Below are positions 1 to 64,000 of a stretch of 64,000 nucleotides of DNA, piece after piece. A program made the position numbers and the translations under genes. Origin of the DNA: Macrostomum hystrix (taxonomy: Eukaryota > Animalia > Platyhelminthes); NCBI GenBank assembly GCA_950097015.1, contig CATNEN010000035.1:248001-312000 (forward strand), read 5' to 3'. The notes beneath the pieces were generated by a model, which was not told where the DNA came from, ran no database searches, and saw only the letters and a list, made by a program, of their open reading frames with translations. Each line of letters begins with the position of its first letter. Position 1 is the first letter of the stretch.

Positions 1-3000
1 ATCCTCTAAGAAAAAATGTTCCATGACCCGGCCATCAGTGTTGTCAGCCGTGCGGCTGCTCTCCATCCTGTCATGCAGCATCTGCAGCGAGCTCCTCACG
101 AGACTCACAAGGTTTTCCGGCTTCCACCGCTCTTTTGGTGTCTCTTCTATCATTCGGAACGTGACAGTTTTCACGTGATACGGCTTCACACCTTGCAAAC
201 CGAAACCATCTTTGTGGCAGATCACTTTCTTTACGAGGTACTTGAGCGTGACGAACAGCTGGCCCTGCAGAGTGCTGAGACTTCGCAACATCCGCTTCTC
301 CAGAAAGCTTGTGCTCACTCGGAGCTCCTGGCCTTCTTGATCAGGAGAAGCTGCGTGCACCACGTGACAGGGTGATGAGGTCGAAGTGAGATCGTGGAGG
401 AGTGACTGCATCACGCGCTGAGATATGTTAGAGCTGAGTAGCCGGGGTGGCTCGAGCGGCGCGATGGGAGGGTAGCGGCAGAGGCGGCAGGCGGAGACAT
501 CGTCGATTGCAGGCCTCAGAGCGGCTCCAGGAGAGGGTTTGGCAGGATTGGAAGCTGCAATGGAAAGTTGGGAATACTTGCATAGGTTTGGTTTAAATTT
601 CAGAACAAACAGATGGATACTGCTTAAAACCGTGTTGATATTTTTTAAAAGAGAAAAGAGACTCACCAAAACCAGAGCACCGAAGATGGCCATTGCTCAG
701 CTCATGCTGGTCGCTCGATTCGACGCACTCGCACAGGCCTCTGACATGGTACAGTCGGCCAGGAATCAGACTCATCATGTCGATGTCGGACTCGATGTCG
801 ATTCTTCCGTCGAGGGTTCGTAGGTTGTTGCCCCAGCCTTCCGAGAAGCTGCCAACTACAAAAACTGCATCAGAATTCAGTCTCTGCCTCTGGATCTCCT
901 GCAAGACATCAGCAATTGCAATCTGCAGAGCAGCTCTGGAGTCTACGAACCCTGACTGAGTAAGCGCAGAGTGCAGCTGTTGGCTCAGCTCCGAGTCGCT
1001 GGGGTAGTCTCTAAAATGAAATTCAGTTGCAACAACAAAAAACTGTCAATGAATCAGATTGCGCAATCTCCATCACAAAGTATACAAACTTACACTAACA
1101 CCGATTCAAAATGTGAATCTGCAGACATCGATTCAAAGTAGATGTTTCCATGTGCCATGACAAGGGAGTCGAAAACTTTCTGGTGATTATTCGCGAATGC
1201 AATATTGATTGGCAATTGGCCAGTGCTCGTTTTTAAATTAAAATCTGCCTGTGCCCTGATGAGAGCATCCACGACATTCTGATGGCCATTCTCTGATGCG
1301 ATATAAAGAGGTGACTCGCCGGATTTTGTTTGAAGATCAACATCAGCTTGAGCTTTGATTAGCAATTCCACGACTTTCTGATGACAATACTGTGACGCAA
1401 TGTATAGAGCTGATTCACCAGTGTTTGATTGAAGATTAACGTCGGCCTGAGCTTTGATGAGCAAGTCCACGACACCCTGATGACCATCGTATGACGCGAT
1501 GCAGAGTGGCGAGAAGCCGTTGACCTTCTCTTGAAGATTGACGTCACCTTGTGATTTGATGAGTGAATCCACGACACTCAGGTGACCATTCTGTGATGCG
1601 ATGTAGATAGGCGAGGAACCGTTGATACTCTCTTGCAGATTGACTTGGGCTTGCGCTTTCAGGAGAAGGTTCACGACTCTCTGATGACCATTCTGTGACG
1701 CAATGTGAAGCGGTGAGCAGCCATTGACTTTATTTCGAAGATTGACGTCGGCGTGTGCTTGAAGGAGTGAATCAACAACTTTCTGATGGCCGTTCTGTGA
1801 CGCAATTAGGAGAGGGGACTCTCCAGCATTTCTTTGAAGATTGACATTCGCTTGTGACTTAATTAGCGATTCCACGACTTTCTGATGGCCATTCTGTGAC
1901 GCCATGTATAGAGGTGAAGAGCCGTTATTTTTCTCTTGCAAATTGACATCGGCTTGGGCCTTAATGAGCAAGTCCACGACCTTCTGGTGACCACTTTGAG
2001 ATGCAACAATGAGAGGCGAGGAGCCGGTATTTGTTTGAAGATTAACATCGGCTTGTGCATTGATGAGCACGTTCACGACTTTCTGGTGACCATGATGTGA
2101 CGCAATGTACAACGCTGAGGAACCATTGCTTGCTTGAAGATTGACATCGGCTTGTGCATTGATGAGTGTGCTTACAACTTTCTGATGACCGTTCTGTGCT
2201 GCGATGTAGAGAGGTGACTCGCCAGCGTGTCCTTGAAGATTAATGTCGGCTTGTTCACTGATTAGTAAATCGACAATTTTCCGATGACCATAATGTGACG
2301 CAATGAAAAGAGGTGAGTACCCGTTTCTTTCCCGAAGATTGACATCAGCCTGTGCCTTTATGAGCGAATCAACTACTTTTTGGTGACCATTCTGTGATGC
2401 AATGAAGAGTGGTGAAGAACCTTTAACGTTGTCTTTGTGATTAATATCAACACTTGCCTCAATGAGTAGATCAGCAACTTCATGATGGCCATTCTGAGAC
2501 GCAATTAAAAGAGGCGAAAAACCGTTGACTCCATGAATATTCACTTCAGCCTGTGCTTTGATTAGTAATTTCGCAACACTCTGATGCCCATGGTGTGAGG
2601 CAACGCAGAGAGGCGAGAAGCCGTTCACATTCTCTGGTAGATTTACTTCAGCTTGTGCTTTGATGAGCGAGCTTACAATTTTTTTATGACCGTACTGCGA
2701 CGCAATGTGAAGTGGTGCTTCACCTGTGTTACGTTGAAGGTTAACATCAGCTTGCGACTTGAGGAGTGAGTCAACAACTTTCTGGTGGCCATTTTGTGAG
2801 GCAAGTATAAGTGGAGTGGAGCCCGTGTTGGTTTGAAGATTAACATCGGCTTGTGCTTTGATGAGCGCATGAACGACCTTCTGCTTGCCCTTTTGTGATG
2901 CAATTAGGACAGCCGTCTCGCCAGAGTTTCCTTGAAGATTGACGTCGGCTTTTGCTTTGATGAGCAAGTGCACAATTCTTTTAAAACCATTCTGTGATGC

Positions 3001-3900
3001 AATGTAGAGTGGAGAGGAGCCATTCACTTTCTCTTGAAGATTGACGTCGGCTTGCGCTCTAATAAGTAAATCAACCACTTTGTGATGACCATAGTTTGAC
3101 GCAATTAGGATAGACGAGCAGCCATCCACTTCTTGGACATCGACATCCGCCTGTGCTTTGATGAGTGCTTCAACCACTTTTTCATGACCATTCTCTGATG
3201 CAATGTAGATAGGTGACTCACCAGTGCTTGTTTGAAGATTAACATCGACCTGAGCTTTAGTAAGTGCATTCACGACTTTCCGATGACGATTTAGTGATGC
3301 AATATAGAGAGGTGACTCCCCAGAGCTTGTTTGAAGATTAATATTGGCCTGAGCTTTAGTAAGTACATTCACGACTTTCTGAAATCCATTCTCTGATGCA
3401 GTGTAGAGAGGCGACTCGCCAGTGCTTGTTTGAATATTGACATCGGCCTGCGCTTTGATGAGGGCATTCACAACTTTCTGATGACCATTTTGCGATGCAA
3501 CGTAGAGAGGTGAGCAACCGTCAATTTCTTGAAGATTGACGTCGGCTTGGGCTTTGAGTAGTGAGTCAACGACTTTCAAATGACCATTTTGCGATGCAAT
3601 GTAGAGAGGTGAGGAGCCATCCATGTCTTGAAGATCGACGTCGGCTTTGGCTTGTATGAATGCTTCCACAATTCTAGTTTTTCCGATAGCGCATGCAAGA
3701 TGCAAGGGAGAAAATCTGTGCCCTTCAATGAAAATCAGTCTATTTCGGTTTGATGATGTCTGCAGATACTGGTGAATGATGTTCATGCTCTCGGTTTTTA
3801 CGGCTTCATGAATCTCGCGGTCAGTGACATGAGATCCGTTGGTAAATGTCTGCATTAGTGCTACAATAATCATTTGCAGCGCTCTCCATAGAGTCTCCAT
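1..3900 (-). CDS. Ankyrin-repeat / Mab-21 (cGAS-like receptor, cGLR) fusion protein; 3 exons (3900-1094, 1010-667, 554-<1), 3' end beyond window
   Basis: Exon 1 holds about 26 ANK repeats (SPLxIASxxGHxKVVxxLxxAQADVNLQ). The donor GT|GTAAGT at 1094/1093 (phase 2) joins the acceptor TTTTAG|A at 1011/1010 in frame, giving ...ESVLVDYPSDSELSQQL. The donor TTTG|GTGAGT at 667/666 (phase 1) joins TTGCAG|CT at 555/554. The spliced frame is open to base 1 (1,235 aa in window). It carries VVGSFSEG, ESDIDMM, IDDVSAC..YP, LRVSTSFLEKRML, FVTLKYLVK, PYHVKTVTF and MEHFFL, the ordered motifs of the Mab-21/cGAS fold. Confidence 0.9.
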
Positions 3901-6224
3901 GGTAAGAAACTAAAGACTTATACTTGTGTGCGACTTCAACAAATCGATGCTGAAAAGACAGTCTGTTGAAATTGCTTACAGTAAAGAGCTTGAAACGTAA
4001 AACGTCAAATATATTTGGCTGCACACGAAAAAAGACTGCTTGTGCAATTATACCTTTATGAACAATGTTTATGCGATTGTGAATGTACACTGCTGCATTG
4101 TTCATTGTACTGTACACTTGAGCGCTTTATGCTCTTGGAATGTAGGCTGAATGGTTGCGTCTTCTCTCTCCTTATTTATCGTTTGCCTAGGTAGATACGA
4201 TAGTGTTGGGTGAATGAAGTGCACTGAAATTCATTGCACTGCACATTAGCTGCAATTCTATTTCATAGCCATTGTTTTCTAACGCTATTCTGCAGCTGGA
4301 AGTTCCAGTCGTGCAGTCGTGAACTTCAGAAGCTCCCAAGCTACACAAAAGTCCAAACTGGAATTCATTAGCATTTAAGTGTATTATTTGAATTGCGTCA
4401 TTTGTCAAACTAAACTTAAAGATTCGAGCATTGATTCGCATTTTGCATTTTCGCCGAGAAATGTCTCCACGTATACCTGTTCCTCAATGCTGCTAATTAC
4501 GGATGAAATTCCTGCTACAGAATCCACCAAAAAGTCGCAGTGAATTGCTTTCCGTTGTTTTAATCAATGCTGTTAAAGCTATTTTTGTCCATGCAGGCAC
4601 AGTTGAGTAGTGATTCGGACCAGTACATAAGTAGCGCTGGTTGCTTCGAATGGCTCTGATAGTGAGGAGGTTCGATTAGTTTTCATTGCGGCTCGTCTTA
4701 GCAGTGAATCGGGACTCGTGCTGCTCTTATTGGGTTAGGTTCGTGAGCAGTAAACTGCTCAAGTAAACTGTTCAAGCAAGATACACAAGTAAGATAAGTG
4801 TGTGTCTTTGTTGCTTGTCACTCTAACTTACTGTCCGCTTCTGAGCAGTCTAGAAAACTACGTTTTCACAATCTTGCTGCACAGCCAGAAACATTTCTTC
4901 GTCGTTTTTCATCTGTCAGCAACACTGTTCTCCAATCTATTTGAGCCTGATCCATTTGCAGTCAGATACATATCTTTGAACGATTAATTGTACCATAGTC
5001 CCGTTGTGTATCTTTAGCTTTTCTTTCCCCTAAAAGTTTACCTTTCAGTCTTAAGAAAAGTATTGTATTTGATTAAATGACGAACTAAAATTGACACGCA
5101 CAACTAAGGAGCTCTTCTCGGTGAGTTTTTTCGAGAAGACCGAAAGTTCACCTCAAACAGACTTCGCTGTACTGCTTCTCATACCAGGCATTTAGAGACA
5201 CTGTGCGAGTATTTAGAGACACAAATCGAGTTTCAAAATAAAATTTATTAAAGCGAGACTCAGCGCGCACGGAAGCCATAAGTAAGTGCTCATTGGTCTG
5301 CATTGGTTGCGTTGGATGGCTCTAAGAGTGGGGTAGTGCTAATTGTCTCCGTTTCTTCAACCTGGGGGTCCCGTTGCTATGTGTCTGTCAGGCCATTAGA
5401 TAAGCAGTCTTGAAGAGTTTTGAAAGAGATGGCCTTTTCAGATTATAAGTGTCGAACACTAGCTCTGATGTTTCGCACCATACTACTTAAATTTTCTGCT
5501 TAAGTAGTGCTTTTGGGGAACCCAGAATGTGTAAGAAATTTATTTTTGCGAGCCGTTAAGGATCCGAACAAACCATTGATTGCAACCACTGCTCTACATG
5601 CACCGCTCCACCTTCATGCGAATTGTGCTAACCTGCAAAGGCCCCAACAAAGCAGCCGACATAACCTGCTCGTTCTGCCTAATAGTGCATGTGTTTGAGT
5701 GAGTGCTCAAGACGTTATTATGAGCAGAATCGGTCTCTCTAACTGCGGGTCTAGTGTCACCGAATTATTTACTAGTGCCCAAACAGCTCTCATGCAGCCA
5801 GATAATTCATCGCCTCGGTCCTGAGAAACCGATCGGACACGATTGGACTAGGTCGACTTCTCAGAAATCCAGGAGTACAAGAGTCGTACTTGCTCATCAG
5901 GCATTTAGGTCTCTTGGCTTCTGAAAAGACTCTTACAGCACAACAGAAGCAGCGGCTCGCGCACCTGTAGTCCCAGTGACGACGGCTTTCACGCACACGA
6001 ACTTCCAAAGCAGATTCTGAACAACTTAAAGAGATCGTAGAGACAATTCTGGTTCTCTTGAAGGCAGACAATAAAAATTTCCTGAGCACTTCTAAACACA
6101 ATAAATAGACAACCTTTTATTTTCGCTACATAAAAGGCCGCCCTTTACAAACACCAACAAAATTAGCACACGGAACACGACAACAAAAGAGTGGAATAAT
6201 GAGAACAATGAGTTTTATGAGTAG

Positions 6225-8319
6225 CTACTTCTCGGCGTCCCAGCGCCACCAGTCAGCTCCCAGGGGAGGAAATTTGTGATCAGCCGAACGGACGAAATCT
6301 GTCACAGCAGCTAGGAGAAGGCCTGGACTATTGTAGAACATGCAGTTGACTGCGCAGTCTGCGGCACCGACTTTAGCGGCCGAGAAAGCGTCCGCGTCAG
6401 ACGGATTGCACGGACAGAGCGGTGGCACGGTCAGACCCAGGTGGCGACAGCGAGCCTGCAGCCATCGCCACTTCGGAACGGCTGATTCGTCATCTTTGTC
6501 TAACTCAACAGCTGCTCCGGCTGGTGTCTCGGCGACCGCAGCGACTTCTGTGACGTCGAGCGACGAACCAGAAGATGTCGAATTGGAAGAAATTGAAGAC
6601 AGCTTTCGATGACGACCATTCGATCCATTGCTGTGTGCCTGTGGTTTACGCATGAATAGTAATATTGTAATTGTCATTCTGTTGCATCATAGGGAAGTTC
6701 AGAAAAGGCTCAAAAAGTTCAAAAACAGTTGCGAAAGTCATCCCGCAGTCAGCGAGGAGGCGACTCTGCATGCTCATCCCGAGGACCCCGAAGCACACGC
6801 AGGCACACAGGCATCAGAGTACACTGTCCTTGGAGCTGGCCCTCATTGGTGTGAGGTCAAGGTCTTCTCTCTGCTCCTTAATTTAATTTAGCCATTTAAA
6901 CTAAGGCACGAATTCGAGCTTGGGGATTCGGTACTTAGAAGGGCTTTCTATAATTTTCTATAGTTTTCTATAAGCTACCTCATACCTTTCCCACCTCAAA
7001 CACCAAATAGGCATTTATACGCAAGAAAAAATCCTCACCTGCAAGCTCTGTAGAAAGGCTAAATGATTTTTCAATTCTGGACCATTAGTGGGCTGGGTTT
7101 CTTGTAGATTATCGGTCTGTCTTCCTGTACCATTCAAATTTGCTAGTCGATCAACTGGTGCCCGATCCGTGGTAGCCAGAGTGAGCACAGTATGAGTCAA
7201 TTCAGTCACGGTGGCTATGGTCTCATCGTACTCTTTATCGCCATTGTCAGATGCAGTTCTAGCAGTAGTAATGACAGCACTTGTGGCTGTCGTTCTTGTT
7301 GACTCTGGCGGCGGGTTCTGGCTCTGCTGCTGCTGCCTCTGCTCAAGGGCCATCGCTTCGCCTTCCTGTTTGACTCGGCGCGCTCTGGCTGCCGACTCGC
7401 GTCGCAGGCGCCATCGGCGGGCCGCCTCACGCTCGGACAGCGCCGACAATGAGCGCTGCGCCGCGCGCTGCCTACGCGCCGCAGCAGCTTCTGCGGCAGC
7501 TCCGCGCACCTCAGAGCTGGCAGCGGCAACAACAGCAGCCGAAGATGAATAGATTGATGAGGCCCGATCAGATTTGCGCCTGCCGGAGCTGCAGGAAGGT
7601 GTCGAAACCGCCAAGTCTTCGTCGCCCTGTTCAAAGCCGTTGAAGAGGCGCAACGGTGGAGGAGGTGGAGTCGGAGACTGCGACGGCGGCTTCAGGGTGA
7701 TTGGAGATTCTTCGAGACGTCGACCAACCAAGGCACGCCTAGCGGCCAGAGACTCTCGATGGCAGCTCAGTCGGAGTGTCTCCCAGTCTTGGGGCTGCTG
7801 CTGCTGCTGTTGCCTAGGCGAGGCTGGAACCGATTGCTTCGCTCGCCTGTCTGACGCCAACTGGCTGGAGATCGACGTGCCGGCGGCGGCGGCCTGCAGG
7901 CGAGCAAGTCGACGATAGGCTCGAACTCGCGCCGCCTCGCGGGCCTTTTTAGGTCAGGTTTGCGAATGTGATTATCACCGCTGCAAGCTCGTACAGTTGC
8001 TAGTCTGTAACTAGCACATGGACAGTTATACTAGCTTAGTTTCTATCTCCCAGCTTCCTAGAATCTCTACCTGAAATTCCTGCAGCTGACGAGCCTTGGC
8101 ATCCGCGAGCTGGCGCATCCGGGCGGTCTCCATTTCCGCCGCTTCGCACGCGTCGACAGGCGCCGGCTGTTCGAATTCATCTCCTGGCAGTGTTACCATG
8201 GAAACCACAGAGACAATGCTGGCGTTCTCTTCGCTAAAGCCATCAGAAGGGTCTGACGGGCTGCCCCAGGAGCCAGGCCAGTTAAGCGCCGAGTCGTCAA
8301 ACTTAAATTCGGCTAACAT
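6225..8319 (-). CDS. CCDC15: CCDC15-like coiled-coil protein; exons 8319-8071, 7944-7039, 6638-6225 (5' end uncertain)
   Basis: Phase-0 junctions are consistent: CAG|GTAGAG to AAAAAG|GCC, and CAG|GTGAGG to CCACAG|GCA. The C-terminal motif LGLTVPPLCPC...DCAVNCMFYNSP matches, from memory, the CCDC15 C-terminal LPPLCxC...CANNCIFY motif. The Arg/Glu-rich helical segments also fit. The gene is well supported; the name is less certain. Confidence 0.55.
6745..6850 (-). mobile_element. Degenerate internal fragment of SINE family A
   Basis: The reverse complement matches the family A body (AGGGCCAgCTCCAAGG-ACAGTGTAC...GTGTGCCTGCGT...CCTCCTCGCTGaCTGCG). Confidence 0.55.
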
Positions 8320-10650
8320 CAGCCTTAATAGTTATCTATAAGTTTAGCACCACGTGAATCGGAGTCCTTGTGTTATGTGGCAAATAATTTTTTTTGTAAA
8401 GAAATCTTTTCTTTCTGTAACTATTAAGCTTCCTTATCTTTTTTCTTTAGTTCTCCTAAAAGGAAAATATATTACATTAACTTTTAATCCCACAGAACTA
8501 AGAATCGCTAAATAAAGTTCTTTTCTCTAAAATTAAAGAAGCTAATGATACAGAAGGCCTGAGCAAAATTTGCATAAATTTAAATTTGTTTAAATTGATG
8601 CAAACTAAAAAATGACATTTATGTAAGTTTAGCTATTTCCCAAATCTATAGACATACAAAGTGATTGGTGAAAAAGTATAAAAAATGGTACACTTTCAGA
8701 AAAAAAAGTAGGCTCTTTTACTGTATGTAAAAGCCAGGTTTGAGCACAATGAAAAATTATTGTAAATGTAAACACAAGTGTAGGTAATTTAATCTACTTA
8801 ATCTCTTTGCATTAGTATTGATTATAAATGAACTTCATGTGGTACACAATAGTAGTAAATAGTAAGTTTATATGCCACAAGGCTCATTTATAGCTCCATG
8901 TTAATTACAGACACATGCTAACTAACCCACTATAGTAAATCTCTAAGATTTGACTGGAGTTTCATCTCAAAACTTTGGTAACAAAGCTAGCCAAAAGAAT
9001 TAATTTAAAATCAAAACCAATTTTGATGGGACTCTCGCCACAAACAACTTGATTGATCTATTATAAAGAAATAAAATGTATAATTTTCTCCTAAATATAC
9101 CATAATAAGCTAATATATTGAAGGAGCACTACAGTAATACGATCTTAAAGCTTAAAGAAATGATAGATCAAGTTTTTGTAGCTGCACAAAATAAAAAAGC
9201 AAAAAATAATAAAACATTGGATCTAATCAATTCTAGTAATAGTAAGGCAAAGTTTAAAGCTATCTGAAACCTAGTGAAAATCTAACCTGGTACAGTTAAC
9301 AGTTTGAGACTAGTGAATGTAATCATGGGTTAAAAGCAAGCAAAAAATGTAATCCATTCCTGCAAATTAAATGCAACGGCTTTTTGTATATAAATGACAC
9401 AAAACCGCGTAGTAGCAATGCAATACTTTATAGTTAAAGCTATTTAACTTAGAAAATTGAATATAAAGGTAATTAGTTTTGACTTTATTTCTTTAGATTA
9501 AAACATTTTGTTAAAATTCTGAATAAGAATTTATGAATCCGTAAGTTTTTAGTCTGACAATCTGACCATGTCAATTAAGCAACGTGATAACAATCTGAAT
9601 CTCTTTCGTGAGAGACTCTTTCCAGTAACTATTCGAATGCAGAATGATCCAATTGTTCTAAAACGATACTCAATCGGCATTTATTTGAAGTTTTTTGTGC
9701 TGTTTTGTTTTTGTCTTGTTTAGTAGTCCTTGCCTGAGTTTTCTACACGAATCGGTATTCACACGAAAACAAGTGATTTTTCGTTAAAAGGTAAGCTAGG
9801 AAACTAGTAAGATAAATAAGTACTCGTAAATAAACAAGTGCGCTGTGCGAAAGAAAGCAGTTGCTTTTGGCGCGACTTTGTAATGACATAGAATGCTTCG
9901 CGCTGTTAATAAACTATATATTTTTGGTTCGATTCACTTATCTAACTGAATTTTATGAATGAGTTTTAACTGAATTCAAGCATCATTAATCTTACTTCAA
10001 TGCCCGGATTTTACTCTAAGACGTTCAGCTGTTGATACACCAGAAATCCGTCTGTGACTGATGGTTGTAGAGCATAAACTGTTTAGCTGAAGGTAGCTGC
10101 AGGTAGTTATAACAGATCGAAACGTTACCGACTGTGAAAGAAACTAGAAATTAAATAACTATAACTAAACCAATTCACAACTGCATTTACCCGACAAGGT
10201 AATTTTGCCGGCACTTAAAATGCACGTTTTTACTGCCGTATATTGTGTGGCTATTAGAATAACGATTCGCATTAGAAAAAATGGAAACGAAAACTAACAA
10301 TGAATGCTGTTGTTGCTGTTAGTAGACAAGAAAACCACACGGTTAAAAAACCGTCCGCACTTCATCATCATGGGAAACAATTAACTGCCTAAGAGAGATG
10401 AGAGATAGGGAAGCGAGAAAGCTAACTAGATTATTAAGGGGAAATAGAAAAGAAGCGGGTCAAACTGGAACTATTAAATTCATAGCTGACTAAAACATTG
10501 TTGTATACTAGTAGAATAGAAAATTGCTAAACCACCGCTTATGACAACAGGGAAATACAAAAACTCATGCAGACCAAAATTGACAACAAAGAACAAATAA
10601 TGTATGCTCGTAAAGTTTGAGTCTGGTAGCACGAGAGCCGGACTGTTTTT

Positions 10651-13600
10651 CTAAACGGCGTCAACCACGGACCACTCTTTGCTGCCGTCGGCGTCAACCT
10701 CGCGCATCTCCGAATCTGGCTTGGCTGCCGCGTCTTCAGTGGCTTCCGTGTTGGCCGCGGTTGCTGAATTGTCTTTGGCTTCAGCGGCCGCTTTACCGGC
10801 GGCGGCGGCTTTGGCTGCCTCGGCGGCGGCTTCGCGTTGTTTTTTAGCCTCCTCGGCGGCTTTGCGCTCGGCTTCGAACAGGTCAACAAACGGCTGGCGG
10901 GCGGCGTTCACCGCTTCTAGTGCGTCGCGCAGCAGTTTGCGATATTCAGCGTAGCCGCGCCTGAGGGCGGGTTGGAAAAACAGTAGAGACAGACAGACAG
11001 ACAGACCGACAGACAGACAGACAGAAAGACAGACAGACAGAGAGACAGACAGACAGACAGCCTGACAGGTGCTCACTTATGCTCGGCCCCCTCCTGAGTG
11101 AGCGCCTCGGCTCGCTCTTTTAGTTCGGCGATTTCTTTCTCGGCCTGACGGCGTCGCATGTCGGCCTCCTCGAGTGTGGCAGCGGCCAGCGGAGCCTCCT
11201 GGAGGCACAAGCGCTCGCGTGCTTCAACAGCTGCCATAGTGGCCTCGGCGGCGCGGAGTAGGCGAAGACGTAGGCCGGCGTCGCCACCGCCGCCATCGGC
11301 TGGGACGGGCGGACAGCCGCCGGCGCGCTGGAACACAATGGCCGACGCCTGCGAGTCGTCGTCGATTTCGCCTGCAGCTGATTCGGCCGAGTAGCCGTCC
11401 CAGGCGTTGGCCGCAGCAACGGCCCGATCTGTGAGGCGACGATAGCGCAAGGAGCTTGCGCCGTCGCTGCCTGCGGCCTGATTGAAGGGGAATAGGGATT
11501 AAACTGGGTGTAGGGGGAGTAAAGGATTAGATATCCCACTGGTTGGAGTATTTGTAATCCTCCGGTTAGAGCGTCGTTAATCCTCCGGTCAGATAATCGC
11601 TAATCCTCCGGTCAGATAATCCCTAATCCTTCGGTCAGAGCATCCCTAATCCTCCGGTCAGAGAATCCCTAATCCTTCGGTCAGAGAACCCCTAATCCTC
11701 CGGTCAGAGAATCCCTAATCCTCGAATTATAGAATCCCCAATCCTCGAATTATAGAATCCCTAATCTTCAGGTCAGAGAATCCCTAATCCTCCGGTCAGA
11801 GAATCCCTAATCCTCCGGTCAGAGAATCCCTAATCCTCCGGTCAGAGAATTCCTAATCCTCCGGTCAGAGCATCCCTAATCCTCCGGTCAGAGAATCCCT
11901 AATCCTCCGGTCAGAGAATCCCTAATCCTCGAGTTATAGAATACCTACCTAATCCTCCGGTCAGAGAATCCCTTATCCTCCGGTCAGATAATCGCTAATC
12001 CTCCGGTCAGAGAATCCCCAATCCTCGAATTATAGAATCCCCAATCCTCGAATTATAGAATCCCTAATCTTCAGGTCAGAGAATCCCTAATCCTCCGGTC
12101 AGAGAATCCCTAATCCTCCGGTCAGAGAATCCCTAATCCTCCGGTCAGAGAATTCCTAATCCTCCGGTCAGAGCATCCCTAATCCTCCGGTCAGAGAATC
12201 CCTAATCCTCCGGTCAGAGAATCCCTAATCCTCGAGTTATAGAATACCTACCTAATCCTCCGGTCAGAGAATCCCTTATCCTCCGGTCAGATAATCCCTA
12301 ATCCTCTGGTCAGAGTATCCCTAATCCTATGGTCAGAGCATCCCTAATCCTCCGGTCAGAGCATCCCTATTCCTCGTGTTATAGAATCCTAATACTCTGT
12401 TAAACTTAGCAGTAAAAACCAAACCTTGTCAATCCATTTGCGTATCTGGGACCGGCTGTGAAGCAGGCCCAGAGACAGGACTAGTTCTTCGATGTCGCGG
12501 GCAGCCAACTGGCCAGTGCGGCCCTGATCAAAGAACTCAAAGGCCTGCAGCAGCGCCGGGCGCACAGTTCGATTTAGACCGGTGGAGCCTTCAACAGCGG
12601 CGGTCGACTCTTCTAAGCGAGGCCGCTTGCGCTGCGATTCGCCATCGTCGTCAGAGGCTTCCGGGGCTCTAAAGATACAGTTGACGGATTGAAAATGGCT
12701 AATCTTAGGGTGTGATAATTGCTAATCTATGGGTTTGGATACTCTTATCTAGGAGTTTGAGACCCGTAGAACTACCAAGGGGGGAAATTGCCCCCCCCCC
12801 GACAATTTTTCTGCTGCACCCGAACGGAGTAACGCAAGCACACGAAACTCAAGAACACGGGCCAACTTTTTTGCGCATTTTCTGAAACAAGAATCAAGTC
12901 GCCAGCTCTTCAGACCGTCGAGATATTCTATGTTTCTGGCTGAAGGTCAGATTTTTCCGTTAGAGCTAGTGTATTTCATACACCCCTATGCACGAATTAG
13001 CACTGCGCCTCAGTGCGGCCTTGCCAGGCCTTCAAATTTATCAGCATGTCACCCGAATGTGCCTGCATCATCTCCGTCTACGGTGGTCACCTACCTTTAT
13101 CTAGACGGACTCCTTCAAAGGCTACCAAAGGTGGAAGTAGGCCACTACGGACACCCTGACGCGAATTTCTCCAATTTCACTGATCAAGCTTAAATATGAG
13201 GCGCAGCTCAACCACAGGACACCCTCGTCTAGTCTGTCAACCAATCAGTCACTACCCCACGCCATTAGCATTCAGGAACTTCCAAAAACAATGTTTGTAT
13301 AAAAACGGGCGGCAAAATGGCTACTGTTAATCTAATCAATTAATAATTTACAATCCTACGAATTTAGACGAGTTCGGATTGAAAATCGTTCGTCATTTGA
13401 GTCGGTAAATCGAATTTATTATAACGCAAAGTTTCCTTATCTAACAGAAAGCATTTCGTCACTCACGCCCCCGCGCTGCCGTCGGCTACTTCGCAATCGT
13501 CGGCCAGAGCCGCGCACAGCGTGTAGGCGCAGTCGCGCACCAGCATCTCGTGGAACTGCTCGCAGAATAGGGCCATCTCGAAGGCGGACTCGCGGCCGCC

Positions 13601-16600
13601 GCTTTCAAGCCGATGAGCCAGCAGCTGACTGAGGCTGGCGGATTCCAGGCGCAGTCCGGCCGGATTTGGCGGTCCTGCTGGGCCAGGCGAGCAGAGCGGG
13701 CGAGTCCGGCAGGCGATGATGGCGCCTGATGCGCTCCTGCTCGCGCTCGGATAGTGGCGAGACCCGGGGCTTCTCCTTGTCTCTGTGCGTAGGGATTCAG
13801 CACGGGATTGCGTGTGATTCAGTATGGGATTGCGTGTGATTCAGTACGGGATTGCGTGTGATTGGTTATGGGATTGCGTGTGATTGAGTATGGGATTGCG
13901 TGTGATTGAGTATGGGATTGCGTGTGATTGGTTATGGGATTGCGTGTGATTGAGTATGGGATTGCGTGTGATTGAGTATGGGATTGCGTGTGATTGAGTA
14001 TGGGATTGCGTGTGATTGAGTATGGGATTGCGTGTGATTCAGTATGGGATTGCGTGTGATTGAGTATGGGATTGCGTGTGATTCAGTATGGGATTGCGTG
14101 TGATTCAGTATGGGATTGCGTGTGGGTCAATATGGGAATTAATGTGGGTCAATATGGGAATTAATGTGGGTCAATATGGGATTTAGTGTGAGTCAATATG
14201 GGATTTCATGTGGGTCAATACGGAATTTCATGCGGGTCAATAGGGCATTTCACGTGGGTCAATATGGGATTGAGTGTGGGTCAATATGGAATTTAGTGTG
14301 GGTCAATATGGGACTGAATCTGGGTTAATATGGCATTTCATGTGGGTCAATAGGGAATTTCACGTGGGTCAATATGGGGTTGAGTGTGGGTCAATATGGG
14401 ATTTGGTGTGAGTCAATATGGGATTTGGTGAGTCCATATGGGATTTGGTGTGAGTCAATATGGGATTTGGTGTGAGTCAATATGGGATTTGGTGTGGGTC
14501 AATATGGGATTTGGTGTGAGTCAATATGGGATTTGGTGTGAGTCAATATGGGATTTGGTGTGGGTCAATATGGGATTTGGTGTGAGTCAATATGGGATTT
14601 AGTGTGAGTCAATAATTAAAAATTGCTCGTCTTTCTAAACAAGAACCAAATAAGCAACCTACTCAGTCTTTTCCGCATCGTCAGCAGTCGCCTTGTCTTC
14701 CTCGGGAGCAGCGACAATCTCCTTCATCTCAGAGTCGGCAGGGGCGCTCTCAGCCTCAGCTTCTTTGGCCTCGGCTTCGGCTCGCAGGGCCTCCTCCAGG
14801 CGGGCCACCAGCTGGGCTTTCAGGCCGCGAGAGTCACGACCGCGCGCTTCCAGCTCTCGACGCAGGTCGGCCACCTTCATCGAGTGCAGGTCCGTCAGCG
14901 GACCGCCAGAAGCTGTCGAAGCCTGCGACTGCTGCTGGCCGCTGATGTTGGACGCGTCAGCTTCGGTATCATCGGCTTCTTCAGGCTTCTGCCATTGTTA
15001 AAGAGGAGAACAATGTGAGAGTAGGCAATATATGAAAAAACGCTTTAATAGCTCGGATAATCGTTTGGGTGAACTGGCTAATCTCAGTCTCACTATTTAT
15101 TCTCAGTCAAATTATATGTTTTCAGATTCTCACTATCGATTATTTATAAGTCTCCCAATCTAATATCAAAGCCTCCCAATCTAATCTCAAAGCCTCCCTA
15201 TCTAATCTCAAAGCCTCCTTATCGAATCTCAAAGCCTTCCTATCTAATCTCAAAGCCTTCCTATCTAATCTCAAAGCCTCCCTATCTAATCTCAAAGCCT
15301 CCCAATCTAATCTCAAAGCCTCCCTATCGAATCTCAAAGCCTCCCTATCGAATCTCAAAGCCTCCCTATCTAATCTCAAAGCCTCCCAATCTAATCTCAA
15401 AGCCTCCCTATCTAATCTCAAAGCCTCCCAATCTAATCTCAAAGCCTCCCTATCTAATCTCAAAGCCTCCCTATCTAATCTCAAAGCCTTCCTATCTAAT
15501 CTCAAAGCCTCCCTATCTAATTTCAAAGCCTCCCTATCTAATCTCAAAGCCTTCCTATCTAATCTCAAAGCATTCCAATCTAATCTCAAAGCCTCCCTAT
15601 CTAATCTCAAAGCCTCCCTATCTAATCTCAAAGCCTCCCTATCTAATCTCAAAGCCTTCCTATCTAATCTCAAAGCCTCCCTATCTAATCTCAAAGCCTC
15701 CCTATCTAATCTCAAAGCCTCCCAATCTAATCTCAAAGCCTTCCTATCTAATCTCAAAGCCTCCCTATCTTATCTCAAAGCCTCCCTATCTAATCTCAAA
15801 GCCTTCCTATCTAATCTCAAAGCCTGCCTATCTATTCTAAGAGTCCCACTATCTATTCTAAGAGTCCCACTATCTATTCTAAGAGTCTCACTATCTATTC
15901 TAAGAGTCTCACTATCTATTCTAAGAGTCTCACGATCTATTCTAAGAGTCTTACTATCTATTCTAAGAGTCTCACTTATCTATTCTAAGAGTTTACTAAA
16001 TATTCCCAGTATCACAATCTATAATTTTTTGTCTCACTATCTAACCAGAGTCTCATTCCTCAATCTTAGTTAATTAGCACTTAATTAACAATTATAAGCC
16101 GACACTAGAATAAACAAAATTATCGAATTTGCACCTTGGCATTTTCGCCAGCATCAGTTTCCGTAGCTTCGGCGCCACCAGCGGCAGCCACCTCATTGTC
16201 ATCAACAGCAGCCTCATCCTTCTCTTCAGATTTTTGCTGAGGTGGCGGCGGTGGCGGCGGCGGCGGATAGATCAGAGCTTCAACGCGCTGATTGATAATG
16301 TCCCTGAGCTTAGTCCACTGTTGGTCTTCGGGCACAGCGGTCCACACATCCGGCAGGAAGTAGGTGACAGTCTCCAGGCGAGGCAAAGAGGACGACTTGT
16401 TGCCGTCCGAGTTTGAGTGGTGACGCGGCTCGCGGTAATAGTGCAGCTCCATGAACTTGTACCTTTGTGGGAGAGTTGCAGCAATGGGATCCAAGCTTTA
16501 GGAACGTCTGAAGAATCAGGAACCAAAGCTTCACAAGAGCCTAAATCAATATTTAAGCCGATAATTATCCAAGAAATATAATAAAGCCGATATGTATCGA

Positions 16601-19600
16601 AAAACAGACGACAACAAACCAGATTTGAATATAGAAACTTTTGATTAGGACTAGCCATTTAGCCACCTCTGGGTGGCCTTAATCCCCTTAGCAATGGAGT
16701 TAAGCTTATTAGAAATATGTGTGCCGATTCAGGTAACTCTGGCATCTTCTGGTGAAGGAACGCTGAAAATTGGTTGAGCCATTTGCGAGAAAATCTATTA
16801 CAAGCAAGCAAGATTTTCACTATTACTCGTAGAATAGTGGATGAAAAAGATGTATCGAAACTTCTAATAAGACGCGAACTGTATCTTTTATCAGCTCCTG
16901 CGCCCTGGAAATGATCAATCAAAATGTCCACGTAGCAGAAATTGTCCTCCACTCGGACAGCCAGGCGGCGATCCACGCACACCTGCTCGCGCACAGTCCT
17001 CGACTGCGTCGCGCAACTCAACCGCTTAGGTAACCATAACAAGGTGTCCCTAAGGTGGATTACAGGGCACTCTGGCCACCCTGGTAACGAATTGGCCGAC
17101 AGCCTCGCCAAGGCCGGTTCGACGGGTTCGCTTTTTGGCCCCCGTGCCTGCGGTCTCCACCCCTACCGCCGTCGTCACCACACGGATTAACCAGTGACAG
17201 GTGGATCAACACCGCCGATTGTCGGCAGTCTCGCGCTGCTGTTCCTTGTCCCTCCACTGCCCTTCGCAAAGCCCTGCTTGGACTTAACCGCAGGGACATC
17301 AGGGCAGTCACCATGGCCCTCTGTGGCCATGGCTGGTTCGCTAGGCACCGCTTCCTGCAAGGCAAAATCCGCAGTGAGGAATGCCCTTTCTGCCTCTCCT
17401 ACGTTGAGGATGCAGAGCATTTTATTTGCAACTTCCCGCCTTCACTCAGGACAGGCTCACAGGCTCGACCCAAACCCGGATCACTCCGAAGTTTTCAGGC
17501 CTGAGAACATCTACCAGCTCGTCCGTTACCTAAGGGCCACCGGGCGAGCGACTCTCCACCTCCTGGACTCTCCGGAGGAGGACCGCGCTGTGGACGCCGG
17601 GCATCACCGGATCTCCCTGCGCGACACCACAGCTTTAGCTGCCCGTGGTCGCCAGGGGCTAGCGGAATGGGCGGCAACGCCTCCCCGCTGCATCCGAAGG
17701 ATGCCCCCCCTGCAGCTAAGTCAAGTAAGTAAGAACTGTTGACAGAATTGACAGAAAATTTAGATGCGAATTGCGCCGATATGTATCGAAAACACAGACG
17801 AGAACTAAGCCGTAAAGAAACCAAAGATGATAAAATAACCGAAATTTATAGAAATGACACATACGAACTGAGCCTATATGTATCGAAATCAACAAAAATG
17901 GAACTGAAACGTTATGCTATTATTCTAAAACAGCATCAAAACAGCACTTACCAGGTGCTGCAGCCAGATAGATCTAGGCCGGCCAGCCGCCTAGCGTGCC
18001 GCACCGCGGTATTCACCAGCACCATCGGGTCGCCTTCGACATCTTCACCGTCCACAGACGGACTCCAGGGTCCGCCAATAGCCAGCGGATCTAGACTAGA
18101 CGTAGTTGATGAAGTAGATTTGCCTTCGCTGCCAACGTAGGCGCAGAGAAAGCGCAGCACGCTGGCCAGATTCGTGCAGCGCTCGCGTGACTCTGTGGGC
18201 TGCTGGGCCAGCGAGCAAGTCTGCTGGTACAGCTCGGCCAGGGTCGGACAGGACAGGAGCATCACTTTGGCCGAGTAGCGATAATCCTGGCATTGGTTGG
18301 ATTTTGTTGAGATCAAATTTAATATTAATTAATTTCGTTATAGAAAAACCGAACCTCTCATTTTAAAGTGGCACATCACACATAAAAGTGCTTGTTTGCC
18401 TGTCAATATGGCGCTTTGCCGTATCGAAATGGCACCTCGCTTAATAAAATGGCACCTCGCTTAATAAAATGGCACCTCGCTTAATAAAATGGCACCTCGC
18501 TTAATAAAATGGCACATCGCTTAATAAAATTACACATCGCTTAATAAAATGGCACATCGCTTAATAAAATGGCACATCGCTTAATAAAATGGCACATCGC
18601 TTAATAAAATGGCACATCGCTTAATAAAATGGCACCTCGCTTAATAAAATGACACCTCGCTTAATAAAATGACACATCGCTTAATAAAATGGCACCTCGC
18701 TTAATAAAATGGCACCTCGCTTAATAAAATGGCACATCGCTTAATAAAATTACACATCGCTTAATAAAATGGCACATCGCTTAATAAAATGGCACCTCGC
18801 TTAATAAAATGGCACATCGCTTCTTAAAATGGCACCTCGCTTAATAAAATGGCACCTCGCTTAATAAAATGACACCTCGCTTAATAAAATGACACCTCGC
18901 TTAATAAAATGGCACATCGCTTAATAAAAATTACACATCGCTTAATAAAATGGCACCTCGCTTAATAAAATGGCACCTCGCTTAATAAAATGGCGCGTCG
19001 CTCTACAAAATAACAACCCTGACCCTGATCGAAAAAATGGCACCTGGATAAAAAATGGCACCCCAAATCAACAAAAAGGTCCTCTGTTTATTAAGATGGC
19101 ACTTCGCTTTTAGGTTATATAATATTGGGACTCCGATTATTAAACGAATTAAAATGCACAACTAAAATGCAGTCTGCTGCATCACAGACCTGATCGGATG
19201 GCTCCAGCACTGGCGCATCAGTATTCCCAGTTAGAGCCGACCATTCGTCCAAAGTAAGCGGATCTACTTCGCGAGAAAACACATGATAATTCACTGCGCG
19301 ACAGCCGAATCTAAGCGGACTACCGGCCGGGAAGGCGGCCGACCAGCCGTTGGTGACGTGGAACAGCTCCGAGGGCGGGTGAAGCCGAGGAAATCGTTGG
19401 CGCAGCTCAACAACGGAGAGTTCAGGCAGGCCGAGAACCCGGTGCGGCACAGGGGAGGCGCCGGCGGCATGGTATACGGCAGGCGGAGCGCCAGATCGGT
19501 GCGAGACATCGCCGCGACGACCGCTGGCCTGGGGGCGAAGGAAACAATAGTACAACAGTAGCAATAGATAGATCTAGATAGATAGACGAAAGGCTGCGTA

Positions 19601-20267
19601 CAGTTGGTTGTTCAGTCCATTTAGGGTGCAGTACAATATTTTTTGCTCGATAATAATCTCGACGTGATAGAGATTCGAACTCCAGAACTCTCAAAAAAAG
19701 TTATAGACTCATTTATTCACATGTATTTCATAGTAATTTAACTGATTCAAACTGTGGTTACATAGGCGGTGAGTGGCAGAGCGGTTAATGCGTTTGCCTC
19801 TCGCACCACATTTAGTTAAGGCTTGGGGGCTTGTCTTGCAATTTACGCCCTTTAGGGCCAACCTCCAAGGCACAGTGAGGTTGTACACTGCCTGACGATG
19901 AGAAAGTCAGGACAGATGTACACAGTGGACACCTGTGTGAGCGTGTGCCTGCGTACAGTATCTGTGTCCGTGTGTGCTCAGGAGTCAGCGCAGCCCTTAT
20001 GAGTTTATTATAATTATTAACTCTGGTTACCTGGCTGCCGCCGCTGCGATGACGCGATTCGATTCGCACAGATCTGGCTGTCCACTTGTCGGGCTTATCG
20101 GGCGTGTAATCAGCGGTGACAGACACATGGTCACCAATTCGTGGCTGACCACCGCTTACAGTTGAGCGCATAAATAGGATGTCCTCATTTATGTAGCCGA
20201 ACTTTTCAAACAATTTAGTAATGGTACCTCGTGTTGTCTTATGGGTTTGCGGTCGTGTTCCAAGCAT
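10651..20267 (-). CDS. CCAR1: Cell division cycle and apoptosis regulator 1 (CCAR1/DBC1 family); 9 exons: 20267-20031, 19528-19190, 18286-17952, 16462-16135, 14988-14663, 13782-13467, 12668-12425, 11477-11077, 10960-10651
   Basis: Domains appear in CCAR1 order: S1-like ([19 protein letters not shown]...KWTARSV), [19 protein letters not shown]1 domain (YSAKVMLL...[12 protein letters not shown]...W|YKFMELHY...[11 protein letters not shown]), SAP domain ([28 protein letters not shown]), SLSQLLAHR...[16 protein letters not shown]-hand-like ([16 protein letters not shown]) and a coiled-coil tail. All introns are GT-AG with matching phases, but exon 6 is 1 nt too long (see findings). Confidence 0.9.
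10986..11060. repeat. (CAGA)n microsatellite in the last CCAR1 intron
   Basis: Direct reading. Confidence 0.95.
11555..12385. repeat. 23-bp minisatellite (TAATCCTCCGGTCAGAGAATCCC), about 36 units, with a 303-bp higher-order duplication
   Basis: Direct reading; the variant pattern at about 11721 recurs at about 12024. Confidence 0.95.
13803..14612. repeat. 22-bp minisatellite, about 37 units (GGGATTGCGTGTGATTGAGTAT grading to GGGATTTGGTGTGAGTCAATAT)
   Basis: Direct reading. Confidence 0.95.
15148..15990. repeat. 21-bp minisatellites: TCTAATCTCAAAGCCTCCCTA (about 32 units) followed by TCTATTCTAAGAGTCTCACTA (about 7 units)
   Basis: Direct reading. Confidence 0.95.
16938..17735 (+). mobile_element. 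5'-truncated, decayed non-LTR retrotransposon 3' end (RNase H + Cys/His knuckle; I/LOA-like group), antisense in CCAR1 intron 3
   Basis: RNase H motifs [12 protein letters not shown] and [22 protein letters not shown] (frameshifted relative to each other), then [10 protein letters not shown]...[16 protein letters not shown], ending in a TAAG-repeat tail. Confidence 0.85.
18427..18992. repeat. 20-bp minisatellite (GCTTAATAAAATGGCACCTC), about 28 units
   Basis: Direct reading; AAATGGCAC words continue in both flanks. Confidence 0.95.
19765..20020 (+). mobile_element. SINE family A copy (tRNA-derived; internal deletions) in CCAR1 intron 1
   Basis: A-box-like TGGCAGAGCGG head, shared body and ATT-rich tail. 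Confidence 0.8.
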
Positions 20268-20949
20268 TTTCTTTCGAAAGAAGCTTTCAGTTTTATAGCT
20301 GATAATGCAAATAATAATTACATAATTACATGATGATGCAATCGCGATTGGCCGAATTGGGCCAATTTGATTTAGCCAAAAAGTTTTAGCAGAAATAAGA
20401 AATACATTTTATGAACAAGTCAACCAGATTTGTGTCTAGAACTCTTGGCCTATCAAAACTTTTGGCCAATGGAATTTGTAAATGGTCAGTGTGTTGAGAT
20501 TCTTCTTGATCATATATATATAAATATATAAATCGAATTGAGAAACAAAATTCCAAATATCATTTTAGCATTTTACCAGCTAAATTTCATTTTTATGTTG
20601 ATTGGCTTCATGCAGGAGTCATACTTTTGAGATTTTTTGTATTGATGCTAATAGTTATAGTTAGATAGATAGAACTCATGGCACATTTTCATGCATAACT
20701 ATAATATGTACTAAAAGATGAATTTTATGGTAAAGACTATATATAGAAAAGCTATATATGAGGTGCGGTCAAGTTCAAGTGAGACAAATGCAATATCTAT
20801 GGTAAATCCCACCCGATCATCTTTGCAAGTGTTATATATTTTAGGTAGACTAATAGACAATCAGTGACAAAAAATCTGCTTTTTTCATCGACTTCTGCCT
20901 TAGCTATAAACTAGATAAAGTGCATCAGCCACAAGAACCCAAAAAATGG

Positions 20950-21190
20950 CAGAGCGGTCTAACAGGTTGTCCCTCATCCTCCCTACTCCCCAGACCTGGT
21001 GCCAGCTGACTATTTCCTCTTCCCAACGATCAAGGGGAGCTGGGGCATCTCTATCAGCGGAGACACTGTCAAGGTGGAGTGGGAGCAAGCCTGCAGCTGT
21101 CTTTCGCCAGGTGCCTTTGCCTCAGTCTTTGACAAGTGGATTGAGTGGCTCAAGAAGTGTGTCAAGATGAAGTGCAACTACATCAAGAAA
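20950..21190 (+). mobile_element. Mariner (Tc1/mariner) transposase C-terminal fragment
   Basis: HPPYSPDLVPADYFLFPTIKG...FASVFDKWIEWLKKCVKMKCNYIKK matches the mariner YSPDLAPxD motif and the C-terminal W..R..KC...G.Y pattern. No upstream catalytic region was seen. Confidence 0.85.
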
Positions 21191-23269
21191 GGCTCAAAGA
21201 TAGCAGAGGACAAAGATGAGGCCTTTTCTGACATTGACATTTAGAAAATTGAAGAAGCAACAAGAACATCCAATATTTCTGGGCAATAGTATCCAATTTT
21301 TTGTGTCTCTCGATCTGTACTTTTGTTCAATGATAAAGCTTATAGTTGTTGCTAGTTTTTTACTGAAGTTTTGCTAATTGTATGTTAAATTCATGCTCTT
21401 TCAGAATAAATCATATGTTTTCCTCTAAAGTGTTTAATAACAAGGCTGCTGAGACTGTCTCACTTGAACTTTCTACTTATAAGTTTTTTTGGTCATTTTT
21501 ATCACAAATGGAACAATTTAGACTCAAAAAACAGTTTTTCATAGAAATGTATATTTTATTTAATAGCAATTCATAACAGGTAGGCCTATATTTAAATTTA
21601 TTATTTTTTACCATAGCCTGGATCATGTTATGCATGCCAGAGAATTTGGGTATACATTTTCTAGGGCTATAATACATTGTATATAGCTTGAATCAATGCC
21701 ATTAGTATATATTTTATGGCATTTGCATGGATTTACAATATCAATGTTTTAATAACACCAAATAGTTGTAATTTTATAATAATCTGGTAATACAACTATA
21801 AAACCTAAAAAAATGTTACAAACCACAATGCTATATCAATGTAATTGTAATTATTTTAAATGACTAAAATAAATAGGGCCTAACTAGCTATGTGTGTACA
21901 ATTTACATGTTTCTGCATACCTTTCTAGGATATACACTATTGCACTATTGTTGTGCAATTTGAAAAAAAGAAAATTACTTTTTGGTATATCCTAAAATTA
22001 TCTGGACAATAATACCTAATCCATGGTCTAACCATGTTGTCTCCAAATCTTAAGGGCAAATGAGCAAATTTATTGTTCAATTTCAATCAGTATACCCAAT
22101 ATCTTATACAATTGTGCACACAATGAAGCTATATCTAGGCCAAATATTTTATGTGGCAAATGTTTTCTCAGAAGAAGTAGACATTGTCTCCAGACCAAAG
22201 AACTTGACATGTAGGCCTATCTAATTCAAGTATTATTTTGGTGTTTTTATAGTACTTTTATAGTATAAATTAGATTAGAAAATTCAAAAATGTAATCGTT
22301 TCTTTTGCTTTTTGTTATTTCTTTATGATTATACACTGACTTTGGTATGTCTATTTATATTAAAAAATGTATATAGCCTAGCTAGGCCTAAATCATCTAT
22401 AATATATAGTTCTAGCATCTCGACTTATCATAGAAAGTTCTAGCGTCTAGACCTATCATAGAAAAAGTTAGATATCCAAATAATATTAGGTCCTACTAGA
22501 GTTGAGACAGAAGTCAACCTCTTTAAGTTTAACATGTGAAGCAGTGTGGGAAGCAAAAATGCTTAGCCAGGCTGTCCAGCAAGAGATAAGACAAATTTAT
22601 TTATTAATTTTTTATCTATATATTCTCTAAACTGTAATCGAACACTGCCTTGCCCTAGGTTTGGTGAAACTGATCTGCTGTCTGGGTGGGCCTATTTGCA
22701 AAAATCCCTATGATGCATTTATTTGCGTAAAAAAGTAAAGTAAGTATTTTTGTTCGGTCAACATTATTAAGCAACGGCTTTGAAGACTGTTTGCAATCGA
22801 ATTATAATATTTATAATCATGATACAAACATTTTGGAATTAATCAATTAAGTTAAAAATCCAGTTAATTTTAATATTGATTTAAATACAATATTCCTGCG
22901 ATTTAAATGTGCACGTTAACTTCATTTTCTATTTAACTTTCTTGATTTTATTTTATATTCTATATGGAATTCGTAGCGTACTTTCTCATGAATTACTTTG
23001 TATAGCATCGCACTGTACTAGTTTTTGTTATAACGTATGTCGTATGCTTTATTTAAATACCTAATTTTTCTGGTTGCCTGCAGGCCGTTGGTATTATTGA
23101 CAGGTATAGAATCTGACTGTTTACTGTACACACAGGTTCATATTCGAATACATTGCTATGATTGGCGGCCTTTCGTTTTCATTTCCTTGGCGCGCGGGTG
23201 TAGAGATAGAGACTATCCTATTAGCTTAATTAAAATTAAAATTAATATTAATTTTAACTTAATTAAAAT

Positions 23270-23585
23270 TAATTGATTACACCTGCCCCTATAGGACCAG
23301 ATGTGCAGCCGACAGCACAGCCGCAGATATTGCGCGGCGCATCTGAAGACTGCGTACAGCTGTTCAGTCCATGGACTGGGGGGACGCCACACCCACCTTC
23401 AATTATCCCAGCTAATGCTGGTACCCATTTAACAGCTGGGTGAACTGAAGCAATGCAGATCGAGTTAAGTGTCTTGCTAAAGGACACAAATTGTTTCAGT
23501 GGAGTCGGGAATCGAACCCCCGACCTTCAAGTCGTGAGTCCGACGCCCTAACCACTAGGCTACAACCCCAGTGGCTACAACCCCA
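23270..23585 (-). mobile_element. SINE family B (tRNA head + CORE-like domain)
   Basis: The reverse complement begins GGGGTTGTAGCCTAGTGGTTAGGGCGTCGGACTCACGACTTGAAGGTCGGGGGTTCGATTCC, then TGTGTCCTTTAGCAAGACACTTAAC...CAGCTGTTAAATGGGTACC, then an AT-rich tail. Confidence 0.88.
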
Positions 23586-24000
23586 GTGGCTACAACCCCA
23601 GTTGACAGATTTGGCAACTTTTTTAAGTATCGCGCGAAGTTTTTTGCTGACAAATGCAGAAAGATATGGCAGGTGCAAATTTAACAAGGGTATAATATTT
23701 TTAAGCATTGTAGCGTTTACAAAATAATATAGTAGCTTCGTCATAGCTTTAGCGCTGTGAAAGGAAGTATAATTGAGTATGCAGCGGTGGTCTCTATAGT
23801 TACTATATAATCATTTTTGTTAATTAGCTGTTCGAATATGCTTATGTGAAGATATCAGTTTTAACACTTCATAGTTTTATAAATTATGTTAATAACATAA
23901 CATAATATTGGACGATCGAAGAACGAATTCGATTTGCATGAAAAACTGCTTGCTTTAAGTTTCAATGTTATATAACCAGTAATTATGTTACTCAGATCAA

Positions 24001-24324
24001 TTATAAAACCGTGCATGGAGAGATGCTGTACTTCATATGGATGATCTGATTGCTCCGCTTATACTCCTCGATGACATGTGTCAGGCCACGGACCAGAATT
24101 CTCAGATCGAGATTGTCCCGATTACCATCGGGTAGGTTTATGGCTGAGAAGATTTGCACGCCGTTCAACTCGATCTCAAAGGCGTACCACAGGTCCAGCT
24201 TGGACTCCATGTGGATGAGAGAGTTGCTCTGCATCATTTGCTCTCTGAGCATGCGATAGATTTCGAAGTTTTTTTCATTTCGAATGCAGAATGAAACTAC
24301 GAGATAGATGCGTTCCCGGGAGGC
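24001..24324 (-). CDS. Terminal coding exon of a small gene, probably a divergent Ras-superfamily protein with a CaaX end; upstream exons likely at 24.8-25.3 kb, unresolved
   Basis: A GC-richer open frame follows the acceptor TTTCTAACAAG|GCC and ends ...SISPCTVL-stop. Segments resemble Ras beta4/alpha3 (FCIRNEKNFEIYRMLREQM), G4 (MESKLDL) and G5 (QIFSAI). Confidence 0.5.
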   Translation of the reverse strand, partial: ASRERIYLVVSFCIRNEKNFEIYRMLREQMMQSNSLIHMESKLDLWYAFEIELNGVQIFSAINLPDGNRDNLDLRILVRGLTHVIEEYKRSNQIIHMKYSISPCTVL

Positions 24325-24421
24325 CTTGTTAGAAATCTTAGACGACCTTTGCACGTGAGTGAGGATAAAGGATGCTATATTAGCATGTACCTAATTATTG
24401 TATGATAATATTCAGGATAAA

Positions 24422-24742
24422 GTGATAGGTAGAGCGCTCCAAGCTCCCTGAGCTCAATTCCGCGCGGCGAGGCCACATTCAATTGTGGCTCAGCCATTGT
24501 AATTTATGCCATTGAGGGCCAACTTGCAAGACACAGTTAGTGTGTACACTGCCAGAAGATGAGAAATTCAGGACAGATGTACACTACTGTGTAATTAAGT
24601 GTGTGCCTGCGTACTGATGTGTGCGTGTGAGCTCAGGAGCCAGCGAAATTGGCAGAATTGCCTCCTCGCTGGCTGGCTACATACTGTCACCAAATCATGT
24701 GCCCACAGCCGGCCTGCAACCCTATTACTATTATATATTATG
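24422..24742 (+). mobile_element. SINE family A copy (diverged)
   Basis: The body aligns by eye to the other family A copies (GAGGGCCAAC...GTGTACACTGCC...GAGAAA...CCTCCTCGCTGGCTG), with an (ATT)-like tail. Confidence 0.75.
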
Positions 24743-25366
24743 TCAATTATATTTTGAAATAACAAAAAACACTGCAATTGTCCGCTAACTTTACTTTTCC
24801 AGAGTCAAAGTAAGAATTTGGTTATCCCATTTTGGGTTACATTCACATTGCAGCATTTGTAGAGTTCCTCACCGACCTCTGAATCCGTTGAGCAGGTCAA
24901 AAGAGGCAAACGAGAAGCGAGGGCTGCTCATAATAAGTTTTCTTTTTCGAATCGGTAGACGCGAATAAAAAATTTATCGTTGTATTTAGTGACCACCTTC
25001 AGGTTAATTTCTAGATGAGTCGGGAAAGTCGCTTCGACTGTGGAAAACCTCGACACAAAGCGTACGCTTGCATAGTCTATGGTTAAGGGGGGGGCATAAA
25101 ATGCAAGACGAGTATATTCAATCAAGTATACTGACTGGTTCTTCCAGCAGTCTGTGCCACAGACTGCGGTGACGGACCAGCAAGCAGTTAAATCCTGCGA
25201 GCGCAAAACAATTTTTGTAGTCAGCCTATGCGTGTTGAAACGAGGTTGAAACTAACGGCAGCCCGCCCTCTGCTGTTGTCTATGGTCGAAATCCATATTT
25301 ATTCACAGTAACTACAACACTACGCGCCTCGACGCTTTACCTCGTTTCAGCCCTCTGAGGCCTATC

Positions 25367-25928
25367 AATAGGCCGTATGAATAAAGTGAGCAATTACTCA
25401 AAGTCTACGAGATTCTCAATTCAGAATGAATAAAGTGAGTGCTTGCTGCTGAGCAAATGCTCAGCATGATTGTCTCAAGGGTTAGTGTTCACCCCTCGAG
25501 AAATTGCTCTGTGACTGAGCTAGTGAATCGCGTCAGCAAGAATAAACTCTGGCCATAGAGAAATGTCTGAAGCATTTGCTCGAGTTTTCTTGAGTCAAGT
25601 CGGCAGCGTGCTCAGCGCCTATTCAGCATCACGCAGCGAACGAAAATCTCATCGTCTTCGTCTTGAGTCGACATTTTTTCATACCACGTAGCAAATCTTG
25701 CTTGCGAGGCGAGCCTCGTTCGTTCCATTAAACAGCAAAGAAGAGGGAAGTGATTTTGATCACCATTTCGTCTATGGTACAAATTCGCTGAGCAACTGCT
25801 CGGGTGGCTGGGAACTTGCTCGAAGTTTGAGATAAATCATTATTCATACGAAAAGTGAGCGGTTGCTCAAACTCAGAGTAGGAGCATTTACTCATGATCA
25901 ATTGCTCACTTTATTCATACGGCCTATT
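25367..25928. mobile_element. MITE-like element with perfect 29-bp terminal inverted repeats
   Basis: AATAGGCCGTATGAATAAAGTGAGCAATT at 25367 and its exact reverse complement ending at 25928. The interior is non-coding and rich in TGAGCA/TGCTCA words. The ends could be read as TA-flanked GGCC TIRs. Confidence 0.8.
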
Positions 25929-26421
25929 ATTGGTATATTGTCACGCACTGGGGCCGCTGATTATTTATACATTGTTGGAAGAAGAAAGTAGCTATTCGAG
26001 TTTTGCGAAACTTAAAAATTGCATAATGCTATATTTAGCTCGAGTCTATAAAGGAGGCGTAGTATCTGTGAACGCATTCTACATACTGTCACCAACATAA
26101 CGATACTTGACCGCCCGCGCTTTGGTAAACCATGGACAATTCTGTTGCTAATTAAACTGAAATCTGCATCATTCTTCTCTGTCTGCTTGCCAGCCTGCCT
26201 GAAGAACTTATATTCTGACCAACTGAATTTTCTTCTAGAAGCAGCGTGCATGCAGGTGATGCATATTAGCATGTCTTAGTTTGCTCTCTTCTTTCTGCAC
26301 TCGACCAGGCCGTATGCTCAGCAAGGAGTACTCACAAATGACTATAGAGTGGGGTTGGTTTCTAGGCGAGAGTTGACAGGCGAGGAAAAGTGAAAGCAGA
26401 GCGGCAGGCTAAAGCAGAATT

Positions 26422-26428
26422 TATAAAA
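26422..26428 (+). promoter_or_regulatory. Candidate TATA box upstream of the most 5' nesprin first exon
   Basis: TATAAAA lies about 225 nt upstream of ATG 26649, followed by a GC-richer leader. Supported by position only. Confidence 0.35.
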
Positions 26429-26648
26429 AGAGCAAAGGACACAAGCTGCCCAGCAAACATTGCACCGTTCGACAGCAGCTTCGCTATTCGAGAGATTTTT
26501 CGTAGTGGCGTGGGCAGCTGGCTCTTATAGCTGCCCACCTGGCAATAAAATATTGATAGTGATCCAAGCGAGCTTCCAGGAAAAAACTGAGTCCAGCTGT
26601 CAAACTCCTGCTCTAAGAGTGGGCCTCAGCTGAGCTGACTGGGCGGAC

Positions 26649-26733
26649 ATGTCCGGTCCCCAGCAACAGACCGCAAGCCGCTCTGCGGGTGCTGGCGACA
26701 AAAATCCCGATGGTCTGAGGAATAGGCTACGTG
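26649..26733 (+). CDS. Candidate alternative first coding exon A of the nesprin-like gene (MSGPQQQTASRSAGAGDKNPDGLRNRLR)
   Basis: An ATG-opened, stop-free frame ends in phase 1 at G|GTGAGA. Splicing to the acceptor at 34685 gives ...[15 protein letters not shown]. Confidence 0.65.
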
Positions 26734-28006
26734 GTGAGACGTATAGTATAGTTGCTTTTTAAGCCGAAACTATATTATGTGAATGAGACAACTTTTATTT
26801 AATGCAAGAGCTTGTGATCCTTTCAATTTTGTGCCAGATAGGAAGATTTTCTCTGATTTAGGACTGCATGGTAATGTAGCTAGCGTCCTGTGCAAGGTCC
26901 TTCTTTGGCTTACTTATTAGATTTGGGCAATAAGCTTAGAAATCATTTGAATTTCATGTGTCACAGAACAAGATACTTAATTATTTGTTGCTTCAGTTCA
27001 CAGCAGCTGTAAAACGCGCGGGTTAAAATGCATACCTAGAGCAGTTAGTAGGTTTGGCGTGGTGACCTTACTCCAGTCCAAGGACTGACCAGATATTGGT
27101 GCCATTTCTATTTAATTGTAATATTCGAGTGTTTACCTTCTTACGTTGGGACAGGACATGCAAGGTGAGCTGATTTACAAGAAATGCAGGAAATACAAAT
27201 ATTTGCTACACCAAGGCTGGAAATCCCAAAAAATTATTTTGAGTTCGATTTGCCTTACACACTGCTTTAATCACGTGACTACTGATTTGCAACCATTTTT
27301 TAGTTGTGAGTCCTTCTATTTGAGTTGCTATTGCCCTGTTTACACTAAATGACGGCCAAATAAACAAATTAGCAATTTACCTATTTAAAATACAATAATT
27401 AGCCGTATGAATGAATGCCTACCTGTTGCACCTCTACGCAGCCCACGCAGTCCCATCCCTGCATGAGTAGCTAAGAATTTAGTTGATAGACAGTCAGTTC
27501 CTCTCCTATCTGTCACATCCGCCATCCAATAGGAACCGGATCTGCTCTGTGACTGGCTCGCGGTAGAACAATAACGTTCAGTGCCGGGTTAGAATTTTGC
27601 ATTTTGCTAAACAGATTCTCTTAGGACGCAATTCTGATTGTAACTGATTGCTTTTTTGTTAGAGAATATACCTCCCACTGCCGCCCTTTAAACTGACTCA
27701 GAGTTGCATGTTAAGCATTGCCAAGCCCACAAGGACGCTGTTTGCTCTAGCTTAACATTAACGGCATTTTGTGAACAAGTGGCACCAAGACAAGGTGTGA
27801 GAGGCTTACTTATCTCTATGTCAATGGCGGATATATAAAAGCATTGATTAACAAGCAATGATCTCCAAATAAGACTACACATAACTAAGTATCCGACTGG
27901 GAGAATGAGCATCTGCGTAACTGTATGGAAGTTAAGGAGTAAGTGCCACTCTTTCATTTGGACTTTTATTCCTAGGCAGCTGCATGTTATTCCTAAGACA
28001 ACACTT

Positions 28007-28292
28007 AGGGGGTTGTAGCCCAGTGGCTAGGGCGTCTGACTCACGACTCCGATTAAAGGTCGGGGGTTCGATTCCTGAATCCACTGAAACAATTTGTGTC
28101 CTTTAGCAAGATACTTAACTCTGCATTGCTTCAGTTCACCCAGCTGTTAAATGGGTACCAGCATTAACTGGGATATTTGAAGGTGGGTGTGGCATCCCTC
28201 CAGTCCATGGACTGAATAAGGCTGTACGCAGCCTTCAGATGCGCCACGCATTAGCTGCGGCTGTGTTGTTGGCTGCACATCTGACCCAATTT
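28007..28292 (+). mobile_element. SINE family B copy
   Basis: Same tRNA-like head (A box TAGCCCAGTGG, B box GGTTCGATTCC), CORE-like centre and 3' region; the tail is truncated. Confidence 0.85.
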
Positions 28293-28924
28293 AGAATACA
28301 TACCTAATAAATCTTGTGGCCTCTAAAAGGAAAGATACCTTTGCTCATGTACTAATCAAACGCTGGCGTACTAAACTCAAGAAGTGGCATGAGCAAGTTC
28401 TGCAGTCATATAATGACCATCGGGACATCTATATCTCCATTGAGCAATAAAATCGGGATTTGATATATATTATTTTCATTCTATAAATTTTATTTGTCTG
28501 GAATGATTTTATGATATCCATTTAAGCTTAGCATATAGGCTTGCATGATAAGTTTTAATGGGCAGATCAGTATTTCGCTTACTTTGCTTTGACTAACTTA
28601 GCGTGAATTTTAATTTTTTTTAACCAAGTGTAGCTAGTGCAGCTAGATACACTCGAATAGGCTGTGAGATGTCCCTAGGAGGTGTTGATAATACCCTAGA
28701 TATTAGATCTGCACTCATAGTACTGTTAGAAATAAGACAGCTGCAAAATTTCCCAAAGAGCCGACAAAAGTTCCCATTTTGAAGCGAAACATCTTTGAAA
28801 TTCTGAACCGTTTCTTACATGACTGAGTCTATTTACTCTTTGAAGCGTGCAGTTCGTATGACTGTCACAAAGCAAAAGATGAATGTGCAGAAGCAGAAAG
28901 TTACAGTTTAAATAAATCTAGAAT

Positions 28925-29420
28925 ACAATCATGATATTCTGGGATGAGAAATCCATGAGATTGTGGGATGAGAAATCCATGAGATTGTGAGATGAGAAAA
29001 TCATGATATTTTGGGATGAGAAATCCATGAGATTGTGGGATGAGAAATCCATGAGATTGTGGGATGAGAAATCCATGATGTTGTGGGATGAGAAATTTAT
29101 GATATTGTGGGGTGAGAAATCCATGATATTGTGGGGTCAGAAATCCATGATATTGTGGGATGAGAAATCCATGAGATTGTGGGATGAGAAATCCATGAGA
29201 TTGTGAGATGAGAAATCCATGAGATTGTGAGATGAGAAATCCATGAGATTGTGGGATGAGAAATCCATGATATTGTGGGATGAGAAATCCATGAGATTGT
29301 GGGATGAGAAATCCATGAGATTGTGGGATGAGAAATCCATGATATTGTGGGATGAGAAATTCATGATATTGTGGGATGAGAAATGCATGAGGTTATAAGC
29401 TGAGAAATCCATGAGATTCT
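28925..29420. repeat. 24-bp minisatellite (GAGAAATCCATGAGATTGTGGGAT), about 20 units
   Basis: Direct reading. Confidence 0.95.
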
Positions 29421-30039
29421 GGGTGAGTATTCCAGAACATGACGGAATGGAGTTCGGTTACTTGGCTAGTAAGTTTATGACATGGCACATCCCTTTGCAG
29501 GTAAAAATTTTGCAGGTAAATCATTAAATAGGACAGTCGTTAGTAATGTATTTTATGACATCAATTAGACTACGTCTATTGAACAGGTTTCTTGTTCTCT
29601 CCATTAAAGTCAATCAGTGTGTACTTTTTGCTTGGTTGCGTGAGTAAATTCAGCCCGCAAAATCATCCGCTGACTTAAAAAAACTCCCTACGACATTATG
29701 TGAAATAATGATATGTACTTTAGCAGCGAGGCTATTGTGCTCATTTGGACATTTTGGTCAAGAACCACTTGTGCTTAGCTAGTAGTTAGTCGTTAAACAA
29801 TGAAATTGCTGCGTCAGAATTGATACAGCCTCAAGGCCTGGTTGTGGAGCCGCTGGCAGTGATCCTATTATGTCAAAAAAGCAAACTTTTTTGTCAAAAT
29901 TGAAGTTGACGCTGTCAAAATAGAATGTAGTTTTTTCCCTCAAAGCGATACGCTGTCGAAATTGATGTGGAGTTTGTTACTATATAAGTTACTGTTGTTC
30001 AAAATTGAGGGTAAAATGGTGTAGCCGACATTTTTACAT

Positions 30040-30128
30040 GCTGAAATTTTGTGAGTAGAAAAAATTCCCTGCATTTGTCGTTTTTGTCACCAGACACACC
30101 GACGAGAATCGTTGAATATCTCGACGAG
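30040..30128 (+). repeat. Dispersed repeat family C fragment (second copy at about 59965-60055)
   Basis: TGAAATTTTGTGAG.AGAAAAA...CACCAGACAC.CCGACGAGAATC.TTGAATATCTCGACG is shared by both loci. Confidence 0.7.
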
Positions 30129-30135
30129 GCGGACA

Positions 30136-30485
30136 GGGGGTCAGTGGTAGAGCAGTTAATGCGTTTGCGTCTTGCACCATGGTTCCTGAGTTCGATTCCG
30201 CAGCGAGGCCACATTCATTTGGGGCACAGCCGCGGAGGGAGGACTTTTCGTGCACTTTACGCACTTGAAGGCTAACCTCAAGGTCTCCGGCACAGAGAGA
30301 GTGTACACTGCCTGACGATGAGAAAATCAGGGCAGATGTACACACCTGTGTGAGCGTGTTCCTGCGTACAGTATCTGAGTGTTTGCTCGGGAATCAGCGA
30401 AATGGGCCTCCTCGCTGGCTGCGGGTCTATATTGTCACCAAATGGTGTGCCATTGCCCGCAGCTCTCCTGCAATTATTATTATTA
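30136..30485 (+). mobile_element. SINE family A copy, near full length
   Basis: tRNA-like head with A box (TGGTAGAGCAG) and B box (GAGTTCGATTCC), conserved body and CAATTATTATT tail. Confidence 0.85.
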
Positions 30486-31803
30486 GGGTCTGGGACTGTA
30501 GGATAGCCTCAGAAGGCTGTGCAGGCAAGCCTGTATTGCTCAACATGACGTCTTAGGTTGATGAGTAAAGCCATGCATCCACGAGATTGTGGGATAATGA
30601 CAATAGTCCCAATTTATTGGGAGTATCGAAAAAATAGTAATAACCTTGACAATCCAGCCTTCGATGTACAAGTATTTTCGGAATTTAGCGAAAGGCACAC
30701 AACAACATGTTAGGCAAACTAGGACAGCAATTCCTGCGATAGGCTATAATCAATAGCCAGCTAGGCGCTTGAATGTGCCCCGTCTTTCCCCACCCATAGA
30801 AGGACCATAGACAACGTGGAATCCGTTGAGGATTTGGCGCTTAAGTTTGGCGCTCGGTCTAGCCCAGACTGGTCTAGCCTAGACTCATCATGGTAGTCGT
30901 GACTAGCTTTTATGCATACCGATTTCAAGACCATAGACCAAACTACCCAGTCCAGACTAGCTAGACTGGGCTAGGCTTTCTGCATACGGGCCAATAACAT
31001 TGCTAAGAATGAAGTTGATCTAAAAAACGTCTTTTTAGAAAGTAACCTTCGTTTTTCACATCTTTCCGACTTTTAGATCAAATCCTGTCTTTATAAGTAA
31101 ATTGGATAATTTTCATGGGATCAAGAATGAGTGAGCAGTGTGAATCACTACTACGTCGTCGTCGGTTTTCCATTTCATTTTATTTCTATTTCGTCACTTT
31201 GCTAACAAAATACTACTATATCTGTGGGATATGGAATACTGTAATACTGCTACTCTCTCCCTTCTTTCTCCTTTCATTCTTCATTCCAGCTCATCCTGTG
31301 GGCGCTTTAGCCACAGGGGCTATAGTACGACTAAATTAATTCTATTCAATAAGCCGTGCTGGGATGCGACTTCCGGTATTGAGAAACTTCACCTGACCCT
31401 TATTATATATATATTCTAGATATAAGCTCGTATAACGATTGTGAAGTTATTCAACAGGGTCGCAGTTGCCGACAGGCTGTGAAAGGAGAGTCAGAGGGCC
31501 GCAAGAGAGACGTCATTCTGCAGCACCTCAGCTTACACAGGCTTTGCTTAAGGTAGAGTTAGTCAGAACCGAGCCGAGTTGGTTGCTAAGACGATCAAGT
31601 TGGCAAAGCAGGCGGAATCAGCATTGCAAATTAGCCTGCCAAGCTGCCTCGACATGCTTTAAATAGAAAAAAACGTTTTTAAGACATTCTCGCCAGTAAT
31701 GACACAGGTTTCGATTATTTATCGTAGCCTCTCTTGTTCAGAATCAAATTCTCATAAAGATCAAGCCAATCGGGTGTCAGATCCCGTCAAATATTCCCCT
31801 GTG

Positions 31804-31882
31804 ATGCAGCCCCACTGGCTGGCCAAGCAGCGGCAGGAGGGCAGCGTCAGCCTTGTTGAGGCCAGGGCGCTGTTCTACCGAG
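31804..31882 (+). CDS. Candidate alternative first coding exon B of the nesprin-like gene (MQPHWLAKQRQEGSVSLVEARALFYR; frame also open from ATG 31699)
   Basis: Phase-1 donor CGAG|GTGAGC joins in frame to give ...[13 protein letters not shown]. Confidence 0.6.
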
Positions 31883-32555
31883 GTGAGCCATCGTCGACTT
31901 TCACCTGATCATTCCTAATAATTTAGTCACTATGTTAGGCTCGAAAGTTTCATGATTGTCACTCGGCTACAAGTGGTCTTTCGCGCTCACTGTTTTTCAA
32001 TATAAAAAACTGTCTATGGCCAACTCGAAAATACACATGCGGGCTTTGAAACTAGACATGTGTATTCTCATTGCACAAAAATACACAGAGCAGATAAGTG
32101 AGGAATATATTTCCATTTTCCATTTATCTATTAAAGACCACAGTAGCTGTTAAAGCAGTAACACAACCAACAAGAGGGTAGTAAAAATCGATCCAACAAA
32201 TTTGGAAACAGGAGAACGAGTCAGAGAAGCTTATGAATACACTTAGTTTTCGGGTGCAGAGATTGACATCGAAAACGGACGGAATCGTATAGATTAAAAA
32301 TTTGCAGCTCGGTCCTGGTCTTGAGACAGTACATAAAGGTGCGACCATGAATGGTTGGTCGTATTTTATCAGTTTTATCTTTGCAGGACAGACAAGTCGC
32401 CTAACTAAACTCTTCTATTTTAATTAGATTTATAGCCTAAAAGTGCTTTGAGACAATTTTGTGATTAAATTTTGACCGGCACTCAAAATTAAAGATTGGT
32501 CTCGTCAAGTTCACATTAAGCTTCTCATGATCAATATGTGCTGGACAATCACAGC

Positions 32556-32667
32556 ATGAGTGAAGATACGGGCTGTAAGAACCTCCTCCGTCTCCAAGAT
32601 GCAGCTACCGCCAGCAGCTCAGAGCACAGGCTGAGTATTTTTGGCGAGAAAATTTACATCTTCAAAG
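32556..32667 (+). CDS. Candidate alternative first coding exon C of the nesprin-like gene (MSEDTGCKNLLRLQDAATASSSEHRLSIFGEKIYIFK)
   Basis: Phase-1 donor AAAG|GTGAGC is in frame with the CH1 exon. Confidence 0.55.
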
Positions 32668-33100
32668 GTGAGCGGGATAACCGAGGAGTAAAATGAAATC
32701 CACGTGACATTTTTTTGTTTCATGTAATCTTGCACAGCTAATTATGAGCGACATTGTCCAATTACACGCCTTCCAATCTCTGTCATTTTCCCGACACAAC
32801 ACCATCTCTGACCCAGCGCCTAGCGGAAGTCAGTTCAATCTGCCACAATTCTCGTGTGCATCAGTATTTATTAATTATGCAGAGCGGCACTTGATCCACC
32901 TAATCGCGTACATCACTGTACAGTTGCTTAGCTTCAGTGCGCGCAGCTTTACCGCATTGGACTGGCTGGGATTTTTCACTTATTAGAATACGTGTGTGAA
33001 TCAGCCCGAGTGGGATATGTACGGCGAGAATAAGATCAACAAGAAAGAACTGTCGATATCATAATCAGACGGTGTCTCAAGGCATCTTTTCTGGGCCAAG

Positions 33101-33656
33101 ATGCAGCAACAGCAGCAACAGCAACAGCAGCGGCAGCACCGGCCAAGGAGCAGATCGCTGGCATCAGAGGACCGCAAGCCCTCCGAGCCAGCAGGTATCA
33201 GAGCCCTGGGTCTTTCAGCTGATGGGCGCAACGGACTGGCCTTGTTCCGAGCCAGTTGGTTGAACGCGTTCGCTTGGAACGACAAGGAGATTCAACAGGA
33301 GATTCGATCACATCAGCAGGATGACTCGAAGCAGCAAACTCGACGCTCTGAGGACTCGCTAGCCGATTCAGACTCCATAGCATTGGACCTTTTCGACTTT
33401 CCCGACGAGGAGCATAGCTCTGCTGCAGTTGGTCCAGACGAGAAGCCGATTGTGGAATCCCCGTGGATACTGCGACCAACAACGGCGATCTCCCAAGCCA
33501 AGCTGCATCCCAGATCTAACAACAGCCAACAATCCAACTATACCACTGATGCACGAGCGGCCACAGTCTTAGAAGCTGCTGCGAATAGCTCCGTCAGTGA
33601 CGCCGAAGGTGTTGACATCACGGATGTGATCGATGCGGCTATTGTCATCTTTCGGT
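33101..33656 (+). CDS. Candidate alternative first coding exon D of the nesprin-like gene (poly-Q, Ser/acidic low-complexity N-terminus, about 185 aa)
   Basis: A long ATG-opened ORF (MQQQQQQQQQRQH...IVIFR) ends at the phase-1 donor CGGT|GTAAGG, giving ...[12 protein letters not shown]. Confidence 0.6.
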
Positions 33657-34543
33657 GTAAGGAAATAATTCTGAGGAATTTTTTGAGCCGAATTCGGTGA
33701 AATTAAACGAAAAGATATGTTTTTCTCTTATTGAAAGAGCTAACATTAACAAGAGCTAACAAAGAGCTAACACTAACGAGTAAAAAATGTCAACTTGTCA
33801 ACGAAAACTGAGTTTAAACGTTACGTCATCGTCACAGAACACTATCGCATTGCTGTCCGATTTTTTCACACAAATGTCTGTATATAACTAGTGGAAATGA
33901 CATTTTAAATATTACGATATTATCTGCAATTTCGATTTAGGCCATTTTATAAAAGTAAAACAGAAGGCCTAATATGGCATATTAGAGATAGGCACTGAGT
34001 GGGTGAGAGACTGAGCTAGAGTAGGCGCTACTGTTGGTTTGTTAAAATAAATCTTTGAACGGAGGTTGAGAGCTCTTTCGCATTGGACTGCCGATTCATC
34101 GCTTAGCCCAAAATGAAATACAATTTCGGCATTTGATTTGACAGTTGAAGCGCAGCAGAAGTTTCTGGGGTTGGTTGCTTGAGAAGCCTGGAGATACTCT
34201 GTTTCATGTCTCTCTGACCCTCCACCGCCACCGGTCCCCCCAGATTCTGCCACTAATAAAAGCTATTGTTATTATTGAATCAACGTAAACGACACCGCGA
34301 GCCTTTCGCACTCATTTTTATTTAAGAGAAAACTCTTTGTAGCGGTTTCTCGCCCTGGTCCGTCTCTGACACTGACTTTCAAACGCTTAGTGCGAGCGGC
34401 GGAACTTGTCAGTTGAAACAGATCTGTACAACAACCCCATTTTTCGTATTCTTGTGCTCCCAAAAACTAAATCACATAGAGATAAGAAATAACAACCCTG
34501 ACATTTCGACAAGGCCTTACAAGAGGCCAGACACTGCTCAAAC

Positions 34544-34586
34544 ATGAGGCGGTCCAGCCTCATGAACAATGTCAAGAGTCTTAGAG
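34544..34586 (+). CDS. Candidate alternative first coding exon E of the nesprin-like gene (MRRSSLMNNVKSLR)
   Basis: Phase-1 donor AGAG|GTATAA and a 98-nt intron lead to the CH1 exon, giving ...[13 protein letters not shown]. Confidence 0.55.
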
Positions 34587-34684
34587 GTATAATTCCATGG
34601 TCTTTGAAGTGTTTATAGACCTCGACACCTAGCAGTAGATTTTTAGCCCATGCAATGCCATCCGATCCTTCGATCTCATTCCAG

Positions 34685-35453
34685 ACGAACAGGAGCGAGT
34701 CCAGAAGAAGACTTTCACCAATTGGATTAACACCTACCTCATCAGCTGCCTGCCGCCCTGCAAGATAACCGATCTGTTCACCGAGATCAAGGATGGCATC
34801 AAGCTGCTGCTACTGCTGGAGGTGCTCTCCGGCGGCAAGCTGCAGAAGGAGAATCGCCCAAACATGCAGCGAGTGCACTGCTTGAGCAATGTGCGAACTG
34901 CGCTCAGCTTCTTAGAGTCCAAAGAGGTGAGTTTAGAGCTTAGCCAGAAAGAGGCATCGAGTTTGGCATCTTGGCATGGCTGTCGGAGGTTGGTGAGCTG
35001 GCTAAGCGAGACTGAAATCTACTAATACTGATATGAATGATATGCCCTAAGGCCCTAAGGCTTCGTAGTGGCTGGGCAAATTATAAAATATATAGAGAAG
35101 TGAGCAGTATTAAATTAGACTGTGCTGGCTTGAGTTTCTTTTCATAGCTCTAATGCTCACACACAATCTCTGACTAAGTAGGCAGCCAAAACCTGTTGTT
35201 CAAATTAAACCCCGCGCGCTGAGTCTAAGTTGCATGCTCCAAGCAGGTTAGCCGTAGAATTGGACTAGCAAGAAATGAGCAACAGAATTGTTTTATTCTC
35301 TTCATGGTCATTATTCATTTGTATCTATCTTACGCGGGTCTATTCTACAGCCAGTGCCTGAATAATAAATGCGCAACTGAACAGTTTGTCAAAAATTTTC
35401 CGGCGAGGGCCATTCAGAAGCTGAAGAAGCTCGGGCTTGTCACAGCAGAGCCT

Positions 35454-35484
<31 letters not shown>

Positions 35485-38400
35485 CTATTTGTTACCCACA
35501 AGTTTATCTCTACCTGCATATTTCGTTTTGAGCTTTTTGCCTGAAATTCCTAGCGTGCGGCGGATGGGGACCCGCTATTATCTTATGCGATGGCGACATC
35601 GCCAAGAATAAAATTAGTATTTCTGTATATATAGCGGAGTGAAGCTTGGAATTACGAGTAGAGAGAATGCGATGAAGTGCGTCAAATGGCACACAGTTAG
35701 CGAATAGCACTTTTAATGGTCAAAATCCAAGTCTCGTGCTAGTTTCTGAGACTAATAATAATAATAATTGATTACACCTGCCCCAATTGGGTCAGATGTG
35801 CAGCCGACAGCACAGCCGCAGCTAATGCGCGGCGCATCTGAAGGCTGCGTACAGCTGTTCAGTCCATGGACTGGGGGGACGCCACACCCACCTTCAATTA
35901 TCCCAGCTGATGCTGGTACCCATTTAACAGCTGGGTGAACTGAAGCAATGCAGTGTTAAGTGTCTTGCTAAAGGACACAAATTGTTCAGTGGAGTCGGGA
36001 ATCGAACCCCCGACCTTCAAGTCGTGAGTCCGACACCCTAACCACTAGGCTACAACCTCTCTGAGACTATTAACAGTAGATGTACCGAGGGATTTTTCAC
36101 TAAGGGAATACCAAGTAGCAAGGGAATATTCGTGAAATATTCGATGATTCTGAGAAACGGTCAGCTTTTTTCCATATGCGCCAATGCATTTACTACACCC
36201 TGTGTCTGCTCCATGTCTATAGATGTCTAGACGGGACTTATAGGCTTGCAACGGGTGTCACTAATTCTCAAATCTTGCTCATTAAGTCCTGGAAAGTACA
36301 AGTAACGGTGTTTCAATCAAGCGCAGTAAAGAAGATTGTCGGGAAAACCATTTCGTATAGTTCTACGAGCTAAAATGGGCAGAAAACGCAAATTGTTAAC
36401 AACTTTTTACGATGAGAAGTTTATTGATAATTACGAGAGTACAATTTGAATAGAATACTAGCAGCAACTAAAATGTGGCCGGAACGGCTGATAAGGTCAT
36501 TACAACATCGAATTTCAAGCTTAACTAGATTCTTACATATACTCGTACATTTATAAGCTCTAAAATTGATCGCTTCTGAACTCCCGAAAACCCGCAGATC
36601 AAGCTGGTCAACATTAATCCAGCCGATATTGTGGACGGCAAGCCTACCATTGTTCTGGGACTCATGTGGACCATCATTCTGTACTTCCAGGTAAATTATC
36701 CTTTGTTGAAAAGCTTGTGGCAAGCGCAGAGCAGGAAGAAATGATTACATGTTGTAAATTTTCCAGATCGAGGAGCAGGAGGACATGATCCGAAAGAGCC
36801 TCGAGGGTACGGAGCTAGCCGAGCGGGGCGAGCTGTTCAAAGGATCCGCCAAGAAGGCCCTCTTAGCTTGGGCACAGAATAACTTAGGCGACAAGTACGA
36901 AGTCGACCTGAAAGACTTTGGCAGCAGCTGGCGAGACGGAGCCGCCTTCAACGCCATGGTACACAACATCGACCCCAGCCTGGTGGACATGGACTCCCTG
37001 CGTGGCAGAACGAATCGGGAGAATCTTGAAGCTGCGTTTCAGGCAGCCGAGAGTGGACTGAACATTCCCCGCCTGCTAGATGCCGAAGGTGAGACCTTGC
37101 CTTTCGCTTGGCGACTCTCCGATCGATGAGCAGTCTGGAGAAACTTGATTTGAACAAAGTTCGAAGGTTAGGGGTCGTTGGCAGAGCGGTTAACGCATTT
37201 GCCTCTTGCACCAAGGTCCCTAAGTTCGATTCCACGGCGAGGCCATATTTATTTGGGGCGCAGCCGCGGAGAGATGGCTTGGGGGCTTGTCGTGCAATTT
37301 ACGCCCTTGAGGGCACAGTGAGAGTGTACACTGCCTGACGATGAGAAAGTCAGGGCAGATGTACACACCTGTGTGAGCGTATGCTTGCGTACAGTATCTG
37401 TGTGCGTGTGTGCTCAGGAGTCAGCGAAATGGGCAGAATTGCCTTCTCGCTGGCGGCGGTCTAGTGTCACCAAATGATGTGCCATTGCCCGCAGCCCTCC
37501 TGCAATTATTATTATTATTATATCGTTAAGTTCGAAGGTTAAATTTAGGACATAGTCATGAGTAGGCAGAGAAACCATGGTACAGAGGGACTGAAGTAGC
37601 GCAAGCGATGGAAGCAGGGGTTTAGGCTCGTATTAGGCAGAAAGATGGAATCATGGTTATTCAACAACGCCCGAACTTACAGATGTGGACGTGGATAAAC
37701 CAGACGAGAAGTCCATTATGACCTACATTGCCCAGTTCCTGAAGGCCTATCCTGAGGGCGGCAAAAACAGACCGAAGCTGCAGGATCAGGTAGGCATTTG
37801 TCTCATTAGTCAGTTCATTTGCAATTAGACCAACATTATGTAAACTAGCTTGTATTTTAGTAGCTGACTTCGGAAGCTGTCCATCGGTTTGAAAATTGTA
37901 AAATTTTAATAACGGAATTTTTCCAAAATTATATACTTAGCTGTGTTTTCGAGCTCTTTCTTGATGCTTCCGTTGAAAATGGTTTCGGGTGTTTGTGCTT
38001 CTCAGTCTGACTAAACTTAAAGTTTTATTTTTAAAAATAATTCTGAGAAAACTATAAAAAAACATGGATATGGTGCCCATGTTAACTCTCTAATGTTTTG
38101 TTTAAACTTTTGTATCGGTGTAAGAATTCGGAAGATTTATAATTAACAATATCAATCTCTCATTATTTATATTAACAATACGTCATTAAAGTGCAGAAAC
38201 TGCGCCCGAAACATATTGCAGACCGATGCACCTAATGCAAAGGTACTTTACATAACGCGTTGCTCTTTGTTTGTTTTCCTTGTTCGACCCGCGTCCTAAA
38301 ATAGTTATCGTGGGGTGCTGTATAATCTAACTCACAAAATAACCCACTGAAGCCATCCAAAATAACTTTTGAGAGTACTAGACGTAGTCATGCTACTCAC

Positions 38401-41400
38401 TATGTTTTAACTTTATGCAGCTGTTTATTAGTATCGAAATAACGCTTTGCACCAGACATTTGACGAGAATTTTATGCACACCAGCCTTATCTACGCTTTT
38501 CAGTGCGTTTTGTAGCGACTTTCCTTGAAGTAATAGTTTCTACACAAAACCCCCCATTCTTTTCTTTGGGGGGTTTTGCGCTTCTTGCCCGTAAACGCAA
38601 TCACAAATTTTCTTACTATTTGGCTGAATTTTTAACATTGTGAGCACATATTGCATAGAGAATTGGGGAATTCTGGAAACCTTAGAGTTAACTTGCAGTT
38701 TCATTGGTTTCACCTGCGATCGCCTCCACCAATCACAGTTGGACGCTGCTAGGCAGGCCAGCGAAAAGGAGCGTCTGGACTTGGATAGCATTGCCAGCTT
38801 CTGTCGCAAGGTGGAGTCCGAAGCACTTAATGGTGACTATGAGGTGGGTGATCAATTTTCATTCATCTAAAACCATCAAGCTTTCTGACAAGCTGCGTCA
38901 TTATGATGTCATGAAATGAAAACTCGAATGCAGACACTCAAGGCTCTCCAAGCAGAGCGCGACAATCTTCAGCCGACTGTGGACGATCTAGCTAAGCGTC
39001 GCCAGGAAGGTCGGCTGCTGTCAAGTGCGCCGGGGGACGCAGACGTAGCGCTGGCCGCCTGGCGTCAAGCCGATGCTCAGCTGCGCGAGCTTCGCTGGCG
39101 CCTGGACTCGCAGCTGCCTGGCGACCTGGGCCGCATAGGTCAGTGGCTAGCCCGCGCTGAGGCCTGCCTCAACCGGGACTGGCCGGCCGACGATGCGCCG
39201 GACTTCCAGGCTGCCGACGACCTGAGCGAGCGCCTGCGCGAACACTGCGACATATTCAGCGTTGATCCACAGAGTGTTCGACGTGACCTCCAGACAGCGA
39301 GACGTCAGCCACCCAGCGGGGTCAACGACGCCCAGATAAACGACATGGACAACCGCCTGAATCGAGTGATTACGGACGAACCGGACGTCCGACGAAAACT
39401 CGAGTACCTTGAGCCGAAGCGTCGCCTGCTCGCAAACCTGGTGCAGTGCGATCGTAAGCTGCCTCTGTGGACTGGAAAGTGCGGCAAACAGCAGGAAGTT
39501 GAGGACTTATTTTCCGACTATAACGCCTTTGTAATCGACGGAAAACTGGTGGACAGTGTCGAACAGGCGCTGGAATCACTGCGCCAGCAGGCTGAGCCGA
39601 TGCGAAAGCGCGATCCGGCTGGGTCACGTGAGGCTGATCGCTTTTTGGCAGACACTCGGAAGCGCTGGGATCGAGTGAAGCGCGATGTGCAAGGGGCCGG
39701 CGGACCGCTGGAGAAGGCTATCAGCAGCTGGAAGAACTACAGTAGACTGAGCGTCGAGTTCGATGACTGGCTCCCTGGAGCGGAACAGGCGCTTCGAAGT
39801 TCACCGGATGAGCGGGATCGCTACTTCGCCGATATGCCGAAGCGTGAATCGGACATGCGCGAGTTGAACGACGCCGCCAGCCACCTGACTGCATGTTGCG
39901 TGGAGCCAGTAGCGGCCGAGATTCGCGCTCAACAGCAGGCAACAAGCCGACGCTGGAAGGCCCTGTTCGAGGACTTCAAGAAGACTGAGAAGCTGGACTC
40001 TCTCGAGCGAAATCGACGCGATTATCATGACGGCACCGGGCGCCTAACGGACTGGTTGGAGCGCTCCGAGGCTTTGGCGGAAGCAGAAGTCGCCTGCAAT
40101 CGGGAGAAGGTCAAGGAAAGTCTTGATCAGATCCAGGAGGTAGTTGACCAGCAGGAAGCTATGGAAGGCGAGTTCAAGACTCTGAGCAAAGCTGCTCAAG
40201 ACATGGCCAGAGAACTACCGAAGTCCAGTTTGGATGAGATGCTCAATAGTCTCAAAGAAGCTCGAGAACGGCTGCAAAAACTGCGCCGCAGTCTGCCAGA
40301 GAAGGGTCGCGGCTTGCGCGGCATCCTGCCCCAAATTGAGACAATGGAGAGCGGCCTTGACGAGCTGGCTAAGTGGACTGAGCTTGGCGAGAGCCTGATG
40401 GCTGACCTGAGCGGAGAGCTCGACCCAATCAGCTTGCCGGATAAAACAGACGCGTACAAGGTGCGAATAAATTTGGACTTAATGATAACCAATCAAGCAT
40501 CAGACAAGGTCAGAAAAAATTACCATCGATTCCCCTATTATGCAGAATCACTTCAGCCAAGCCCCGAACTACAAAACATCCTTGGATAACAAGACGCGCG
40601 CCCTGGCTAAGATCAAGGCCTCCCGAGTAAAGGGCCTGAATGTGGCGGACGTGGAGCAGCAGCTGTCCGACCTTAATCAGCGATTTAAGGTACTCGTAGG
40701 AACAATAATTGAATCATATGCGCATTTGTACTACTTGTCTGAGCAGAGATCTGCTACCGTGTGTACTTTGCATTTTAAGACACAACCCACTTCCATTTGT
40801 TCGTTTAAGCAGATATTTGTTTGCAAGAGTACTATAGCTGAGGACGAAGAGAGAGAGAAAGAGGAGAGAGAGAGCGATTTGAGCAAAAAGTGCCCAGTCA
40901 AAAGGCACAAACTGCTGACAGTCAAGAAGTCATTTTGCGTGCATTAGACACTTTTTTCTCCTCCTAGTGAATTTATAGCACATCTATTTTGGTTATTAGC
41001 GAATCACTCACTCGATCATTACCGAATCAAACAGATTTGTGTTGTTCTTATTTTGCTTTTCTTCCCGCTTTAGTAGCGACCCCCCGCTAGTAAAGTCCAA
41101 TCAACCGATTTTTACGCGAGAATTCGATTTGCCAATCACTTGACTCGGATACTAACGCACATAAGGTTGCCATACAGCTGGAGCTGATTAAATCCCAGTT
41201 GGCAAATACCAAAGAGTCTAACCTGTCTCCACACGCAATGTCTTCTGAAACACTAACACAGGATTTAACAGGCAACACCAAGGCCTGGGACAAGAAGCTT
41301 GAACAATGGGGCAAGCTGTGGACTGTCTATGGTCAGAACAAGGAGGCCCTGCGTGACTGGCTGGAAAAGGCCGGTCAGGTGATGAAGAATGAGGACGCTG

Positions 41401-44400
41401 ACCCCGAGGAGCTGTTGGCTGAGCACAATCAGTTCTTTGAGCCACAGGGGAAACCTACCACTGCCGGTAGGCAGCAACAACAGCACCAAGTGCCGCTGGC
41501 GGCATTTTCAAAGTCAGCCAAAGAATTGGCAGCTGCGATGGAAAATGCGACGACAAAAGAAAATATTGAAACCGAAGCACAAGCCCTGGAGGCTGATTGC
41601 AGCGTGAGTTTATTTTTAAAGCTTAAATCGATTCAACTTCTTCTAGACAGGTACAAAGCCTCGCCTCCACTCCCTGTCTAGCCCCACCTCACTCCATTAC
41701 CCTGTCTTGCCCACCTCACTCCATTACCCTGTATTGCCCCACCTCACTCCATTACCCTGTCTTGCCCCACCTCACTCCATTACCCTGTCTTGCCCCACCT
41801 CATTCCAAAAAATTACCCTGTCAAGCCCTACCTCACTCCATTACCCTGTCTAGCCCCACCTCATTCGTTTACCCGTTGGCCCGACCCATCATGCATAGCC
41901 CGACCCGCAACATTAGAAAACACTTCTGTCCTTTACCCTTACGCAGCTTAGCCGTTTCCAGTCATACCCAATTCCCATGGGTATTTCCCGCCCTGTCAGA
42001 TCCTAGAAGCTGATCTTTAACAGATTTGCAATTTTTATATTGCTTGCAACAGCCGTTTTTACGCTTTTTACGTTTTAAGAAAAAATAATCAAATATTGTA
42101 TGGCCCTTTCCTATATCGCCAACCCATAGATCTGCATTTGAAAATGCTGCTAATCCGCATTCCAGGAAATACTGGCCGAGGCGCCAAGACGGCTGCTTCG
42201 ACTGGCCTGCCGCGATCTCGAGGACCGACTCAGCCGGCGGCTAAACGAGGCTGGCGATACGCTGCAGCGGCATCAGGAGAGATTCGATGCCTGCGAACCG
42301 CTGAACGATATTCTCAAGGATCACGAAGTTAGTTTGCCAAAGAAGTCAATGATAAAAAATAATAATAATTAAATAATTGGACCAGATGTGCAGCCGACAG
42401 CACAGCCACACCTATTGTGGGGCGCATCTGAAGGCTGCGAACGACTGTTCAGTCCATGGACTGGGGGACGCCACACCTTACCCTCAACTACTCCAGCTAA
42501 TGCTGGAATCCATTTGACAGATGGCTGAATTAAAGCAATTCAGAGTTGAGTGAGTTGCCAAAGGACACAAGCTGTTCCAGTGGAGTCGGGATTCGAACCC
42601 CGAACTTCAATTCATGAGTTCGGCGCCCTGCTACAACCCCTGCTAGGCTAGCTCCCTTATAAATGATCAAATGTAATATCACAGTCTCAACCTGACTAAT
42701 CTCAATCTTCACTGAGTTTACTCATGACTCAATTTCAGGATTACTTCTACGATGGAGACTTCAAGCCTTTCTGCTCCCAAGCAGCCAAGGACCTTCTAGC
42801 CAACAGTGAAGCCCTCAGCAAAATGTGCCCGGAGGAGGGCAGTGGTCCTGTCGATCGAGCCGAGGATCTCTCAGACCGCCTGCAGGCCCTGCTGATCATG
42901 GCCGAGGCGCTGCAGAACAAGCTGAAGAACTTGCCGGAGAAGTGGAACAATTTTGGTGACAAGTGAGTCAGGTGGCATTGGCGGCTACCATAGAAACTGA
43001 CGACAGTTTTATTGTATCAAACTTATATTTGTAATGCCAATGAACAAAGCCATAACCTATCGTCATCGTGAATCTGACAGGCTGAGAGACATCAACACCT
43101 TCACCAAGGAGGCCCGAGACCTGCTAGAAAAGCTAAACAGCGGCGAGGAACTCTCGGCAGCGGAGTACAAAACCGTCTTGGAGCGACTGCAGCACCTGGC
43201 CAAAGAGATTAAAGAACAGCAGAGCAATGCCGAAGATGCCAGAGCGCTATTTGACGAGCTCGCTCCCAACAGCGATCCCAACGATGTGAACGAGTCCAAG
43301 CGAGACATGGATGAAGCACTGGATGCACTGGCCGCTCTGGTGCCTGACATCAGCGATGCCCTTCAGCGCGCTCCAGTGATGGCCCGAGCACTGGAGTACC
43401 GAGAGTCGATCGAAGCTAAGCAGCGACTGTTTGACGACGCCGACGGACAGCTGGCGAATCGGCCGCCACTGGACGACAAGGAAACAGCTCAGAGACAACT
43501 CAGCGAGCTGAGAGACTTGCGCGCCCGCCTTTTAGACGCCGAGAAGGCTGCAGTCTCGGCAGACCTTGCTAATGGCGACAAACTCAGCCGCGAACGTCAC
43601 TGTCCGGCGTTTGTAGCGGAGAAGCGCACTGATCTGGAAGAAAAGTGGCGCTCAGCCAACGAAACGGCGGATGAGCGACTGGCCAAACTAGAAGCAGCGC
43701 TAAGCAACTGGGCTAGCTTCATGGACTGCCAAGAAGGTGTTGAGCGCCTGCTCGACGAAGCTGACGCCATTGCCGATGGGTCAGCAAGCCCTCCTGGTGG
43801 TAGCGACGCCATTCGAAGCGATATCGAGTTGAAGGAACGCCTTCTGCGACGGCTGTCAGCGGGCGAGACACAATTGGAGGACCTGCGACGCCTAGCTGAG
43901 CTGTTAAAGGCCGACGCCAGCCCGGAGCGGGCTGCCGAACTAGATGCGATGGTCCAGGAAGCTGAGACGCGGCTCTCGGATGCGAGTGCTAAAGTGTTTA
44001 GCCAGGTAGGCGACCTGCGCGATAAGGATCGCCAGTGGCGCAAGTTGTACGACGATCTCGACGAATTTGAAGCGTCGATGAAAGATCGAGAGGCGCTGAT
44101 GGATCGCGCCGCAGATCGGTCGTTAAACCCGGAGGAGCGAAATGCTCTGGCCCAAGATCTGGCGGACAGTGTACGTGCTGCGATGGATCAGCTTGAAAAG
44201 CTTGAGGCTGGTGGTTGTGATCTTATAGATTCGGCTGAATCCAATGAAGAAACAAAAAGAGTCAAAGCTCGTATAGAAAAGCTTCGAAATCGTGTTGACG
44301 AGCTTCAGATCAGCTCTGATGAGCGAGCAAAAGAAGCAGCGCACGGCCTTGAGGAGTATGAAGCGATGACACTAAATGCGGACAAGCTCTCTGGTTTCCT

Positions 44401-47400
44401 GCAGACTGCTGAAGAGTATTTAGCCTCACCCGTACCTAAGCTGGCGAGTCTAGAAGAGCTCGAAACACTGTGCGACGAACACTCTGATTTCCTGTCAGAG
44501 AAGGAAAAACTGGTCGAAGCTGTGCACGAATTGGACCAGCTTGCTCAGGCATTCCGTGATAATCCAGAGCTGCGCCGTAGGCACAAAGATCTGAAAGACC
44601 GCTGGGACTCGGTCGGCACCGACGCTGAAAAGCGTAGCGCAAAACTACACGCACTGAAAGACGCTTGGCATGAATACGAGGAGGAGAAACAACAATTTCA
44701 GGAGAAGCTGAAAGAATTTGAAGAGATGTATGACGAAGATCCAGAACGACTAAAGGATAAGCTTGATGCCGTGCAAGCGCTAAAGCTGCAGCTTGCGGAG
44801 CACGAAGACAAACTGGATAGTCTGTCAAGTAGGCTAAACGGACTTCGACCTGACCTAACGGATGCTGGCGCTCAAGAGCTGCAGGATGAGCAGGAAGCAT
44901 TGGAGAAGCGAGTGCACCAGATGGCCGACCAGCTTGAGCGCCGACGGCACTCCCTCGACGAGCTGGTTGCGGAGCGCGCCAAGACAGTGGCAGATGCCGA
45001 TGGTCTCCGCCAATGGGCAGAGCGCTGCCTGTCTCGACACGAACGCTGGGCTGAAGTTCAAGCCAGCCAAGTACCAGAGGTCTTAGCCCATCTGCGAGCA
45101 ATACGTTCCGAAGTAGAGACAAAGGGCCCAGAAGTTGAGCAGCTAGGCCGGCTAGTAGCCGAGTATCTGGAGAAGTCGCCTACTGATGCGGACGATCTCC
45201 ACTCGGCTTTCAACGAAGCCGAAGGGCGATACAGTCGACTCTGCGAATTGACAAAAGATCGGACGAGACTGTGCGAGGATTGGCTCCGTCTTGAGTCTCT
45301 GCAGGCAGATACTACTAAGGAAATAAAGCGGATTGAGACGCAGCTAGGAGCGTTTGGCGTTGGTGAGGCAGAGATCGAGGAGCTTCAGGGCCAGCTAGAG
45401 ACCTGCAAGACTGCTGTGACCGACTTTACGGCACAGTCTCGTGAGTTGGACGAACTGATGGAGCGAGCCGAGATGCGAATCTTACAGCGAAGCGGCGACG
45501 GCAGTGATGAGCTGTTAAACTTCGCTGAACTACTGTCGAAGGCATTGCAGGGCGTTGAACAGGCCGAGGTGGCTCTGCAGGAGAAGCGCCAATTAGCGCG
45601 CGAAGCAGCGCAAGCCATGGATGATATGCGCGAAGTTGAGGGCTCTCTGCTCGATTATTTGAAGGACTTCTGTGCACAGCTAAATGACTTGGAATTCGAC
45701 CCGCCATCTCGAGCTGGTGTCAATAAAATTATGTTAAAGCTGGATCTCATGGAAGAGGAACTAAAGACACACCAAGACGACCTGAACGAGCTGAAGGCCA
45801 TCGCCAAGGAGCTGGCCGCTAAGGATGCATCAAAGTCCGCGTCTGCTCAAGAGATTCTCAGCCGCACCCAGGATGCCTGGCGCGAGAGCGAAGACTTGCT
45901 GGCAGAAAAGTACCGCTTGGCCAAGGCCTTGCTCGACAGCACTCAGGCCTATGAGGAGAAACGAAAGACGGTGCAGGATCTGCTGGAAAAGCTCGACGAG
46001 CTGCGCAACCGCGACATGGCCTCAGCATCACCTGAGGAGGTGCGCAAATGGCTTGATGAAATACGCCAGGCTGAGCAGGAGTTGGCCGCAGCGCAGAAAG
46101 ACCTCGACGCAATGCAGCAGCGCGCCGGTCAGATTTGCCGCGACGCCAAGGACTTTGCCGGCTTTGATCAGCAGCGACTGCTGGCAGAAGCCGACGGTCT
46201 GGCTGACGAGTCACGCCAGATGGCGGATGAGCTGCGGGAGAAACGTAAACAGTTGGAGCAGCAGGCCGCCCTCTGGGATGCTGTTGCGGACCAAGAAGAG
46301 GATCTCAATGCATGGCTGGAGGCCAGCCAGCGTCGTCTGGACGAAGCGGCGGAGGGACTAGCTGACACCGACGCGGCGAAGGACCGTCTCGCACGGTACC
46401 GCGATGAAAAAGCCGACTTTCAGGCAAAGAGAGACGCTCTGGCAGACCTGATCGACCGGCTGGAGGCTTTGAACGGCGGCCAGCCGATTGAGTCGCTGCG
46501 CGAACTTTTAGCTCGCATGGATGCCCGCCTCGCTGAGATGGACGCCTCCGCAGAGGAATTGGCTGGTCGAGTCGAGGAGTTTGAAGCTTCAAGGTAGGAG
46601 AAAAGCAACTTGGATTGGGTGCCCGAGGACTTAAGAACAATAGACCCTCAATTCAGGGGCCATAGTGCATTCTCGTTTCTCAGATTTACGTATCTACGTT
46701 TCCAAGAGCGCTCGTACGTACGCAGATCGATACATAGAGCCCACAGCCTTTTTCCGCATTCTTATTAAAAATGTAGTACCTTTAACTGTGGAATCGAACT
46801 TGCAATTTTAGAACAATCAAGAATATTTTTAAGAAAGCCTTGTTCCCGTATTAATTGATTACGCGGTTCTTTTTGCCCAAAGTCAGTCTGCTTATTGAAA
46901 ATTTATGAGCGTATTTTCGAGAAGTCACAAGAATGAGTTGGACAGTGTGGCGTCGTAATTATGACTTTTTTTCATAACTTTTTTTCAGGTATGTATCGCC
47001 TGAAGTTTTTTTTCAACAGGCGATACAGACCTTAATAAAAATAATAATAATTGCAGGAGGTCTGCGGGCAATGACACATAATTTGGTGACACTAGACCCG
47101 CAGCCAGCGAGGAGGCAATTCTGCCCATTTCGCTGACTCCTGAGCACACACGCACACAGATACCGTACGCAAGCATTCGCTCACACAGGTGTGTACATCT
47201 GCCCTGACTTTCTCATCGTCAGGCAGTGTACACTTCACTGTGCCCTCAAGGGCGTAAATTGCACGACAAGCCCCCAAAGCCTTCTCTCCGCGGCTGCGCC
47301 CCAAATAAATGTTGCCTCGCCGTGGAATCGAACTTAAAGACCGTGGTGCGAGAGGCAAACGCGATAACCGCTCTGCCACCGACCCCCCGATACATACCTT

Positions 47401-50400
47401 ATAGTTTAAGCTTTCTTAAATAAATTTACCTTTTATCAGGGATGGCCTTGACGATGAGCTCCGCGAAGCCGAAGATCGGGCGCGACGGCTCAAGGATGCA
47501 CTTCGCGGCTGCGACAACCAGGCCGGTCCAGAGGAGGAGCTCGCGGAGCGGCTCAAGCGCCTTCGTCAGCAGGTTCGGCCCGACCTCGACGAGGCCACAA
47601 CAACAGCTGACTCGCTGCTGTCCAGAGCTGAAGAGCTCGGGGGGAAGTTCGCCACGCCGGCTAGTAAGCGGTTGCTACGCGACGCGCAAACGGTTGCCAA
47701 GCGAAACTCCAGCCTGGGCGATTTGGCCAACGCAGCGGAGGAGCGCCTGCGCCGTGGTCTCGAAGGCCGCTGCCATGACCGACAGCGAGACTTGGATGCT
47801 TGGCTAGCGGCAGCTGGCGAAGCAACCGAATGGACTCCGGCTGCTGACGAAGCCTCGGTGGAAGCACAACTTGCTGTTGTCGAGGTAAGTCGCGTCTCAA
47901 ATAGAACTATATTATGTTTTTCAGTTGCATCTACTTTCAGTAGTATGTTTTGTGCTACGATTTTTCCAACATTATACATTTTAAACACACCTGTAAAAAA
48001 ACTGCAAACAAGTTTTTATTTTTAACGCAAACACGAGAATAGAATAACTGTTCAGCATAGTAAAATGTATTTGAAAAATGTCCCGTTACTTTTGAAAAAC
48101 TCTGCAGAAAACCCCCGAAGAGTGCAGGGATTTCAATGTGATTGAGTGTATATTTTAAGTTTTAGTACCCACACACTGGACTAAGAACGCGCAAGTCCGG
48201 TCCTATTCAGCCTCCCCAATGCAGGCAAGCAGAACAGGCCGGGTATCCCGGACTGTTCCGGATCTCCTGCGAATGATTTATTCATCCGCCTTTTCCTGGA
48301 GGCTGGCTGGAACAGAGCATGCGCGGCGCGCTAGTGAGCCCAATGCGCCTGCTGATGCGAGTCACTGTACGAGCGTACAGTGCGTGCACAGCATAGCCCG
48401 CCTCTTGCCATCCGACCCGCATCCTCCAATCTCTGACATCTCTCAAAGTAAACCCGTTGTGTTCAAACGCTCACTCTTGCACCTATGCAGGCCCTCCGTG
48501 TTTTTGAAAATAAAAACACAGGTGCAGTGGAACAGCCCAGACTCCAGTGGTTAACGCCTGACGGGGACTGGGAGAGCGGAGGGAAAGCTGCTTCTGGACT
48601 CCCCATCCACTGCAGCGACAGTAGAAAAAGGAGGGACGCCCTGGTGCTGCTAGCTGAGAGGAGGTTGGAGACTGAAAGTTTAAAGAACGGGCGGAGACGA
48701 GGCGCATGGGAAGTGTTCCTTTCAACAACGCCCCACGACAACCTCCCCTTCCGTGAGCTCCGTCACTGACTCTCCAAAGACTCTCATTCCCACCCTACCT
48801 GCCCAGCACCCAGCCTGCAGCTAACTCCCGTCGGCTCAACTTGACTTCATTTCTATTCCGGCCCTGCACCCCACTGCTACCCCTCTCCCTTTCTCTGTCG
48901 GTATGGGTGGGCAGCCGCACCATTGGTCATGTCGCATTTTTAATGTCTCGCTCCTAATATAGCTTGCGCTCAAAGCCACTGACGTTCACCACAAAACCAC
49001 CTCAGCCTCCTCAGTAGATTAGGCTCAATTGGCAGGAGGAGGTACAATTGTTTTGCTGATATTAAGTCTCTAGCTTGATAAGTATTTACTACTGATCTCC
49101 ACAGGAGGCACTGAGCTCGCTGGGCGACGGAGAGACAAAGCTGAACGGTCTGCGCGCTAGCACTGACCTGCTGTTGGATCTGTGCCCACCCGACAGCGAA
49201 GCCGCGGCTGAAAACGTCACACGGTTGAGAGACGAGAGCGAAACTAAATTTCAAGCACTAGCCGACAGCCTAGCCAGAGAAAAAGATCGCCTGCTGCAGT
49301 TGAAGGATCAGCTGGAGGAGCTAGCAGCCGAGGAAAGCGGCCTCCGCAGCTGGCTATTGGACGCCGAGGATGAGCTGAAGTCGGCGCAAGCATTGGCAGC
49401 CACACCGGAAGACAAGGAGAGACAGGCTGAACGACTGCGCGCCCTGCAGGCTGAAGCGGCGGATCGTCAAGCGGACTTTGAGGCTTTGATGGACAAAGCG
49501 AGATCGGTGTCAGATGCCACTGGAGACGCCAGACCCTTAAATACTGTAACCGAGTTTCAGGATCGCTTTAAGAGACTCTCACAGAGCGTGTCGGAATCCA
49601 TGGAGGAGGCGGAGGCCCGGGCCGAAGAGCACCGGGTATTCCTAGAGCGGCTGGCCGCCGCAAACGACTGGCTCGCAGCCGCCGTCGAGTCGCTCGAAGA
49701 AGTGGCTGCAATGCCAGATGGCGATCGGGACGGACTGCAGATGAAGCTGGGCCAGTTGAAGGCGGCTCTAGACGGTAAGGACGAAGGCAGCAGCCTGATG
49801 ATGCAGGCGCAGCAGGAGGCGGAGAAGGTGCTGCCGAAGTCCGATGCAGCCGGCCGGGAGACGGTTCGACGGGACACCGCGGATCTGCGCCAACGCTTCG
49901 ACGAGTGGTCAGAGCGAGGGGCTGAACTCGAGCGTCGCCTTGAAGCGGCCCTGATGCAGTGGTCCGACTATGACGACAACTATCAGCAGCTGGTCCGATG
50001 GCTCAAAGATGTTGAGTATACAGTGACTAGCGACCTGCAATTGAAGGCCAATCTGCCAGACAAGAGGAGCCAGCTGCAGTTTTATCGGGTGAGGGGGTTG
50101 CTTATGGTCCGTTTCTCAACTTAATTTTACCAGACCAAACAAATTGCCTCATTAAAAGCTGCAGTTAATAGAGGCTCTAGCTAAGTGTTAAAAGCATATA
50201 TTTTGGAGTACTAAAAATCTATTATCATCCATCCCAGCTCGAAAACTTGCGAAAAGTTCTAAAAGTGCTGGTTGTTTGTGAGTCCAGGAGTCCAAGAGTA
50301 CTGTTAAAAACGACGTCGATACGTCGACGAAAACAAATACGTTGCTATGGGATAGCGGAAGGTCACTGGTAGCAAATTGGTACCCCACATTGCTGGCAGG

Positions 50401-53400
50401 AACCGTTAAACAAAACCGCTATCCCATCGCTGGAGCAATGAATAAAAAACATTTTTTGTCATTCGTGTGAAAGCAAGCTCTTAATTTGCTTTAATTTTGG
50501 TGCTTGTTATTTACAGAAACTAGAAATTTCCTAAGGTTTGAATTCCTAAGAATTAGAACATCCCTGCAAGCATCAATAGTGTCTCTGTAGACATTTTTAG
50601 TAGAGATAAGCGCTCCCACAACAGCTATTGAATGAATGATGGAAGATGAAAGGGCTGTGACATGCGGAGGCGCGTCAGTAAGAAACTCTCGAGAGCGTTC
50701 GTGATCGATCGATGCGACAGCTGAGGGTGCTTTCATCCTGCGCATCCAGTGCATTCAACACATTCTGCATGGCTGCTGCTAGCTTTTGAACGAGAAACTT
50801 TAGCTGCTGAACTGAGCTGCTCTGTGAACTGTAAGGGGCTGCGTCCAAGACTAAATAAGGCATCGCATTTCAAGCACCCAGAGACGGGTTTTGTTTGTCA
50901 GAAGACCTGAATACACTTACCTGAACTGAAAAATTAACGCCAGTCTCTGAGGACTGCAAAGCGCACCCACACCCTTTCAAACTTAAGCAGCTGTGACCTC
51001 CACTTCTAGACAATTAAGGAGAAAGCTGAATACAGTTGACTCAAGTTCCTTTTTAGCTCGTACTACCTTTTTAAGAAATACTCTTTTGCTAGCAGATGAC
51101 AAAAACAAAGAGTGAAAGAAACAATAGAAGACTAGGCTAGATAGTTGCTGAACCATTGGTACAGTTTGCCGAATGTAACACCCCCTCCAGCGATGTCTCA
51201 AGAGTTTAGAAACAGAGTATGAAAAAAGTGAATAAGATACAAAAGTTTGCAATTAATGATTCAAGCCTGATGACTAGAGTTGTCATTAATTTTTATGATG
51301 CTCACAGCTATAAGCACAATCGGCGTGCTCAATGAGTTATTCATATCGTCATGGCACAAAACGCAACTTACTCGTACCACTCCTTCCAACCCCGCGCTAT
51401 CTTACAGTCTCGTCTGCATGACATCAGCTCGCACGAGCCCATTCTCGGAGTAGTGACCGAGCGCGGTCAGCAACTGTCAGCGCCCAGCGTTCTGGCCAAG
51501 CTCAACCAGCTGCGCAATCGCTTCAACGACTCTCAGGGCGCCGCTAAGAAGAATGTGAAGCTCTGCGAGGACATGGTTGAGCAGCATCAGGCCTACCAGG
51601 ACGCCTTCCAGATGGCCTCAGACTGGTTGCATGCCGCCAACGAAAAGGTTGCCCACTGCGACGACGGTCAGAACGAACGAGCCGCCCTTGAGGCCAAGAT
51701 CGATCGCATCTCTACGCTGGCATCTGGGCTACAAGATGGCGAGGCCAAGGTAACCCAGGCTTTGAAGGAGGGCGAAAAGACGCTGCAGCAGACAGCCGAA
51801 TCCGGCCAGGAGATCATTAAAAAGGAGATGGACTGGCTCGACAGGGGCCTAGAAGAGGCGAAGACCAAGTGCGAGGACATGCGTCGTGATTTTGAACAGC
51901 AGGTAGCAAATCTGGACGCATTTGAGGCTCACTACGATGAGCTGTTCGCGCTAGTGAAGGAGAGGGAGGCTGACCTTAAAGAGGCTTCAGGGCAGCAGGC
52001 GAATGCGAGAGACAAACGTGATCAGCTGAACGGACTTGAGCAGCTGGCAAGTGAACTCACGGACCGGACGCCTGACTTCGAAGCCCTGTTAGCGGAGAGC
52101 CATCGACTGCAAGACGCCAGACTGTCCCAGCAGGGCTCACAACTGTCAAGCCGTTTTAACGGTCTAAGAGCGGCTGTTGAGGATGCAGTCGCGGCTGCCA
52201 AACGGCAGGCTGCCGAGCATGAAGCCTTCGACTCGGCGGTCGAGCAGCTGGTATCTACTTTGGATAGTTTGGCTGTGCGCTGCGACGAGGCCTATCGAGA
52301 GGACGAAGTGACTCCGGACACTCTGCCTGCAGCGCAGACGGCATTAGCTGGACTGCAAGAGGAACTGCAAGATGTGCAGCCTGAGTTGGCCAGAGTGATG
52401 GAGCAAGCGGAGAGGCTATTCGCTGGCACAACACCCGAAGGTCGCGAGGCCATTCAAGAAGATACAGGGTCAGTTTCATAACACAGTTATTGTAATTGTA
52501 GCTGTTAGCAAAGAAGCAAATCGTAATGGATTTTTATGTGATTTTTTACTCCTTTCAGCCATCTGCGTAAGCTCAGCGACCAAGTGAGTGAGCAGCTCGC
52601 TGACAGCCAGGCTAAAGTTGAGAACCAGCTCCAGGAAAACGCCATGTTTAAGTCCACACTGGGCCAGCTGCGCCAGTGGCTGTCCGGACTGCAGGACCGG
52701 TTAGAGGGTCCGTTATCCACTGAGCGCCAGACGCTTCCAGACAGGCGAACACAGCTACAAAGCCATCGAGCCTTCCAGCAGGAGCTTGCTAGCGGAGATC
52801 ACAGACTGGAGCAGCTTCGGTCGCGTCTGCCTCGACGCTGCTCAGACCAGGAGCAGGCCGACACCGATCAGGCAGCAGATGACTTTGCGGAGCTGCAGGA
52901 GCGCAGTCGCGAGCTTCTGCAAAAGCGTGAGGCCACCCTACGCGCGCTGCTACAGTTTGAAGAATCGCGCGAAGTCGCCGCCACGCAGCTGGCCGGTGCA
53001 AAAGAAAAGCTGGCAGCCGCTGCGGACGGTGGAAGCGATCGCGCTGCGTCTCAGTTGCGAGTTGAGAAGCTGCGTGAGGTGCTCGAGAGTCTGCCAGATG
53101 TTGAAGAGGCTGCAGCGGATTTTGCCAAAGCAACTGATGAAGCGGCCGGTCTGGTTGGCGAGGACCAGGCGGCACAGCTGCGGGCGGAAGCCACAGCACT
53201 CGAAGAGGAGCTTGCTACGGTTGCTAGCGAAGCTGAAAAGCGTCTGCGCGACGCCCAGGAGGCGGCCGACCAGCTAGCTGATTTGGAGCGAGCCGTTGAC
53301 GAGCTGACGCGGCTATTGCGCACTGCAGACGGTCAGTCACGCGAACGAGAGCAGCAGCCGAGCGCTCAGGACAAGCGACGCCTGGCCGACCGAATGTCGG

Positions 53401-56400
53401 AGCTACTGGCCGGCCTGGAAGAACTCGAGGCCCTGTCAGACAGACTGAACGATATTGCCACCCCAGTTCAAGGTCGTGACCCAAGGCTTGACCAGGCCGT
53501 GGCACAAGCAAACTCGCGACTGCCAGCGCTTCGCGTACACCTAACCGAATCAGCCGGCCGCTGGAATCGGCTGGCAGATGAGCACGAAGCCCTTGACCAG
53601 AGTCTGGAAGAGTTCACCGACTTTCTGGCCAACGCTGAGTCGGACGCGTCAAGCATTGGACGCCGGCCAGCTGGCACTAGAGAAGAGGTCGAAGCGAAGC
53701 TGCGCGACATTGCCGAGCTGCGCAGTCGCCTGCTGTCCCGCGGAGACGACCTGCGGAGTCTTTGCGAAGCGGCCGAGACCGTCATATCTGGCACTGCTCC
53801 AGCTGGCAGGGAGCAGATTAAGGGTCAGGTAAGCGATAGATGCATCAGAAAAAAATGCTTTTTTTCTTTGCGCTGAAAGCCTTTGAAAACGTTGTCAACG
53901 TCACACGTTGTCGAAAGCTCAGTCCAGAACGCATCTAGAATTAATTGACAGTTTAATGGGTCCTATTGCCACGAGGTTGGAGGAACAGGAGCAATTATTT
54001 ATGTATTTTTATGCAAGTAGAAATACTTCCTGACCCCACCCAACTATTAATCAAGCTAATTGAGAGTGACCTCGTTGTTGGAAAAAAGCGAGCTAATGGA
54101 CACTGAGAAGTAGTCAGAGCCTTCTCGGCTACTACGAGCTATATCAGCGCTTACTCTTCAATTTGATTAAAAGCTAAACAGTAGCTTTCAAAGTTTGAGA
54201 GAAACTTTTGGAAGCTTTCCCATGAGAGGTCAATCCAAACGTTGAAGGTTGAAGGGTTGGTGAAGGCTATTGGGACACGTTTCTAATGATGCTCATTTCA
54301 AATAAAAGCACTAATTACTGCATCCGTCAGGTAAAAGGCTTCAAGGAGGACTCGGACGCTCTTGATGCCTCCCTTGAGGACGAAGAGCAGCGGCTGCAGG
54401 CCTACCTAGGCCAGCTGGTGTCTTTCACCGACGCCAAGGAGACACTTCTTGAGTGGCTGGACGCTGCTGAGGCTCGCCTAGCCGATGCTGACGCCGAAGC
54501 CGAAGTCGCAGACACTCTGGAGGCCAAGAAGCGACGCGCTACCGAGCTGCGCGCCCTCCTACAGGAGATCCAATCGCAGCACCGACCACTGGAGTTGGCC
54601 CTGGACAAGGCCCAGTGCCTCCAGGCCGCCGCATCAGCCACAGTCAGCAGTGTGGGCGAATCGGCAGTCGGAGCCGGCGAGTTGAGCGGCTTCATTCAGG
54701 AGGCCAGCCGGCGCTACGACGCACTGAAGAGCCAGGCCAAGGCAAGGGGGGCAATTAGGAGGATGAAAAGACACTGCACCAATTGGGGATCTGGGAATTA
54801 CAAAAAATACCGAAAATTCTTTCTTATTGGAGCTCGATAAAGCAATGACTTGTCCCAATGCTCAATCTGTTGTCTACGAGTATGGTCTGTGTTAGAGAAC
54901 TTAAAATGCCATCGCATGGTTATCCCAATTAACACGTAATAATTATCAGCACAGCATGAGATTATTACCACACTAACAGAATGCATTTTCACATTCAAAA
55001 TCAGTATTGGATAATTAGAGTGTGCATTTTACAATTTTCTACAACGAATTTCAGGCGGCAGATCAGGATCTCGCGGTAACATCCTCGATGGAGTTAAAAT
55101 CATTTATAATGTTTAAATTAGTTCTTGATTTCGCAGTTCAGTTTTTGTATAAAACAATTACTAATACCCCTAGCCAATACAATTGAATACATTGGCTCAA
55201 AATCAAGGTAAGTCTCGTAACTCGTAGCACTTTCTCAGATCTTTGAAAACTTGCGCGGCTGATTATCGTTAACTTATCAAGCAACTTGCCCAATGGATTT
55301 GAATTGTCTACAATCCAGTAGTGTTCAGTTACTAGCATTTTTTAGCACTTATGGTTTTTTTTTATAAACTTATGGACAAATTTATAATAGCGTTATGTAG
55401 CTGCGCCACTTCCTAATCAGTTCGTAGCACAAATAGAATGGCTTTTTGACTGTCTGTGAGGATGTGCAGTGTATAATTTTATGATATTATCTACATTTTA
55501 AATTCGATATATATTCAGTACAGTGATTAAATCAGATAGCCGTGCACCCATTCAGTTCATTGTTTTACAATTTTTCGAAAAGTGGGAATTGCGTTTATAA
55601 TTTCAATCCCTGTGACACTGGTCTTCACACCCCCTTTGACTGATTGGTCGAACTGCATTTTCGTCTGTATTCTACTATAATCTAACCTAATAGGTGCGTT
55701 GAACAAACACCCTGCATTTAAGTATTGACCCAAAATCCCAATCTAGTGTATGAAACTTATGACGCCATTCCACTAACCCTCACCCTCACCCCACCCTGCG
55801 CACATTGTCTATGGACCTCATGACACCATTCCTGCCGCCCTCACCCCACCCTGCGTACATTGTCTGTGACGTCATGACACCATTCCTGCCGCCCTCACCC
55901 CACCCTGCGTACATTGTCTATGGACCTCATGACACCATTCCTGCCGCCCTCACCCCACCCTGCGTACATTGTCTGTGACGTCATGACACCATTCCTGCCG
56001 CCCTCACCCCACCCTGCGTACATTGTCTATGGACCTCATGACACCATTCCTGCCGCCCTCACCTCAAGCGTACATTGACTTGGACTTTTAGATCCGTTTA
56101 CCTAAAATGAATTTTGTCGAATGAAGTTGATCCTAACCTAAACCCCTAAAACAGGAAATGCTCACCCGAGCCGAAGAGGAGGCTGCTGATCTACAGCAGG
56201 CGGAGACCGGGCTGCAGTCCGCCACGGACTGGGTCGCCTCGATGCGCGACCGTCTCACGCCGGCTCTGGCGACACCGCCGGGCGAGCGCCCGCGACTAGC
56301 CAGCCGGCTAGAGCGTCTGCAAGAGTTGGAGTCGCAGCGTGACGACGGCGAGCGTCGACTGCAGGCCTGCGCCGAAGCTGTGCGCAAAGCGACAACGACC

Positions 56401-59400
56401 GGCGCTCCTGAGACCCTTCGCCAGCGCCTCCACTCGGAGCTAGAAACTGTCGAGGCTGACTTCCGCGACTTCTGCCGTGAATGCGAGACGGCTCGAGCCG
56501 ACGTCGAAGAGCGTCTGGAACGATTGCATCAGGCAGAGGCGTTGGAATCGCAGCTGGAAGGCTGGCTTGTTGAGCAGGAGCGAGCCGTACGCGAGGCGGC
56601 AACTCCACGAGCCTCGCTGGAAGAGAAGTCTGCACAGCTGACGAGCCTACAGTCTGTCTGCGAGTCGGCTACCGATCGCGAGGCCGAATTCACTCAGCTA
56701 GAAGCCGCACTGGAGGATCTGGAAGCCTCGGGCAGTCAGTCGGCGATCAACTTACTAGCCAAGTACCAGGCGCTCAAGGCGAACAGTCAGCAGGCCGCAG
56801 AGCGCTGCCAGGCTGCAATCGAGGAGCATCGTCGGCTGCAGGACCGACTGTCTGCCGCTGAAGGTGAAGTGGCCGAACTGGAAGCTGAAGCTTCTGGCCT
56901 TGAGACCACCTGCAGCGTGGATGAAATACCTGAGCGTCGTCGCCGAGTCGAGGCTCTTCTAGCCGAGCGAAAGCCCGCGCTGCAGACGTCTTTGCAGGAG
57001 CTGGGCTCTGCAAGCGCCGCGGCGGCCGCCAGCGCCGGTGTTGGCGCCGTCGGTCACGACCAGTTGCGGCGCGAGACCAGGCGCGTTAAATCCAGCTTTG
57101 ACGCCGTCTGCGAGCGTCTTGTGACGCTGCGCCGCGCTCTGGAGCAGCGTGCCGCTCAGGTTGACGATCTGAACGCTCAGCTAAACCGCTTAGCCGTCTG
57201 GATCGCTGAGGCTCGCAACCGTCTCGAAGAGTCTACCAAGCCGCAGGACAGCCTCGACGCTCGCAAGCAGCAGCTGCAGGCTTGCCGGGCTCTGTCCAGT
57301 GAGTTAAATTCTGTTGCTAAGCAACCGCCTGCATTGGAGGAACAGTTGACTTCCCTGGCAAAGGCTGGGCACATCGACGCATCGCAAATGACCGAACGTC
57401 TGGACGAGCTGGCCGTACAGTTGGACGGCATCTCAGCCGAGTTGAAGACGCGCCTCGCCGACTGCGAGGAGGCCGTCCGAGAGCAGGCCGCCTATCGGGA
57501 GGCGCGCGACGAGGCCGACGACTGGGTGACGTCGCTGGCCGAGCGAGTTGAATTCTGCGACGACCTCAGTGGCGATCGGCACGCGCTCGAGGGTCGCCTG
57601 GAACGGCTCAAGGTCAGTTATCATAGCTGTTGGCAGTGGAAAATAAAAAGTTTAAGTATACTCGCTGCGTACAGACAATTCAGGTTGGTCAGGTGGAGTG
57701 AGTATTTGTCAATAGCCCAAGCTTGGGGGGTCGGTGGCAGAGCGGTTAAGGCGTTTGCCTCCCGCTCCACGGTCACTAAGTTCGGCCACATTTATTTGGG
57801 GCGCAGCCGCGAAGAGAAGGCTTGGGTTCTTGTCGTTCAATTTACGCCCTTGTGAGCCAACCTCCAAGGCACAGGTTGAGAAAGTCAGGGCAGATGTGCA
57901 CACATGTGTACTGTATCTGCATGCGTGTGTGCTCAGGAGTCAGCAAAATGGGCATAATTGTCTCCTCGCTGGCTGCGGGTCTAGTGTCACGAAATGATGT
58001 GCCATTGCCCGCAGCCCTCCGCAGATATCATTGGGCATTATCGAAGAAAAATAGAGCTGGTACACTGAAAATTCAAGATATTGTCGGATGTTGATGGACA
58101 AAATTAATTTGACAGTGTTTGACTAAGTCTAACAGAAAAGGATAATTGAGCCTTCGCAAACATAGCTAACTTACGAGCGTAGTAGCTATTTTTTAATTAT
58201 CTTGCTGATGTAAATCATACGAGCTATTTTAATTTCGAATTTACACTTACTGCATTTAACTACGATATGAACACTTAGTTTCTAAGCAATATATATTTTT
58301 TCCTCTCGTTGAGTTTCTGGTGCTTTGAAAGAGCGACAACTTTGTAATTTACTTTATTGCAAAAACCCATTTCCGTTTCAAACAGCTGAGGATTGTAAGG
58401 CTTGGTCAACTTGTTGCACTAAAATAGCACGACTGTGTTTGACTTATCTTGTTTTGCACCATTCTTAGTAAAACTTGCAATCGATCTAGCACGGTAGTTG
58501 ACACCTTCTAGATGACTGAAAATCTTTTGATTACTAAACACTAGTAAATCTTTATGCACGCCCGTACTTGTGCTGCCTGTCATATGTCCCATGGCAAGGA
58601 TATACTAAATACTCGTACGGTAGGATAAACTAATCCACAAGATACCCAGCCATCTACCCAGCCATCTACCCAGCCATCTACCCAACCATCTACCCAGCCA
58701 TCTACCCAGCCATCTACCCAGCCATCTACCCAGCCATCTACCCAGCCATATACCCAACCATCTACCCAGCCATCTACCCAGCCATATACCCAACCATCTA
58801 CCCAGCCATCTACCCAGCCATATACCCAGCCATCTACCCAACCATCTTCCCAGATATCTACCCAGCCATCTTCCCAGCCATCTACCCAACCATCTACCCA
58901 GCCATCTAGTTTTTGCCACTCCGCGGCTTGTCGGTCTGAGCCAGCCAGATAAAAGTTTACGGGCTCCGTCTTCCAGATGCCGGATGTATTGGTTTGCACT
59001 TTTGATTCTCTAACCCAACTCCGTTCTGCGTCCGTTTTACGTCCAAACCATGTCAGACCGTTGCTTGGCTTGTCGTCTGTCACCTTGACAAAAGTGCAGG
59101 TTTTTTAATATCCTTCCTCCATCTGCAGTGGAAAATGTCTGAGACAAGTTTCATTGTGCAACTCAGACGGGTAGTGCGGAAGTCTTAACAGTCGCCTCAA
59201 CTGCTCTATGCCGATGGGGCTCGCTTTACAGCTAGGGCTCCTCTTCTTTCCTCTCCTCTTGACATTCTCCCTATTCTCCCTCACCCTATCAACCCAGGCT
59301 ATGTTTGCCAGGGTCAACACGACAATGCCTGTTCTTCTTCTCTCTGTCTAGCTCACCGCCTCCCCTCTTTGGATGCTGTAAGGTTGGCAAGTTTCATCAC

Positions 59401-62400
59401 ATCTGCATCGCGCGTGTATTTTTATTATAACTCAGCGCGCCGACTCAAAGCGGTTTGAGTCTGTTTCTGGGATAGATTTTCTACGATGCAGTTTTTTCCG
59501 GCTTATTAAGCGTAGGTTAAGCTTTTGCATTGTAAAACCAAGGTGTGGTAAATTCCAGGCTAACAATACATTTATTGCTGTCTCCACGTACAGAGCAATA
59601 ATTTTTACAGCAAAAGAGCCAGCTAGTATTATTGTAAATCCTGTGATCAGTACAGCTTCACTACAGCATAATAATCACTCGGGCCAATATAATTATTACT
59701 TTCGATGTTACATCCCCGACGCCTGCCATAATACGAGTACTTGGCTCTTAACAATAGGGAAACACCACGGGGTATTTCAAATACCCACCGCCTACTTCAC
59801 GACAGCTCCCAAAACGAATAACCGATTTTCGTGAAAGTCCACCATCGGAATCTAATTTCCGCCCTTTACGATGAACCAACGTTCAAAGTTGTCCGACGTC
59901 AGCATCGACGAGATATTCAACTATTCCTGTCAGAGACCATTGTCAGTTAACAATGATAGCCGACAAAATGAAATTTTGTGAGCAGAAAAATATGCCTATA
60001 TTTGTGGTTATTGACACCAGACACTCCGACGAGAATCCTTGAATATCTCGACGTGCCCGATAATTTAAGAATTTTTTTCATCGGATAAAGCCGAGAATTT
60101 TAGCCCGTTTTCTGGAATATGACGGCGATTATCCACCTTGTTAGTTTTTAGCTCGCATTTCCTCCGTAGAATTCATAGAAACCATGCCAAATGACGTGGC
60201 AGTTTGCACGGCAGGTTTGTAGCAAAACCTTTAAACTACTCACTACTAGACAAACAGCTACGGGCATTCACATTAACAAAGACAGAAAAAAAACTATTAT
60301 GTCGATTTCAAGGAACTGGCTGGTGGTCACGCCGAGGCGGACAATCGTCTGTCCCAGCTGGAGCAACTGGCAGGCGCGGCACGTCGGCGAGCCACACCCG
60401 ATGGCGCCGCCGCCATCGACGCCGAGGTGGCTGATCTTCGACGGCGCTGGTCGGAGCTGGCCACGCGCGCCGACTCGCTGCAGTCGGAGCTGCGCAACCG
60501 AGCAGCCGCCTGGGTCGAGTACGAAGATGTTCTTCAGCGCTGCGCCGGACACACAAAGGCGGCCGAGGCGGAGCTCAAGGAGGCGCAGGAGCCGCGCGCG
60601 ACCCTCGAGGAAAAGCTGGCTCTGACCGAACGGCTAGACGGTGCCGTGCGAGCTCTGGAAAGCGCCGATCCAGTCGAAGCCGATTTCGCCGATTTGGCGC
60701 ACCGAGCTGGCGCGCTAGCGGCGGCGTCGCGCGGCGAGAGTCACGTGACTGGCCAAGCCGGCCAGCTGGCCAATCGTCGCGCCGGCCTCCTCGAACAGCT
60801 TCGGGAGGCGACGTCACGCTCGAAGACTCAGGCCGGCCAGCATCGGGCCTTCGACGCCGAGGTTTCCAGCTTCGCTGATTGGTTGGACGCCTACGAAAGC
60901 CGACTAGACGAGTGCCAGAAGGCCAACGAGCGCGCCGCAGCACAGAATGCTCTGCGAACCGCTGGCCAACTGTTGGCCGAACGTGAGGACGGCTTCCGTC
61001 GGGCCCAGGCGGTTCAGGACCGTCTTCAGCCAGCACTGGCGACCACCGCGGCGCCCGGCAGGGAGAAGCTCCGCTCGGCGGCCCACTCAGTGCAGGCCAG
61101 GTGGGATGCCTGTGCGGCAGCGCTTGGCTCGGCGCGTCATCGACTCGAAGCGGCGCTGGCCCAGTGGACGCTATACGAGGAGGGCGCCGGGCAGGTTGAA
61201 CGGTGGAGCCGAGAACTGCAGGAGCAGTTGGAGCGGGATGACCAGGTGCGGGGCGTAAAAAAGTAGTTTTATGAAAACTATCTGGGATGTAAAGTGACAA
61301 TAAAAAAGTATTTTTGAGTTTAAATCGCATTTTTTACACAGGAGGCGGAGGCGGCAGTGGCAGCTCCACTTGCGGATCAATGGGCTCGACTGGAACGTCT
61401 TAGAGGCCACCAGATGGCCGCCCGCAGTCGACAGCCTGCGGCGCGCAGCTTCGCCGACAAGGCACTGGCGCTTGCCCCAGGAGCTGTCAGTTTAACGCTA
61501 GAGAATGGTGAGCTGGCCGATGCAGCGCCCGCAGGAGGCGCAGCTCGGCGACTCAGCGAGCTGGCCGACGGCTACGATCAATTGGCGGCTGTGCTAGACG
61601 AGCGTCTGCGCGACGTCGAGCGCCAACTCCGCGAAGCACGCGCTTTTCGTGAAGCCCTGTCCGAGGCTCAGGACTGGCTGACACTGGCTGCTGAGCGTCT
61701 GGGACCAACGGAAACAGCGGCGACAGCGCCATCAACATCGCCAAGCTCGGAGAGTGCGCCAGCAACGGACCGCTCCAGCTTGGAGTCCGGCCTGACGGCG
61801 GTTCGCGCGCTGCTCGATCAGGCGCCCGTTGGCGAGCAGCGACTGGCGCGCGCTGAGGAGCGCGCCGAAATGTCTCCAGCGCCGGCAGCGGCGCGCCAAG
61901 AGACGGCGCGTTTGCGAGCAGCTTTCGACGACCTGCTAATCAGGTGCCGCACGGAGGCAACGCGCCTGCAGACAGCCGTGGACGGCTGGTCGGCCTACGA
62001 TGCAACCTACGCCGGCCTGAAGGACTGGCTGGCGTCTACCGAAAAGCGACTGCAGCCAGAGCAGCTCGGATCCAGCCTAGATGAGAAGCAGAAACTGGCT
62101 GAAGAGCAGGACCAACTTTCCGAGGAGGTGGCCGCCAAGCTGAATGACTTCCGCGGCTTAGCCCAACAATCGACTCGGCTGCTAGGCGATGGCGGCGCCG
62201 ATCTGAAAGTCAGCACCCAGCTGGCCAAGCTGCTTGCTCGCTACCACGGGCTGGCCGCCTTGGCTCGAGACCACGCTCAAAAGCTGCGCTGTCACGCCGA
62301 CGATCACGCCGAGTTCGACCGAAATGCTGCCGAGGCCGAGCGTTGGATTGCCGAGGCGCGCGAAAGATTGGCTTTGGCTCGACGCGAGCCCGACGACCGA

Positions 62401-64000
62401 TACGGACTGCAGCGCCAGCGTGAGCGCTTGGCCGAGCTGGCCATGAAGCGCGAGGAAGGCCAGGTTTTGGCCGAGGCAGCAGCGCACTGGGCGGACAAGG
62501 CGGAGCGCAACACAGCGCCGGCTGGTCGCGACGCGTTGCGCGCTCAGGCTCAGCGAGTCCAGACTGCCTGGGACTGCCTGGTGCGCGAGCTGCTGGAGAC
62601 GAGGGCCACCTCTGAACAGAGGCTGCAGAAGTGGACGGAGCTAGACGACTCAGTTGAAAAAGTGGCTCGCTGGATCAAGGAGCGGGAAGAGCGACTGTTG
62701 ACTTTGAATGAGGCTAAACAGCAGCAGCAGCAGGACTCTGCGATTGCAGTTCTGCAGCGACTTCGCGAACTGCAACAGGAGGTTGCGGCTTATGAGCCTG
62801 TTGCGCTGGCGGCTTCGGAGCGGTGCCGCGCAATGGGCCGTCAGGAGGCGGCGGAGCAACTGCCGGCCAGCCACGCCCAGCTGCGACGCGATGTCGAGAC
62901 TCGTCTGGCCGACGCGGAGGCAACGGCAGAGCGGCGACGCGAGTTTCAACAGGCCCTGCAGGAGCAGCGAGCCTGGCTGCAGCGAAGTCGGACAACTCTT
63001 GGCGCCCTTCAGCAAGAGGCCAAGGCGGCAGGCGATCTGGTCGCGGTGCGACGCAACCTGGCGCAGGCCTCGACGCTGCTGGCCGACGTGCAGGGCGAAG
63101 CCGCAGAGGCGCGAATGACGCGACTGCATCAGCTGGCAGCGGCGGCTGACGCAATGCCGGAGGCGCTCGAGTGCCAGGAAAAAGCCGCGGGCCTGCGCGC
63201 TCAGGTAGCCGAGATCTGCGGCTCATTAGAGCGACTCACGGAGCTTTGGGAGGCCTTCCAATCGGCGCAAGACACACTGGAGGCCTCTCTGAAGGACCAG
63301 CTGTTGCCAACTTCGGCCAGTCAGCAGCAGTCGCAGGCACTCGGTGACTCGGCCGAGGAGAAGCGCCGCCTGGCTGATCAAATGCAGCAGAGGGAGCAGA
63401 TGCTGCGCGAGCGACAATCGGAGGCGGAGGCGCTGGCTGAGCAGGCGCGCGCCCTTGTTGAACTCGGCGCTGATCAACGCGCCACCACCGGCGCGGCCTC
63501 TCAGCTGGCTGGGCGGGTGCGCGCGACCCTAGACAAATCGGCTGAGCAGGGCAGAGCCGCTCTGGTGGCGGCCAAGCAGCACGGTGAGCTCGATTTGGCA
63601 CTTGGCGAGCTCGACCAATGGCTTTCTGGGTGCCGTGAGCGGCTGGCCTCAGTCACTGCCAGCGAGTCTCCAGAGCAGACTGAGCGGCAGCTGGCGGAGC
63701 TGCAGACGGAGCTGGAGTCAGGCAGGTCGCGCCTACGCGCCGCCTCGGAGCTGGCCGACCGGGTCCTGCCGGCCACCGGAGCACAGGGCGTGGAGCGCCT
63801 TCGAGCTGCCCTGCAGAAAGCCCGACGGGAGCACGAATCGGCGCAGATGGCCGTCGGGGAGGCACGCACCAACGCCGACATGTTGTTGTCGGCCAGGCGC
63901 GACTTTCAACGGCAGGCGGACCAGCTTGCCGGCTGGCTGTCTGACGCCGAGGCCAAACTGTCGACGTCCACGGAGTCTGCAGCTTCTGGTCCGGCGCAGC
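34685..64000 (+). CDS. SYNE1: Nesprin-1/Msp300-like giant spectrin-repeat protein (CH1-CH2 actin-binding domain + spectrin repeats); common exons 34685-34926, 36598-36690, 36767-37088, 37683-37789, 38739-38843, 38934-40460, 40546-40689, 41262-41603, 42166-42327, 42739-42962, 43081-46593, 47440-47884, 49105-50088, 51408-52468, 52559-53828, 54331-54741, 55055-55075, 56155-57612, 60313-61245, 61342->64000
   Basis: CH1 reads [15 protein letters not shown]...[33 protein letters not shown]2 reads [10 protein letters not shown]...[17 protein letters not shown]...[19 protein letters not shown], a nesprin-type signature. Trp-periodic spectrin repeats follow directly, and I saw no plakin/SH3 region. 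Junction phases are consistent and total about 16.0 kb of coding sequence in the window. The KASH end is not in the window. Confidence 0.88.
35755..36059 (-). mobile_element. SINE family B, full length with 10-bp TSD
   Basis: Near-identical to the 23270 copy, with a (TAA)n tail and the TSD TCTGAGACTA at 35745-35754 and 36060-36069. Confidence 0.9.
37171..37527 (+). mobile_element. SINE family A, full length with 14-bp TSD
   Basis: A box TGGCAGAGCGG, B box AAGTTCGATTCC and (ATT)n tail, flanked by the direct repeat AAGTTCGAAGGTTA at 37157-37170 and 37528-37541. Confidence 0.92.
41672..41868. repeat. 28-bp minisatellite (GCCCCACCTCACTCCATTACCCTGTCTT), about 7 units
   Basis: Direct reading. Confidence 0.9.
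42360..42640 (-). mobile_element. SINE family B copy (more diverged)
   Basis: Aligns by eye to the other family B copies over head, centre and tail. Confidence 0.8.
47035..47387 (-). mobile_element. SINE family A, full length with 14-bp TSD (1 mismatch)
   Basis: Reverse complement of the 37171 copy, flanked by CGATACAGACCTTA (47021-47034) and CGATACATACCTTA (47388-47401). Confidence 0.9.
55757..56065. repeat. 54/55-bp alternating tandem repeat (TCATGACACCATTCCTGCCGCCCTCACCCCACCCTGCGTACATTGTCT + ATGGACC or GTGACG)
   Basis: Direct reading. Confidence 0.9.
57725..58030 (+). mobile_element. SINE family A copy with internal deletions
   Basis: Head GGGGGTCGGTGGCAGAGCGGTTAA; the body and 3' region match family A. 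Confidence 0.85.
58642..58905. repeat. 12-bp minisatellite (TACCCAGCCATC), about 22 units
   Basis: Direct reading. Confidence 0.95.

Follow-up and report, generated by a model that had tools for sequence, protein, structure and literature searches.

An expressed Macrostomum gene that joins an ankyrin array to a cGAS-like nucleotidyltransferase

One gene across three reading frames

The window analyzed here is a stretch of 64,000 nucleotides from the flatworm Macrostomum hystrix (contig CATNEN010000035.1). Minus-strand positions 1–3989 hold the 5′ three quarters of one gene with three coding exons. What appear to be three reading frames are in fact a single expressed flatworm gene, in which an ankyrin (ANK) array is joined to a cGAS-like nucleotidyltransferase (NTase). 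An ORF of 936 aa (1090..3900, minus strand) encodes an ankyrin protein, and the TAA that ends it (1092–1090) falls within an intron donor, GTAAGT (1093–1088), as the first-pass annotation of this DNA had pointed out. Splicing of 3900–1094, 1010–667 and 554–1 yields 3,705 nt, or 1,235 stop-free codons, with the frame still open at window position 1.

All features are on the minus strand. A 5′ UTR (3901..3989), to the end of which transcript contigs extend, has an in-frame stop four codons 5′ of the ATG at 3900–3898. Coding exon 1 (1094..3900) specifies residues 1–935 and two nucleotides of codon 936, and comprises an N-terminal peptide, the ankyrin array and a short linker. It is followed by intron 1 (1011..1093; 83 nt, GTAAGT..AG, phase 2) and by coding exon 2 (667..1010), which encodes residues 936–1051, including two split codons, and carries the N-terminal lobe of the NTase with its GS loop and D-x-D strand. 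Intron 2 (555..666; 112 nt, GTGAGT..AG, phase 1) agrees in position and phase with its counterpart in the Macrostomum lignano gene Mlig016300g1. Coding exon 3 (1..554), which is cut at the window start, encodes residues 1051–1235 with the third catalytic strand and the Mab-21_C helix bundle.

Both GT-AG junctions, 1094|1010 and 667|554, are matched exactly by transcript contigs of four public runs; the first is seen in runs X1, X2 and X4 and the second in runs X2, X3 and X4. On a single contig of 1,996 nt (X2 record 3), positions 459–554, 667–1010 and 1094–2649 are found together with 2 mismatches, tying the ANK exon to both downstream exons. RNA bin depths are compatible with zero coverage over both introns, and there are no intron-retaining contigs among the transcript contigs of these runs. 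Coverage ends near 3989 and is zero farther upstream, the pattern expected of RNA, and at the other end contigs extend at least 1,093 nt past window position 1. The two introns and the single frame of more than 1,235 aa had been proposed earlier from the letters of the DNA, with a call for RNA evidence across both junctions, and this evidence bears the proposal out.

That the locus is decaying or misassembled, its frames joined by chance, or that it is a pseudogene, is extremely improbable given exact junctions in independent runs, the lack of intron-retaining contigs, the 1,235-codon open frame, and a gapless alignment to an M. lignano homologue with which it shares one intron position. For this gene copy, the transcript contigs refute such a reading.

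The ankyrin array and the nucleotidyltransferase domain

The ankyrin array (1123..3717, minus strand; residues 62–926) consists, by hand parsing, of one capping and 25 regular repeats of 33 or 34 aa. Pfam Ank matches the ORF with an E-value of 5e-173 in 25 stretches (PF00023/PF12796), consistent with a tandem repeat of ~33 aa, and TRF reports a period of 99 in 23.7 copies with 68% matches. Repeat entropy peaks at the hairpin tips and at the positions bordering them. The array is preceded by an N-terminal peptide, METLWRALQ..LMQ, that is common to the window protein and its M. lignano homologues. With 26 repeats, the array is unusually long beside those of other ANK-cGLR fusions.

The motifs on which the NTase assignment had first been based, GSFSEG, ESDID, IDDVSAC..YP, RVSTSFLEK, LKYL and PYHVK, are all found in that order, and their columns are at least 90% conserved in an alignment of 59 very divergent family members with a mean column identity of 19%. 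The GS motif of the activation loop (848..853, minus strand) is G989 S990, with G in 57 and S in 56 of the 59. The first two catalytic acids, D1011-I-D1013 (779..787), stand 20 residues past GS and are D in 56/59 and 55/59, respectively. The third, D1068 (502..504), lies 52 residues past the D-x-D strand and is D in 54/59. These five residues are retained along with 11 more near-invariant columns. Measured against the published cGLR motif, h[QT]GS reads V-V-G989-S990 in the window protein, with V at the [QT] position and GS present. The pattern [DE]h[DE]h, expected 8–20 residues after GS, is found as D1011-I-D1013-M exactly 20 residues beyond S990, and the third strand, h[DE]h at 50–90 residues, is represented by I1067-D1068, 52 residues after M1014, where the next residue is D and not hydrophobic. 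The family profile, run with HMMER, aligns the D1068 column to the VDI strand of mouse cGAS. The earlier claim of an intact catalytic triad holds, with spacings of X20 and X52 inside the published motif.

The GS..SDiD segment of the family aligns with its counterpart in other proteins of the NTase fold at E-values short of significance, and a profile of the N-terminal lobe finds only generic NTases in the PDB (MNT, GLD2), also without significance (E > 0.2). What equates GS and D-x-D with their cGAS counterparts is therefore the full-length profile, together with the superposed folds and the spacing of the motifs. A candidate metal site, H1024-x4-C1029-x-C1031-x12-H1044 (686..748, minus strand), sits between catalytic strands two and three. 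This His/Cys set is specific to the clade, being kept in 39–44 of 47 members of the Macrostomum clade and missing from distant relatives in which a Mab-21 domain is combined with TPR.

Against the PDB, the family profile reaches cGLR1 (8gjy) at 2.8e-25, cGAS at ~1e-17, MAB21L1 at 2.7e-11 and MB21D2 at 6e-11. Profile positions 32–326 align to Crassostrea virginica Cv-cGLR1 (8gjw) and 117–334 to 8gjy, so that the homology covers the NTase core as well as the helix bundle at the C terminus. Only the profile succeeded in this; a single-sequence search of the PDB sequences with the NTase and tail of a homologue gave nothing meaningful. The Mab-21_C (HhH/H2TH-like) region (10..246, minus strand), with LKYL, YHVK, W1194 and HFF, is cut by the window start and matches PF20266 with an E-value of 1e-4 and 22.8 bits, the cut-off being 24.1; in the Macrostomum ANK-NTase clade this domain scores at or under its cut-off. 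An Atlas feature search with the region gave a score of 0.96 to Mab-21 clusters. PF03281, the Mab-21 NTase family, fails to match exon 2 and likewise five M. lignano homologues, and is found only in the distant Mab21-TPR relatives. Of the two Pfam families that had been suggested as a check, then, Mab-21_C appeared, near its cut-off, and PF03281 did not. Exon 2 alone gives a weak MTPAP-like palm match (E 0.027), and there is no PAP-associated or OAS1_C signal.

In structure prediction, a homologue that is 71% identical and gaplessly aligned (P0193:539-1148) stands in for the window protein, which is cut by the window start. The AF2 model has a pLDDT of 92.8 and a pTM of 0.93, and the best 50 Foldseek matches are all cGAS or Cv-cGLR1. 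In VIA-align, model residues 14–344 give Z 20.1 to cGAS and 19.3 to Cv-cGLR1, with an rmsd of ~3.5 Å across ~270 residues in both lobes. MAB21L1 and MB21D2 are also significant by profile and structure. As judged from the profile and the predicted structure of the homologue, the C-terminal part is a cGAS/Mab-21-fold NTase that retains the GS loop and three putative catalytic acids, which agrees with the fold proposed in the first-pass annotation; the flatworm-like host assumed there is supported too.

Relatives in Macrostomum and beyond

With exon 3 as query, phmmer found 70 matches at E ≤ 1e-10 among 1.84 billion representatives. All 20 matches that were looked up are M. lignano proteins, most of them with ANK N-terminal to the NTase, and in that species the family comprises at least 70 clusters at 50% identity. 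The closest relative, PAA63984.1 (Mlig016300g1; 1,148 aa), is 71% identical over 299 aa without a gap, across both exon junctions. The window protein itself is absent from a set of 5.8 billion proteins; public proteins are at most ~71% identical to it in the NTase and ~60% in ANK. The M. lignano paralogues (PAA63984.1, PAA88786.1 and PAA45980.1) share the ANK array, the NTase, a tail of ~300 aa and the arrangement in three coding exons, intron 2 being identical in position and phase. Their NTases are 61–71% identical to that of the window gene, whose N-terminal peptide and catalytic residues they share. They are annotated as ‘hypothetical protein’, ‘ANK_REP_REGION’ or ‘Mab-21-like HhH/H2TH-like domain-containing’. 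In a rough tree without support values the window copy branches in the midst of several M. lignano lineages, none of which supplies a clear one-to-one orthologue, and a test for synteny, in which 6 kb on either side of the M. lignano homologue was compared with the window by tblastx, gave no match.

By homology, a family-specific tail of ~300 aa would follow past the window start. Across 45 members no Pfam family is found in this tail, and it matches no PDB fold (best E 0.23, TM < 0.35). Against AFDB clusters, only eight matches, at E ≤ 4e-5, are meaningful, all others having E ≥ 0.06; those identifiable by accession are members of this M. lignano family or bear a Mab-21 name, two are nameless, and one has an unrelated automatic name.

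The nearest relatives beyond Macrostomum are Mab-21 + TPR proteins of ~700 aa from ENA assemblies (P0074, P0098 and others), which match with E-values of 1e-10 to 1e-4 and 17–21% identity. The triad recurs in them, as does a helical extension behind Mab-21_C. Unlike the window family, they lack an ANK array, TPR is recognizable in their C-terminal part, and they exceed the cut-off for both Pfam Mab-21 domains.

Fusions of ANK with cGLRs have been catalogued (Li et al., 2023; PMC9980059, Fig. 1C and Table S2). Table S2 includes the M. lignano proteins PAA67649, PAA58690, PAA68676, PAA86972 and PAA45980; ANK and death-domain cGLRs of Stylophora pistillata are also catalogued (PMC9980059). In the same census, M, L or F at the [QT] position did not keep M. 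lignano proteins from being accepted as cGLRs, and 87% of cGLRs had no extra domain (Li et al., 2023). No activity, ligand or product was reported for the catalogued ANK-cGLR fusions (Li et al., 2023). The earlier idea that the fusion was hidden or unprecedented is not borne out as worded, both for this reason and in light of the public M. lignano annotation, which already models PAA63984.1 as a three-exon fusion. The window gene is a real, expressed member of an already catalogued fusion type, and no new category is opened, because the cGLR census already covers both the type and its M. lignano family. The usual statement about flatworms is that they have lost cGAS-STING; Macrostomum departs from it in having a greatly expanded set of ANK-fused cGLRs. 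To this the window gene adds a transcript-verified gene model from a second species. The exon structure, catalytic residues and N-terminal peptide are conserved between the species, which supports function and allows a clean construct design.

Possible functions and comparison with known systems

We regard it as fairly probable that the protein is an active ligand sensor of the cGLR type, fused to ANK, that signals through a nucleotide second messenger. A short conserved N-terminal peptide, 26 ankyrin repeats, the cGLR NTase and the ~300-aa tail would be combined in one protein, whose enzyme would remain inactive in the unliganded state and, on ligand binding, would convert NTPs into a nucleotide second messenger. 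Plausibly, we infer, the ANK array may be a protein-ligand sensor, an autoinhibitor of the active cGLR, or both: the long, surface-diversified solenoid would recognize a ligand, more likely a protein or other non-nucleic-acid molecule, and/or restrain the enzyme. A ligand of this kind is hinted at by the pI of the NTase, 6.1, compared with the high pI of cGLRs that respond to nucleic acid. Five M. lignano NTase domains were also cloned and screened with a pool of nucleic-acid PAMPs, and none was flagged among the 15 selected active enzymes (PMC9980059); this too hints at another ligand, and it equally fits inactive proteins. The M. lignano family of at least 70 clusters would fit a diversified receptor repertoire.

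Several observations were counted against an active cGLR: V instead of [QT] before GS, PF03281 without a match, Mab-21_C at or below cut-off, and the loss of cGAS and STING in flatworms, a report that is based on Schistosoma. ‘Most platyhelminthes’ have also been reported to be without cGLRs.

The NTase fold might instead be structural or regulatory, as proposed for MAB21L1/2, in a catalytically silent Mab-21-type scaffold whose ANK repeats make protein-protein contacts unrelated to nucleotide signaling. The five M. lignano homologues without an ‘active’ note, the lack of a receptor known in flatworms, and the significant profile and structure matches to MAB21L1 and MB21D2 all fit such a scaffold. 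We consider it unlikely, in view of a profile that favors cGLR1/cGAS over MAB21L1/MB21D2 by 7–14 orders of magnitude and of a GS and three acids that persist in at least 90% of the 59 sequences; their retention across so divergent a family would be difficult to account for if catalysis were not under selection. An active NTase could also perform chemistry other than cyclic-dinucleotide signaling, namely OAS-like synthesis of linear 2′-5′ oligonucleotides, RNA 3′ tailing, or nucleotidylylation of a protein presented by ANK. The MTPAP-like palm match of exon 2 and the weak generic NTases reached by the N-terminal-lobe profile point in this direction, as do certain screened cGLRs whose products fitted no known standard (PMC9980059). 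Such chemistry appears improbable: what the C-terminal lobe resembles is specifically Mab-21_C/cGAS, the caged architecture superposes on cGAS as a whole, with both its lobes, and the PAP-associated and OAS1_C signals are absent.

RNase L binds 2-5A through its ANK domain, and by analogy the array itself might be the receptor of a nucleotide messenger, amplifying or relaying the signal of other cGLRs. Apart from this analogy, only the co-existence of many paralogues in one genome speaks for such a role; no nucleotide pocket is evident in the array by sequence or structure, and 26 repeats are far more than such a site needs. We judge it very improbable. The reading as a ligand-sensing cGLR can be extended, at low probability, to a large diversified repertoire of Macrostomum ANK-cGLRs for protein or other non-nucleic-acid ligands of pathogens, whose nucleotide messenger would act through a receptor other than canonical STING, with the private C-terminal domain and the His/Cys site taking part in new wiring.

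With respect to known enzymes, human and mouse cGAS and Cv-cGLR1 (8gjw) have the two-lobe caged NTase fold in common with the family; Z is 19–20 for the 71%-identical homologue, in the kind of structural comparison that had been suggested earlier. The GS / D-x-D / D triad is shared, and RxSxSxxE, LKYL, YHxK and FF(I/L)P(D/E)-like motifs follow in the same order. The family differs from them in its sequence (14–18% identity), in V in place of [QT] before GS, in an acidic-to-neutral pI, and in the added N-terminal ANK array and C-terminal tail. No Zn-thumb like that of cGAS is detected, and the clade-specific His/Cys set is a different one. MAB21L1 (5eog) and MB21D2 (7lt1) have the same fold and are single-domain proteins, with weaker profile E-values by the margin given above. 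The fusions catalogued by Li et al. (2023) likewise join a cGLR core to ankyrin repeats; the clade of the window gene is set apart from them by its unusually long array and its private C-terminal domain.

Structure and expression of the ankyrin-nucleotidyltransferase gene

The gene occupies window positions 1-3989 on the minus strand. In the ORF list it appears as a 936-aa ankyrin ORF (1090..3900, minus strand) with smaller frames alongside. The sequence reads otherwise: the TAA stop (1092-1090) falls within a GTAAGT donor (1093-1088), and exon 2 (344 nt; 1010-667, minus strand) follows the acceptor AG at 1012-1011. A second intron, whose donor is GTGAGT at 666 and whose acceptor AG is at 556-555, leads to exon 3 (554-1, minus strand). 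Joined, the three exons give 1,235 stop-free codons, and the frame has not closed by window position 1. A stop in the same frame precedes the ATG at 3900 by four codons, and homologues in Macrostomum lignano have the same N-terminal peptide, METLWRALQ...LMQ; this start is therefore sound. The first ~17 residues (3850-3900, minus strand; METLWRALQMIIVALMQ) are hydrophobic, are kept in the M. lignano homologues (MESLCSSVLRAAVAVLMQ, MSSVWRILQTIATFLMQ), and may form an amphipathic or membrane-associating helix.

Logan contigs from four public transcript runs (X1-X4) were mapped on window 1-4400. Both GT-AG introns proposed in the first-pass annotation, which held that splicing hides a fusion of an ankyrin array with a cGAS-like nucleotidyltransferase, were recovered. 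The junction 1010|1094 (83 nt skipped, GT..AG, minus strand) was found in X1, X2 and X4, and 554|667 (112 nt skipped) in X2, X3 and X4. The proposed joining of the ankyrin exon to downstream sequence was borne out by a 1,996-nt contig (X2 record 3), which crosses both junctions with two mismatches (459-554, 667-1010, 1094-2649); since it spans all three exons, the ankyrin exon is physically joined to the other two. Bin depths match the expectation for zero coverage of both introns. Coverage stops near 3989 and is zero farther upstream, indicating that the runs behave as RNA. At the other end contigs extend at least 1,093 nt past window position 1. Summed contig depth was 300-1,100 at 2794-3087 and 3529-3675 compared to about 8 elsewhere. 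The contigs in these ankyrin bins are only 90-95% alike, so the excess comes from paralogues, which are highly expressed or numerous in the same transcriptomes.

Pfam recognizes 25 Ank stretches (E 5e-173), and a manual parse of residues 62-926 gave one capping repeat and 25 regular ones, the latter of 33/34 aa. Nucleotide identity between repeats averages 67%, with a maximum of 83%, and the array is therefore old rather than recently amplified. Entropy peaks at the three or four residues that precede the repeat Gly, at the one that follows it, and at positions 6, 10, 11, 14, 18 and 19. Descriptively, these positions largely correspond to the hairpin tip and first helix, the usual ankyrin binding face.

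The nucleotidyltransferase domain

Exon 2 by itself gave only a weak, MTPAP-like palm match. Of the Mab-21 HMMs named as a check in the first-pass annotation, PF03281 has no match in the Macrostomum clade (exon 2, homologues), and Mab-21_C scores 22.8 bits on exon 3 against a cut-off of 24.1, the domain being cut by the window edge. An ESM-Atlas feature search with exon 3 returned Mab-21 clusters (0.96).

The motif of cGAS-like receptors (cGLRs) is h[QT]GS-X8-20-[DE]h[DE]h-X50-90-h[DE]h, used together with homology over both lobes and AlphaFold homology (Li et al., 2023). The window protein reads V-V-G989-S990, 20 residues, D1011-I-D1013-M, 52 residues, I1067-D1068, with V at the [QT] position. 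In a family alignment (A1; 59 sequences, 19% mean column identity) the columns of the G, the S and all three D are at least 90% conserved; the same level is reached by R/S/E of RVSxSFLE, K, Y..K of YHVK, W and F. Of these residues the window protein retains 16/16. The catalytic acids stand at cGLR spacing.

Against PDB sequences the A1 profile matched cGLR1 (8gjy, 2.8e-25), cGAS (about 1e-17), MAB21L1 (2.7e-11) and MB21D2 (6e-11), and its third-acid column pairs with the VDI strand of mouse cGAS. A profile of the N-lobe only had no significant match in the PDB, a third shortfall of the cGLR assignment besides the V at the [QT] position and the missing PF03281 match. An AlphaFold2 model, made with A1, of residues 539-1148 of the closest homologue (PAA63984.1) has a pLDDT of 92.8 and a pTM of 0.93. 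Its top 50 Foldseek matches in the PDB are all cGAS or Cv-cGLR1, and VIA-align superposes model positions 14-344, covering both lobes (Z 19-20, rmsd about 3.5 Å, about 270 residues). Profile and homologue model together uphold the cGAS/Mab-21 fold.

In nearly all full-length family members about 300 further residues follow the Mab-21_C bundle, a region outside the window. The tail model, a confident one (pLDDT 89), shows helical hairpins and a small sheet, with no Pfam family and no PDB fold match. Among AFDB clusters only eight hits reached E<=4e-5, the rest lying at E>=0.06; of the eight, those whose accession could be resolved are either members of this M. lignano family or named as Mab-21.

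A His/Cys set, H-x4-C-x-C-x12-H (686-748, minus strand) with C1076, C1113, H1114 and H1230, is kept in 37-45 of 47 Macrostomum-clade members, whereas the distant Mab21-TPR relatives lack it. The set may bind metal as a feature specific to this clade; the zinc thumb of cGAS lies at a different place.

Relatives and genomic surroundings

A phmmer search with exon 3 of 1.84 billion representatives gave 174 proteins, 70 at E<=1e-10, typically of 900-1,500 aa with the aligned region 500-900 residues in. All 20 representatives examined are from M. lignano, under the names 'hypothetical', 'ANK_REP_REGION' and 'Mab-21-like HhH/H2TH-like'. The ankyrin ORF has its best match there too (60% identity), the window's own protein being absent from the database searched. 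The gene would accordingly stem from a Macrostomum-like flatworm distinct from the sequenced M. lignano strain, or be a paralogue that was left unannotated. PAA63984.1 is 71% identical to the nucleotidyltransferase over 299 aa with zero gaps, spanning both splice junctions, and its locus has the exon 2/3 boundary at the identical residue and phase. The last exon of that locus runs 490 aa uninterrupted to the stop, which fits the transcript extending at least 1,093 nt past the window edge. A rough FastTree (no support values) places the window domain among M. lignano paralogues, within their crown group, and pairs it with no clean one-to-one orthologue. At L001:1-4653 (M. lignano NIVC01001795.1) a cadherin gene adjoins the closest homologue; the homologue's 6-kb flanks have nothing in common with the window.

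Elsewhere in the window, many long GC-rich ORFs at 38916-63200 (plus strand; 557, 1187, 316, 376, 430, 565 and 279 aa) match Spectrin_SYNE1 (E 1e-53) and Spectrin (E 5e-29) and, by these domain matches, are assigned as exons of a giant nesprin-type spectrin-repeat gene. Over 2-kb steps the GC content of the window ranges from 34% to 66%, and its GC-rich blocks coincide with the nesprin-like exons. Mutually unrelated minisatellites (12-24-bp units, 21-40 copies each, 86-93% matches) lie at 11555-12397, 13804-14614, 15148-15986, 18427-19002, 28930-29434 and 58643-58908; several yield spurious repetitive ORFs, e.g., 'EALRLDR' and 'GWVD'. A 151-aa ORF (19812-20267, minus strand) with an S1-like domain (PF14444, E 1e-14) is probably an exon of another gene.

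Possible function and known ankyrin-cGLR fusions

Most likely the ANK26 protein would act as a cGLR-type nucleotidyltransferase that is gated by a ligand. Nucleic-acid-responsive cGLRs have a high pI (Li et al., 2023; PMC9980059); that of this domain is 6.1, neutral to acidic. Five M. lignano domains (#89-93 of Table S3) were cloned for a 140-enzyme screen with a nucleic-acid PAMP pool as stimulus, and none has the note marking the 15 selected active enzymes (PMC9980059). One of them, PAA45980.1, is a relative of the window domain. Given this pI, and since homologues have no response to nucleic acids on record, a non-nucleic-acid trigger presented via the ankyrin array would be the most economical model, and autoinhibition of the enzyme by the array is an equally possible role. 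The screen fits equally well with a catalytically silent protein, the main rival, which we consider unlikely. Some other nucleotidyltransferase chemistry seems less probable still.

The results establish that the ANK26-cGLR gene is expressed and that its active-site signature is intact and conserved family-wide. From Schistosoma, cGAS and STING were reported to have been lost in flatworms (Wu et al., 2014). The fold and architecture proposed in the first-pass annotation stand; its view of a hidden, uncharacterized class does not, since ankyrin-cGLR fusions, M. lignano included, were already in Li et al. (2023). ANK or TPR modules accompany the core of some cGLRs (Fig. 1C of PMC9980059), S. pistillata has cGLRs fused to ANK and to a death domain, and the fusion table lists PAA67649, PAA58690, PAA68676, PAA86972 and PAA45980 of M. 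lignano with Ank_2 (Li et al., 2023; PMC9980059).
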